A stretch of 64,000 bases of DNA from Flaccisagitta enflata (Eukaryota), in contig OZ231126.1 of NCBI GenBank assembly GCA_965153355.1, forward strand, positions 496,001 through 560,000. Reading direction: 5' to 3'. Below are positions 1 to 64,000 of this stretch, in pieces. Position 1 is the stretch's first letter, and every line of letters starts with the position of its first letter. Under the pieces are notes generated by a model. The model made no database searches. It was not told the origin of the DNA and was given only the letters and a program-made list of their open reading frames with translations. The translations under genes and the position numbers were made by a program.

Positions 1-35
<35 letters not shown>

Positions 36-72
36 AAACACATACTTACACACAAACAAACAAACAAACAAA

Positions 73-148
<76 letters not shown>

Positions 149-188
149 AACAAACAAACAAACAAACAAACAAACAAACAAACACACA
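1..188. repeat. (CA)n/(CAAA)n microsatellite
   Basis: Directly visible; lies upstream of the first usherin-like exon in the window. Confidence 0.95.
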
Positions 189-301
189 TGTATATGTACA
201 GAACGTGCTATCTTTTGCCAAGTGACTCAATAAGAGGATGTGTCCGTCGATAAGTAAGTACGTCAATAGGTAACACGATTTTGTCTTTTTGTTTTTATAA
301 G

Positions 302-542
302 GTTCGTCCAAATTCGGGCGTTATCAATTGGGAGTTTCCAACGGAAAGAAACGGTGAAATCCGTAAATTCGAACTTTGGACTAAGTTAGGCTGCCCAACC
401 GCGCCCCAGCCCATCACCGTCCCCTGTCCAACCAACAATGATAAAGAAGTCATTTACTCGGGATTAGAATTATCGTTTAAAATGGAGGAGCTCAATCCTT
501 ACACCACGTATTCGGCTTATATTCGTGTCTTTAACACAGAAG
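302..542 (+). CDS. USH2A: Usherin-like protein, internal exon encoding an FN3 repeat (gene begins upstream of the window)
   Basis: Junctions tttataag|GTT and GAAG|gtatgt. Translation WEFPTERNGEIRKFEL..CP..PCP..YSGL..LNPYTTYSAYIRVFNTEG resembles the C-terminal FN3 of vertebrate usherin as I recall it (WSPPMFPNGVIHSYEL..CP..PC..YTGL..LQPYTTY..VAHNEVG). Confidence 0.8.
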
Positions 543-784
543 GTATGTAACCGTTTTTTGTTATATCCGGATAATCTCTTATCGTTGAAGTTGTTATTGT
601 TGTTATTGTTATTATTGTTATTATTTTTTGTTATTATTGTTATTATTGTTATTATTATTGTTATTATTGTTATTATTGTTTTGTTTTTATTATTGCTATT
701 ATTGTTATTATTGTTGTTGACAACAACAACTTAATATTGTTATTGTTATTAGTTATTGTTGTTATTGTTATTATTATTATTATT

Positions 785-842
<58 letters not shown>

Positions 843-1011
843 TTTCGTCATTTTGGCGATCATGGGCATGTAGTTTTGTTATGCAACGCCAATTATCATC
901 ATCATCGTCAACCTTGACTCTAAAGAACCATTTAAAAGCTACAGTACAGTGAAGTACAGTACAGCTACTGTACCTCATTTCTAACCCTGTCAATCTCTTT
1001 CACCCTCTCAG

Positions 1012-1595
1012 GCCATTCCGAGTCGGAATGGACAACGTTCTTGACCAAACCCGCGGTCGCAGTCTATCTCACAACTCCTTCCGTCCGTCCTCTCACGCCA
1101 TCTCTCGGCTACCTCCTCGATGACACCTCCTCTTCCTCTCCCTCCTCTTCCTCCTCTTCCTCTTCCTCTTCCTCCTCTTCACACTCGATCCGCGTTGATT
1201 GGTCAGAATCTTTCGAATTAAACGACCAATTAGAATACTACAAAGTCACGATTAACAACGTAGAAAAATATCGCGGCATCGCTTCTAAATTCACCCTCGA
1301 TCTAAGCGGAAGCGGAAGCGGAAGCGGAAACAGAGTGTCGCGTTCTGAAAGAGGAAGCAGAAGCAAGAACAGAGTCTCGCGGTCCGGGAGCGGAAGCGGA
1401 AGCGGAAGTAAGAACAGAGTTTCGCGTTCCGGCAGCGGAAGCCCCACCGAAGTTCAGGAAGTGGTGGTGGCGGTGAAAACCGTCAATTTCGCGTCAATGA
1501 CGTCATCGCTTCCGGTTTATTACGATCCGCTCAAAAAACGAGTTTTGGCGCAAAAACCACCGCCGACTCAAACCCCGTTTACACCCTTTTATGAG
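1012..1595 (+). CDS. USH2A: Usherin-like exon: end of FN3 plus membrane-proximal FN3-like domain with Ser-rich and SG/RS insertions
   Basis: ctctcag|GC is phase 1 and matches the previous exon. HSESEWTTFLT..IRVDWSESFELNDQLEYY resembles usherin STASEWISFTT..VNWSDTFLLNGQLKEY. Ends TPFYE|gtcagt. Confidence 0.8.
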
Positions 1596-1659
1596 GTCAG
1601 TTTATCATGCTTCTACACTACCCCCTCCCCCCCCCCAAAAAAAAGAACCAAATCAACAG

Positions 1660-2295
<636 letters not shown>

Positions 2296-2358
2296 CATTC
2301 TACCCTACCACAATCCCAAATAATCATTTTCATTTTAACCTCCACTTTCCACCGTACC

Positions 2359-2619
<261 letters not shown>

Positions 2620-2645
2620 CCTCCCCTCCCCCCACCCCCTAACAG

Positions 2646-2993
2646 GAAGTGTGGTTCGTGATCTGCGCCATTGTCTGCGCCATATGGGCGTTGATTCTAT
2701 TATTCGCCTTCGTTCTTTACTGTCGATGTTTTCGATCGAAGAAGAATCCCAAAGACAAAAAACTGACCTTCGCCGACGCCATCATGGAGGCTACCACATC
2801 CGGGAACTTTGAAAACAACGACGACGACGACTACGGCGCCTCTTACGGACGAAGAAAGAAACGAAACAACGACAACAGCACGAACAAAAGACGCGGCTTG
2901 AAAGGAAAGAGAGGAACTGGGAAGGGAAAGGCTTATCAACAAGATGAAGAAAGACCAGTTATATCCGCCATCGCATATGGGAAAAAGCTGCAG
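2646..2993 (+). CDS. USH2A: Usherin-like exon: transmembrane helix and start of cytoplasmic tail
   Basis: ctaacag|GAA in phase 0. FYE|EVWFVICAIVCAIWALILLFAFVLY resembles usherin FYSELWFIVLMAMLGLILL, followed by a basic stop-transfer segment. Donor CAG|gttggg. Confidence 0.8.
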
Positions 2994-3158
2994 GTTGGGC
3001 TTTGCTCTTTGCGTTGTAGGATAGTCTTACGTATGAACACATGGGTTATAATGTGACAGTGTAAGTCGCTGGCGGTTGGGCTTGGGCAGTGACGCCCATC
3101 ATATCTTAAATGTAACAAACCGACGGACTGACGAACTGAGGGACTGAAAAGTGACTTA

Positions 3159-3165
3159 TCAATCA

Positions 3166-3232
<67 letters not shown>

Positions 3233-3316
3233 TTCCTCAACAGAATTCCTCATCGACGCCGCATTTTCCGCCTTTTGAAAAATCAATCAATCGATCAATC
3301 AATAAATCAATCAATA

Positions 3317-3371
<55 letters not shown>

Positions 3372-3410
3372 TAATCAGTCAGCCAGTCAAACAGCTAAAC
3401 TGTTACTCAG

Positions 3411-3455
<45 letters not shown>

Positions 3456-3466
3456 GAAGCAATCAA
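3159..3466. repeat. (AATC)n microsatellite containing a duplicated acceptor and exon start
   Basis: 3232-3285 copies roughly 3468-3521. Confidence 0.9.
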
Positions 3467-3479
3467 TATTCCTCCACAG

Positions 3480-4139
3480 AATTCCTCATCGACGCCGAAT
3501 TTTCCGCCTTTTGAAAAATCAAAAACCGGCGTCAACAATTCTTCAACGACGCCGATAAGAATCTCCAAAGACGACAAGGAGAAGTTGAAACAGTTCGTCC
3601 GCGCGATGAGAGTCGACGACGCGCTTCGGCAGCCGAAGCGTCGACAGCAGATCGAGTGGCTGCGGCGACGCGATTTGAGAGGCGGAGGAGGAGGTGGAGG
3701 AGGAGGAGGAGGAGGGAGGATGGCGGCCACAGTGGTGTCGCCAATTGATGCTGCGCCAAAGCCTCAAAATGCATTTTTGATGGAAGAGAAGAATACAATT
3801 CAAAATGCCAGAAAACAAAAGAGCATCGATCAAACGAATTTGCAAAGATCGAAAAATATGAGCAAAAGCAGAGACAAAACTCACTCTGGCGGCGAAGTTG
3901 GGAACGAAAAACTTCGCGGAGAGAGAAAACAAAAGAACAACCTAGAAAAGAAATCGAAATCAGTTGAGAAAGAGAGGAGTAGGAAGTTTATGGTAGTAGA
4001 AAGAGAAGATCCTATAGAATATGATGACAGGATGAAGAAGGAGATGAAGGAGAGGGAGAAGGAGATGAGGATGAACTCGAGTACGACGACGACAACGACG
4101 ACGACGATGATAAAGAATGATGGGAAAGAATCGTATTGA
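3480..4139 (+). CDS. USH2A: Usherin-like probable last coding exon (cytoplasmic tail)
   Basis: cctccacag|AAT in phase 0, in frame with ORF 3585-4139. Stop TGA at 4137-4139; AATAAA at 4805-4810. Confidence 0.6.
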   Translation, partial: NSSSTPNFPPFEKSKTGVNNSSTTPIRISKDDKEKLKQFVRAMRVDDALRQPKRRQQIEWLRRRDLRGGGGGGGGGGGGRMAATVVSPIDAAPKPQNAFLMEEKNTIQNARKQKSIDQTNLQRSKNMSKSRDKTHSGGEVGNEKLRGERKQKNNLEKKSKSVEKERSRKFMVVEREDPIEYDDRMKKEMKEREKEMRMNSSTTTTTTTTMIKNDGKESY

Positions 4140-4448
4140 AATGACTGAGAGTAACCAAAAGTGGACTTTCCAACTTAAGAAAGACGGATTTGTCAAAATT
4201 AAGTTTCCATTTTGAAAAGACACGTCATATTGAAGACAATCATTGAGACGACCCATTTCGTTCGACGATCCACACGTCGCACCTTATTGGCCTACTTGGC
4301 CTTGTTTTTCTTTTGAGTCAATACCTTGTTTGTCAGTGAGGGTTCACAAGGCCCTCTTCCAGTTCCATTTATAAAAAAATTGGGATTAGCGAGGGATATC
4401 ATTAGATATGTCAAAGAAAAATTACAATTTTTTTAATCTCTTGGTGAC

Positions 4449-4605
4449 GGGAGGTCGTCACTCGCCACATCGTCAGTAAACAGAGGAAAAAAAATCTAAG
4501 TGTTTTTTATTGTAGTATTGAGAGGTCGTCACTCGCCACATCGTCAATGGAAAGATAAAAAAAAATCAAAGTGTTTAATATGATAGTATCGGGACATCGT
4601 CAATG
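4449..4605. repeat. ~71-bp tandem repeat, about 2 copies
   Basis: GAGGTCGTCACTCGCCACATCGTCA occurs twice. Confidence 0.7.
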
Positions 4606-5592
4606 CTAACATGCAAAGTGCCGTGAGATCGTTGACGACCTAATGAGAATTTGTCTAAAAAGTGTGGCGTGGAAGGTCGTTGACGATCTGCCGGCCCCTC
4701 TTCCCATTTTGAATCATGAGGGAGGGAACAATGACAATGACAATGACATTACTTCTACAATGATGTGAAAATAATTTGCAAATATCAAACGTTGGAACCA
4801 TCCTAATAAAAGTTTCCATTCGTTTTGGTTTAGTTTTTTAATTTCCTTTGAATCGGCAGGACAGTTTTTGACAAATGGCAAAATGTTTACATGAATGGTT
4901 ACATGAATTACTAATGATGGATGATTGATGAATGATGATAAAGACTTATGTTATGGATTTCAAAGCTTCACGATTCTTGCATGCATGGCTTCAAACAGTC
5001 CCTGATTCCGCAACTGAAATCCATGTTTGCATACAGATCTCAGTAAGAATCTATTTCACTTTTGATCTCTCAATTTTTATCATCTTTTCCAATAATGAAG
5101 ATTTTTATGAAGTGCATTCTCCCCCCACACAAAAGCGTAACCATTTACAAATTGCAATTTACAACTGCCTTTTTTTCCATTGCCATTATGATAACGATAA
5201 TACAAAAACATTTCCACACATATCTTTCTTCTTGATTGAACCGTTAATGAAATTCACCATTAATTAAGAAGAAGCTACAGGCGAAAAAAGTCATCAAAGG
5301 CTGATGTGATTTTCAATTCTCCATGAGTCTAATACTGATACTGTTAGGTCTATTTAGTTATGAATTAAAAATCTTCAAAATATTACGTGCTCAAAAAGCT
5401 AGTTCAATTATAAAACGCTGGGATCATGTAATTGTTTTTGTCATGACAGTTGATTTGCTCTGTCTCAAAGCCAATATTGAAATTCTAAAAAAGACAATCA
5501 ATTTAATTTTCGTTGCAAGTGTGTTTGTGAGAATATTAGATAATTACATCTGGTCTAGAGTAAGTGAGGATTTACATTTACAAGACCCTCTA

Positions 5593-6300
5593 TAGGTGGG
5601 TGGAGTGGAGTAGAGTGGCGTTAGGTGTTTTTTTTTCCATCAGGGTGGGATTTGATGGACTGTGTAGGTGGGTGGAGTGGGATAAAGTGGCGTTAGGTGT
5701 TTTTTTCCCATCAGGGTGGAATTTGATGGACTGTGTAGGTGGGTGGAGTGGGATAAAGTGGCGTTAGGTGTTTTTTTTCCATCAGGGTGGGATTTGATGG
5801 ACTGTGTAGGTGGGTGGAGTGGGATAAAGTGGCGTTAGGTGTTTTTTTCCCATCAGGGTGGGATTTGATGGACTGTGTAGGTGGGTGGAGTGGGATAAAG
5901 TGGCGTTAGGTGTTTTTTTCCCATCAGGGTGAGATTTGATGGACTGTGTAGATGGGTGGAGTGGGATAAAGTGGCGTTAGGTGTTTTTTCCCATCAGGGT
6001 GGAATTTGATGGACTGTGTAGGTGGGTGGAGTGGGATAAAGTGGCGTTAGGTGTTTTTTTCCCATCAGGGTGGGATTTGATGGACTGTGTAGGTGGGTGG
6101 AGTGGGATAAAGTAGTGTTAGGTGTTTTTTTCCCATCAGGGTGAGATTTGATGGACTGTGTAGGTGGGTGGAGTGGGATAAAGTGGCATTAGGTGTTTTT
6201 TCCCATCAGGGTGGGATTTGATGGACTGTGTAGGTGGGTGGAGTGGGATAAAGTGGCGTTAGGTGTTTCTTTCCCATCAGGGTGGGATTTGATGGACTGT
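5593..6300. repeat. 71-72-bp G-rich minisatellite, about 10 copies
   Basis: Unit TAGGTGGGTGGAGTGGGATAAAGTGGCGTTAGGTG(T)nCCATCAGGGTGGGATTTGATGGACTGTG. Confidence 0.95.
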
Positions 6301-6348
6301 GCCTCTTCCCTTCATTTCATTTTGGGTATAATTAGGGATATTGTTACT

Positions 6349-6996
6349 CTTTTGGGCAGCGGCCCCGAAGGGGCCGATGACCTATGCTTTCACACATATG
6401 GGAAACTTTCTCCTTCTCCTCCTCCTTCTCCTCCTCCTCCTTCTCCTCCTTCTCCGTCCCCCCCCCCCCGCCCAAATCCTAGTCACGAGACCCAAATCCA
6501 AGCTTTGAGGCTCAAATCCCCACTTCAAAGCTCAAATCCCAGCCTCAAGGCTCAAATCTCAGTCTCCAGGCTAAAATCCCAGCCTCAAGGCTCAAATCCC
6601 AACCCTGAGGCTCAAATCCCAGTCTCAAGGCACAAATCCCAGCCTTGAAGCTCAAATCTTAGCCTCGAAGCTCAAATGCCAGCTTCGAAGCTCAAATCCA
6701 GCCTCGAAGCTCAAATCCTACCCTCTAAGCTCAAATCCCAGCCTCGAAGCTCAATTCTCAGCCTTGAAGCTGAAATCCCAGCCTTGAAGCTCAAATCCCA
6801 GCCTCAAGGCCCTACTCCAAGCCTCAAGGCCCCAGGCCCAAGGCTCCAGGCCGTAATTCGATCCTTGAGGCCCAAATAAAAACAGCATAGGTCATCGGCC
6901 CCTTCGGGGCCGCTGCCCCTCTAACCACCTCACACCCACATACACTCACATAGGGGCAACGGGTACCGCTGACCATCTAACGCTTTTGCGACTATT
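6349..6996 (+). mobile_element. Non-autonomous HINE/DINE-1-like element, family A (GGGCAGCGGCCCC subterminal IR, internal ~21-bp array)
   Basis: T-run start; IR GGGCAGCGGCCCCGAAGGGGCCGATGACCTATG / CATAGGTCATCGGCCCCTTCGGGGCCGCTGCCC; ~75-nt 3' tail ending in T. Relatives near 18441-18727, 44725-45075, 46581-47028, 50722-50836 and 52192-52515. Confidence 0.7.
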
Positions 6997-7160
6997 TATA
7001 TATACTATTTTAAACTACATATACTACTGAAAAGCTAACTGATAGAAATGATCAATCCTCAAGCAGGTGTTGCATCTACCAACATTGCACCTGTGAGCTG
7101 TTCGTCCAATGTCTAATCCCCAAAGGTGTCTGATTGATTGATTGATTCAAGACTTTAAAC

Positions 7161-7232
<72 letters not shown>

Positions 7233-7265
7233 TTTAAGTTCGAAAAGCGTCTTTTTTTTTTCAAT

Positions 7266-7420
7266 TCAGTTTGGTTTATAAGGTTCCAGTTTCGATTTTT
7301 GCCACGTTGGAAGATTATCAAAAAATGTCACCGCATAATCTGACTCTTTTTCCTCTTCCTCATCCTCCTCCTCCTCCTCCTCCTCTTCCTCTTCTGGCTC
7401 TTCCTCCATGACTCCACTGA
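7266..7420 (-). CDS. Putative terminal exon of an unidentified gene (acidic run followed by DYAVTFFDNLPTWQKSKLEPYKPN*)
   Basis: Pyrimidine-rich acceptor cttcctcttccag| and non-repetitive coding-like sequence ending in a stop; no homology recognised. Confidence 0.35.
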
Positions 7421-7474
7421 CTGGAAGAGGAAGAGACCGAGGAAGATATACGTGTTTAAGCACCAGAACAAATG

Positions 7475-7494
7475 AGAGAAAGAAAGCAAGAAAA

Positions 7495-7558
<64 letters not shown>

Positions 7559-7559
7559 G

Positions 7560-7602
<43 letters not shown>

Positions 7603-7713
7603 AAAAAGGAAAGAAAGAAGGACAGACAGAGAGAAAAGAAGAACGGAACAATGATAGAAAGAAAGAAAGAAAGTAAGAAAGGAAGATAGAAAGAAAGAAA
7701 GAAAGAAAAAAAA

Positions 7714-7785
<72 letters not shown>

Positions 7786-7820
7786 AATAAAGAAAGAAAG
7801 AAAGAAAGAAAGAAAGAAAT
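7475..7820. repeat. (GAAA)n microsatellite
   Basis: Directly visible. Confidence 0.95.
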
Positions 7821-9584
7821 ACATAAAAAGAGGGTTTACAAGAAACTTAGATTGGCGGTAAGAAAATAAGACCGAAAAATAGTACGTTAACAGGTCTTAC
7901 AAAATTAGGCGGACAAGTGAAATATTCAATATACTAGACAGTAAAAATACCCTCAGCATTTTGAAATTTGACATGGATTTTGCTAAGACCTCGTATTTCA
8001 ACTTGGCAAAGCAATATTGACGTCCTTCCTGCATGTTGGGCAAGATGGAGGGTGTTTTACTGAAAATGAGGTGTCCAATTATTGCTGATTTTTACAAAAA
8101 AAAAGTAGCTAAGTGAAAGCCGTTTTCGGTTCATCATTTTAAGAGGGTTTAATGCAAAAAAAAAAAAAAAACCGTCATTTTTCCTGAAATGCAGTTGGTG
8201 GATGCAGGAGAGTCAGTCACGCAGAAAGAAAGCCGCGTAAGTTGAAAGTAGCTGAGGAATTGAAGGTGAAGTCAAGTATCAACAATAAGAGAATGACGTG
8301 TCAATTCAAAATTTGGTTACCATTGACATATCAGCATATTAGATTCATTAGGAAATAATCGTTTACTTTTTTGGGCATTTTTTGCATTATGTTAATAAAA
8401 TGTACACAAACTAGTGATAAACATTGCTTGGATTGATTATATCTCCATTTCTAACGCTCTTTTCAACAAGTTTTAATCTCTTTCCGCCTAATTTTGTGAG
8501 ACCTATTAGCAATGAAAAAAACAACTCATAGGCTACAAATGGGCAGTGGCACCCGTTTACCGCTTGCACAAGATCTTTGTCAATGGCCATAAAGAAGACA
8601 ATGGCCTCTAGGAAAGCCTTAAGATTCCCATTTGAAATTTTAGACCTAAGAGTGAGAAATTGAGGCAAACACTTACTGGTTTTTGGTCTGAGAGGCCAGA
8701 TTTCATGTTCAGGGCTGAGAGGACTGATTTCAAGCTGAGGAGAGATGATTAGATATTCTAATACTACTGGGCTAGACCAGGGGATGATAGGGCTTATGTG
8801 ATGAGAGGTCTGTAGGGGTAAGCAGCTTTCACCTGGAGGCCGGATAATTGGACACTGGTCTGAGAGGGTTGATTTGATCTGTGCTGGAAAGATTTGAAAT
8901 GTGAGAGAACAAATTGGAGGAACTAGAAATTAATAAGGACAGCTTGATGGCAAGTTAAACCAATATTTTTCTCGTTGTTCCAAAAGGCATTTTGGGGCGC
9001 TGCCAAATAACGAAAGAAAATGCGGGAAAAAATGACAAAAACAGAGTCAAAATTTTAGGGATGAAAAAAGGGGGACTGAAAGACAGAAACAAAGGGTCAG
9101 CGAGCATAAGCGACAGAGAGAGTCAAAAACTGAGAGACAGAGAGCAAAAGCGACGGAGACAGAGACAGAAACAAAGGGACAGAGAGCATAAGAGACAGAG
9201 AGAGACAGAAAGAGAGAGAAAGAGAGCATGAGAGACAGAGAGATATAGAAACAGAGAGACAGAGAGAGAGACAGAAACAGAGTAAAAGCGACTGAGTTGT
9301 TTGTCAGGTCGCGGTTCTTGTTCCACCCTCCACGTGGTCATAATGTTGGAGAGGATTTGTGGCAAAATTCTGACGCAATATTCAGAGATCGAAGTTTTTC
9401 GTTATCATTTTTCTTTTCTTCGACTTCGTCATCATCATCGTCGTCATTATCATCATACGTATTGTCATAGTCATCGTCATCATTGTCGTCATCATTGTCG
9501 TCATCATCATCATCATCATCATCATCATGGTCGTCATTATTATCAAACGCATTGTCATAGTCATCGTCATCATCTTCATTGTCG

Positions 9585-9627
<43 letters not shown>

Positions 9628-9810
9628 GGTCGTCATTATTATCAAACGCATTGTCATAGTCATCGTCATCAAACTCATGTTTATCTCTCTTGATATCGCG
9701 TCTATCTTTATCTTCCACCTTCGTGGCGATTTTTTAATACCATTCTCTTCACAAAGAAAAGAAAAAAACTTTTAAAGTTTTGGGACTCGTTTTTTCGGAC
9801 AATATTTTAA

Positions 9811-9948
9811 ACAAGGCCGGATACACGGCAGGGCAGTCGCGGACGGTTGGGCAGGAGCAGTAATGCAAAAACCGCTCGCAATCCAGAAATGTTACGGACG
9901 GACGGACCGACACGGCAAGGTGTATAGTCGCGTGTCCGCGACTGAAAA
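9811..9948 (-). mobile_element. HINE/DINE-1-like family B variant
   Basis: AACAAGGCCGGATACACGGC...AGTCGCGTGTCCGCGACTGAAAA; closely similar copy at 51292-51430. Confidence 0.75.
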
Positions 9949-10748
9949 TAGAGATTTTTTTCTTTTCATTTTAAAATTCGGACTTTTATGTCAATTATTC
10001 ATGAAGTTTTTTTTTATTGCTTATCAGAGACTCTAAATCTTTTTTTTCTTTAAATGGAATTGTCGATCTACGTTGTTTGTTATACTAGCATTTGCTCCTT
10101 CCCTCCCATGTGTTCACTTACGACAGACAAAGAGGTAAAAAATATGATGGCTAGAACATAATCATGAATTGAAAACATTACCATTAAAAGTAACAATGAA
10201 ATTTGCTCAAACATAATCACTAACTAGAAACATTTCAATGGAACAAGTTTTAACAAAGACCAAACGATCACCACGAAAATTTCCAATCATAGAGTTGACG
10301 TGTTGACTATGTCTAATGCGATACAAATTTCAACCCACAGTGAGCCTCATGCGAGTGTTTTCTTTTATTCATTCATACCATGATATTGTAAACAAAGTCG
10401 TTTAACACAGCTTGGCAGTGTAGTTGACGTGGCATCTGATTTGAGTCACGGACTCTCGACTCTATGAGAGGCGTTTTCCTTCAATCGCTTCAGCAGTCCG
10501 TCGGCCCGTCTATCCAGCCATCAGTTTGTCGATTTATCCATCCATCCATCCAGCTATCTATCCGCCGGGCCCTTCCTCCCGTTATAAGTGTAAAAACGCG
10601 CATTTGCGCCCTTGCCCTCCATTTGTGATGTTATTGCCACCATGGACTGCAGTTTGATCATAAACTGTATATTCAATCATAAACTGTATATTTCTCTTTG
10701 GCTAGGTAAGTAGGATTTTGGCTGGCGAGTTTTAATTTCTTTAAGCTA

Positions 10749-11992
10749 CAGTACCTGCCGAGCAAACCCGGTTAAAACTGGAGGATTAATTTTTGTTTCT
10801 TTAATTTCATTTCCCAAACTTCATTTTTTGCATCAAACTTAATTAAAAGATACTTAATTCCTTGAACATATTTGGCCTTCAAAAGAAATAACTCGTGAAA
10901 TCAAAGTGCATGAAGACATCAATATTGAGTGTTCTAACCCAGACCATTGGATTCGGCAGAGAATTTTACCTATCTTAGACTACAAGAACTGCTCAGTCAG
11001 ACAATTATTTCAGATTTTATAGCCATTTAAAGTTTTTAAGGACAATTGTCCTAAATTATTTTAAAACAATTGTCCTTAAAAACTTTAAATGGCTGTAAAA
11101 TCTGAAATAATTATCTGACTGAGCTGTTCTTGTAGTCTAGGATAGGTAAAATTTTCTGCCAAATCTAATGGTCTGGATTAGAACACTCAATATTGATGTC
11201 ATCATGCGCACAGTGGGCCTTAACTAGGTATGAGTTAAAAAAAATCCCCAGTGGTAGTGACTTGTAAGAGTAGGTACAATTTATAGTGGAGAATTAATGT
11301 AAACCCTTAAAAAAAAATTTCCCTTGAAAATTTTTGCAAAAATTGTTAAAAAGTATCATATTTTGTATATAGTTATATATAGATCTCAAAGATATATCAG
11401 TTTTAAAATTCTGACTCAAGATTCACATTTCTGGTAAAATTTCCATTCATTGGATAGGTCACATTATATACTTTTATGAAAAAATAAGATTTTCGTATAT
11501 TAGACCACCGTTGCTTTCTTTGTAACGGTGGCATAGAAATTGAAAATCTTATTTTTTCATGAAAGTATATAGTGTGACCTATCAAATGATTGAAGATTTC
11601 ACCAGGAATGTGAACCTAGAGTCAGAATTTTAAAACTGATATATACTTGAGATCTATATGTAAATATATGCGAAAATTGATACTTTTTCACGATTTTTGC
11701 AAAAATTTTCAAGGGAAATTTTTTTTTAAGGGTTTACATCAAATCTCCACTATAAATTGTACCTACTCATACAAGTCACTTCCATTGGGGATTTTTTAAA
11801 ACTTATACCCAGTTAATGCCCACTGTGATGCACTTTGATTTCACGAGTTATTTTTTTTTTGACAGCCAAATATGTTCAAGGAATTAAGTATCTTTTAATT
11901 AAGTTATGTACAAAAAATGAAGTTTGGGAAAGGAAATTAAAGTAACAAAAATTAATCCTCCAGTTTTAGCCGGGTTTGCTCGGAAGGTACTC
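10749..11992. mobile_element. Palindromic Tc1/mariner-type MITE (TA TSD) carrying a nested element
   Basis: TA|CAGTACCTGCCGAGCAAACCCGG ... CCGGGTTTGCTCGGAAGGTACTC|TA; arms fold back to a centre near 11058. Confidence 0.85.
11209..11827. mobile_element. Palindromic Transib-type MITE with RSS-like termini
   Basis: CACAGTG at 11209 and CACTGTG at 11821-11827; 5-bp TSD ATGCG/ATGCA; the opposite arm of the host MITE provides the empty site. Confidence 0.75.
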
Positions 11993-12327
11993 TACTTTAG
12001 TCAAATTTCATATCACGGGGCCAACTAGAAATATACATTTAAAAAGGCTCGTCTTAAAGTGACGCCGTTGCAGTAATTGTTTAGGCGTTATTACTTGTTT
12101 CATATGAATGTCTTTCTCCGTCTCATCCAAAAGTATTTCATACTCAGTTATCCTCATCTCATTCTGACTTAATTCATATATCGCTCTCTCTATCTCAAAG
12201 CGAAGCTAAAACCTACTATTTGATTTCGACTTGTACACGACGCACCTTCTCAAAATTCAGTCTCAGATTAAAGAAGAAAAAAATAAGAGAAACTCAAGAC
12301 TGACTCTTTATGATTTGAAGAAGTTAT

Positions 12328-12416
<89 letters not shown>

Positions 12417-12519
12417 GGGCAGACACACAGACTGACAGACAGATGGACTGACAAAGAACATTTTTCACGGGAAAGAGAAAAAAAAAATGTTGAAAAGAAA
12501 TTTCATTCGTCACCGTAAA

Positions 12520-13150
12520 GCTTTATCATCATGTCACTTTGTCACCATACACTAGTTTTATATGTTGTCACCAAATGTAGCTATATAGCTTTATTATAAT
12601 TTCACATTGTCACCATACAGTAGTTTTGTCATGACATGTTGTCACCATACAGCTCAGACACCATGCCACGTAACCATACAGCTCTATCATTAGATCTCAT
12701 CGTCACCATACAGTAGTTCCATCATGACATGTTGTCGCCATATAGCTTTAATATATTATCACATTGTCACCATACAGTAGATTCACCATGACATGTTGTC
12801 ACCATATAGCTTTATTATCATCTCACATTGTCACCATACAGTAGTATCATCATGACATGTTGTCACCATACAGATGTGACACCATGCCACATCGCCATAC
12901 AGCCCTGTCATCAGATCGCATGGTCATCACACAGTAGTTTCATCATGACAATTTGTTAACATGTCACATCACCATGCAGCTCTGTCATCATGCCAAGTTG
13001 TCACCATACAGCTCTGTCACCATGCAGCTCTGTCATTATAACAAGTTGACATCATGGCGTAATGTCACAACAACACCATACACCATACAGCTCTGACACT
13101 ATGCTAAGTTGTCAGCCTACAGCTCCGTCATCATGCCATGTTGTCATAAT
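12520..13150. repeat. Degenerate TGTCACCATACAG-based tandem array
   Basis: Core recurs every ~30 bp. Confidence 0.75.
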
Positions 13151-13169
13151 GAATTTGAGTCAATGTCTC

Positions 13170-14937
13170 ACTTTGTCATCCTTGGTCATCACAACAACAA
13201 AATTCACCATGGCACATTAGTTTCACAGCCATTTTGTCATCCTTTGTCATCAAAACAACAAAATTCACCATGGCGCAAAAGTTTCACAGCCATTTTGTCA
13301 TCCTTTGTCATCAAAACAACAAAATTCACCTTGTCTCAATAGTTTCACAGCCATTTTGTCATCCTTTGTCATCAAAACAACAAAATTTACCTTGGCGCAA
13401 TACTTTCCAAGCCCCTTTGTCATCCTTTGTCATCGCAACAACAAAATTCACCATGGCACAATAGTTTCACAGCCATTTTGTCATCCTTTGTCATCAAAAC
13501 AACAAAATTCAGCATGGCGCAATAGTTTCACAGCCAATTTGTCATCCTTTGTCATCACAACAACAAAATTTACAATGGCGCAATAGTTTCACACCCATTT
13601 TGTCATTCTTTGTCATCACAACAACAAAATTCACCATGGCACAATAGTTTCACAGCCATTTTGTCATCCTTTGTCATCAAAACAACAAAATTCACCATGG
13701 CGCAATAGATACAAAGCCCCTTAGTCATCCTTTGTCATCACAACAACAAAATTCACCATGGCACAATAGTTTCACAGCCATTTTGTCATCCTCTGTCGTC
13801 ACAACAACAAAATTCACCATGGCGCAATGTTTCACAGCCTCTTTGTCATCCTTTGTCATCACAACAACAAAATTCACCATGGCGCAATAGTTTCAAAGCC
13901 CCTTTGTCATCCTTTGTCATCACAACAACAAAATTCACCATGGCGCAATAGTTTCATAGCCATTTTGTCATCCTTTGTCATCACAACAACATAATTCACC
14001 ATGGCGCTATAGTTTCACAGCCATTTTGTCATCCTTTATCAAAACATCAACAAAATTCACCATGGCGAAACAGTTTCACAGCGATTTTATCATTCTTTGT
14101 CATCACAACTACAAAATTCACCATGGCGCAATAGTTTCACAGCCATTTTGTCATCCTTTGTCATCACAACAACTAAATTCACCATGGCGCAATAGTTTCA
14201 CAGCCATTTTGTCATCCTTTATCAAGACATCAACAAAATTCACCATGGCGAAACAGTTTCACAGCCATTTTGTCATTCTTTGTCATCACAACTACAAAAT
14301 TCACCATGGCGCAATAGTTTCACAGCCATTTTGTCATCCTTTATCAAGACATCAACAAAATACACCATGGCGAAACAGTTTCACAGCCATTTTGTCATTC
14401 TTTGTCATCACAACTACAAAATTCACCATGGCGCAATAGTTTCACAGCCATTTTGTCATCCTTTATCAAGACATCAACAAAATTCACCATGGCGAAACAG
14501 TTTCACAGCCATTTTGTCATTCTTTGTCATCACAACTACAAAATTCAACATGGCGCAATAGTTTCAAAGCCATTTTGTCATCCTTTTTCATCACAAGCAC
14601 AAAATTCACCATATCGCAATAGTTTCAAAGCCATTTTGTCATCCTTTGTCATCACAACAACAAAATTCACCCTATCACAATAGTTTCAAAGCCATTTTTT
14701 CATCCTTTGTCATCACAACAACAAAATTCACCATGACGCAATGGTTTCATAGCCATTTTGTCATCCTTTGTCATCACAACAACAAAATTCACCATGGCGC
14801 AATGTTTCACAGCCATTTTGTCATCCTCTGTCATCACAACAACAAAATTCACCATCGCGCAATGTTTCACAGCCATTTTGTCATCCTCTGTCATCACAAC
14901 AACATAATTCGCCATGGCGCAATAGTTTCACAGCCAT
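13170..14937. repeat. 61-bp satellite, about 29 copies
   Basis: Unit CAGCCATTTTGTCATCCTTTGTCATCACAACAACAAAATTCACCATGGCGCAATAGTTTCA. Confidence 0.95.
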
Positions 14938-15351
14938 AGTTAAAACATCATGCATTTAACGATGCACCTAAGCATTTCTTTATAGTAAGTTGTGGCCATT
15001 TTCTATGACCCAACGAGCGCGCATAGCGAATACTTTTTTCCCGCGACTAATTGTTGTCCCAAACTCAGACCGATGTCATTGCTTTACGGTGCTTTTTTGT
15101 CACCATTTCAAACGTAGAGCACTCGTTTACCAACGTCTTGTTGTCACAATATCAGACTAATGCCATAATTTTTGTCAACGTGTTAATCTATAACGCCACG
15201 TCATCGTTAGTAAATCTGGTGACGCCCCAAAAGCGCGAAAACGACGCGACATTTGAGCATAAAATGCCGCAGCATCAGCAACAGTCTCTGCAGCAGCAAC
15301 AGCAACAACAGGACACGCCGCAGCACTTGCAGTCACGGCGGCAAAAGTCTG

Positions 15352-15517
<166 letters not shown>

Positions 15518-15594
15518 TTTCCAGTTAAAGTGGGGAGTGAAGGTGAATGTTGGTGAGGTGGCAGCCGACTTTCTTACGTGGTCTCTTCATTGAA

Positions 15595-15639
<45 letters not shown>

Positions 15640-15694
15640 TAAGTCTTTTAAAAAATGAAAGAGGGGAACTTTGGTCGATCCGTTGCGCGGCCCC

Positions 15695-15807
<113 letters not shown>

Positions 15808-16054
15808 ACTCTCGCGTAATCACTAGATCCTTACCACAGAAACACACTTTTTACTTACCTTTCCTTTCCTACCTGACTTCAAATCTCAAGCGGGGCTTTC
15901 CAGTCTCCCTTTTCGCCGGTAAACTTAGTCATTTCTTCTTTATTCATTCGTACATTTCAGATTAAAACTGTCTGTCTCTGTACATCTCTGTCTGACTGTC
16001 TGAATGATTCTCTGTTTGTCTACATCTCTCTCTACATCTACGTCTCTGTATGCC

Positions 16055-16119
<65 letters not shown>

Positions 16120-16172
16120 TTCTCTCTCTGTCTCTGTCTCTGTCTGTCTGTCTGTCTCTCTCTGTCTCTCTC

Positions 16173-16285
<113 letters not shown>

Positions 16286-16591
16286 CTCTTTTTGTTTCTT
16301 ACCTTTCACCACGTTGCAGCACTGTCAATTTTTTGACAAAAGTTAGCCCACGAGTGAGCGCCTCTGTCACTTCATTCTCTTACATCAAAGACATGCTTTA
16401 AGAAAATTTATGCATATACAGCAGAGATATCAGACATAGTAAAACAATGCAAGAAAAAAGTCAAGATTCGATTCTTTTGTCTTATCCCAAAATTAACGAA
16501 TAAAAGAATAAACTAACTTTTGGCGCCAACAAAACAAAAGTCAAAAGTCAAATAAAACAAGAAAACAACGAAAATTCTGGACTTTGTCATG

Positions 16592-16689
<98 letters not shown>

Positions 16690-17059
16690 CTGCTACACGT
16701 TCTGTAAGCGTCTCGAGGAACACACGCTTTTTGCCTGACATTTATTCTGTCACTGTTCTTCCTTGATAATGCAATTGTCTTTATTTTTCTTTTTTTTTCG
16801 CTAACCACGGTTAAAACTTTGACTCTAAAAACCGATCTAAAAGCCGATCTCACATTTTCTCCGAACGCAAATCTTCAGGATATCTTCAAGATCGTCACCG
16901 AAAAACGTCTCTAAACTCAACTCCAAACACGTCTCTAAAATCAACTCTCAAAACATCTCCAACATCATCTCTACGAACATGTCTGCAATGGTCTTCATGA
17001 TATGAAACTACCAAAGTCTCTCAAGGGAGCTCTCTTAGACAGTTTGTGTCATTCAAATC

Positions 17060-17785
17060 ACTGTCATGGAGTTGCTCTCTTTAATGACAAGGTACTCACG
17101 CCGAATCATATCGCTGTCATCACTGTCATCAATGTCATCCCTATCATCACTGTCATGGAGTTGCTCTCTTTAATAACAAGGTACTCACGCCGAATCATAT
17201 TGCTGTCATCACTGTCATCAATGTCATCGCTATCATCTCTGTCATGGAGTTGCTCTCTTTAATGACAAGGTACTCACGCCGAATCATATCGCTGTCATCA
17301 CTGTCATCAATGTCATCGCTATCATCACTGTCATGGAGTTGCTCTCTTTAATGACAAGGTACTCACGCCAAATCATATCGCTGTCATCACTGTCATCAAT
17401 GTCATCGCTATCATCACTGTCATAGAGTTGCTCTCTTTAATGACAAGGTACTCACGCCGAATCATATTGCTGTCATCACTGTCATCAATGTCATCGCTAT
17501 CATCACTGTAATGGAGTTGCTCTTTTTAATGACAAGGTACTCACGCCGAATCATATCGCTGTCATACCTGTCATCGATGTCATCACTGTCATCACTGTAA
17601 TCACTGTCATGGAATTGCTCTTTTTAATGACTAAGTTCTCATATCAATTCATATCACCGTCATCACTGTCATCATAACCAAAGACGTAATTGTCACCACT
17701 TTACTCTTTTTTTAGCGCTATCATAAAATTACTCTCTTCAAGCAAAATGTACTCACGCTGAATCATATCGCTGTCATCACTGTTA
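17060..17785. repeat. 89-bp minisatellite, about 6 full copies plus degenerate copies
   Basis: GTTGCTCT recurs at 17071, 17160, 17249, 17338, 17427 and 17516. Confidence 0.92.
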
Positions 17786-17791
17786 TCAAAG

Positions 17792-18259
17792 CAGGCATGT
17801 ATAAAATTGCGTATTCCCCCCCCCCCAGGAATAAAATCAAAAGGTTTGGAGATGGGGAAAAAAATCAAAAGCTTGAGAAATGAGAAAAAAGAAAATTTTT
17901 GAAGCTTTGATTCTTTTAAGTAGTACTAAAAGGTGAAATTTGATTACTACAACACTTTTTTTTGCTCTCTAGGGAAAAATGTGATAGATTTTTTGATGAG
18001 ACCCGACACGTCGCGGGGAAGAAAATCAAAGGCAGAGGGGGGGGATAAAATTAAAAGTCACTCAATTGTATACAGTTGAACCCCGCTCTAACGGACCCGC
18101 CACCAACGGAATTCCGCCTATAACAGATGCAAATTCATAGTCCCTTTATGTTAAATTCTTTTATTTTCTTTATTGGCAATAACAGAAGTCCACCGATAAC
18201 AGAAGAAAATTATCAGTCCCCTGAAATCCGTTAGAGCGGGGTTCAACTGTATATCCCTG
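17792..18259. mobile_element. hAT-type MITE with a nested Tigger/pogo-like MITE
   Basis: CAGG...CCTG ends; degenerate 8-bp TSD TATCAAAG/CATCAAGG; homologous to 20402-20725. Confidence 0.7.
18073..18249. mobile_element. Tc1/mariner (pogo/Tigger-like) MITE
   Basis: TA|CAGTTGAACCCCGCTCTAACGGA ... TCCGTTAGAGCGGGGTTCAACTG|TA, a perfect TIR. Relatives at 19576-19748 and 27018-27194. Confidence 0.85.
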
Positions 18260-19575
18260 CATCAAGGCCAAGGACATAAACCTCATCACTTTGTCATGTT
18301 GAACTATAGGACAATGACAAAATTGTGGTATTCATTTTTCAGTTGGCATGTAAAAAGACCAGAAGTTGGGCTTGTCTGACCAACAAACAAACAAACTGAC
18401 AAATAAAGCGACAGACAAACTGACCGACTGACCTTAGCATTAAGGCCTCAATACTAACCTCGAGGCCCCAATATCAGCTTTGAGGACAAAATATCAGCCT
18501 TGAGGCTCAAAGCGTAGCCTTGAGGCAAATTATCCCAGCCATGAGGCCTAAATCTCAGCCTCTTGGCTCAAATTCAAGCTCAAAAGCTTTTAACTCAAGC
18601 CCAGAGGCCAAATTTCCCCCCTTGATTCCAAGCGTAGGTCATCAGTCCCTTCAGGGGCGCTGCCCCTCTTACCATCCTAATTTAGGGGCATAAGGCACCG
18701 CTGACCATCAAACGCTTTTGTGACTATCAAACCTCAATGATCCTCTATGGCCTCTTACCATTTGGCAGGACAACCAAAAGTCCCCATATGTTTTACATGA
18801 TTTTGTCTTTATCAGGGCTGCTCCCTTGCTTCCTCTCACACGCGCAATCACACAAAGCAGGGCACAAGGTATCGCTGACCAAATATTGCCCTTGGGGGAC
18901 TGGTTTTTTATTCAATGCGTCCACCCATCTCTTTAACAGGATGGTACTTTTTTGTGTAAGTGATCCTAAAGGTTTTCTCTTCAAATCTTTGTCCCTTACT
19001 CTCTTCTATCTCTTTACTGTTTTTGTCATTATCTTCAATTGAGACAATTTGAGTTAGATTGACAAGAAATTATTGAATCACAAGTCTGTTTCCAATCATT
19101 ATCACAATCAAGGATTCAAAAATTTAAGTTTTTAGCTTTCTGAGCTAGTCTTTGAATATTTTTTGCAATTTTCTTGAATCAATTTGTGCTTTCACTGTGA
19201 ATAGCATGTTCAGTAAGCATTCAAGACACTTTAGAATTTGAATAGATTTCAAGCAAATATAAAAGATTTGGAAGATAGTTACTTGCTTACTTACTAAGTT
19301 ACTTCTGGTTGGTACATGGTGCCATTTGAAAGAAAAAAGTAAACCTTTTCTCAGCTATGAACTTAAGCAAAGCCAGAAGTCGCGTGCGGGTGGGCGAATG
19401 CAGTGATAAAAATGGCTAGCCCAAGCATTTGGGCAGGGGCAGTCATTAAATAACCGCCTGTAAACGCCGAAAAAGCTAACGGTGACAGACGGACAGATAT
19501 ATCAGGTTAGAGAGTTGTGTGCACGTGACTGAAAATAATGACATAATTTTGAAAAGATTGCCACTAAACAAAATA

Positions 19576-19748
19576 CAGTGGAGCACCGCTAGAGCGCACC
19601 TGCTTATAAGCATGACCTCCTATAAAGCATGCAATTGCTAGTCTCTGGAGAGTTTCTTTAACTATTTCTATGTTGGCACTAGGACAGCTTCACTATGAGG
19701 CATGATTTGGCCCAGTCTCTGGGAATGCGCTCTAGTGAAGCTCAACTG
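19576..19748. mobile_element. pogo/Tigger-like MITE
   Basis: TA|CAGTGGAGCACCGCTAGAGCGCA ... TGCGCTCTAGTGAAGCTCAACTG|TA. Confidence 0.75.
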
Positions 19749-19794
19749 TAGAAAAAAAATCTTCATCACATTTCTCCAATAAGTGACTAAATGC

Positions 19795-20006
19795 CTCCAG
19801 GACATCTGGAAATCCAGAATATCAAGGACATCTGGACATCCAGGACATCCAGGATATCCAGGACATCCACGATATCACGGGCATCCAGGACATCCAGGAC
19901 ATCCAGGACATCCAGGACATCTTGACATCCATGACATCCAGGACATCCAGGACATCCAGGACATTCAGGACATCCAGGACATCCAGGACATCCAGGACAT
20001 CTGGAC
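19795..20006. repeat. 9-bp minisatellite (GGACATCCA)n
   Basis: Directly visible, about 23 units. Confidence 0.9.
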
Positions 20007-20401
20007 GTCTCTTAGCTTTGTTCCTTGCATAAAAGGTATTCTCGTGAATATTCAAATAAAGAGTTACTGCTGCATGTACATTTGAAACAAAGAAACTAGA
20101 CTGGAATATCCAGTTGAAATGTTGAATTATATACAATTTCCTTTTTGGCCGACGAGTCTGAATTTCATTTTTGACTTTTTTATTATTCAAATGAGGAATA
20201 TCTCATGAATATGATTACACCGCAAATTTCAATGCATGAGATTCCAAACGTGTATCAAATTCGGGCTAGAAAGAAAGGCGAATGGATTTTGGAGGTGTTC
20301 ACACTGCTAACGAAAACAATCATGTTTATTCCTGTTAATCGCGTTTTCAGCGTGAATATATATCTTTGAATCTCAATTATCCCAAGAGATAGTGAATAAA
20401 G

Positions 20402-20725
20402 CAGGCCTGTATATAATCGAGTTCCCCCCCCCGGCGGGGGGGGGGGGGGGGTAAATCAAAGGGTTTGGAGATGGGGAAGGGAAAGAAAGAGGGAAAAAAG
20501 AGAAAAAAAGAAAATTTGGGGAAAATATAACTTTTGGCAGTACCAAATCATAAAATTTGATTAGTAAAACACAATTTAACATTCTCTAAACCTTAGATAT
20601 ACTGTTTTACTGCTTTATTGGGAAGAAAATCATAGATTTTGTAATGCAACGCCATGCATCGCAGGGAAGAAAATCAAAGGCAGGGGGGGGGGGAATCTAA
20701 AGCCACTCAATTATATACACCCCTG
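20402..20725. mobile_element. hAT-type MITE
   Basis: Perfect 8-bp TSD GAATAAAG; TIR CAGGCCTGTATATAAT / ATTATATACACCCCTG; inserted in a decayed Harbinger-type MITE. Confidence 0.85.
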
Positions 20726-20862
20726 GAATAAAGTGAATGAGCAAGCCTGTGAATGGAGCGAGAGAAGGAAACAAGCGTAGTAAAGAGGAGCGCTGTGAAG
20801 TGAGTGGAGTGAGCAGTGCGAGCAAACGAATGTCGCATATTAGTAACTATGGATTATGGAAA

Positions 20863-21068
20863 ACAAGGTCGTATACACGGCTACCCCAGTCGCGTGCGGG
20901 GGGGGGGGGGGCAGGAGCCATATTTGAGGTCAGTAGACCATTTAGGCAGGAGCAGTGAGGTCACAGAATAAGATTCATATAAAAGATTAACATGTCATGA
21001 TCCGACCAACAGACTGACGTGCGGACGGACAAAGCGGGGTGTAGAGTCGCGTAGCACGCGACTAAAAA
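20863..21068 (-). mobile_element. HINE/DINE-1-like family B
   Basis: Same termini and core as 40982-41208. Confidence 0.8.
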
Positions 21069-21142
21069 GGGATGCGGTTGTTGACCACTTACAATTTGGT
21101 GGGTGGGACCACTACCGGCATTCAACTGCAAAGAGCCTTGTA

Positions 21143-21666
21143 CAGTCAGTGGACAAAACAAAATAGGTAGAGAGCTTACTCGGTTGGCTATGAATCAACC
21201 TACTGTCATTAAACAGCAGGCTGTAAACAATGACTGGATGTGAAAATTACAGCAGGCCGTCATCTTACAAAGTCAGCAAAAATCCAACCTAAAAAGAATC
21301 GAACGTGACCAGCATATTCATAATCCTGATTCTGAGAAGTTTGACATGTCACACTTAATACTTTTTATAAGAAATAATCTTTTAATATTGCATTATAACT
21401 AAATCAAACATTGATGAAAAAATTTTATTTTCATCTAAAAATATATGTTTTGACATATCAAACTAGTCAGAATTTCACCAGGATTATGAATTTGCAGGTC
21501 TAATTCTATTTGGTGAAAGATGGATTTTTGCCAACTTTGTAGCACGACAGCTGGCTGTAATTTTTACAACCAGTTGTTGTTTACAGCCCGCTGTTTGATA
21601 ACAGTAGGTTGGATCAAAGCCAACAGCGTGAGCTCTCTACCTATTTTGTTTTGTCCACTGACTTTG
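21143..21666. mobile_element. Palindromic Tc1/mariner-type MITE
   Basis: TA|CAGTCAGTGGACAAAACAAAATAGGTAGAGAGCT and its reverse complement ending at 21666, followed by TA. Confidence 0.8.
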
Positions 21667-22064
21667 TAAGTGGGAGCGGAAGCGATACAATTTATTTCAC
21701 TCACTCATTTACTCACTCACTCCCTCTCTCACTTACTTGCTGACTCACTCACTCACTCACTCACTAACTTACTCACTTGCTCACTCACTCACTCACTTAC
21801 TCACTCACTCACTCACTCGCTGACTCACTCACTCACTCACTCACTCACTCACTCACTCACTCACTCACTCACTCACTCACTCACTCACTCACTCACTTGT
21901 CACCATTTCAATAACCAATGTGACATGTGACTACTTTAATAATCTCTCCTTATCTCAATCTTCTTAAGCAGCGCTTATCTGACCTTAAAAAAGAATACAA
22001 ACTAGGATCGGATCATATGAGAAAAAGAACTGTATGTGACTTAATAACTCATGGATATTTGGAT

Positions 22065-23182
22065 GACGTGCCACAACTGCAAAAGTGCCACAGCTGCCAC
22101 AGCTGCTGACATGCCACAATAGCTGACGTGCCACAACTGCTGATGTACCACAACTGCTGTCATGCCACAACTGATGATGTGCCACAAACGTTGAGGTGCC
22201 ACACCATCTAACATGCCACAAATGCTGAGTCGTCACAACAGCCTATGTGTCACAATTGCTAATTCGCAACAACTTTTCATGCGCCACAACTTCTGATGTT
22301 CCATAATTGATAAAGTGCCACAACTGCTGACTTACCAAAACTGCCAATTGGCAACAACTACCAACATGTCACAACTACTGAGGTACCTCAACTCCATAGG
22401 TGCCACAAATGCCATGATGGCATGGTACAACTGCCATATGTGCCACAACTGGCAAAGTGCCGCGATAGCTAATTGCGCCACAACTGCTGACTTGCCATAA
22501 CTGCTGATGTTGCACAACTGCCTACGTGCTACTATTGCCAACATGCTGCAATTGGCAATGTGCCATAATTACTGAACTATGTGCCACAGCTGCCAACATG
22601 CCGCAATTGCCTATGTTCCACAACTGCTGACATGCCACAACTGCTGACTTGCCAACTGCCAACGTGCTTCAATAACGGATGTGCGAAACTGCCTACATGC
22701 CAGAATTGCCGATGTGCAGCAACTGCAGACTTGCCATAGCAGCCAACATGCCGCAATTGCCAACGTGCCAAACTGCAGCCTTGCCATAACTGCCTATGTG
22801 CAACAGCTGCCAACATGCCGCAATTGCCTATGTTAAACAACTGCTGACTGGCCACAACTGCTGACTTGCCAACTGCCGACATTCCTAAATAACAGATGTG
22901 CAAAACTGCTGACATGCCACAGTTGCCAATATGCCAAAACTGCAGACTTGCCATAACTGCCTACATACCGAAACTGCCCATATATGCATATGTCATAGCT
23001 GCCAACGTGCCACAGTCGCCAACAGGCCATAACTGCAGACTTGTTATAATTGCCTACATGCCACAACTGCGTATATATCAAAGCTGCCAATGTGCCACAA
23101 CTGCCAAGATGCTACAACTACCAACATGCCACAACTGCTGACGTGCCTCAACTGCTGACGTGCCACATCTGACAAGGTGCCA
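22065..23182. repeat. Degenerate ~19-bp array (GTGCCACAACTGCTGAC-like)
   Basis: Recurrent GCCACAACTGC core. Confidence 0.85.
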
Positions 23183-23677
23183 CGCAGGAGTTTTTTCGTC
23201 TTCTTTCGTCATTTTTGAGATATAATTTTTTTTTTCTATTCTTTATCCATTCTTTTTTCTTTTCTTTTCTTTTCTTTTCTTTTTTTCTTTTTTCTTTTCT
23301 TTTTTCATTTCTTTATCCATTCTTTTTTTTTTCTTTTCTTTTCTTTTTTTCTTTTTTCTATTTTTTTTTTTTTCTTCCTATTTAGAAACTGGAATTTTCG
23401 GTTCTCGATTCGCGTTTGATCCACATGTTTAGATACGACTTTTCTTTAGGTCCCAAAATAGTAACAAGAATCTTTACTATTTCTCTGTTACAAATATCCT
23501 AGTCATTTGGGATTCAATGGTTGAATCGAGGCTTCCATTGTACCGGCGAAAAGTCTTAGCTCGAGTTTGTCAGTTTTATTTGTTCAATGATAGTGGAATA
23601 ACACAGTCTCTTTTACTGGTTCAAATTTACCTCAACCGAAATATTCTGTCTCCTTTCATTTTCTCTCCCTCTCTCTC

Positions 23678-23748
<71 letters not shown>

Positions 23749-24645
23749 CTCTCTATCTCTGTGGTTCCCGTACGAGCAGAAAGAGTTGCAAGGTAAATAT
23801 TAGCATGAAAGCTAAAAGTGACATTTTGTCAAATTGGATTTTGAAGAAGAAATTTGAGCGTTGGCTTAATCTTGGACAGTCGGGACAGGGACAATTACTT
23901 GAACGCTGCCATGGACAATAATTCAGGCGCTGACAAGGACAACAAGTCAAATGCTGACATGGTCAATTAATTAGACACATGAATGGTCGGTTTCATATTA
24001 ATTGATATTTGACAAGGACAACCACCAAAAAATAGTCATGCAACTGTTTTTAGTATAGGAAGATTAGAACTAGGATTAGGTAAATGATTAGGACAAACAC
24101 GAAGACGCTGAAAAGAACAAGCTAGAAGAAAAGTGTTATCAAATTCAAATTTGTTATTCATGCATACAAATCAACAAATGTCTCATGAAGCCTATTTGCA
24201 GCCTTATTTGACGATTCTTAATAACTTGTCTTGTAGACAGAACACCACTGCCCACGGGGCAGGGGATTCTCTGTGGGAGGGCTGGGCTACTAATTTCTTG
24301 TGGAATCACTGTTTTGACATCGGTATCATATAACCATTCGCGTATCGGTTGCCACCACTGTCTCCAGGTATAAATCACTATTTTGATCCTGTTGTAATTA
24401 TGGGTGGTGATTGTTTCACTTTGCATCAGTTAAAAACAAAGAAAACATTAAAAAAGTTCACAATGCATTCTTGGAAAAAAAAATTTTTTCTTGGAAACAA
24501 AATCTTATAATGTTACAGAAATTTATTGATAGACGTACTCGTGCGTCATGTTTTTATATATTACCACTACCCTGTTACTGAGTTATTGTACATATTTTCT
24601 TTTTATCATACCGACGTATTCGTATGTCAGTTGATTGTTTTATGG

Positions 24646-24851
24646 TTTTTAAGTCGCGTGCTACGCGACTCTACACCCCGCTTTGTCGGTCCGTCGGTCC
24701 GTCCATCGGTCCGTCCGTCGGTCCGTCCATCACACTTTTCTTCTTTTTTTGTAGTCTTTGGCTTTACTGCTCCTGCCCAAATAATCAGGTGACCTTAAAT
24801 ACAGCCCTTGCCCACCCGCACGCGACTGTGGTAGCCGTGCATCCGGCCTTG
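24646..24851 (+). mobile_element. HINE/DINE-1-like family B
   Basis: AGTCGCGTGCTACGCGACT...(GTCC)n...GCACGCGACT...GCCGTGCATCCGGCCTTG. Confidence 0.8.
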
Positions 24852-25394
24852 ATGTATGATCTTGTGCATTACGTGTTTTTTGTTTTTATCTCATCTGTAT
24901 CCTACATTTGTAATTGAAATCACGAGGGTCGACATGAACAAGCCCGTCGATGTCCCTAACTGGAACATAGAAAGTATATCATTTTTTGACAATGAGGGCT
25001 TTGGCATGGTCCTCCCCCGCTGATACATCGCCATATTGCTGTTACACGCGCCTTCGGGGAAATAAACTGTTTGAATTGAATTGAATTGAATTGATTTGTC
25101 AAACCAGAATGAGAACATGACCAATGACGGGGACAAGTGCATTCAATGAAAACCTGCTTTTAAGTTTAATCCAAACATTACACTCTCTCTGAAAAGCTGT
25201 AGTGACTCGGGGTCACAATATATCATTGCGGACAAGTAGACAAGGGCATCCAACCCCTATCCACACCCCAACCCCCACCCCATACCCTCCACATACACGT
25301 ACAGTGCGTATCACGGTAAAGTTAACACTTTTAGATGCTTCTTAGGCAAGAAGCTCATTGAGATTAGTGACCGATTGAGAGCTCCGTTAAAGAT

Positions 25395-25752
25395 ACTGAC
25401 TCGGCATTGACATTGACTAAGCATTGACTCAGCAGTGACTTTGACTCAACATTGACTCAGCATTGACTCAGCATTGAGTTTGACTCAGCATTGACTCAGC
25501 ATTAAATCAGCATTGACATTGACTCAGCATTAAATCAGCATTGACATTGACTCAGCATTAAATCAGCATTGACATTGACTCAGCATTAAATCAGCATTGA
25601 CATTGACTCAGCATTAAATCAGCATTGACATTGACTCAGCATTAAATCAGCATTGACATTGACTCAGCATTGACTCAGCTTTAAATCAGCATTGTCTTTA
25701 ACTCAGCATTGACTCAGCTTTAAATCAGTATTGTCTTTAACTCAGCATTGAC
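25395..25752. repeat. CATTGACTCAG-based minisatellite (11- and 28-bp periods)
   Basis: Directly visible. Confidence 0.9.
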
Positions 25753-26231
25753 GAAGTCGAAGTCAGTCTTTGACTTTTTGACATATTCCAGAAAAACAAG
25801 GTTTTCATTTTTTTATTAGAAAGTTGAGTGTCTCGATCGACCAAATGAGCCCTCAAACAAAATTGATAGGGTAAGTAGTTTGGAAAATTCTCTTTCATTT
25901 GGCGCCAAGCACAATACTCTACAACAAATATTTTTTGCGCTATGATTTTTTACAGATTTTTTTGCGAAAAATTCAAATTGAATTTTTATCGATATATTAT
26001 GATTTTAAGTAGGATCAATAAAGGAGCATGCAAAAACAAGAAAACATGTTTATGAGCATACCTGCTCATCTGTGAGGGTGTTTTTGAGCAGTCTAGCTCA
26101 TTTAGCTCATTCAGATCCATCTTTTTTTTATATTTCAAATGCGATAAATGAATAAATATTTTGATACATGTTAAGGCAAGCAGATACAAAAAAACATGTC
26201 AGTGAGCATAGCTGCTCATTTGCAAGGGTGT

Positions 26232-26430
26232 TTTTAGTCGCGTTCACGCGACTCTACAACCCGCTTTGTCCGTCCGTCTGTAGGTCGGTTGGTCAGTTGG
26301 TCGGTCAGTCATGTTTTACTTTTTTTATGATTTTATTTCTTTGGCCCTCCAGCTATTGCCTAAATGGTCTAATGACCTCAAATATGGCCCCTGCCCACCC
26401 GCACGCGACTTTGGTAGCCGTGTATCCAGA
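26232..26430 (+). mobile_element. HINE/DINE-1-like family B
   Basis: Same termini as the other B copies. Confidence 0.75.
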
Positions 26431-28216
26431 CTTTTTATGTATTCTAGCTCACTCAGCTCATTTAGCTCAGTCCTTTTTTTCTGATTTTTAATGGGATAAA
26501 TACATAAATGTTTTGATATGAGCAAGCAAAAACAAGAAAGTATGCCAGTGAGCATAGCTGATTGTCTGCTTGAGTGATTTTGAGAATTTTAGCTCATCTA
26601 TCTCATTTGGCTCAATCCTATTTTTCTCAGATTTTCAGTGCAACCAATACATACAAGTGCTCTTGATCTGATCTAACAGATAGAAAGATTTGCAGTGATT
26701 GAAAACAAAAGTTTGGTGAAAAGTGACCAATGCTTACGACTTTTTTCCTCGCGGTGACAGTCGCCATTACTGGTATTGGTGGTGACAGATGGAATTTGTC
26801 GGCCCATTGGCATCCGTTTTTGCAGGGTCAACTTACATCATATATATCATATATTATATCATACATTATATATTTTATTATATATTTTCATTGGCAGTAT
26901 CGGTAAAATGCATTCGTGGGTTAATCCGTTTTGAATATCATGAGTACACATTTCTTTTATCAATACATCATTCTCAATAATGCACAGTTACATTATATCA
27001 TCATTTTTTCTTAGATACAGTAAGCGCAGCTAGATTGCACCCGCTGATATAGCATTACCGCCTATAAGGCATACAATCTACAGTCCCATGGGAAATTTTG
27101 CAGTTATGTCTATAATGGCAATAAGGCAGTTTCACTACGTATAAGGCATAATTTTGATCAGTCCCTTGAAATGCGCTCTAGTGAAGCTCAACTGTACACC
27201 ATTTTTGTCATTTTATCCTCAAATTGATTGATTACCTTTCAAGTGGAATTACGTTACTGAGGATTCCCTTAAAAGCGGGAATCTACTGAACTGGTTTTAC
27301 AACAAAATTTTCCAAGAACAGAGCTGGTCTCTTTTGATCTGTCTAACCGGTTCCGACTAGAATTTTTGAGTGTTACATTTCAAGTTCTTAATCCAGCCTT
27401 AACAACTAACACAAAGTGTTGGCAGCGGACAGACGGAGAGACCAACAAACTGACATTCTAGATAGTTATAGGTAGCCTGAAGGAGTGAAACTTTTTTGTC
27501 TGTTTTGCATAGTAGGGATAGAGTATGACACAGCATGTAAATATCAGTCATCGGAGAAGATCTGATACTGTTTTAACTTATGTGTTTTGATATGAGATAA
27601 CGAGGTATGATGCATGATGTTGGCGAGGTTGAAAATGGCAATTCTTAAACGCTTCAAGACCCAATATGATTTTCTGCCAAAATAGGCCGACCTGTAACGA
27701 TTCTTGTAGCCGATCTCTAATGCAGGTTTGTATGAACAAGATGGTCCCTAATATAGGTTTGCATAAATTTGACGTGAAAGAAGAACTTAAGTGTAATTGC
27801 AATCAACTTATATTATGAACTAGCTCTTTTAATCGCAGATGATTGCAAGTTTTGCTCCCTCATCGCTATCTCATTGACGTACAAGTTTTGAAAACGAATT
27901 AAGAACCAAAATCGCTGTAATAATTGTTAACCATCTGTAATAATTGTTAACCATCTGTAATGCGTTGTAATCATCAGAATTTGATAACAGTACAGGGTAA
28001 ATTTGATGATAAGACTCTTGCAATTGAAATGTCATAAGACTGCAGTTTCGTGATTCAATCATCAGGCTGCAATTGCAGTTCAATCGGGTAGTGGTCACTA
28101 ACTCGATCTTTCTGTAAGAAGAAAAGCGTAAAGTGAAATGTTGATTATTGATCTGCAGTCTATTACCAATACGGGTGGATACACGACAACTTTAGACGGG
28201 TGGGTCGGAGTGGAAT

Positions 28217-28434
28217 AACAAGGCCAAATACACGGCTACCCAAGTCGCGTGCGGGTGGGCAGGGGCCGTATTTGAGGTCACTTGATTACTTGGGAAGGAG
28301 CAGTGAGGCAATAGACCGCAAAAAAAAAAATTAGAGTGTGACGGACGGACGGACGGACGGACAGACCGACAGACCGACGGACCGACGGACGGACTAACAA
28401 AGCGGGGTGTAGAGTCGCGTAGCACGCGACTAAG
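28217..28434 (-). mobile_element. HINE/DINE-1-like family B
   Basis: Full copy in the last intron of DNase copy A. Confidence 0.8.
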
Positions 28435-28989
28435 AACGCGAAAAGCGACTTTATGAGAGAATGGACAGATAGAGTCGCGTGTACATGACTTAAAAGGTAC
28501 GTAGGAATGAAAAATAAAGAAAAACATTTCTAAAGTTGTGGGAATAAGAGAAAGAAATGATTAGCAATGAATATGTTGAAAATTTACATGCTGACGAGTA
28601 CAGGTGTCATTCTAACGAGCACAGGTGTCAAATAAGATAATGTATGTCTGCCTCGTATATGTTCATTACTTCTTGTGTATGCACTATGCAGGTGGACTAT
28701 GTATGACTGTGCAAGTGTGGTCTTGACTTATCAAGTCGTCATCAAGATGAAAGAACTTTTGATAATCAAAGACTTTGACAGATTCTTTGATGATTCCGCC
28801 TTTCTCAAGTTGGCCTCGTTTGGAAATGATGAATCTGATTAAATTGTATTTTGTAAGTCATTTATCTATTTCAATTCTTCAATCCTTTCCAGAATGACTG
28901 TACGCGTACAGTATCCGCACTTTGAATTGTTTTGTGATGCATTACGAGGTATGATTCGGAAATCACCGGGCCAACTATCAGAAATATGC

Positions 28990-29370
28990 TTTTTAGTCGC
29001 GTGCTACGCGACTCTACACCCCGCTTTGTCGGTCCGTTGGTCCGTCCGTCGGTCACACTTTATTTTTTATGGGTTTGTGCGGTTTTTGGCCTCACTGCTC
29101 CAGCCCAAATGATCTTGTGACCTCAATATTGGCCCCTGCCCATCCACACGCGACTGGGGTAGCCGTGTATCCGGCCTTGTTAATAAAAAAAGTGTTTTAT
29201 TATCTTTAGTTGCGTGCTACACAACTCTACACCCCACTTTGTCGGTCTATTTGTCCATTGGTCCATCCATCACACTTTACTTTTTTTATTTTTGTAGTCT
29301 TTGGCCTCATCACTCCTGCCCAAATGAACAAGTGATATCAAATGCAGCCCCTGCCCACCCACATGTGACA
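28990..29370 (+). mobile_element. Two tandem HINE/DINE-1-like family B copies (second truncated)
   Basis: 28990-29181 and about 29206-29370. Confidence 0.75.
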
Positions 29371-29650
29371 TGTAACCGACCTTCCTACCTTCCTTCCTTC
29401 CTTCCTTCCTTCCTTCCTTCCTTCCTTCCTTCCTTCCTTCCTTCCTTCCTTTCTTCCTTCCTTCCTTCCCTTCTTCCTTCCCTCCTCCTTTCCTTTCTTC
29501 CTTCCTTCCTTCCTTCCTTCCTTCCTTCTTTCCTTCCTTCCTTTGTTCCTTCCTTCCTTCCTTCCTTCCTTCCTTCCTTCCTTCCTACGAACACGGCCTC
29601 TTATAGAGTCGCTTAGCCAGCGACTAAAAATGGAAGCATTTCTTACACTA

Positions 29651-30249
29651 ACAGGATGTGCACAAAATTTGGTATTTTTTTGGAAAAACATGTAAAAGCC
29701 ATCCTTTAAAGACACTTGTTCATCTAAGTCGAGGTCAAAAAGGTCATTTGATTATTTTTGAATGTTCATCAAAGGATTGGCAGCAAAGATTTGTAAAACA
29801 AGAGTGATGGAGGGCAGGAAAGGCTTTTTTGCAGTGGTCCCAAAAATATTTTCTGTAATGGATAAAGAAAAATTGATGATAGATTCAAGATTGTTGATGC
29901 AGGTTTTTTTAAATGCTTAGACCAATTTTTTAGACAATATGGTTGTCCTGTTTGATAAAAGTATATCAGTGTTCCTTTACACTTTAGCACTATTGGATGC
30001 CAGTCTTTATATTATTTTCAGCTACACAAAATCACTGTTCTTTGCCATATTTCTCCCAGTAAAAATCCCGTAAAATTGAAGAGTATACCTTCAGAAAAAC
30101 TACCTTTTTCGCAAACCAGGGAAGTTATGCACTTAAGCGATCAGTGGGCCTGATTGTGAGATTGTGTTTCAAATTTTTATCTTACTGGGCCATCTAGAAG
30201 TATGGTTTTAGTGATGATATGTAAATACCAAATTTTTTGCTCACCCTGT
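29651..30249. mobile_element. TIR MITE
   Basis: ACAGGATGTGCACAAAATTTGGTATTT ... AAATACCAAATTTTTTGCTCACCCTGT. Confidence 0.65.
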
Positions 30250-30267
30250 TATTAGACACGTGACTAA

Positions 30268-30563
30268 GGGGCCGTTTCTAGTCAGAGACAATCGCGTTTT
30301 TAACCGACCACTCGGTCGCTCGCTACATTTGTTTGATTGCACCACTCACTCTGCTCACTTGCTCCATAGCGCTCCGCTTTGCTACGCTCACTTTTTTACG
30401 CTCACTTTTCTAACCTCACTTCACTTGCTTGCTACATTCAGAGCTCGCTCACTCACTTCGCTAACTCCCTTAAGGAACAGTTGAAATTCTTGATCATGTG
30501 TTCACGCTGTAAACGCGTTCCACAGGAACAAACGCGTTTTTCATCTTCACTAGAAACACGCCC
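30268..30563. mobile_element. PIF/Harbinger (Tourist-like) MITE
   Basis: TAA TSD; GGGGCCGTTTC ... GAAACACGCCC. Other copies at 33039-33606 (interrupted), 36149-36328, 62930-63181 and 20310-20835 (decayed). Confidence 0.75.
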
Positions 30564-30611
30564 TAAGACGCGAAATGACCAATTGACCAGAAAAGAACTA
30601 GAAACCTAAAA

Positions 30612-30716
30612 TCAACAATAACCTGTTGTGGGGGATGTCAACAATAACCTGTTGTGGGGGATGTCAACAATAGCTTGTTGTGGGGGGTGTCAACAATAAC
30701 CTGTTGTGGGGGATGA
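30612..30716. repeat. 26-bp tandem repeat x4 containing a DNase exon end and its donor
   Basis: TCAACAATAACCTGTTGTGGGGGATG at 30612, 30638, 30664 and 30690. Confidence 0.9.
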
Positions 30717-31990
30717 AAACCGAACCACGAAAGGTTCCCATTGAAACGTGTCGGTACAAATTGGCCGATACTGTTGCCGATACTGTTGCTGTAGCTGCTG
30801 TAGTAACGGGGGCTGCTGCTGTAGTAACGACTGCTGTTGCTGCTGTTGTAGCTGCTGTGATAGCTTTTGTAGTTGCTGCCGTTTAACCATCGTCTCGTTC
30901 TCCATTTTCATCCTCGTGGCTTCTGATAATAGGAGAATCCAATGTTTGGTAAGGAAATTTCTTCCCCACAGTATGATATAGGTTTGAATCTTCTTCTTTT
31001 TCTCCTTCTTCTTTTTCTTCTTCTTCTTTTTCTTCTTCTTCTTCTTGTTCTTGTTCTTAATCTTGCTCTTGTTCTTGTTCTTCTTCTTCTTCTTCTTCTT
31101 CACCAATTCCATCTTCCTTTCACAAGTTTTTGTAGCTCTGTTCATCTCTTTCCCTAGAAAGACGGGAGGAAGAAGGGAGGGGATGAAGGAAGGAAAGTAG
31201 GAAGGAAGAAAGGAAGAAAACAAGGAAGGAAGGAAGGAAGGAAGGAAGGAAGGAAGGAAGAAGGAAAGGAAGGAGGGAAGGAAGGAAGGAAAAAAGAATC
31301 AAAGGAATGGGAACAAGTGACGCGGGGTCACAATATCGCTGCAAACGGGTGGGCAGGGGCATCCCACCCCCATCCACACCCCAACTCACCTGCAACACTC
31401 AAACATACAGAAACGCTCGTTTTCTCATGACCAACGGACGGACGGATCAACGGACGGATGGACAAAGCCTCTTATAGAGTTGCGTGTCCGCAAATAAAAA
31501 ATAAAGAAGGGAGGAAAGAAGCCTAGAAAGGAGAAAGGAAGGAAGGAAGTGAGAAAGGAAGAGAGGAAGTGATATAAAACAACTACCACTGTATCATTTC
31601 CCTGAAAATATTTTGAAAAACTTGTGTACTGAGTGTACTGAGGAAAACAAAAAACAATTGCAGGAGCTTCACAAAAAGAAAGAAAAAAAAACTTTTTTTT
31701 TCATTTTCTAGCCTCTCTTCCTCTTTATTTTCCTTCCTTCCTTCCCTTCTTCCTTCCTTCCTTCCTTCCTTCCTTCCTTCCTTCCTTCCCGTCTCTATAT
31801 CTCTTTCTTTCTTTCTTCCTTCCTTCCTTTCTTCCTTCCTTCCTTCCCTTCTTCCTTCCCTCCTCCTTTCCTTCCTTCCTTCCTTCCTTCCTTCCTTCCT
31901 TCTTTCCTTCCTTCCTTTGTTCCTTCCTTCCTTCCTTCCTTCCTTCCTTCCTTCCTTCCTTCCTTCCTTCCTACGAACACGGCCTCTTAT

Positions 31991-32599
31991 GTCGAGGTGC
32001 AAACGAAGACCAAATTAGAAGAGTCAAAACATTTTTTTCAATATTTTGAATTTTACTAATTTTAACTTTTTTCATCAAAGAATATAATTGTTATGTTATA
32101 TTGTTTTCAGTTTTGCATAGAAAATCATTTGTAGATAAAAAAAAGAGTGCTGAGCAAGTGAAAAGGGGAGAAAAAAGAAGGAAATCTAAAGAAAATTTAA
32201 TTTTGCAATTTGACTTGTCTTAAGGAAAATTCTAAGACTCTCTTTAAATGCAGAATTTTGCATTTTCAAAAACATGGCCTCATTTTAAAAACATATAAGA
32301 TAAGGGCCATGTTCTTAGAAATGCAAAATTGTTCAATTTGTTCAAGTCTTAGAATTTTCCCTTCGCAGGTTTTAAATTTTTGCACTACTATATCTAAGCA
32401 ATCTATTATTTCCAATAATTCTTTCTTGTCTTTGCTAATAAATCAAAGCAATGGCTTTATCATGCTAGGGTATCTTTTACTAATAGAATATTATTAAGTT
32501 ACAAAATTATAAATTCCATTTAAAAAATCACAAAATAATAATGAATATACTTATGAGAAGAGACTGAAACCGAAATTTTATCTTCATTTGCACCTCGAC
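31991..32599. mobile_element. TIR element with 4-bp TTAT TSD
   Basis: TTAT|GTCGAGGTGCAAACGAAGA ... TCTTCATTTGCACCTCGAC|TTAT; empty site GGCCTC-TTAT-AGAGTCGC at about 29595-29612. Confidence 0.85.
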
Positions 32600-33607
32600 T
32601 TATAGAGTCGCTTAGCCAGCGACTAAAAATGGAAGCATTTCTTACACTAACAGGATGTGCACAAAATTTGGTATTTTTTTGGAAAAACATGTAAAAGCCT
32701 CTTTATTTTCCTTCCTTCCTTCCCTTCTTCCTTCCTTCCTTCCTTCCTTCCTTCCTTCCTTCCTTCCTTCCCGTCTCTATATCTCTTTCTTTCTTTCTTC
32801 CTTCCTTCCTTCCTTCCTTCCTTCCTTCCCTCCTTCTTTTCCTCTTTTCCTCTTTTATTCTTCTTCCTCTTTTTTCCTTTTTCTCTTCCTCCCCCTTTTC
32901 TTCCTACCAGTCTAGCTAGCTTCCTACGAGCGCCGCTCGCGTGCTCGGGCACTTTGTGACACCCCGCGTATCAGTTCCAAATCTCAAAACATTACGACCA
33001 CTAAAACATGAGTTATAACCATTTGAATACCCGTGTTAGGGGCCGTTTCTAGCTAGAGACAATCGCATTTTAAATGGGCTACTTGGTCGCTCGCTATATT
33101 CGTTCACTCGCACCGCTCACTGCGCTCACTCGCTCCACAGTGTACCCCGTAATCTGGGGTTGCTCGCGGTTGCTCGCGGTTGCTCGGAATTGCTCGGGGT
33201 TGAATCCCAAGTAAACCCCAAGTAAATCCCGAGTTAACCCCAAACAACCCAAGCTCGGGGTTTGCTTGGGGTTTGCTTGGGGTTTGCTTGGGGTTGCTCA
33301 GGGTTGCATTGTTAGAAACAATGTCTAAACTATAAAAAGAAAATAACCTCAACCCCGAGCAACCCCGAGCAACCCCGTGCAACCCCGAGCAGAACCCAAA
33401 CCATTCCAAGCAACCTCGGGGTTTAATCTCACAGTTTTACGTTGCAGAATACCTGGTGCAGCGCTCCGCTTCGCTCCGCTCGCTTCGCTCGCATGCTCCG
33501 TTCACAGGCTAGCTCACTCACTTCGCTCACTCCCTCGTTGGACAGTTGAAAACTTGAAATTCATGAATATGTGTTCACACTGTAAACACGTTCAAGGGGT
33601 ACAAACG

Positions 33608-33701
<94 letters not shown>

Positions 33702-33748
33702 CGTTGTTGTCGTTGTTGTCGTTGTTGTCGTTGTTATTGTTACTGTCG

Positions 33749-33849
<101 letters not shown>

Positions 33850-34157
33850 GCTGTGACATGGCGCTTGTGCGCTCGGAAGGGAATGTTTTGTCTCAGATGA
33901 TGGTGTTATTCTCCCCATATCTCTCCTCACTTATAACTCCTAAGAGTTTGTCTAGGATATGATTTTTATCGTACCTGTAGATAAATCCATATTGTTCTTT
34001 TGATACGGTTCTCCCGAGGCGGTCGCTAAGGATAAGTTCGTATTCATCTGCTTCCTCGCACTTTTAAAGAGTCGTAAATGGTTTATTTTTACAAGATTCA
34101 AATTAGATATCATTCATATATGGGTCTACGTCCATCCGTCTGAGTATTTAACTCTGT

Positions 34158-34213
<56 letters not shown>

Positions 34214-34362
34214 TTCTTTCTTTGACCTGATCATTAAGATCTTGGAGCAGAACTTTTATCCATTTTTGACTTTTGTCACGAATTTCTTGAATCAGAATTA
34301 GATCATAACGAAGAAGAATCTGTAAGGGGATGTTTATATGTATAACATACTGTTAATGTTAC

Positions 34363-34450
<88 letters not shown>

Positions 34451-34625
34451 GCTTATCACTTTGTATATCATACTGATATCTTTAACACCGACAACAACCA
34501 ACGAACTAATTTCATATCTTACCTTGACAAAAACATTCACAACATCATTTAAATGATTCATGTTGCTGTATTTTACCATGACTAATGAATACAATAACAT
34601 CACCGTGTGGCTTCATGTTACCCTA

Positions 34626-35250
34626 CAGTGAGGCGCATAAATAAGTAGCTACTTTTGTAAAGACTATTTTGCTTATTCTAGAAATGATAGGATAGATTTA
34701 TTGGTGATGATATTAAAGGATTTTAAATTTTCTTTAATTTGAGACCAATCCCAAATTTGTGGCTCTTTTTGTTTAGAAGTGACGTTTGTTTGAATAGAAG
34801 CATATCAAAACCATGTTGGGAAAAAGGGACAAAAAATTAGCTCCTTTTTGACAATCAGAAAACTGAGTTGTTTTCTTTAAGCTGATGTCATATGAAAACG
34901 AATCAAGCCACAAATTTCTGATTGGACTAGATTTGTAGAGTTGTCGAAGCTCTTTAAAATACTCATGGATTTGAATTCTTTATTATGATTTGTTTTTGAT
35001 CTATCAATGCAAAACTAAGTCCCTTTTGTGTTTTGCCCGTAGTTGTTCAGTGATAGATTCTTCTGAATTACTTCTACTCTTTGAACTTGTATAAATTCCT
35101 AGCAAATCAAGATATAAGTCTGGGATTGGGCTAGATTTATAGAACTTTCGAGGATCTTTAAAAATCTCACAGATTTTAAGTGTTTTTAAGTGCCAGAACT
35201 GACAAAATTAGCTTTTGAAGGTACTGGCTACTTATTCATGCGCCTCACTG
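34626..35250. mobile_element. Tc1/mariner-type MITE
   Basis: TA|CAGTGAGGCGCATAAATAAGTAGC ... GCTACTTATTCATGCGCCTCACTG|TA. Confidence 0.85.
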
Positions 35251-35670
35251 TACTTATGCATCAGCAATATCATGTTTCTCCGTCTTAACTTAGCTTTTAA
35301 CTAACACATCCATTACATCATTTTGCTGTATTTTACCTTTACTAACACATCCACATCCTTGACTAACACATCCATGAGTAACACATCCTTGACTGACACA
35401 TCCACAACATCATTTTGCTGTATTATTCCTTCACTACCTAACACATCCACATCCTTGACTAACACATCCACAACAACAACTTGTTCTATTTTACCTTCAC
35501 TAATACATCCACAACATCTTCTTGCATCATTTTGCTCTTGGCAAGTCTTGCCAAGGACTCTGATGTTAAAAGCGGCGAATTTCAGAGGAGAATTCCTTTT
35601 GTTGCTTCTCCCCAAATCAGAGCTTATGTCAGCGTCAGACTCATCTTCGTAGCTTAGAAATTAGGCGAAA

Positions 35671-36136
35671 GGGGCAGGGGCAGGGTACAAGGCCAATATG
35701 ATTAGTCGCTGAAGGGGCAAGGTACAAGGTCAATATGATTAGTCGCTGACGGGGCAAGGTACAAGGCCAATATGATTAGTCGCTGACGGGGCAGGGTACA
35801 AGGCCAATATGATTAGTCGCCGACAGGGCAGGGGCAGGGTACAAGGCCAATATGATTAGTCGCTGACGGGGCAGGGTACAAGGCCAATATGATTAGTCGC
35901 TGACGGGGCAGGGGCAGGGTACAAGGCCAATATGATAAGTCGCTGACGGGGCAGGGGCAGGGTACAAGGCCAATATGATTAGTCGCTGACAGGGCAGGGG
36001 CAGGTTACAAGGCCAATATGATTAGTCGCCGACGGGGCAGGGGCAGGGTACAAGGCCAATATGATTAGTCGCTGACAGGGCAGGGGCAGGGTACAAGGCC
36101 AATATGATTAGTCGCTGACAGGGCAGGGCAGGGTAC
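35671..36136. repeat. 37-43-bp minisatellite, about 11 copies, in intron 1 of DNase copy A
   Basis: Unit GGGGCAGGGTACAAGGCCAATATGATTAGTCGCTGAC. Confidence 0.92.
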
Positions 36137-36799
36137 ATGGTGTGAATCAGGGCGTGTTTCCAATGACTGCCAAAAACGCGTTTCTTCCCACGAGGGAGTG
36201 AGCCAAGTAAGTGGACGAGTGGGGCGAAGCGGAGTGCTGTGGAGCGAATGAGCAGAGTGAGCGGTGCGAGTGAACGAACATAGCGAGCGACCGAGTGGCC
36301 GTGATTGTCTGTGACTGGTAACGACCCCTTTGTCGTTTTTTTTTTTCTAGCGGGGAGGGGAGGGGAGGGGCGGCCTTGTGATAGTCTCATCAATCGTCAG
36401 AAGTATGAAGTCATTCCATGAGATAAACCAGGAATTGATGATAGCATAATGCAGTTATTGTGCGCAATTGTGATTAAATGAAAATGACAATTTCTTACTT
36501 GCTGCTGCGAGGCTGTCCTATCACCGCTGCCGACGCGATGGATGCAAAAACTAACACAAACAACCGATTAAAGATGGTTTCAATCTTCATTTCCAAAGAA
36601 TTGTATTTGTTGTGTCACTTCTGATCTTTTGTTTCAAAAATTGCGTTGAAACTTTTGGAGATATGTATAGCTTTAAAGTAGGACCGAGTTATTGTTGTTA
36701 TTACTTTGTGGGACCCTGCAGTACTACTAATTGAGAAAAAAAATACATGTGATGCTGAGATATGACATGGCACAAATTGGTGCCGCTGTACGGACAGTA

Positions 36800-37010
36800 T
36801 CCGTCCGACAAATATCCGTCGAAAACAATCATTCAATGCTACATTCATAGATTGCATTTGCTTAGCAGAATATTGTAAAACATTGTATGCGTAAGTAAAA
36901 TTTGGAAGGCCCATACTGTACAAAAGTTTCAACATAACCTGTTCTGAAGGCTTATTGTGTATGTTCAAAACCGTATTGGCCGACGACCAAAATTTGATCT
37001 ACGGCTTGAG
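36800..37010 (-). mobile_element. Possible non-LTR retrotransposon ORF2 fragment (post-RT region)
   Basis: KLLYSMGLPNFTYAYNV..MNVALNDCFRRIF resembles the Ly..P.L.Ya..N..fRrI pattern found downstream of LINE RT domains. Confidence 0.45.
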
Positions 37011-37154
37011 ATAAGACTTGGTGAGGCTTGTACTGATTTTGTTGTAAAAACTAAACGATTTGAGCAAATCAGCTCTACTTGGTGGCAAATGAAAGCTCTT
37101 TTAAACTCTTTATAACGGTCACCGAGTTTCTTATGTTTCTATAATTTCTATGTA

Positions 37155-37594
37155 CACTTTTTTTTATAAGAGACCAGTTTATAAAAGACATGAGCCTGAG
37201 ATTTGCTGAAATTTGAAGAACAAAATAAGAGAATGTCCAGGCTGAGATTCAGCTTTTGCTATTTTTGAAAACAATTTTATTCAAGTTTCTTATCTAAAAA
37301 ATAAATTCAATTCAAATTTTTCAGAAATTTAGGTTGTTTATCTTTAGAAAAAAACTTCTTTTCTAAGTTTGCCTATGAAATCAGGCATTATATTCAAAAA
37401 ATAAAACAATTATCAATAATATAACAATTATCAAGTTTAAGACACAACTGCTAGGTATTTTTATACAATTTAGACATTTATGAACATTGAACAAATTATG
37501 AACACTTTTAGAGAATTCCAGGCTGAAAACAGACGAAAATTTAAGAACACACAGGCTGAGTTCAAAAAAGCTGTCTCTTATATAAAAAAAAGTG
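37155..37594. mobile_element. TA-flanked TIR MITE
   Basis: TA|CAC(T)nATAAGAGAC ... GTCTCTTATAT(A)nGTG|TA. Confidence 0.7.
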
Positions 37595-37630
37595 TATAGA
37601 AAATATCCAAATGAAGCTGCTGAAATTTCA

Positions 37631-37824
37631 ACAAGGCCGGATACACAGCTACCCTAGTCGCGTGCGGGTGGGCAGAAGCAGTGATGAGATAGACCAACTA
37701 AGCAGTAGGGCAGGAGCAGTAACCCCAAAACTGCCAGTAAACGCCAAGAAAGCAAAGTGTTATGTACCAAACAACCTACCGACGGACAGAACGGGTTGTA
37801 GAGTCGCATGCACCCGACTAAAAA
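37631..37824 (-). mobile_element. HINE/DINE-1-like family B variant
   Basis: ACAAGGCCGGATACACAGC...AGTCGCATGCACCCGACTAAAAA. Confidence 0.75.
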
Positions 37825-38233
37825 CAGAGATCAAAACGAATCATTTTACTCTTTCTGCTGTAAAATCTAAAGGAAAATGAAAATGAAAATGAAAATGAAA
37901 ATGAATCATTTTTTGAAATGAAAATGAAAATGAAAATGAATCCTTTTACTACTTATAATCATTTTACTCTGAAAATGAAAATGAATCATTTTACTCTTTC
38001 TGCTGTAAAATCTAAACGAATTGAGCTACAGAGGTCTGCTTGGAAGCATCAAATCTTTGCAGAGCTTTCTATTGGTCATCAATTTCTCTAGGCTTTATTG
38101 AATAATCTGGCCACAATGTAGGAAAACATGCTGGACTATTAATTTGACCAAAATACTACTTTTTTTGTATGTTTGAGTGTGTGTGGGGGTTGGGGTGTGG
38201 ATGAGGGTTTATTAGAAGTTCATGCTTGACGTA

Positions 38234-38886
38234 AAGCACAAAGTCTATGTAGCACAGAATCACAAAAGTAATGATTATGAGAGTACATTAACTACATTAA
38301 GCACAGTGAGTAAAAAAAAAGAAACATTTACCAACCATATTGATTCCCTCTCTCTAATAGTAAAAGCATGAGCAGTTAATCTCACAGTCACTCTGTATGC
38401 TGGACAATTGTGGCCGTTTTCAGGTATACAATGTTCCTAGTAAAAGAAATTGTTTGATTTGAAAAGTTTCATGATAAATCAGCAATTATTTTTCTACAAC
38501 AGAACATTTTCAGACCATCACAGCCTGCTTACATAACCAAGTCGTAACATTGTATACCATGTTTCATTTCAAGAAAAGATATTTTTTCACCAACAGCCTG
38601 TATTCCTTCTTTACCAATTCCTCTGTCTTATTTATTCTCATCTGCATTATGATCTCCCTCTATCCAATCAAAATCTAATTCCTCTCTATTATGGATGTGG
38701 CTACATATTTGATTCTGAAAAGAAGAGACACAAAACTCAAGGCTCATTTTTTACAGTAAGTTGGTCAACCTAACAGTTGAGAACAAGAGGGACGGAACAT
38801 AAGGTGGCATATAGAGTCAGACAGATCAAGAGGGTCAGATTGGTTTGGTTAGGCCAGGTTAGGTTTAGGTTAGGTCAACTGTGCTA
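38234..38886 (-). pseudogene. Internally deleted tandem duplicate of the 3' part of the XKR gene
   Basis: 38234-38692 matches about 38887-39340; 38693-38886 matches about 42004-42187. Confidence 0.8.
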
Positions 38887-39274
38887 AAGCACAAAGTCTG
38901 TGTAGCACAGAATCACAAAAGTAATAATTATGAGAGCACTACATTAAGCACAGTGAGTAAAAAAAAAGAAACATTTACTAACCATATTGATTCCCTCTCT
39001 CTAATAGTAAAAGCATGAGCAGTTAATCTCACAGTCACTCTGTATGCTGGACAATTGTGGCCGTTTTCAGGTATACAGTTTTCCTAGTAAAAGAAATTGT
39101 TTGATTTGAAAAGTTTCATGATAAATCAGCAATTATTTTTCTACAACAGAACATTTTCAGACCATCACAGCCTGCTTACATAACCAAGTCGTAACATTGT
39201 ATACCATGTTTAGTTTCAAAAAAAGTGATTTCTTCACCAACAGCATGTATTCCTTCTTTACCAATTCCTCTGTC

Positions 39275-40393
39275 TTATTTATTCTCATCGGCATTATGAT
39301 CTCCCTCTTTCCAATCTAAATCTATTTCCTCTCTATTATGAGCTTCATCACTTCCATCAGCTTCCTCATCATCCCCTTCAAAATCTTCATCCTTTCCATC
39401 ATTCCCAAAATATTCATCCTCTCCTTCAAATTCTTCATTTTCTCCACAAAAATCTTCATCATCTTCTTCAATATCTTCTCTTCCATATTTTCCATCTCCT
39501 CCATCAATTTGATCGACAATATCTTCATTTTCCGCGACAAATTCTCCACCAAAATCTTCTTCCCCCTCCCCATTTACTTCTCCTCCACCACCGTTTCTTG
39601 CCTGTCCAATGTGGATACTCCGTTGCCCATCATCAGGATCTGTTTCCAACTCATCATCTCCGCCCCCTCTAACGTGGTCAACTCTTTTGACCTCCACCAC
39701 ACCATCTAGAACCTCATCGATATCCAAGTGAAACCTTGGCGAACAACATGATTTGGCGACCCTTCGAACCATCTCAACCAGCCAGAAGATGAGCGGAGCG
39801 GTAATGCGGGGGACAAATTCTCCAAAGCCAAAAATCAAAACGCCCAAAATAAGGTGTAGTCCCCAACAAGTGATGGTGAAGTAAAACAACTTGGCAGCTT
39901 TGATACCATCGAGCATATTGATGAGAAAAGTAAATGAAAAATGACTTATATACATAATGACCGCGATGAATGGGCAACATGCGAAACTAAGGTGAAGTAA
40001 AGTACGAGTCACGCGCCAACAAAGGCTGGGTTTAAGGGGAATAAACAAAATCAAAATGGACACCAGAAAACTCAGTAGATTGGACCCCCATAAAAACCAA
40101 TCGTAATAGTGCCACCAATCAGAAAAAGTAGTGTCAAATGTTTTGAATGGATCAAAGACGGCGTATCTGAATTGTGTCGTGACCATCGTGACGCCGCTTA
40201 ATAGGAAAAGCGCCAGAGGTGAGAGCGACGCCGCCGCTGGGTAATGGGGGCTCACGAAATGGGGGCTCACGAAATTGTGGCTTCGATGTGCGGCGAAAGA
40301 TTCCATGAGAGAGCGAGCCACCGTCAACGTGGAAGTGACGATAGATACGCTTTGGATGAAACCAATACCGGAATAATTGTCCCGCTCTTGCAG
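39275..40393 (-). CDS. XKR: XK-related protein, last exon (several TM helices and acidic tail)
   Basis: Acceptor ttcttattcaag|CTG in phase 0; GFIQSVSIVTSTLTVARSL fits the XK Q..S...S helix; open for 372 codons to TAA. Confidence 0.8.
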   Translation of the reverse strand: MQERDNYSGIGFIQSVSIVTSTLTVARSLMESFAAHRSHNFVSPHFVSPHYPAAASLSPLALFLLSGVTMVTTQFRYAVFDPFKTFDTTFSDWWHYYDWFLWGSNLLSFLVSILILFIPLKPSLCWRVTRTLLHLSFACCPFIAVIMYISHFSFTFLINMLDGIKAAKLFYFTITCWGLHLILGVLIFGFGEFVPRITAPLIFWLVEMVRRVAKSCCSPRFHLDIDEVLDGVVEVKRVDHVRGGGDDELETDPDDGQRSIHIGQARNGGGGEVNGEGEEDFGGEFVAENEDIVDQIDGGDGKYGREDIEEDDEDFCGENEEFEGEDEYFGNDGKDEDFEGDDEEADGSDEAHNREEIDLDWKEGDHNADENK

Positions 40394-40981
40394 CTTGAAT
40401 AAGAATGGAAAACACCCGGGGGGTGATAAAGAATGGAAATTGTTACTTGCTTACAATGATGGTAATGATGGCAATGATGGCAATGATTTATCTAGGATAA
40501 GCAAAAAGTCCAAAAACTGCGATAGACGCTGTAAAAGATAGAGCTATTCGAGGCACTCAGGAGTGAAGGCTTTTCAAATCTTTCTTGGGATTTTTTTTCT
40601 ATTCTTTCGCCACGATAAGACTTATAGCTTCCAAAAGAAATATAGAATAGAAAAATCGGTGACATAAATGAAGCCTTTCGAATTTGCAAGCAGGCAACGC
40701 AAATTGCATTTGTCCAGTTCAACGCGTTTGGAAGTAATTTAAAAAAGAGTGAAATCATGTCATCAGAAGATTTTGTAAAATTGGCAAAAGTGAAGCTGCA
40801 GTATTTCAGTTAATGTTGAATAGCTTTCAAAAGCATAGAGCTAGAGGGATGCGGTTTGCGTCAATCTCTTGCAAATTTGAAGGGCTATAATTGTCTTATC
40901 AATTTTTTGATGATTGGTTGATTCTAACCTGAGATATGCATGCATACTTACCGAAAGATTTTTTACCGCCGTTATGGTAGA

Positions 40982-41208
40982 TTTTTAGTCGCGTGCTACG
41001 CGACTCTACACCCCGCTTTGTCGGTCGGTCCGTCCGTCGGTCCGTCCGTCGGTCCGTCCGTCGGTCCGTCCGTCCGTCACACTTTATTTTTTTTCTGTTT
41101 TTGCTGTTTTTGGCCTCACTGCTCCTGCCCAAATGATGGAATGACCTCAATTATGGCCCCTGCCCACCCGCACGCGACTGGGGTAGCCGTGTATCCGGCC
41201 TTGTTTTT
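40982..41208 (+). mobile_element. HINE/DINE-1-like family B (best-preserved copy)
   Basis: T-run; subTIR AGTCGCGTGC with adjacent partial IR ACGCGACT; (GTCC/GTCG)n; subTIR GCACGCGACT; hairpin GCCG-TGTATC-CGGC; T-run; no TSD. Confidence 0.85.
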
Positions 41209-41919
41209 CAAAACCCAATTTGTTTGTCTAATACAGACAAAATCGGTTGAAAGTTCTTCTTTTTTCAGAACTAGATTTTCATCTCTAGAGGCTTAAATAA
41301 AGTTTTTATTTGTGGATTTTCGCAGGTATAATTCCCTGTAAAGCGATTGCACGATTGTTTAAATCACCACAACAGTTAGCAAAAAATGACCAAAGTTATC
41401 TGACAGCCAATGGCAATGATTGAAAATGTGCGAAATAACGGTAGAAGGTTGGAGCAAAAATTTCATGGCTCTCTATGGCCAAAAACCATCGGCAGCGAAC
41501 CTCTGATAATAACAAAGAAAATGAGTTTTTTTTATTTTAAGAAGTTCTCTTCAATTTCTTTGTTAACTTTTAAGTTTCCCTGCTGATGGTTTAAGGTCAC
41601 GTGGGGTCACAAATTTTGTTTTCTGGACATCTTCCGCATATTGCAACATGCCATTGCCAGCGCTCTGTGATTGGAAAACTTAGGTTTTTTGTCGCCGGCA
41701 CGCGCCTCTACATTCTGCTTTGTCTGTCTATCCGTCCGTTGGTTGGTCAGTTGGTCTGTCTGTCAGTCCGTCACACTTTTTTTAAAGTCATTTAAAGTCA
41801 TTTTTGAGTATACTAAGTCATTCTGAGTCATCCTAAGTCATTCTAAGTCAATCTTCAAGTCTCGCACGCGACGTTTAGGTGTTGGCCTTGTTTTCTTACT
41901 AAGCGTAATCACCACTCAC

Positions 41920-42025
41920 TGTGAGATTTGTGCGAATTTGAACGCTGCACCACTGAGTAACAAGTTGAGGCAGGGATTCCAGAGCAATTTCGCCCATTTT
42001 CAAGGATGTGGCCACATATTTGATT
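41920..42025 (-). CDS. XKR: XK-related protein, exon with the family signature
   Basis: ttttcag|A ATC..LKMGEIALESLPQLVTQW..NLT|gtgagt. E-x3-ES-x-PQL is the conserved XK motif; phases 2 and 0 fit the neighbouring exons. Confidence 0.88.
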
Positions 42026-42837
42026 CTGAAAAGAAGAGACACAAAACTCAAGACTCATTTTTTACAGTAAGTTGGTCAACCTACCGGTTGAGAACAAGAG
42101 GGACGGAACAAAAGGTAGCATATAGAGTCAGACAGATCAAGAGGGTCAGATTGGTTTGGTTAGGTTTAGGTTAGGTCAACTGTGCTATACACCTTCTCTC
42201 CTTTTTGTTCTTTACCTGAAGATGACAAAAATGAATTTAACAATTGCTTTACACGTATTTGTGAAATTTTAGCTTTTTTTCCCGGAGTATGCAATTAGTT
42301 CTCCTTGGAGTCTTCTTGCAGCACTCCATCTGACCCCTATGGAGTTCTAACGGCTGACTGCCTCGCGGTTACATCTGTCACTGCATTTTTGCACCGCCCC
42401 CGGGAAACTAAGGGCACCTTCTACAAAATTAACAACAACTGACTCAAAAGTTAAAGGCTATGGAGAATCAACTTACTACTTACCAACTGACAAACCAGCT
42501 CATGGTCTGTTAACATGATTCTTTTGTAAGTTGCTAAGAATTCTGTACTTTAGAAATTAAAAGAAAATGATGAAAGAAAAAAGAACAATAAGAGACCTAT
42601 GTTTAGAAGAAATTCACATCCGGACTTACAATCAAAGACTGACAATCAAGTTACGGACCCCATGACAGCTGGAAAAGAAGACATTCTTGCACAATGCCAA
42701 AAGGCATTTACTGTGACGCAGGGGATTTGCCCAGGAGGGCCTTTGGGGCACGCCAAGACGCCCAAGGAAGAAGGAATGGCCACACTTTCAAATTTGATGT
42801 CATCGGCACCAAACGGTTTTGAAATGTTACGGACTTT

Positions 42838-43572
42838 ACTATAACTATAACTATAACTATAACTATAAAGAGTTCTTAATTTGCAACTTGTTCAAAGATG
42901 TCATCTCCAGTTGGGCGGAGAATGAGAAATGCGGCAAATATATAAAGAATGACTATAACTATAACTATAACTATAACTATAACTATAACTATAGACAGTT
43001 CTTACTTGCAACTTGTTCAAAGATGTCATCTCCAGTTGGGCGAAGAATTAGAAATGCGGCAAATATGTAAAGAATGACTATAATTATAACTATAACTATA
43101 ACTTTAACTAAAACTTTAAACAGTTCTTACTTTGCAACTTGTTCAAAGATGTCATCTCTAGTTGGGGGAAGAATGAGAAATGCGGCAAATATGTAAAGAA
43201 TGACTGTAACTATAACTATAACTATAACTATAACTTTAACTAAAACTATAAACAGCTCTTACTTTGCAACTTGTTCAAAGATGTTGTCTCCAGTTGGGCG
43301 AAGAATGAGGAATGCGCCAAATATGTAAAGCATGACTGTAACTGTAACTATAACTATAACTTTGACTATAACCAGTTCTTACTTTGCAACTTGTTCAAAG
43401 ATATCATCTCCAGTTAGGCGAAGAATGTGAAATGCGCCAAATATATAAAGCATGACTATAAATGTAACTATAACTATAACTATGACTATAACCAGTTCTT
43501 ACTTTGCAACTTGTTCAAAGATGTTGTCTCCAGTTGGGCGAAGAATGATATATGCGGCAAATATGTAAAGAA
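42838..43572. repeat. ~120-bp tandem array x6: XKR exon 3' half, donor and (TAGTTA)n
   Basis: TGCAACTTGTTCAAAGAT at about 42882, 43007, 43133, 43265, 43385 and 43505; the last is the real exon. Confidence 0.92.
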
Positions 43573-43656
43573 CAACTGGGGCCATAAGCAAAGGCGCTGT
43601 GATCAAAGCGATGAATCTTAGCCCCAGAGGCAATGGGGCGAGATGGGTATGTCCAA
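43503..43656 (-). CDS. XKR: XK-related protein, internal exon (TM helix)
   Basis: ctacttcag|TT GGA..LRFIALITAPLLMAPVVLYIFAAYIILRPTGDNIFEQVA AA|gtaaga; phases 1 and 2. Confidence 0.82.
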
Positions 43657-43687
43657 CTGAAGTAGGGAATAGTAAAGCCATATCCAT

Positions 43688-43985
43688 CAGGGTGGGGGTT
43701 GGGAGGTCATAGGTTCCATTAGCTTATGTAATTCTACAAATTACCTCCGTTTATTATAATAAAAAGATTTACCAAGTCTCATGACATTCTGACAAGTCCC
43801 TGATTTTTTAAGGGCAAAAAGGTTTACAAAAATTTGTTCCCATTGAATCCTATGATGATTGAAGGGGGGTGGCGGCCCTATCAGGAACATGTCAAAAGGT
43901 CATGAAACATTTATCATAATAAATGGAGGTAGTTTGTAGAATAACATAGGTTTCTGAGACCTAAGACTTCGTCACCCCCACCCTG
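43688..43985. mobile_element. hAT-type MITE
   Basis: CAGGGTGGGGGT ... ACCCCCACCCTG; 8-bp TSD ATATCCAT/ACATCCAT. Confidence 0.8.
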
Positions 43986-44017
43986 ACATCCATAATCAAG
44001 ATTCTTAAAATCAATAC

Positions 44018-44528
44018 TTTTTGGGCAGCAGCCCCAGAGGGGAAGAAGTCTTGTAGAACACAGGGGGACTTTTGTTTGTCCGTTCGTCATTCCGTCCGTC
44101 CATTAGTCCCCCCCAGGCTCTCTTAGGCCTAAAATTTTCCCTCTCAGGCCTGAAATCTACCCTCTTGGGCCTGAAATCTGCCCTCTCAGGCCTTGAATCT
44201 GCCCTCTCAGGTCTGAGATCTGCCCTTTCAAGCCAGAAATCTGTCCTTTCAGGCTTTGTCCCTGCTATCACAGATTCAAGGCCTGAGAGGGCAGATTTCA
44301 GGCCTGAAAGGATGGATTTCAGGCCTAAGAGGGCAGATTTCAGGCCTGAGAGGGCCTGGGGGGGATGGGTGGATGGAACAAAGAACGGACGAACGAAAGT
44401 CCCCCTGTGCTCTACAGGACTTCATCCCCTTTGGAGCAGCTGCTCTGCTTCCTCTCACTCCAATTCACAATCATGCAAAGCTGGGCAAGGGGTGTCGCTG
44501 ACCACATATTGCCATTGGGCGACCTGTT
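44018..44528 (+). mobile_element. HINE-like family C (relative of A; 21-bp GGCCTGAAATCTGCCCTCTCA array)
   Basis: Subterminal IR GGGCAGC.GCCCC..CTGTAGAACACAGGGGGACTT; 3' tail containing CGCTGACCA. Confidence 0.7.
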
Positions 44529-45297
44529 GGGTTGTCGCTGGGTCTTGTAGAACATAGGGGTGAATTTCCGTGCATCTGTACATTCTTCCATTCTTCCTTC
44601 CGTACTGCTCCCAAGGCCCCATGAGCCTTCTCAGGCCCTAACCTAGTTCTTACACACCTGAAATCAACCTTTCCAGGCCTGAATTTGGAACTGTAATCTA
44701 AGTAGGTTGTACTTGAAGTTGTGGGAGGGAGCGGGGCAGCAGCCCCAAAGTGGTCGATGACCTATGCTTTCACACATATGGGGTAATTCCACCTTCACCT
44801 CCTTCTAGCAATTTGGTTTTGGTCCTTAAGGTGAAAATTTGGGTTTCTAGGTTGGGATATTGGTATCTAGGCTGGGATTTTGGCCTCTGGGCTATGATTT
44901 GGGCCTCTAGGCTGGGATTTGGGACTCAAGACTGGGTGTTAAGCCTCAAGGCTGGGAGTTAAACCTCGAGGCTGGAATTTGGGCCTGGGGGCTGGGATTT
45001 GGGCCTGGAGGCTGAGGTTTTGGCCTCTAGGCAGAGATTTGGGCCTGAGATATGACGTGGCCCAAATTGGGGCCGCTGTATGGCCCTTAGCGCGGACAGT
45101 TATAGCAGCCATAGTGTTATTACTTTTTCTTTTCATTACCTTATAAAGAAGAAATAACAACAACGTTACAAGGGGAAGTTTTATCAGACTTATAGCGGGT
45201 GTTGTTCTGTTGCCGCTAGCAGGCCCTTTAATAAACTGGATAAGCGCGAATTCTGCCACTCCCCCTCCTCTCTTCCTCTTTGTCTTTCCTTCTTTCC

Positions 45298-45852
45298 TTT
45301 TTGGGCAGCGGCCCCAAAGGGCCGATGTCCTGTAGGACACAGGGGGGAATTTCGAGACGTCCGTCCTTCCGTCCTTCCGTCCTTCCGTCCTTCCGTCCTT
45401 CCGTCTGTCCCCCCCCCTTGGCCATCGGAGCCTCAATTCTGCAGTCTCAGGCCTGATTTTGGCCCTCAGAGCCCTCAATTTAGCCCTTACAGACCTCAAT
45501 TTAGCCCTCAAGAGCTCAAATCAGGTCTCCAGACCTCATATCTGCCCTCAAGACCTTAAATCAGCCCTCCAGACCTCAAATTAACCCTCCAAGCCTCAAA
45601 TCAACTCTTCAGGCCTCAAATTTGTCCTCTAGGCCTCAAGCCTGCCCCAAACCTCAGATCTGCTCTTTTGGACTAAATTCTGCCATCCCAACTTCGAATC
45701 CACCTCAGGACGTCTCGAAATTCCCCCCTGTGTCCTACAGGACATCGGTCCTTTGGGGCCGCTGCCCTGCTCTCACTCCACTACTTCACTTGATCATTCT
45801 AAGCAGGGCATCGGGTACCGCTGACCATGTGCGATCCTTGGATGACTAGTTT
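45298..45852 (+). mobile_element. HINE-like family C
   Basis: Long subterminal IR, (GTCCTTCC)n, 21-bp array, tail GGGTACCGCTGACCAT. Confidence 0.75.
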
Positions 45853-45988
45853 CCTCTTGAATGGAGGCAGCTTTGGTGAGATGTAAAAATGTAAAAAAGT
45901 AGAAGTGAATGCCTTTTTTATCAATTGTAAGCATGCAAGCGTACACGTGCGCGTGTGTGTGTCCGTGTGTAAGTGTATGTGTGTGTAA

Positions 45989-46079
<91 letters not shown>

Positions 46080-46173
46080 TTCTGCGCAGGGGAGGTTTCA
46101 TATTGGCTTTTTTGGGCACCCCAGTCAACACACTGCCCTGCTTGTTTTATGGAACCGGAGAAAGAAAGAAAAA

Positions 46174-46294
<121 letters not shown>

Positions 46295-46580
46295 TGAATG
46301 AATGAATGAATGAATGAATGAATGAATGAATGAATGAATGAATGAATGAATTAATGAATTAATGAATGAATGAATGGATAAATGAATGGATAAATGAAGG
46401 AATGAATGAATGGATGAAAGAAAGAAGGAGAGAAAAAAAATACCAAATGTCAACCTGACCAAAAGACACTACGAGTTTTATAGTTGAGTAGCCCGCGACT
46501 AAAAAGTCAAGGAAGTGGAAAGAAACCAGTTGCCCAGGGTTACACAAAAGTCTTAGATGAGGAGAGCAAGGGAGTAAGTG

Positions 46581-47028
46581 CTTTTTGGGCAGCGGCCCCG
46601 AAGGGGCCGATGAGCTATGCTTCAATGCAGAAGCAATTTCTCCCTCTTCTTCTTCTCCGTCCACTTCCTCAGGTCTCAAATCCAATCTTGAAGCCCAAAA
46701 TCTATAACCAAATCTCAGTCTTATGACCCAAATCCCATCCTGAGGCCTGGGCCTAGAGACTAATTGTCAAGCCTCATGACGAAAATGGGTTGGGGTCTTG
46801 GAGAAAGGATTTGGGTCTTGACTAGAATTTGGGTCTGGAAGATGGGATTTAGACCTTGAGGCTGAGCTTTGGGCCTGGAGCCTGGGATTTAGGCCTTGAG
46901 GCTAGTTAGGGGGGGGGGTCGGAGGACATAGAAGGAGAAGGAGGAGAAGGAGAAGGAGAAAATTCCCCAAATGTGTGAAAGCATTTACTAGGTCATCGAC
47001 TCCTTCTTGGCCGCTGCACAAAAAAAAA
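46581..47028. mobile_element. Family A element with two head-type ends (palindromic)
   Basis: TTTTTGGGCAGCGGCC ... GGCCGCTGCACAAAAA; no 3' tail. Confidence 0.6.
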
Positions 47029-47048
47029 TTGGATGCTACGTGACTGAC

Positions 47049-47162
47049 CTAATATGTATCTTAGCATGATGCAAAACTGCGCCAAGCCTCCCAAAGCGAT
47101 CCATGATGTCGTTAGTATGAAAAAAAGATCCACGTCCAGGTTTTCAATATATACATATATAA
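47049..47162 (-). CDS. XKR: XK-related protein, exon 1b (second TM helix)
   Basis: IYVYIENLDVDLFFILTTSWIALGGLAQFCIMLRYIL G|gtcagt; phase 1 joins 43656. The 5' boundary is inferred. Confidence 0.75.
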
Positions 47163-47177
47163 CTAGATATTGATTAA

Positions 47178-47789
47178 CCGGGTCATCAGCCTGAGATGCC
47201 GGATTCTGTTAAGCTTTTACCCAGAGATGCCACATATCTCGGATTTCATACTGATTGTCCTTTGAAGAGCAAAGATTGACGTTTTTTGTATCAAAATTTC
47301 ATCAAAATCGGTCAAGTAGTTCAGATTTTACAAGTCTTTGAAGTAAAAACTAGTTTCCTCTCAATGGCAGAATTTTCAATAAAAATCATGAAAGAGAGCG
47401 ACTTCAAATTTTTCTCTTTTTTTAACAGTTTGAGCTTGGGAACATGTTAATGGTCTAGTATGAAAAAAAATTAGATGTAGTTTCATAAATTTGTCAAGTC
47501 ACCTTTTACTTAGGACTAATCTTGTGTCCCTGGCACAAAATATTGCAAAATGAGGTAAAGGGGAAAAACGCCATTCCTCCATTTTCCCATCAAAAAACAG
47601 AAGTGGCAGAAAGGTTGTTTTTCACTTAAGTACATGTAAAATCTCAACTACTTGACCGATTTTGATGAAATTTTGATACAAAAAACGTCAATCTTTACTC
47701 TTTAAGAGACAATCAGTGTGAAATCCGTGATACATGGCATCTCAGAGTAAAAGCTTAACATTATCCGGCATCTCAGGCTGATGACCCGG
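47178..47789. mobile_element. Palindromic Tc1/mariner-type MITE inserted in XKR coding sequence
   Basis: CCGGGTCATCAGCCTGAGATGCCGGA ... TCCGGCATCTCAGGCTGATGACCCGG; flanks AA and TA. Confidence 0.88.
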
Positions 47790-47909
47790 TAGATTTATAT
47801 CTGGTTTTAGATATTCGTAAGCGAGTGCGAAATCAAAGGCAATGTCCACTATCACCAAAACTGCCGCCGCGCAGAGCAAAAACACTTGGCTCAATCGTTT
47901 CAACTCCAT
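47786..47909 (-). CDS. XKR: XK-related protein, exon 1a (start codon, first TM helix)
   Basis: ATG at 47909: MELKRLSQVFLLCAAAVLVIVDIAFDFALAYEYLKPDINL; the D-x3-D-x5-Y pattern is typical of XK TM1. The 3' boundary is inferred. Confidence 0.75.
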
Positions 47910-48216
47910 TGATCTCTAATCTCACTTATTGACGGGTAGGTAGGTAGATAGGTAGGTAGGTAGGTTGGTGCGTAGGTAGGTAAGTAGGTAAGTAGGTAAG
48001 TAGGTAGGTAGGTAGGTAGGTAGGTAGGTAAGTAGGTAGATAGGTAGGTAGGTAGGTAGGTAGGTAGGTAGGTAAGTAGGTAGGTAGGTAGGCCAATTCT
48101 TTCATGTGCGAAATTCAAAAGGAAGAAAAAATTTTGAAAATAAAAAGGTGGCATTGAGAGATGAAGAAAAAGACGTTTCTTTTAAATGAAAGAGCGCAAA
48201 TACTAAGGGCGATACG

Positions 48217-48329
<113 letters not shown>

Positions 48330-49129
48330 AGATAAGGAGACAAACAAGCAGAGACAGACATACAGACAGATAAAAGAACAAAAGAGACACAAACCGAGAC
48401 CGAGAGACTGACACGTAAATAGACAGAGACTGAGTCAGAGACAGACAAAAACAGACAGTAAGACAGCCAGATTCAGACCAACAGACACACAAAGACCTTT
48501 TCTTGTGTACTTTTTAGTCGCGTGCACGCGACATCACCAACCGCTTTGTCCATCCATCTGCCTGTCTGAGGGTCTGTCCGTCTGTTCGTCAGTCAAACAT
48601 TACTTTTCGGGTGTTAATGGGCAGTCTTTGCATCACTGCTCCTGCTCATATGTATGGTTAGCCTTTTTTCTGTTTTAGACCAATTACTACGCGAATAAAA
48701 AAAAGACGCACTTTCAAATGGCTTATTTAGCCATACAAATTTATAGAAACAACTTAAAATCTTAGACCATCTTAAAGCCCTTTGAAGGTAGAGATCCGCT
48801 AGAGCACACCCGTGGCATTAGTTTGAATAAAAATGTTGCCTATTTCAGTTTTGCAATCCCTATGTAAAAAGTGCATTTTAGCAAAATAGTGCTTTTCTTT
48901 GCAGAGCTCTAGCTTTTAAACCATTTGGTCTAGAATGAAAGATTTTTTGAAAATCTTTAAAATTGATTTTACTGAAAATAGTTAAACTTATTTTTTTAAT
49001 CTGTTTTATTAGTAAGTAAAGGGAGAAAAGAGTAAAACTGATTTTTTTTCATCTGTTTTATTAGTAAGTAAAGGGTTGCGTCTTTTTTTTTTTCTTTTCT
49101 TTTTTTTTTTTGATTCGCGTTGTAACATA

Positions 49130-49717
49130 CAGGGTGTATCATGCCAAATTAGATAAAAGAAAACGATCGCATTCTGCTTCTAAAAGTGCAAAAATAGATA
49201 TGAAAAAAGATTCAAAGAGCATACAAGCTCCAGTTTTTTGTGTAAAAATTTTATGAGTCTGGGTCAAATATTCTAGCCACAACATTAATTTGAAGTGAAC
49301 TGAGCATTTAGAGGAGAAGCTTTTTGGATATGATTGTGATGCTGAAAGCTTTTCTTTGAATTGCTCTCATTTCTAAACAGCTTGAGCCACATTTGCCAGA
49401 TTGGTCTCTAATTAAAGAAAATTTGAAAAGCTTTAATTTGGGAGCAATCTAGCATCTGTAACTTAAATCGTTTAGAAATGAGAGCAGTTCAAAAAAAACT
49501 TTCAGAATCAAAATGATGTTCAAAGTGCTTCTCCTCTAAATGCTCAATCTATTTCAAATTGATATTGTGGCTACAATATTTGACCCAGACCCATGAAATT
49601 TTTACACAAAAAACCGGAGCTCATGTGCTCTTTGAATTTTTTTTCATTTTTGTTTTTGCACTTTTAGAAGCAGAATGCCATCGTTTTCTTATATCTAATT
49701 TGGCATGATACACCCTG
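49130..49717. mobile_element. Palindromic Tc1/mariner-type MITE
   Basis: TA|CAGGGTGTATCATGCCAAATTAGATA ... TATCTAATTTGGCATGATACACCCTG|CA. Confidence 0.85.
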
Positions 49718-49882
49718 CAGAATGAAAATGTCAACAACGCCTACGACTGCCAGCTGCCACCCACAAAAGGCTTAAGTAAAAAAATGTTGATATACTTAAA
49801 GAAATGATTAACATCTCAGATTAATGATAATAAAACTAAAAAAAAATCTTTAATTCATTATACTCGCCTCTAAAAAGAAGTA

Positions 49883-50650
49883 CAGTATGATTTTTCACGT
49901 TTGAAATATTCTATGACAACATAATTCAAAAAGTAATAAAGATATTTGAATTCTGAAAAAAGTTCCTGAAAGCTAATGGTGATGCATTTTATGATATGTA
50001 ACGCCCAGGAGTTTTTTACAAAAATCTATACCTTTTAACGAATGAAGAAATGTTGATCAAAATGAGCAAAAAACAATATGACTTTAAGTCATTGGCTGAA
50101 CAGTTCTTCTTTAAGTTGCTCTTATTTCTAAATGAATGAAGCTACTGACACCAGATTGGTCTCAAATTAAAGCTAATTTGCAGCAGTTTTAAGAAATGCA
50201 AAGAGGGAAATTTTTCTTTAATGGTATTTCACATTAGGCATGAAAAAATGGATCTCTTGATGAAAGTTAGGATCAAGAGTTGATTCACAGCTCACAAATT
50301 GATTCAAAACATCAATTGAACATTTGATCTCAAGCTTTCCCAAAAACTACTTCAAAATAGCTTTCATTTGAGACCAATCTGGTATCTGTAGCTCAATTTG
50401 TTTAGAAATGAGAGCAATTTAAAGGGAAACAGTCAAAAATGAGAACTTTTTGAAAAGAGACAATTTGAATATGATGACATCTCATTCCATCTAGTTCCGA
50501 GGACCAAATTATTGTAAAAAGATCCTGGGATTTATACATCATAAAATGCATTAACATTATCTTTAAAGAATTTATTTCAAAATTCAATTATCTCTATTAC
50601 TTTTTGAATTATGTCGTCATGAAATATTTCAAACGTGAAAAATCATACAC
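49883..50650. mobile_element. Palindromic MITE
   Basis: GTATGATTTTTCACGTTTGAAATATT ... AATATTTCAAACGTGAAAAATCATAC. Confidence 0.75.
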
Positions 50651-52698
50651 ACGGTAAAGAAAAAAATGTTTGTCTTTATTATTCTATTTGTGGAATAATT
50701 TAAATAAAATTGTTTTAAAGCAATAGTCGCAGAAGCGTTAGATGGTTAGCAGTACCCGTGCTCTAGGTTGTGGTTAAAGTTGAAGGGGGAGCAGGGCAGC
50801 GGCCCCGAAGGATCGATGACCTATGCTTTCACACATCACTGTGCTCTGAAAACATACAATAGCGAGATAAAAATATAAGCCCGTATAAATAGATGATTAT
50901 TTTGGTTAAAAAGTTTGCTTTGATATGTTCAAATTGCATGTCTAAGGGGCTTTGCCCGCTTCCCAAATCATAAAAGGGTCCTTTTCAGCCTTCAAAGTCG
51001 GATGATAGCAAAAAAAAAAAAAGGAAAAAAAAGAAAAAAAAAACACCCAAATTTTCTAATCTTTTTCATAATAGAATTTCAAAAAATGCAGTTTTTTTTA
51101 AATACCTTGTCTTTTACATGCAGCAGCGCCACCAAAATTTAAAAGTACTATATTCAGTCCATCCTTCAGCTTATTTACAAATATTGAAGACATCGAAGAA
51201 CTTTAACAGGCATTTTTGATACCTTTCATGATAGGAAGTAGACACAAGTTTACAAACTTAGAATTGAATAAAATAGCGAACTTCAACACGAAACAAGGCC
51301 GGATACACGGCAATCCAGTCGCGGACGGTTGGGCAGGAGCAGAAATGCAAAAACCGCTCGTAATTCAAAAATGTTACTGACTCACCGACCGACACGGCAA
51401 GTTCTAGATTCGCGTGTCCGCGACTAAAAAGTTGCATTGAATGAGTTGGGAAGCGGATAAAACCATATATATTCTTCATCAGTACAACAAACTACGCCAG
51501 TTTCTCATATCAGTATTGGCCAAAAGTTAGTGCTTAATTCCTATTGTCCCAAGGTTATGTGCTCTCACAGCAAATTGCATATGACAGCGTCCCCCCGAAG
51601 GCAACATTTGTGTTTCAAAGAGGGTCAAAATGGAAATTTTGAATGAATGGAAAGGGAAGAACAAGTGAATAAAAATGATTCAGATAACTCAGACATGATA
51701 TTTAAAACAAAATTTTGCATTTGTTTAGCAAGAAGGATCTAGTTTAGCCAATGTTACTAAAAAAAATTTATTGAAAATTTATTCTTTTTTCATTTTTGGT
51801 CACTGACAGGTGGCTGGTCTAAATTCTAAATTTGCATAAAAAACAAAAAAATGAAAAAACAAAGAACATAGTTCTCTTCCTAAATCGATTACAGAGAGAA
51901 CTATATTTTTCAAAATGCAAAATTTCCCGGTATATGGCTTTCTTAGAATTTAGACCACAGAAAATGAAAAAAGTTGTAAGTAGAAATTTGCTAAAACCAT
52001 CATTTTTCTGCTTGTTTACATGTGAACCGCATAGTTCAAACTACTTTTTAAGTCAGAAAATGATGAAAAGGTATACACCAAGTGTCTTTAGAGAGAAAAT
52101 GTTTATTAAAACCATTTCAGCTTCATTATTGTCCTGATAATGATGCAAAAAGTATGGTGGAACACTTAATTTTCCTTCGAAAATTCGCCGTCATATGAGG
52201 GATTTTTTCCTCCTCCTTCTTCTCCTCCTTCTTCTTTGTCCCCCCTCCGTCTGACTCAGATCCTAGCCTCAAGGCCCAAATCCCAGCCTCGAGGCCCAAA
52301 TCCCAGCCTCGAGGCCCAAATCCCAGTCTTGAGGCCCAAATCCCAGCCTTGAGGCCCAAGTTCCAGCATTGGGGATTCAAAGATTGGATTTAACCTCGAG
52401 GCTGAGATTTGGGCCTCAAGACTGGGATTAGGGCCTCGAGGCTGGGATTTGGGCCTTGAGGCTAGGATCTGAGTCAGAGGGGGGGGGGGAACGTAGGAGA
52501 AGAAGGAGAAGAAGCGGCCATCCATTATTTCGGGGCTCAACTCATCGGTGTAGGACAAGGAACATCCATGCCATCCATTTCCAAGTTAGTATTTTTATTT
52601 TTTTTTAGATTTTTTCCGTTTCTGTCCATTTACCGGAGCAAGAGCCAGCGATAGAGAAAATCAAAACAGAGAGAGGGAGAGAGAGAGAGAGAGCGAAG

Positions 52699-52807
<109 letters not shown>

Positions 52808-53134
52808 ACGCAAACAAAAAGAATAGTCTATCAGACAGGCAGAAAAACAGACAAACACAGTCATATAGACAGCCAGAGAGTCGGGTAGAGTATGACAGAT
52901 TTTCAACTGATAAAACAACCACGCGCAATTACAATCAAGAAAATGTGTTAAGACAATTATCTAATAGTTTTTGATAGTTTTTAACAAAGCATTGCACCTT
53001 CTTCAAATTTTGCAGATTCTATTTCTACGAGGTTTTAGTTATTAGAATAAAATGGAACTATCTAATTAAAGTCAACCCACGGCGTGGTAGCAAAATCATC
53101 AATTTGTTGATCCATTTTTCTGTCTCTGTCTCTG

Positions 53135-53462
<328 letters not shown>

Positions 53463-54191
53463 GCGCGAGGTTGACTTAGTTAGGGCTAGTTTTGAAGGGA
53501 GAGTCCTTTAGACCTACGCAGGCTACACTTCTTAATCCTACACTTCACATTGCAGAAAACTTCGGATCACTTAAACGTAGGTTTATAGTGTATAAACTGC
53601 ATCATCATAAATTATTTAAAATTTTTTTTTTTTCATTTTACTAAAAACCAAAAGCACTAGTTTTCTTTTTGCATTTTGTGCTCTTAAACCTTTGGAATAT
53701 CTTCCGCAAGAAATAAAAGTGATTGTTTTAGCTCAAGCAAGTAACTCTGTATGCTTTGATACATATTTGTTTTGATTGCAAATGAGAGTTTTTTCTGAAA
53801 TGATTAATGGTTATGTGGCAGTCCTTTGTTTTAACTGTCCCACCATGCAATTGTGCGAAAATTCAAATGTCCATGAATTCTATCACAGACAAACTAAGAA
53901 CTCGACCATGTACTACTCGACTCAATAAAGAAGCCGCACTTTTAAAAGGCAAATTGTCATATTGAATTTCAAAATAATTAATAAAAATCTTAGACCATTA
54001 GAAAGCTCTTGAAAAGATCTTCCATTTGGCTTCAATCTGGTAATTCTAGCTTTATTCGTTTTAAAATGGCATGAGAATGAGTAAAAGCATTGTCATTATC
54101 AGTTTGCAATCCTAATGAAAAATGAGCATTTTTACAAATTAGAAGATAACTTTGACAAGCTCTAAAGTATGATGGGAGCAATGACGACCTA

Positions 54192-54300
54192 GAGGATATT
54201 CACGATAGGTACTTGAGTAAGTCTCAAGTAAGTCTCAAGTAAAAATTTCTTACTTGAGACTTACTTAAGACTTACTCAAGTACCTATCGTGAATATCCTC
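54192..54300. repeat. 109-bp near-perfect palindrome (possible mini-MITE)
   Basis: GAGGATATTCACGATAGGTACTTGAGTAAGTCT ... AGACTTACTCAAGTACCTATCGTGAATATCCTC. Confidence 0.85.
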
Positions 54301-54646
54301 CAGGACTGGAGGATAGATTTTAGTTATCCTAATTTCATTTGTATCATGAAACATTTGAGATCTAGGCTAATTAAATGTTGCTCTATTGAGTGAATGCATT
54401 TGCGTCTCTTAAACCTCAACTTGTGACTTGACCTCATCAAGACTTCATTTTTCAAGGTTCTAACCATTTTTATAATATCGGGCGAAAAATTTTATATAAT
54501 TTAAAAAAAGATCAAGGAAGAAAGAAAGAACGAAAGAAAGAAGGAAAGAAAGTAGGAAAGAAAGAAGGGAGGAGAAAAAGATAGAAAGAAAGCAAGAGAG
54601 AAAGACGGGAGAGAATGGCAAGAAGACAAAAAGAAACGCAGAAAGA

Positions 54647-54848
54647 AACAAGGCCGGATACACGGCTACCCCAGTCGCCTGCGGGTGGGCAGGGGCCGTA
54701 ATCAAGGTCAACATATCATTTGGGCAGGAGCAGTGAGGTCAAAGACCATAAAAACCCCAAAAAAGTAAAGTGTGACTGACCAACGGATGGACGGACCAAG
54801 GGACCGACAAAGCGGGGTGTAGAGTCGCGTAGCACGCAACTAAAAAAA
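54647..54848 (-). mobile_element. HINE/DINE-1-like family B
   Basis: Full-length copy. Confidence 0.8.
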
Positions 54849-55564
54849 TTAAAGAATAAAAGAAAAACTCAACTGTTACTACCTGGAGCAAAAGTCTTCG
54901 TTCACCTGGGCTAAAAACTCATTTCATCATAAACTATGGACAAGTCAATCTATATCAGGGTTTACATAGTTCATCTGACATCTTGCCATGGCAACGCCTG
55001 CTTCTATGGGTCACTGTGATGATTTGTATGACTTTAAAACATGTTTTGTCAGGCCTTGTCACTTGACATTATGTTTGATTTTATGCCATTTCCTCAATAG
55101 CTGTTGGTTATCCCTTATGTATTCTAAACCCATAAATTCTTTAGGGGCAAAAATCTAGGTAAATTGACATAGAAGCCCTTGATTTTTTTTCAGCCCCCCG
55201 CGTTTGTTCGGTCAATTTTGTCATGTCCAAACAAGTAAGTATGTGGCAAGACAGCTGACGCCAAAAAAATCCTTAATTCATTTCCCAATTTTGAAAAATG
55301 ACAAGCAATCTTTAAATTGCTCTTATTTCTATATTGATTTGATTGATTTGTAATGCTCAATATGTGCATTTATCACATTTAACAAATGTTAATGAGCCGT
55401 ACTTTAGTACAAAGAACTATTCTATGGTAAAAAAAAAAACGAACCAAAAGGAAAAGAAATACACAACAGTTCAGCCAAATAAATAAAAATAAAAAGAATA
55501 AGATGAAATTAGTGCGATCGTTTAAGATGTATGCGGTAATTACAATAAATAGATCTAGTAAAAT

Positions 55565-55675
<111 letters not shown>

Positions 55676-56403
55676 TTTTTATACACATTATTAATCAATC
55701 CTTTCGCATTGTACCATGAGCACATTTTGTGTTCCAAATGTCTCTTATTCTATTCATGACAGAGCGGATTGAAACTATGGAATCACTATGAATCAAGTCA
55801 AAGTCGATCATTTCATTGTTTGCTGAAAGAGAATTCCATTTCGGGCATTCATTCATTCTGTGATGTTCGTTGTCAATTTGATTACAGCCTATGCATGTGG
55901 AACTATGTGTGCCTTTGAGCCTTTGCCTTTGCCTTTGCCTTTGCCTTTGCCTTTGCCTTTGCCTTTGCTTTTGCCTTTGCCTTTGAGCTGCTGAGATGGG
56001 ATTAGACTCAAATGAAAATTTTTTTGAGGCTGTTTCCAGATCTCATCAATTTTCCCTACTGATCTTTGACCAATCTAGGGTTATGCATGTATGTAGGTGA
56101 ACGGAGACTTATGCTCTAGTTAGTACAGATAAAATATCTGGGTATTGAAGAAATTCATTCTCATTTTGGTTCAAAAAGGGAACTATTGAATTTTTATAAA
56201 ATCTTCAGAAAACATTCCTTTTTCAATCCCTTGCTTATTATGAATTTGCAAACGATAATCTGTCAGATTTTTTTCAGAATTGAATTCATTAGATATTTGA
56301 AAGAAAAACAATCTTGTTGTAATATGCTGTAAACAAAAAGAAATAATTACCAACGTTCTACTAAATGGGCTTTTGGTAAAGGAAGAAGGGGGCAGCAGAG
56401 GTG

Positions 56404-56905
56404 GAACAGGTCGCCCAAGGGCAATAGGTGGTCAGCGATACCCGTTGCCCTGCTTTGCATGATTGTGAATTGGAATGAGGGGAAGCAGGGCAGCGGCCCC
56501 GAAGGGGACGATGTCCTGTAGATACAGGGGTACTTTTGTTTGTCCGTTTGTGCATTTGTTCGTCCGTCCGTCCGTCTCCACCAGGCCATCTCACGACTAA
56601 AATCTAACCTCTCAGGCCTGAAATTTGCCCTCTCAGGCTGGGAGGGTAGACATAAGGCCTGAGAGGGCTTGAGAGGGCGGATTTCAGACCTGAGAGGGCA
56701 GATTTCAGGCCTGAGAGGGCAGATTCAAGGCCTGAGTGGGGAGATTTCAGGCCTGAGAGGGTAGATTTCAGGCCTGAGATGGCAGATTTCAGGCCTGAGA
56801 GGGCCTGGGGGGACGCACGAACGAACAAACGAACGAACGAACGCACGAACGAAAGTCCCCCTGTGTTCTACAGGACATCGTCCCCTTCGGGGCCGCTGCC
56901 CAAAA
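56404..56905 (-). mobile_element. HINE-like family C
   Basis: Reverse-orientation homologue of 44018-44528. Confidence 0.75.
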
Positions 56906-57226
56906 GCCGAGGGAAAGAGGTAGTAGGGGCCACAAAGGGGACTAGGGGGCCCCGCGGTAGTAGTCAAGTCTAGGGCCCCGCGGAGGGTAAGTACGGCTCA
57001 GCCGCCCGGTCTCTTCTCATATGCCTCAAAGCATCTCATTTCATTCAAGTTATAATTCACGCATGCACGCGACTGAAAACGAACCAATTGTAAATATTCA
57101 TGAAAAACAATTCTTTTATTACACTCACACAAAGTGTAAATCAAAGAGCCGGAGCGGCTAGAAGACGACTAAAACAATTACAAGTGAAACAATAATCTTA
57201 ACGAGAGCGCCAGGATGACAACAGAT

Positions 57227-57283
57227 TCAGTTTTCAGGTTGTAGTTGGACTTCAATGGGATAATGGTCGCTGACCCGCAAAGT
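57227..57283 (-). CDS. DNASE1: DNase I-like protein (copy B), last exon with catalytic SDHYP
   Basis: ttcattgcag|TLRVSDHYPIEVQLQPEN*; AATAAA on - at 57115-57120. Confidence 0.9.
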   Translation of the reverse strand, partial: TLRVSDHYPIEVQLQPEN

Positions 57284-58029
57284 CTGCAATGAAAAAACAA
57301 AAAGGTTTGTAGCCAATTTAGTACACGTAAAACTGTCATTAGGTTGGCAGAAAGCGTCATTAAACGATAGTCACTGTATAAAGGAATAACTATCGCACCT
57401 ATTTATTGGGCCTAATGTCCTTGACCTGAAGTCGACCGTTTACCCCAAATATTTCATTTTCAGGGCCGGACAAAATGTGTTTGTATTCATCTCTTCTAGC
57501 CTATTCCCTGTTCCCTAGGTCAAAATTAGTGCAAAAATACCACCAATGAAAAACCGGTATTGATTAACCCAGATAAAAGAAATTGGACGACCTGCGCGCT
57601 TGGAGACGAATCACTTAAAGGGTAGTGAAGAGCTCATTTGCATAATGCTGTTTTATATTGCTCTAGTCGTGCCACAGTTTCAATATCTATAGCGAAAGAT
57701 TTTTAGTCGCGGACTCGCGACTCAAGACTTTGCTGTGTCGGTCGGTCGGGCGGTCGGCCCGTCCGTTGGTCCGTCCCCGTTTTTTCGCTATTCCGCTCCT
57801 ACCCATCTGTCAAAGACTGAGGGGGAGTGTTTACGGCCTTGATTACTCTATGGGGAATCTTTTTTATTTCAGAAATCATTAGTTTAGGTTCGCAATATCA
57901 GTCCTATATGTCAATTTGTCTCTCTGATATGAATCCCCGTATTTCCAAGTCTGGACATCTACTGTATGGCTCTTGGCGCATAGAGAACGCAAATGGTTGA
58001 GTGAAGGGTATATGGAATGACTTACATAC

Positions 58030-61000
58030 TCAACCTGAATATTTCGATGCAACTTACCAAACCTGAATGTTACTATGCAACTGATATACATTGTTGCAAC
58101 ATACCAAATCTGAATGCTACTATGCAACTGAGATACATTGTTGCAACATACCAAACCTGAATGTTACTATGCAACTGATATTCACTATTGCAAGTTACCA
58201 AACCTGAATGTTACTATGCAACTGATATTCTCCATTGCAACATACCAAATCTGAATGTTACTATGCAACTGATATACATTGTTGCAACATACCAAATCTG
58301 AATGTTACTATGCAACTGATATACATTGTTGCAACATACCAAATCTGAATGTTACTATGCAACTGATATTCACCATTGCAAGTTACCAAACCTGATACAA
58401 CTGATATACATTGTTGCAAGTTACCAAACCTGAATGTTACTATGCAACTGATATACATTGTTGCAACATACCAAACCTGAATGTTACTATGCAACTGATA
58501 TTCACCATTGCAAGTTACCAAACCTGATACAACTGATATACATCGTTGCAACATACCAAATCTGAATGTTACTATGCAACTGATATACATTGTTGCAACT
58601 TACCAAATCTGAATGTTACTATGCAACTGATATACATCGTTGCAACATACCAAACCTGAATGTTACTATGCAACTGATATTCACCATTGCAAGTTACCAA
58701 ACCTGATACAACTGATATATATTGTTGCAAGTTACCAAATCTGAATGTTACTACACAACTGATATACATCGTTGCAACTTACCAAATCTGAATGTTACTA
58801 TGCAACTGATATACATCGTTGCAACATACCAAACCTGAATGTTACTATGCAACTGATATACATCGTTGCAACATACCGAACCTGAATGTTACTATGCAAC
58901 TGATATACATCGTTGCAAGTTACCAAACCTGAATGTTACTATGCAACTGATATACATCGTTGCAACATACCAAACCTGAATGTTACTATGCAACTGATAT
59001 ACATTGTTGCAACATACCAAATCTGAATGTTACTATGCAACTGATATTCACCATTGCAAGTTACCAAACCTGATACAACTGATATACATTGTTGCAAGTT
59101 ACCAAACCTGAATGTTACTATGCAACTGATATACATTGTTGCAACATACCAAACCTGAATGTTACTATGCAACTGATATTCACCATTGCAAGTTACCAAA
59201 CCTGAATGTTACTATGCAACTGATATACATCGTTGCAACATACCAAATCTGAATGTTACTATGCAACTGATATACATTGTTGCAACTTACCAAATCTGAA
59301 TGTTACTATGCAACTGATATACATCGTTGCAACATACCAAACCTGAATGTTACTATGCAACTGATATTCACCATTGCAAGTTACCAAACCTGATACAACT
59401 GATATATATTGTTGCAAGTTACCAAATCTGAATGTTACTACACAACTGATATACATCGTTGCAACTTACCAAATCTGAATGTTACTATGCAACTGATATA
59501 CATCGTTGCAACATACCAAACCTGAATGTTACTATGCAACTGATATACATCGTTGCAACATACCGAACCTGAATGTTACTATGCAACTGATATACATCGT
59601 TGCAAGTTACCAAACCTGAATGTTACTATGCAACTGATATACATCGTTGCAACATACCAAACCTGAATGTTACTATGCAACTGATATTCACCATTGCAAG
59701 TTACCAAATCTGAATGTTACTACACAACTGATATACATCGTTGCAACATACCAAACCTGAATGTTACTATGCAACTGATATACATTGTTGCAACATACCA
59801 AATCTGAATGTTACTATGCAACTGATATTCACCATTGCAACTTACCAAATCTGAATGTTACTATGCAACTGATATACATCGTTGCAACATACTAAACCTG
59901 AATGTTACTATACAACTGATATTCACCATTGCAAGTTACCAAACCTGAATGTTACTATGCAACTGATATACATCGTTGCAACTTACCAAACCTGAATGTT
60001 ACTATGCAACTGATATTCACCATTGCAAGTTACCAAACCTGAATGTTACTATGCAACTGATATTCACCATTGCAAGTTACCAAACCTGAATGTTACTATG
60101 CAACTGATATACATTGTTGCAACATACCAAACCTGAATGTTACTATGCAAATGATATTCACCATTGCATGTTACCAAATCTGAATGTTACTATGCAACTG
60201 ATATTTACCATTGCAAGTTACCAAACCTGAATGTTACTATGCAACTGATATTCACCATTGCAACTTACCAAATCTGAATGTTACTATGCAACTGAGATAC
60301 ATTGTTGCAACATACCAAACCTGAATGTTACTATGCAACTGATATACATTGTTGCAACATACCAAACCTGAATGTTACTATGCAACTGATATACATTGTT
60401 GCAACATACCAAACCTGAATGTTACTATGCAACTAATATACATCGTTGCAACATACTAAACCTGAATGTTACTATACAACTGATATTCACCATTGCAAGT
60501 TACCAAACCTGAATGTTACTATGCAACTGATATACATCGTTGCAACTTACCAAACCTGAATGTTACTATGCAACTGATATACACCGTTGCAAGTTACCAA
60601 ATCTGAATGTTACTGTGCAACTGATATTCACCATTGCAAGTTACCAAATCTGAATGTTACTATGCAACTGATATTCACCATTGCAAGTTACCAAATCTGA
60701 ATGTTACTATACAACTGATATACATTGTTGCAACTTACCAAATCTGAATGTTACTATGCAACTGATATACATTGTTGCAACATACCAAATCTGAATGTTG
60801 CTATGCAACTGATATACATTGTTGCAACATACCAAATCTGAATGTTACTATGCAACTGATATACACAGTTGCAAGTTACCAAATCTGAATGTTACTATAC
60901 AACTGATATTCACCATTGCAAGTTACCAAATCTGAATGTTACGATACAACTGATATACATTGTTGCAACTTACCAAATCTGAATGTTACTATACAACTGA

Positions 61001-62198
61001 TATACATTGTTGCAACTTACCAAATCTGAATGTTACTATGCAACTGATATACATTGTTGCAACATACCAAATCTGAATGTTACTATGCAACTGATATACA
61101 TTGTTGCAACATACCAAATCTGAATGTTACTATGCAACTGATATTCACCATTGCAAGTTACCAAACCTAAATGTTACTATACAACTGATATTCACCATCA
61201 CAAGTTACCAAACCTGATTGTTACTATGCAACTGATAAACATCGTTGCAACTTACCAAACCTGAATGTTACTATACAACTGATAAACATTGTTGCAACAT
61301 ACCAAATCTGAATGTTACTATGCAACTGATATTCACCATTGCAAGTTACCAAACCTAAATGTTACTATACAACTGATATTCACCATTGCAAGTTACCAAA
61401 CCTAAATGTTACTATGCAACTGATATTCACCATTGCAAGTTACCAAACCTAAATGTTACTATACAACTGATATTCCCCATCGCAAGTTACCAAACCTGAA
61501 TGTTACTATACAACTGATATACATCGTTGCAACTTACCAAACCTGAATGTTACTATACAACTGATATTCACCATTGCAAGTTACCAGACCTGAATGTTAC
61601 TATGCAACTGAGATACATCATTGCAACTTACCAAACCTGAATGTTACTATACAACTGATATACATCGTTGCAACTTACCAAACCTGAATGTTACTATGCA
61701 ACTGAGATACATCGTTGCAACTTACCAGACCTGAATGTTACTATGCAACTGATATACATCGTTGCAAGTTACCAAATCTGAATGTTACTATGCAACTGAT
61801 ATACATTGTTGCAACATACCAAATCTGAATGTTACTATACAACTGATATTCACCATTGCAAGTTACCAAACCTGAATATTACTATACAACTGATATACAT
61901 CGTTGCAACATACCAAATCTGAATGGTACTATGCAACTGATATTCACCATTGCAAGTTACCAAATCTGAATGTTACTATGCAACTGATATTCACCATTGC
62001 AAGTTACCAAATCTGAATGTTACTATGCAACTGAGATACATTGTTGCAACATACCAAATCTGAATGTTACTATGCAACTGATATTCACCATTGCAAGTTA
62101 CCAAACCTGAATGTTACTATGCAACTGAGATACCTTGTTGCAACATACCAAACCTGAATGTTACTATGCAACTGATATACATTGTTGCAACTTACCAA
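58030..62198. repeat. 47-bp intronic satellite, about 90 copies (with 38-bp variants)
   Basis: Unit AACCTGAATGTTACTATGCAACTGATATACATTGTTGCAACATACCA; starts exactly at the DNase B donor. Confidence 0.97.
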
Positions 62199-62298
62199 TT
62201 CGTCGTCAAGACCAAAGAAGTTCTGGAAATCGAAGACTTGAGCTGATTCTTTGATTATTCCGCCATTTTCAAATCGACCGCGTTTGGAAATGATGAAT
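62196..62298 (-). CDS. DNASE1: DNase I-like protein (copy B), penultimate exon
   Basis: atatcag|A FIISKRGRFENGGIIKESAQVFDFQNFFGLDDEL|gtaagt; same 103-nt length as the paralogous exon 28732-28834. Confidence 0.88.
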
Positions 62299-62302
62299 CT
62301 GA

Positions 62303-62618
62303 TATAATAGGGTGGTCACAAAATAGGGTCAAATTTCAAAAAATGATATACTCTAGTATTTTGCATAAATGTACAAAAAAGAAGGTTTTTCCACAAGTAG
62401 AGGTCTGAATTTGAAGAATAAACCATGGCGGCAAATATATAGGCTTCCTATGGCAATAAAAAGATCTCCATAGCAACCCTATAGTTTTGCCGACAAGGTT
62501 TCTTGTTTGATTTCACACCCCAGCTTGTGAGAAATCCTTCTTTTATTGGACAATTGTGCAAAAGGCTCAAGTATATCAATGTATAAAATTTAACCCAATT
62601 CCGGACCACCCTATTATA
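62303..62618. mobile_element. TA-type TIR MITE abutting a splice acceptor
   Basis: TATAATAGGGTGGTC ... GACCACCCTATTATA. Confidence 0.75.
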
Positions 62619-62929
62619 TAATGAGTTGTTGATTAGTTGATTCATCATTCGAACAATTCATCCCCCCCCCCACTCCTGTAGCCCCCCCCCCCCCATGTGC
62701 GCGACCCACATGGTAATCTCACACGTGGTTTAAATCTAATGCATCTATTAGTCTATTGGACTAATAGTCTATAAGTCTATCAGTCTATTAGTTTATTAGT
62801 CTCGCCATATTGTCTATCTGACTCAATGCATAAACACGTCTGTCCGTCCGCGAATAAGGTAGCCAGGTATTCGGCCGTGTTTAAGAGACGGAAATAAATC
62901 GCTTAAAATATCTAATGGAATAGTTCTTA

Positions 62930-63181
62930 GGGGGCGTTTCCAGTCAGAGATAATCGCGTTTTGAATGGGCCACTCGGTCACTCGCTATGTTCGTTCGCTC
63001 GCACCGGTCACTCCGCTCACTCGCTCCGCAGCGCTCAGCTTCACTACGCTCCGTTCACGGGCTCGCTCACTCACTTCGCTCACTCCCTTGTGGGACAGTT
63101 GAAATTCATGAATATGTGTTCACGCTGCAAAAGCGTTCAATGGGAACAAAGGCGTTATTCATCTTCACTAGAAACACGCCC
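62930..63181. mobile_element. PIF/Harbinger-type MITE inserted in a splice donor
   Basis: TTA TSD at 62927-62929 and 63182-63184. Confidence 0.8.
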
Positions 63182-63185
63182 TTAC

Positions 63186-63254
63186 CTGTCATAAGCGCAG
63201 TTACTTCTGCCTGTTGTTGTGTCAGCGTTATCAGGAATCAGCCAGTTCCAATAC
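63186..63254 (-). CDS. DNASE1: DNase I-like protein (copy B), exon WLIPD..CAYDR
   Basis: cgattag|G YWNWLIPDNADTTTGRSNCAYD AG|gtaag; compare DNase I FQWLIPDSADTTATSTNCAYDR. Confidence 0.93.
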
Positions 63255-63453
63255 CTAATCGAAATGAGATATTGCATCGTTACTAAACTGTTTCAATACC
63301 TAATTGAAATAAGATATTGCATCGTTACTAAATTGTTTTATGCTTGGCTTTTCAAACATTTTCCAATTGTGAAGAAGCCCAAGGGATTTACAAATTTTCT
63401 TTGCCCATGAGCACATCAATTTGTAACTTTCGATATTTAGTATTTAAATATAC

Positions 63454-63523
63454 CTTTCATTACGAAGTCTGATATCAGGCCAATACTTTTTCGGCATATA
63501 AGCACCGTCCGCGTTCAAGTCAC
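63454..63523 (-). CDS. DNASE1: DNase I-like protein (copy B), exon GDLNAD (gene continues beyond the window)
   Basis: ctcttag|GT DLNADGAYMPKKYWPDIRLRNE AG|gtatat; compare GDFNADCSYVTSSQWSSIRLR. Confidence 0.92.
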
Positions 63524-63659
63524 CTAAGAGTTCAAATAATTGGTCACCGGAAAATTTAGTATCCACAAGGCACCATCACCAATCACCAATCACCAATCAC
63601 AAAACACCAATCACCACCAACAATCACATTCGTCATTTTCAGATTTTTTTACCACCTCA

Positions 63660-63749
63660 CCATTATCATCATCATCATCATCACCATCATCATCATCACC
63701 AATGATGATGAAGATGATGATAATGATGATGATGATGATGGTGATTCAC

Positions 63750-63792
<43 letters not shown>

Positions 63793-63837
63793 TTCATCAT
63801 CATCATCATCATCATTATCATCATTATTATCATCATT

Positions 63838-63931
<94 letters not shown>

Positions 63932-63951
63932 CCATCATCTTTTTCATAATT

Positions 63952-63996
<45 letters not shown>

Positions 63997-64000
63997 TTCA
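63660..64000. repeat. (ATC)n microsatellite
   Basis: Directly visible. Confidence 0.95.

Follow-up and report, generated by a model that had tools for sequence, protein, structure and literature searches.

The interrupted gene and its relatives

The window, by which we mean the whole 64-kb stretch of DNA analysed here, carries on its minus strand a gene whose first exon is interrupted by a fold-back MITE. The whole of exon 1 spans 47909-47049, with the ATG at 47909, and the element follows codon 40. Removal of the MITE together with 2 bp (614 nt) restores the frame (..KPDINL/NQYLVIY.., the slash marking the junction here and below), and the MITE-less coding sequence then comprises 1626 nt, or 541 codons, in four exons joined across three phase-matched GT-AG introns. 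The middle exons 2 and 3 were located by tblastn of homologues. A two-exon model, with exon 1 joined to 40386, was dropped because alignment with homologues showed about 85 residues to be missing from it, including the ESxPQLxTQW motif. The parts of the gene are as follows.

47790..47909, minus strand: exon 1 part a, ATG and 40 codons (TM1 and the start of the loop), matching Pfam XK-related positions 1-26 at E 0.17
47049..47175, minus strand: exon 1 part b, 42 codons and 1 nt (remainder of the loop, and TM2), with donor TAG/GTCAGT
43503..43656, minus strand: exon 2, 154 nt, with acceptor ..CTTCAG/ and donor AAA/GTAAGA
41920..42025, minus strand: exon 3, 106 nt, encoding the ESxPQLxTQW motif, with donor ACA/GTGAGT
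39275..40393, minus strand: exon 4, 372 codons and the stop, encoding the other TM helices and an acidic tail
47742..47744, minus strand: premature TGA (codon 56), encountered if the MITE stays in the mRNA

Reading through into the MITE adds 15 further codons before this TGA. An earlier note on the same DNA, made from the letters of the sequence, had claimed that a 614-nt removal restores the frame, that read-through meets a TGA some 15 codons into the element and that roughly 500 downstream codons and their splice sites are intact. These claims agree with the 541-codon ORF obtained here, with the position of the stop at 47744-47742 and with the 501 codons that lie beyond the insertion.

The gene product appears to be a lineage-specific membrane protein that is only distantly XK-related. 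Exon 1 part a scores 11.3 bits against the Pfam XK-related profile (PF09815), below the cut-off of 24.8, and the exon 4 ORF has no Pfam match. A word-based protein search with the 391-codon ORF at 39275-40450 returned three close relatives (P0001-P0003), which are 81-95% identical to exon 4, and HMMER returned 33 more distant relatives at E <= 0.001, with 23-35% identity in an alignment of 22. The relative P0004, which matches exon 4 at E 3.5e-25 with 35% identity, passes the PF09815 gathering score (26.7 bits versus 24.8, profile positions 123-263), and an XK-related match is found in 2 of the 23 aligned family sequences. The best PDB sequence match of the family profile is XKR8, at E 0.35 and over the motif. 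An AF2 model of the membrane part of exon 4 reached a pLDDT of 88.6. When this model, which covers the protein without its N-terminal third, was compared with the PDB using Foldseek, nothing was returned at E <= 0.001; a wide VIA-align search gave generic helical bundles only (Z up to 10), and a protein atlas search gave no usable match. The XKR label that the gene had initially been given stands as a distant, transitive link through P0004 and the ESxPQL motif, but the gene's own pieces lie below the Pfam cut-off.

A search with the exon 1b ORF found four related ORFs in short ENA contigs (P0036-P0039). They begin at the same MELKR (in P0036 the start is internal) and continue through the loop and TM2, and, since their reading runs past the exon into intron 1, like that of the window, they are genomic. 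Exon 1 minus the MITE and 2 bp aligns with these ORFs with zero gaps over 82 residues (65 for P0036) at 76-85% identity, and this gapless colinearity indicates that the exon was formerly continuous and without an earlier intron. In the DNA run X3, a 245-nt contig (depth 7.1) lacks the MITE and connects 47164 with 47800 through 12 other letters; it is in frame and reads 9 nt (3 codons) shorter. With 8 other letters in 135 nt, the X3 contig represents a relative and not a proven allele of the locus, and the same reservation applies to the ORFs: the empty sites described here belong to relatives (the X3 contig and ORFs 76-85% identical) and not to proven same-locus alleles. The earlier note had argued that no intron preceded the element and had proposed a search for empty sites in alleles or orthologues; related sequences with an uninterrupted exon 1 were indeed found, in P0036-P0039 and in one X3 contig. 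Comparison of X3 contigs with the gene gave 10 classable differences, 5 synonymous and 5 not, which are too few, and drawn from a comparison of relatives, to inform on selection in the time since insertion.

Several further repeats lie in and around the gene. Upstream, a (GGTA)n microsatellite of 39.5 units at 47935-48092 and a (GA)n microsatellite of 55 units at 48217-48326 start 26 nt from the ATG, so that little unique DNA remains in which a 5' UTR or core promoter could lie. A tandem array at 42838-43572 (period 120 nt, 5.9 copies, 88% matches) starts within exon 2 and carries repeats of that exon's 3' half, GTAAGA donor and an (ACTATA)n run included, into intron 2; the array peptide (..LYIFAA.ILRPTGD.IFEQVA.) appears in several minus-strand ORFs. 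Intron 1 contains an inverted pair at 46582-46617 and 46989-47024 (36 nt, 83% complementary), the second arm of which lies about 25 nt past the exon 1 donor. The motif that this pair encodes (..AAAPKGPMS.. / ..GQEGVDDL..) turns up again in ORFs throughout the window, as well as where P0036-P0039 read through into the intron, and is probably a SINE-like repeat. About 600 nt past the stop of the gene, 21 minus-strand residues at 38631-38693 are 95% identical to the C-terminal end of P0001, in what looks like the remnant of a neighbouring paralogue. Sequences near 38.2-39.0 kb and 41.8-42.2 kb are mutually repeated. Elsewhere in the window, at 17009-17094 on the plus strand, there is a full-length Rfam mir-46/mir-47/mir-281 precursor (49.9 bits versus a gathering score of 44.7), a family found in protostomes; its presence would put the source animal in that group.

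Could this copy, as one of several in its family, already have been a dispensable or decaying duplicate when the MITE arrived, in which case the insertion would amount to neutral decay? The several close relatives (P0001-P0003 and P0036-P0039), the paralogue C-terminal fragment just downstream and the tandem duplication of part of exon 2 into intron 2 are all compatible with such a history. We nevertheless give it little credence: no further lesion is present in the 541 codons or at the six splice sites, and the relatives may come from other species or populations in the metagenomes and not from the same genome.

The fold-back element, its target and its age

The element and its immediate flanks comprise the following features.

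47178..47789, no strand assigned: fold-back MITE, 612 nt (inverted-repeat scan, ORF list, blastn, fold z -21.7)
47763..47789, minus strand: TIR at the 5' end in gene orientation, 27 nt, containing the donor of the first candidate splice rescue described below
47178..47204, minus strand: TIR at the 3' end in gene orientation, containing the acceptor of the second candidate rescue
47790..47791, minus strand: left-hand copy of the 2-bp duplication of the target site, reading TA in gene orientation; an X16 contig of another copy continues through exactly these letters
47176..47177, minus strand: right-hand copy of that duplication, reading TT in gene orientation and so differing from TA by one base

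The palindromic MITE that the earlier note had placed in exon 1 is present there. Its boundaries were set by hand at 612 nt, and the terminal 27 nt at both ends are perfect inverted repeats. An inverted-repeat scan gave arms of 205 nt that are 85% complementary with a spacing of 248 nt; blastn aligned 172 nt of the arms at 89.5%, and the centre of about 270 nt is non-palindromic. Folded as RNA, the stretch reaches -315.7 kcal/mol compared with -137.5 +/- 8.2 for 20 shuffles (z -21.7). Exactly two occurrences of the 23-nt TIR core are present in the window, compared with 0 in 100 shuffles. No second MITE copy was detected in the window by blastn, the next match being just 22 nt long (E 0.009), and exact TIR scans of metagenome contigs, with 27 nt and with 21 nt, found 0 loci with other copies. 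The longest ORF within the element has at most 56 codons, and no Rfam family matches it at E <= 1. Being short (612 nt), non-coding, bounded by TIRs and abundant (see below), the element has the traits of the MITE class.

On the gene strand the flanks read TA/CCGGG...CCCGG/TT. The left dinucleotide is TA but the right one is TT, an imperfect duplication; the size of 2 bp put forward in the earlier note fits the frame. The loose-end consensus of other MITE copies in X3 has T before A/CCGGG, which points to TA as the probable target, with one base altered at this copy. Duplications of 3 bp (TWA) or 4 bp (TTAA) were rejected, as removal of 615 or 616 nt introduces stops or a frameshift and breaks the colinearity with P0036-P0039; it is on this ground that the duplication is taken to be 2 bp. 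An 8-bp duplication, of which 6 of 8 letters are alike, would fit the loop length of homologues less well than one of 2 bp. The host flanks at 47155-47177 and 47790-47812 are themselves partly complementary, and the inverted-repeat call reaches 23 nt past each TIR. This complementarity reflects a short ATATCTA-type repeat in the loop-coding sequence, and the same repeat makes the 8-nt flanks alike at 6 of 8 positions.

The MITE family is very abundant and this copy is young. The X3 pieces that match this copy at 95% or more number 592, with 287 at 99% or more and 305 at 95-99%. Summed X3 depth over bins of the MITE ranges from 977 to 34,689 compared with 7.1-25.9 on the exon flanks, a difference of two to three orders of magnitude, although these depths sum all organisms in the metagenome and are not a copy number. 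Every MITE bin is covered, arm-specific stretches included, and only 8 of the 612 MITE positions have another letter in at least 10% of the X3 depth. Since the arm-specific stretches are covered at high depth by near-identical pieces, the asymmetry of the arms is a trait of the family and the copy is young. It had been argued in the earlier note that diverged arms imply an old insertion, and that the intact downstream ORF in turn implies rescue. Neither argument survives: the arm differences were inherited from a family with many copies at least 95% alike, and for a young copy an intact downstream ORF is no evidence of selection or rescue. One observation sits less easily with this age, as TT in place of TA at the right duplication is unexpected for a very young insertion.

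Possible fates of the transcript

Two in-frame rescues by splicing had been proposed in the earlier note, and both exist as reading frames. The first uses donor CGG/GTCATC after 47786 and resumes at 47162, giving 538 codons; the second uses donor AAT/GTTAAG after 47760 and acceptor CTCAG/G, resuming at 47190 and giving 556 codons. Both are stop-free. Their sites are as follows.

47785-47784, minus strand: donor GT of rescue 1, inside the 5' TIR
47163..47164, minus strand: acceptor of rescue 1, a host AG
47758..47759, minus strand: donor GT of rescue 2 (AAT/GTTAAG)
47192-47191, minus strand: acceptor AG of rescue 2, inside the 3' TIR

Altogether, 17 GT/GC-AG pairs across the site preserve the frame without meeting a stop, and there is no GT-AG at the boundary of the MITE and its target-site duplication. 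Splice sites were scored by a simple consensus count, as matches to MAG/GTRAGT out of 9 for donors and as the pyrimidine fraction at -20..-4 for acceptors. The three introns of the gene have donors of 7/9 and pyrimidine fractions of 0.82-0.88, compared with donors of 5/9 for both rescues and acceptor fractions of 0.59 and 0.47. Cryptic sites inside the MITE are also stronger than those of the rescues: one donor, after 47503, scores 8/9, and two acceptors, from which reading would resume at 47454 and 47259, reach 0.76. The predicted fold places the donor of rescue 1 and the acceptor of rescue 2 inside the perfect 27-bp stem of the TIRs, and the donor of rescue 2 immediately interior to it. If the TIR donor were used together with the TIR acceptor, 4+13+2 = 19 nt would remain and shift the frame. 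The weak GTTAAG donor, 31 nt into the element, is present in both arms and, with the CTCAG acceptor 13 nt from the end, would leave 45 nt, a multiple of three, in either orientation.

None of the RNA reads or contigs examined covers exon 1. About 6% of the polyA RNA run X23 was read and gave 0 reads on the locus, too small a share to count for or against splicing. Metatranscriptome contigs from X15 and X16 contain the MITE only, with no exon flanks, and may derive from other copies or from DNA. A joint from 47301 to 47666 in one X15 contig, with a side of 21, is most simply an arm-to-arm mis-join and was rejected as splicing. When proteins were searched for longer relatives of exon 1b, none was returned that derives from a transcript and links exon 1 to exon 2.

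These data bear on whether the MITE is a newborn spliceosomal intron, in which weak GT-AG sites in or beside the TIRs would yield a working protein, with the fold-back perhaps juxtaposing the ends. Rescue 1 would swap four loop residues for one, and rescue 2 would insert 15. That both are in frame and free of stops is encouraging, as is the intact remainder of the gene, and the donor of the gene's own first intron is likewise GTC, as in rescue 1. The length of the loop varies in distant homologues, with about 43 residues in P0012 and 3 codons fewer in the X3 relative. Moreover, according to the available excerpts of the literature considered below, introners are enriched among aquatic organisms and are known from copepods, a sea urchin and a tunicate. 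On the other hand, transcript support is absent from the runs examined (about 6% of X23, and MITE-only contigs from X15 and X16), the rescue sites are weaker than those of the real introns and than the cryptic sites of the MITE, and three of the four are in or next to the perfect 27-bp stem. Loop length is fixed in the close relatives P0036-P0039, so losing 3 residues or gaining 15 might not go without effect. The argument that the gene has long survived the insertion also falls, given that the copy is young. On balance we judge a newborn intron unlikely.

More specifically, we consider it doubtful that this is an animal intron caught at birth, formed by a currently active MITE whose symmetric ends supply the weak GTTAAG donor and the CTCAG acceptor. 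On this reading the frame-preserving 45-nt footprint would arise in either orientation, the stem of about 170 bp would juxtapose the sites and exonic insertions would be tolerated as small loop insertions.

The reading that we favour, with moderate confidence, is that the gene has suffered a recent disruptive, at most leaky, insertion. A young copy of a very abundant, probably TA-targeting fold-back MITE has inserted into the TM1-TM2 loop codons of exon 1, and the rest of the gene would be intact by virtue of the recency of the insertion and not of rescue. If the MITE is retained in the mRNA, translation would stop at codon 56, upstream of three exon junctions, and the transcript would consequently be an expected target of nonsense-mediated decay; the stem of about 170 bp would, in addition, form long double-stranded RNA. 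These effects on mRNA, like those on fitness, are what we infer; the data themselves show the insertion, its youth, the intact gene model, the empty sites in relatives and the weakness of the rescue sites. The copy is accordingly most likely a recent loss-of-function or strongly hypomorphic form and may be polymorphic. The insertion may be tolerated through close relatives of the gene, with in-frame splicing that would be leaky at most; P0001-P0003, at 81-95% identity to exon 4, could buffer the loss. Counting against disruption are the otherwise flawless gene of 541 codons (which is also expected under a harmless insertion), the 17 in-frame pairs, the pair with the 45-nt footprint and the precedent of transposon-born introns in marine animals.

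Comparison with known systems and significance

Introners offer a close comparison for a newborn intron. Transposon-born introns are documented in marine animals (PMC9860276, PMC12130899), and introners are described, in the available parts of these sources, from Micromonas, Aureococcus, fungi and dinoflagellates as well as from copepods, a sea urchin and a tunicate (PMC11282704, PMC9860276, PMC12130899). As these excerpts present them, introners resemble the present element in being short, non-autonomous elements with TIRs and target-site duplications that belong to high-copy families, lie in coding sequence of aquatic hosts and have intronless counterparts in relatives. The traits seen here are TIRs with a 2-bp duplication (TA/TT), a near-identical multi-copy family and relatives in which the exon is uninterrupted. 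Introners are, however, defined by splicing, and one splice site lies in the element while the other often comes from the target-site duplication, resulting in clean removal. For this MITE, by contrast, splicing is only a candidate, there is no GT-AG at the boundary and the candidate sites would leave -9 or +45 nt. Work by Huff et al. from 2016 is cited in connection with introners.

In Fritillaria borealis, non-canonical introns derive from MITEs (Henriet et al. 2019, as covered in the available part of the review PMC11282704). They are similar in that MITEs with TIRs and target-site duplications occupy species-specific gene positions in a marine planktonic animal. They differ in that most are non-GT-AG and are handled by an adapted spliceosome, whereas the three established introns of the present gene are canonical GT-AG and give no sign of a relaxed spliceosome.

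A further possibility is that the hairpin is excised from RNA precisely, by a structure-guided and non-spliceosomal route that would restore the pre-insertion frame, in the manner of euglenid nonconventional introns. The extremely stable stem juxtaposes the two duplicated dinucleotides, and in euglenid introns, as outlined in the excerpts of PMC11282704, the TIRs pair in the RNA, the ends meet and the junctions carry repeats resembling target-site duplications. The terminal pairing there is short, however, whereas here a stem of about 170 bp lies in an animal gene and its excision is hypothetical. The process is described in those excerpts for euglenids and not for animals, and the three other introns of the gene are ordinary GT-AG. 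We regard such excision as very improbable indeed.

Transposons that are spliced out of exons provide another precedent, as with the Evelknievel retroelement in exon 13 of Arabidopsis CMT1, according to the part of the source available (PMC6238269). In such alleles, cryptic sites within or close to an exonic element allow all or part of it to be spliced from the pre-mRNA, producing a leaky allele, which is the same arrangement that the rescues considered here would require. The Ds and dSpm alleles of maize are also transposons spliced out of exons. Those cases rest on cDNA, whereas the present one is read from DNA.

As a transposable element, the MITE can be compared with TA-targeting MITEs of the Tc1/mariner-type ('Stowaway-like') class. 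In common with these it is about 600 nt long and non-coding, has perfect TIRs with TA by the ends, reaches very high copy number and folds back on itself. It departs from them in that one flanking dinucleotide is TT, and its placement in the superfamily is tentative.

Intron gain at this locus is a candidate reading and not an established one. If the MITE is not spliced, the locus represents an ordinary recent transposon knockout, and it then carries a caution: the age of an insertion cannot be read from diverged fold-back arms, nor rescue from an intact downstream ORF. If it is spliced, the locus would, going by the literature excerpts cited above, be a further case of an already known kind, transposon-born introns, and would be valued mainly as a freshly dated one. 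It would then record the birth of an intron as a dated single event, from a still-active MITE in a marine animal and with the empty site kept in relatives, and the mechanism, including the sites used and the role of the hairpin, would be directly testable at this locus.

What the first reader, a model, noticed from the sequence alone, without database searches (positions are those of the whole stretch)
58030..62198. 4.2-kb satellite built from a 5' splice site, each unit shaped like a mini-intron
Seen on the sense (-) strand: the unit is GTAAGT(or GTATGT/GTAACT)TGCAACAATGTATATCAGTTGCATAGTAACATTCAG plus GTTTG or ATTTG. That is a 42-nt GT..TAAC..TTCAG segment and a 5-nt spacer, starting exactly at the true TTG|GTAAGT donor. 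Many units contain CAG|GT, the ratchet-point motif of recursive splicing. The array makes up about 85% of the intron, and the homologous intron in copy A (28112-28731) lacks it. Inference: about 90 U1 decoys, possibly with stepwise splicing or micro-exon noise.
Basis: partly seen in the sequence, partly recalled or inferred. Interest (0 to 1): 0.72.

Follow-up and report, generated by a model that had tools for sequence, protein, structure and literature searches.

The report
Intron minisatellite that repeats the splice donor
A 4.2-kb tandem repeat fills most of the last intron of a DNase I-like gene and copies its splice donor about 90 times, yet the transcripts on hand use only the first donor, as in a handful of human genes.

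Summary
A 47-nt tandem array (58044-62198, 89.4 copies) fills 84.5% of a 4,912-nt intron. Its first unit starts at the first intron base (62195) and shares the exon's last three bases, TTG.

The host is the 3' part of a minus-strand DNase I-family gene. A public intron-less transcript product (P0001) joins exon end 62196 to acceptor 57283. It aligns without a gap to solved DNase I across that junction. RNA contigs from two metatranscriptome studies cover the exon and stop at 62196. None holds array sequence.

This architecture is already described. PMC1557585 lists human F7 IVS7, 6-16, CBS, LMNB2 and PDGFA as minisatellites whose first monomer spans an exon-intron border. In F7, LMNB2 and PDGF only the most upstream donor is used.

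My reading is a locus-grown minisatellite with silent pseudo-donors. The U1-decoy and stepwise-splicing ideas have no support, but rare isoforms could not be tested. The ratchet-point reading fails the published Drosophila criteria.

It is a new, unusually large member of a known kind.

The parts
58044..62198 (-). 47-nt minisatellite, about 89-90 units. The first monomer is the last 3 exon bases plus the first 44 intron bases.
   Evidence: TRF row; unit list; unit statistics
62196..62298 (-). Penultimate coding exon of DNase I-like gene copy B. It ends with the residues ...GLDDEL.
   Evidence: RNA contigs of X7 and X11 lie on 62196/62238-62298 and join 62298 to 63186. tblastn of P0001.
62190..62198 (-). 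Authentic 5' splice site TTG|GTAAGT, cut between 62196 and 62195.
   Evidence: X7 contigs stop fitting at 62196 although the laid stretch ran on to 62100. P0001 junction.
57284..62195 (-). Last intron, 4,912 nt, of which the array is 84.5%.
57227..57283 (-). Coding part of the last exon (18 residues with the SDHYP motif, then the stop). It is preceded by an acceptor with 82% pyrimidines.
   Evidence: tblastn of P0001 residues 394-411, 100% identity at 57283-57230; acceptor
57115..57120 (-). AATAAA, a possible poly(A) signal of the last exon. This is inference only.
   Evidence: Read from the sequence; not tested
63186..63255 (-). Preceding exon (residues ...WLIPDNADTTTGRSNCAYD).
   Evidence: RNA contig pieces; tblastn
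63450..63530 (-). Exon before that (residues ...GDLNADGAYMPKKYW...). The 3' border is ambiguous by 4-5 letters, and the 5' border lies at about 63525-63530.
   Evidence: RNA contig pieces at 63450-63525; tblastn; DNase gamma hit at E 0.0013
58529..59722 (-). Internal multi-unit duplication at a shift of 687 nt: 59722-59216 against 59035-58529.
   Evidence: 98.6% identity over 507 nt and 100% over a 300-nt window
28112..28731 (-). Homologous intron of copy A, without the array. Its first bases read ATAAGT.

Best explanation
This is a locus-grown intronic minisatellite whose first monomer spans the exon-intron border of the last intron of a DNase I-family gene. A 47-nt segment, made of the exon's last three bases plus the first 44 intron bases and so including the 5' splice site, was amplified in place to about 90 copies. 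The likely route is replication slippage and unequal exchange (inferred). The authentic donor is therefore followed by 89 pseudo-donors. The transcripts on hand use only the most upstream donor and remove the whole array as one 4.9-kb intron (shown at contig level). By analogy with human F7 IVS7, the pseudo-sites are probably usable but lose to the first site, through 5'->3' or first-come selection next to the defined exon (inferred). Any leak would give a truncated product without the SDHYP motif. The array itself most likely has no function.
For: Array and its phase.

Host gene: P0001 (411 aa, from a single 1,395-nt contig, so intron-less) matches Pfam PF03372 at E 3.6e-13 and solved DNase I at E 1.1e-66.

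Junction: P0001 residues 357-394 map to 62306-62193, and residues 394-411 map to 57283-57230 at 100% identity. The alignment to DNase I runs across this junction without a gap.

RNA contigs: X7 records 14 and 15 join 63186 to 62298. They stop fitting exactly at 62196, with 24 further letters that do not lie on the next 96 bases of the array, which were included in the laid stretch. RNA depth in bin 62100-62151 is 0 in both X7 and X11, against 24.2 and 11.2 in the exon bin. The values for bin 62152-62203 (3.72 and 1.85) equal the exon depth times 8/52 by my arithmetic, as expected if coverage ends at 62196.

Growth in place: the array is a mosaic of unit types. A 687-nt-shift duplication is 98.6-100% identical. 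Identity between units falls with distance, from 0.867 at a shift of 47 to 0.78 at 141. There is no unit elsewhere in the window. In DNA run X2 the summed depth of array words is 990-2,780 against about 24-69 in single-copy bins, which roughly fits one array of this size. A neighbouring dispersed repeat reaches 5e5.

No conservation of donor strength: positions +4 and +5 are among the most variable of the unit (A 60% / T, G 61% / C), and 37 of 90 units have C at +5.

No productive alternative: 0 of 89 pseudo-donors keeps the frame into the SDHYP motif.

Precedent: PMC1557585, abstract, introduction and discussion read.
Against: The RNA evidence is contigs and one predicted protein. These show the dominant form only, at low depth (about 24 and 12), and Logan contigs drop rare variants. 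The only raw-read RNA run of the organism (X13) gave 0 reads on the stretch, so it is no test. The 24 letters that follow 62196 in the X7 contigs were not printed, so the acceptor rests on P0001 alone. P0001 differs from the window by one residue in this exon, so it comes from another allele or individual whose array state is unknown. No whole genome is held, so other loci carrying the repeat cannot be excluded. The depth argument is rough by the tool's own caveat. The introns of copies A and B are not alignable beyond GTAAGT-like bases, so the single-copy ancestor of the unit is not shown. Three identical interior units fold better than shuffles (z -3.7), so an RNA structure role is not excluded.
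Confidence: 0.8

Rival explanations
1. The array is a functional U1 snRNP platform or decoy. Dozens of bound U1 particles would tune removal of the last intron, block premature or unspliced 3'-end formation, or set expression by array length.
For: 53 of 90 units carry GTAAGT or GTATGT with G at +5. Sixteen units copy the authentic -3..+8 12-mer. There is no AATAAA or ATTAAA in the array. In F7 the pseudo-sites were shown to be functional donors (PMC1557585).
Against: There is no measurement of U1 binding or of any effect. Positions +4 and +5 vary freely, and 37 of 90 units have C at +5. Copy A has no array. The human analogues are described as polymorphic minisatellites without such a role.
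Confidence: 0.08
2. The intron is removed stepwise, by recursive or intra-array splicing. Units would act as 42-nt mini-introns, or CAG|GT as ratchet points, perhaps leaving 5-nt micro-exons.
For: 48 units carry CAG|GT, and each unit has GT...TAAC...CAG.
Against: The unit's CAG has 47% pyrimidines at -20..-4, against 65-82% at the three acceptors scored. It has A at -6, where 196 of 197 Drosophila ratchet points have TT at -5/-6. The regenerated site would read GTTTGG. Known recursive introns are 11,341 bp or longer and their segments 2,596 bp or longer. P0001 has no 5-nt or 47-nt insertion at the junction. No RNA contig holds array sequence.
Confidence: 0.04
3. The repeat is a dispersed satellite, or the internal array of a mobile element, that landed here. 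The gene's donor is then supplied by the repeat rather than copied from the gene.
For: The window is full of tandem arrays (179 TRF rows) and of high-copy elements. The introns of copies A and B share no alignable sequence that would show the seed.
Against: There is no other copy in 64 kb. Array word depth in X2 is only about 30-80 times single copy. The array begins exactly at +1 and shares TTG with the exon. No terminal repeats or target duplication are visible at its ends. One exact-pattern scan of metagenome contigs found 0 matches, which is weak evidence.
Confidence: 0.06
4. The array is an assembly artefact.
For: Long tandem arrays are prone to mis-assembly. The 100% identical 687-nt-shift duplication could be one.
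Against: A DNA contig of a second sample of the same organism (X2, record 7) crosses the exon/array border (62184-62309) with 0 differences. Array words are there at 30-80 times single-copy depth.
Confidence: 0.02

Closest known systems
Human F7 intron 7 minisatellite (37 bp x 5-9). Borensztajn et al. 2006, PMC1557585; abstract, introduction and discussion read.
   Same: The first monomer is the last bases of the exon (4 there, 3 here) plus the start of the intron. The authentic donor is followed by identical pseudo-sites, and only the most upstream one is used.
   Different: There are about 90 units here against 5-9. Units are 47 nt and diversified: only 16 pseudo-sites are identical in -3..+8, and 37 are weakened at +5. 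The host is not a vertebrate gene. Nothing has been tested by mutation here.
Human LMNB2 intronic repeat (100 bp x 10-15). de Stanchina et al. 1997, seen only as a citation, and its title in the reference list, in PMC1557585.
   Same: [quoted passage not shown] Only the authentic donor is used.
   Different: Unit size and copy number differ. I could not read the paper itself.
Human 6-16 (interferon-inducible) minisatellite. Turri et al. 1995, seen only as cited in PMC1557585; the paper is not held.
   Same: The donor is reiterated many times (25 pseudo-sites).
   Different: There the two nearest pseudo-sites are used constitutively, and CBS IVS13 behaves likewise. Here no such isoform is seen, and use of units 2 or 3 would break the frame.
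Drosophila ratchet points / recursive splicing. Duff et al. preprint 10.1101/006163; passages read.
   Same: An AG|GT dinucleotide pair lies inside an intron.
   Different: There is no pyrimidine tract and no TT at -5/-6. The regenerated donor is weak, and the intron and steps are far too short.

Membership tests
Minisatellite whose first monomer spans an exon-intron border (F7 / LMNB2 / 6-16 / CBS / PDGFA type) | Head-to-tail array of units of tens of bases inside an intron | tested here: met
   Period 47, 89.4 copies, 88% matches
Minisatellite whose first monomer spans an exon-intron border (F7 / LMNB2 / 6-16 / CBS / PDGFA type) | The first monomer contains the last exon bases and the authentic 5' splice site | tested here: met
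   The array runs to 62198 and the exon ends at 62196. TTG|GTAAGT equals the unit junction.
Minisatellite whose first monomer spans an exon-intron border (F7 / LMNB2 / 6-16 / CBS / PDGFA type) | The donor sequence is reiterated in the following units | tested here: met
   17 of 90 units carry TTG|GTAAGTTG, including the authentic one. 35 carry GTATGT and 37 carry GTAAC[T/A].
Minisatellite whose first monomer spans an exon-intron border (F7 / LMNB2 / 6-16 / CBS / PDGFA type) | mRNA uses the most upstream donor, alone or mainly | tested here: met
   P0001 junction 62196->57283. RNA contigs stop at 62196 and hold no array. Only dominant forms are visible.
Minisatellite whose first monomer spans an exon-intron border (F7 / LMNB2 / 6-16 / CBS / PDGFA type) | Copy number varies between individuals (VNTR) | not testable with these tools
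Recursive splice site (ratchet point) | Juxtaposed strong 3' splice site (prominent pyrimidine tract, TT at -5/-6) and strong 5' splice site | tested here: not met
   Pyrimidines 47% against 65-82% at real acceptors. T at -5, A at -6. The following site reads GTTTGG.
Recursive splice site (ratchet point) | Long intron removed in kilobase-sized steps, with saw-tooth read density | tested here: not met
   The intron is 4,912 nt and the steps 47 nt, against at least 11,341 bp and at least 2,596 bp. Saw-tooth density was not testable.
DNase I family (Pfam PF03372, Exo_endo_phos), for the host gene | Full-length match to the domain and to solved DNase I, including the C-terminal SDHYP motif | tested here: met
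   P0001: PF03372 at E 3.6e-13, profile matched to position 225 of 225. DNase I 9fju_E at E 1.1e-66. Four exons map to the window.
Dispersed satellite or transposon-borne array | The same unit at many loci, or flanked by element ends | tested here: inconclusive
   None elsewhere in the window. Modest depth in X2. No genome is held.

The most novel reading that the evidence does not exclude
With about 90 reiterated donors, 53 of them with G at +5, this would be the largest natural 5' splice-site reiteration described. It might be kept as a U1-loading platform in the last intron. Such a platform could make splicing or 3'-end formation of this secreted-nuclease gene depend on array length, or stop unspliced transcripts from being polyadenylated. 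Even if neutral, it is a natural 90-site test of the 'most upstream site wins' rule outside vertebrates.
Probability: 0.07. Interest if true: 0.6.

Novelty: new member of a known kind. Interest (0 to 1): 0.3.

Why it matters
Minisatellites that reiterate a splice donor are rare natural experiments on how the spliceosome picks one 5' splice site among identical ones. The known cases are human and have 5-26 repeats. This one has about 90, in a marine organism's DNase I-like gene. The transcripts on hand still use only the first site, which fits the oriented-selection model. Beyond that it is an ordinary product of a genome very rich in tandem repeats.

Tried and rejected
Whole-genome search: no genome is held for this window.

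Pfam on single exon translations: 0 relevant families for 7 pieces. PDB search with the 39-aa exon piece: 0 hits. The gene family was settled with P0001 instead.

Raw polyA RNA run X13: 0 reads laid from about 6% of the run, so it is no test.

The search for related loci: the 34-aa exon query was too short. P0001 against metagenome contigs gave 195 pattern matches, none confirmed. An exact 29-nt array pattern gave 0 matches in metagenome contigs.

Rfam on 57000-62400: 0 matches at gathering score.

RNA folding: the exon plus the first three units folds no better than shuffles (z -0.90). Three interior units give z -3.7. That is expected for repeats with the GTTGCAAC palindrome, and I did not take it as evidence that donors are masked.

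Aligning the start of copy A's intron to the unit gave only scattered matches, so the ancestral seed is not shown.

Papers: the Turri 1995 paper is not held. Supplements were not consulted.

Full report
**1. Observation**

Tandem Repeats Finder reports one array at 58044-62198. It has period 47, 89.4 copies, 88% matches and score 5923. On the minus strand I find 90 unit starts: 84 units of 47 nt, 5 of 38 nt that share one 9-nt deletion, and a degenerate last unit.

- Unit starts read GTAACT (36), GTATGT (35), GTAAGT (18) and GTAACA (1).
- Unit ends read GTTTG (46), ATTTG (37) and other (6), of 89.
- The first unit begins at 62195, the base after the exon's last base 62196. The exon's last three bases, TTG, equal the unit's end.
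- The intron is 4,912 nt and the array is 84.5% of it.
- No unit copy lies elsewhere in the 64-kb window.
- The homologous intron of copy A (28731-28112) lacks the array.

Only 53 of 90 units have G at +5.

**2. The host gene**

Open frames on the minus strand carry DNase I hallmarks. The exon at 63447-63575 hits DNase gamma at E 0.0013.

A word search with the 40-aa frame ending at 62196 found two longer proteins. P0001 has 411 aa, comes from a single 1,395-nt contig and is 95% identical. P0002 has 358 aa and is 78% identical. P0001 matches Pfam PF03372 at E 3.6e-13 and solved DNase I at E 1.1e-66.

tblastn maps P0001 to four exons of copy B:

| P0001 residues | Window coordinates |
|---|---|
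| 311-337 | 63530-63450 |
| 336-359 | 63256-63185 |
| 357-394 | 62306-62193 |
| 394-411 | 57283-57230 (100% identity) |

The rest of copy B lies beyond the window's end.

A 1,395-nt contig with an uninterrupted 411-codon frame cannot be genomic here, because these four exons alone span 6.3 kb. P0001 is therefore a transcript product.

**3. Which donor is used**

P0001 reads straight from the residues encoded up to 62196 into those encoded from 57283. Its alignment to DNase I crosses this point without a gap and ends in the SDHYP motif.

I laid four runs on 62100-63640. This stretch holds the exons and only the first two array units, because the tool turns long repeats away.

- In metatranscriptome run X7, two 211-nt contigs join 63186 to 62298. 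They stop fitting exactly at 62196, with 24 more letters that do not lie on the next 96 array bases.
- In run X11, from a different study, a 775-nt contig joins three exons.
- RNA depth is 24.2 and 11.2 in the exon bin and 0 in both runs in bin 62100-62151. The border-bin values equal the exon depth times 8/52 by my arithmetic, so coverage ends at 62196.
- The raw polyA run of the organism (X13) gave 0 reads and is no test.

Only the canonical junction is seen. The limit is that contigs at depth 12-24 show dominant forms only. The 24 letters after 62196 were not printed.

**4. What pseudo-donor use would do**

I spliced each of the 89 pseudo-donors to 57283 in silico. None keeps the frame into SDHYP. 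Eighty-eight meet a stop before or at the junction. One, unit 3, reads the last exon out of frame.

**5. How the array arose**

The evidence points to growth in place.

- Units form a mosaic of two main types, AAC(A/G)ATGTA and AATGGTGAA.
- Identity falls with distance, from 0.867 at a shift of 47 to 0.78 at 141.
- A multi-unit block is duplicated at a shift of 687 nt, with 98.6% identity over 507 nt and 100% over a 300-nt window. The block carries the 38-nt variants with it.
- In DNA run X2, a second sample of the same organism, a contig crosses the exon/array border with 0 differences.
- In X2, array words have summed depth 990-2,780, against about 24-69 in single-copy bins and about 5e5 in a neighbouring dispersed repeat. 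That roughly fits a single array, but the tool warns that such depths are not copy numbers.

These are marks of slippage and unequal exchange. The single-copy seed is not shown, because the two paralogous introns no longer align.

**6.

Ratchet points in Drosophila are juxtaposed strong 3' and 5' splice sites with a prominent pyrimidine tract. They have TT at -5/-6 in 196 of 197 cases. Their introns are at least 11,341 bp and their segments at least 2,596 bp (preprint 10.1101/006163, passages read).

The unit's CAG does not fit. It has 47% pyrimidines at -20..-4, against 65-82% at the three acceptors scored. It has A at -6. The GT that follows it reads GTTTGG. P0001 shows no 5-nt or 47-nt insertion at the junction.

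The U1-decoy idea is untested. Donor positions +4 and +5 are among the most variable in the unit, which speaks against selection for donor strength.

Folding gives z -0.90 for the exon plus three units, and z -3.7 for three interior units. I draw nothing from these values.

**7. What is known**

| Human gene | Unit and copies | Donor use |
|---|---|---|
| F7 IVS7 | 37 bp x 5-9; 4 exon bases + 33 intron bases | only the first donor; pseudo-sites functional but not competing |
| LMNB2 | 100 bp x 10-15 | only the authentic donor |
| PDGF | 81 bp x 16-18 | only the authentic donor |
| 6-16 | 25 pseudo-sites | the two nearest pseudo-sites are also used |
| CBS IVS13 | 15-20 repeats | two pseudo-sites are also used |

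[quoted passage not shown] The present array meets the structural features and the donor-use feature of this class. It is larger than any case listed there, and it is not vertebrate.

My two further searches found no non-vertebrate case. They were not exhaustive.

It was likewise judged ordinary. I did not test that note.

**8. Verdict**

The feature is real and correctly described. It is an unusually large new member of a known kind. The most likely mechanism is a neutral expansion in place, with silent pseudo-donors and selection of the most upstream site (confidence 0.8). The decoy and stepwise-splicing readings are unsupported, but low-level use is not excluded.

Noticed in passing
window 62310-62623: A 314-nt foldback element with inverted ends (arms 62302-62336 / 62585-62619 and two inner pairs). 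It ends 11 nt upstream of the acceptor AG of the preceding intron. A DNA contig of run X2 joins 62309 to 62624 and so lacks it, which makes it an insertion polymorphism next to a 3' splice site. Summed word depth is about 5e5, so the family is very high-copy.
   Followed up: partly
window 62932-63191: A second very high-copy repeat in the same intron (depth up to 3e6 in X2). Related pieces lie at 30264-30564, 33036-33140, 33467-33605 and 36186-36329.
   Followed up: no
window 28058-35648 (minus strand): Copy A of the DNase I-like gene looks decayed. tblastn with P0001 and P0002 finds exons for P0001 residues 25-132, 248-269 and 359-411. It finds nothing for residues 270-358, the catalytic core, between 30699 and 28839. 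The donor of its last intron reads ATAAGT instead of GT.
   Followed up: partly
window 1-64000: The window is extremely rich in tandem repeats: 179 TRF rows in 64 kb, with many arrays of period 17-120. An intronic minisatellite is therefore unremarkable for this genome.
   Followed up: no
P0001 residues about 150-247: The DNase I-like protein carries a roughly 100-residue low-complexity insert, rich in Q, A, D and K, between the two halves of the nuclease domain. P0002 and solved DNase I lack it.
   Followed up: no
window 63657-64000: A (TCA)n microsatellite of at least 344 nt runs off the window's end, upstream of the exon at about 63450-63530 and probably inside the intron before it.
   Followed up: no
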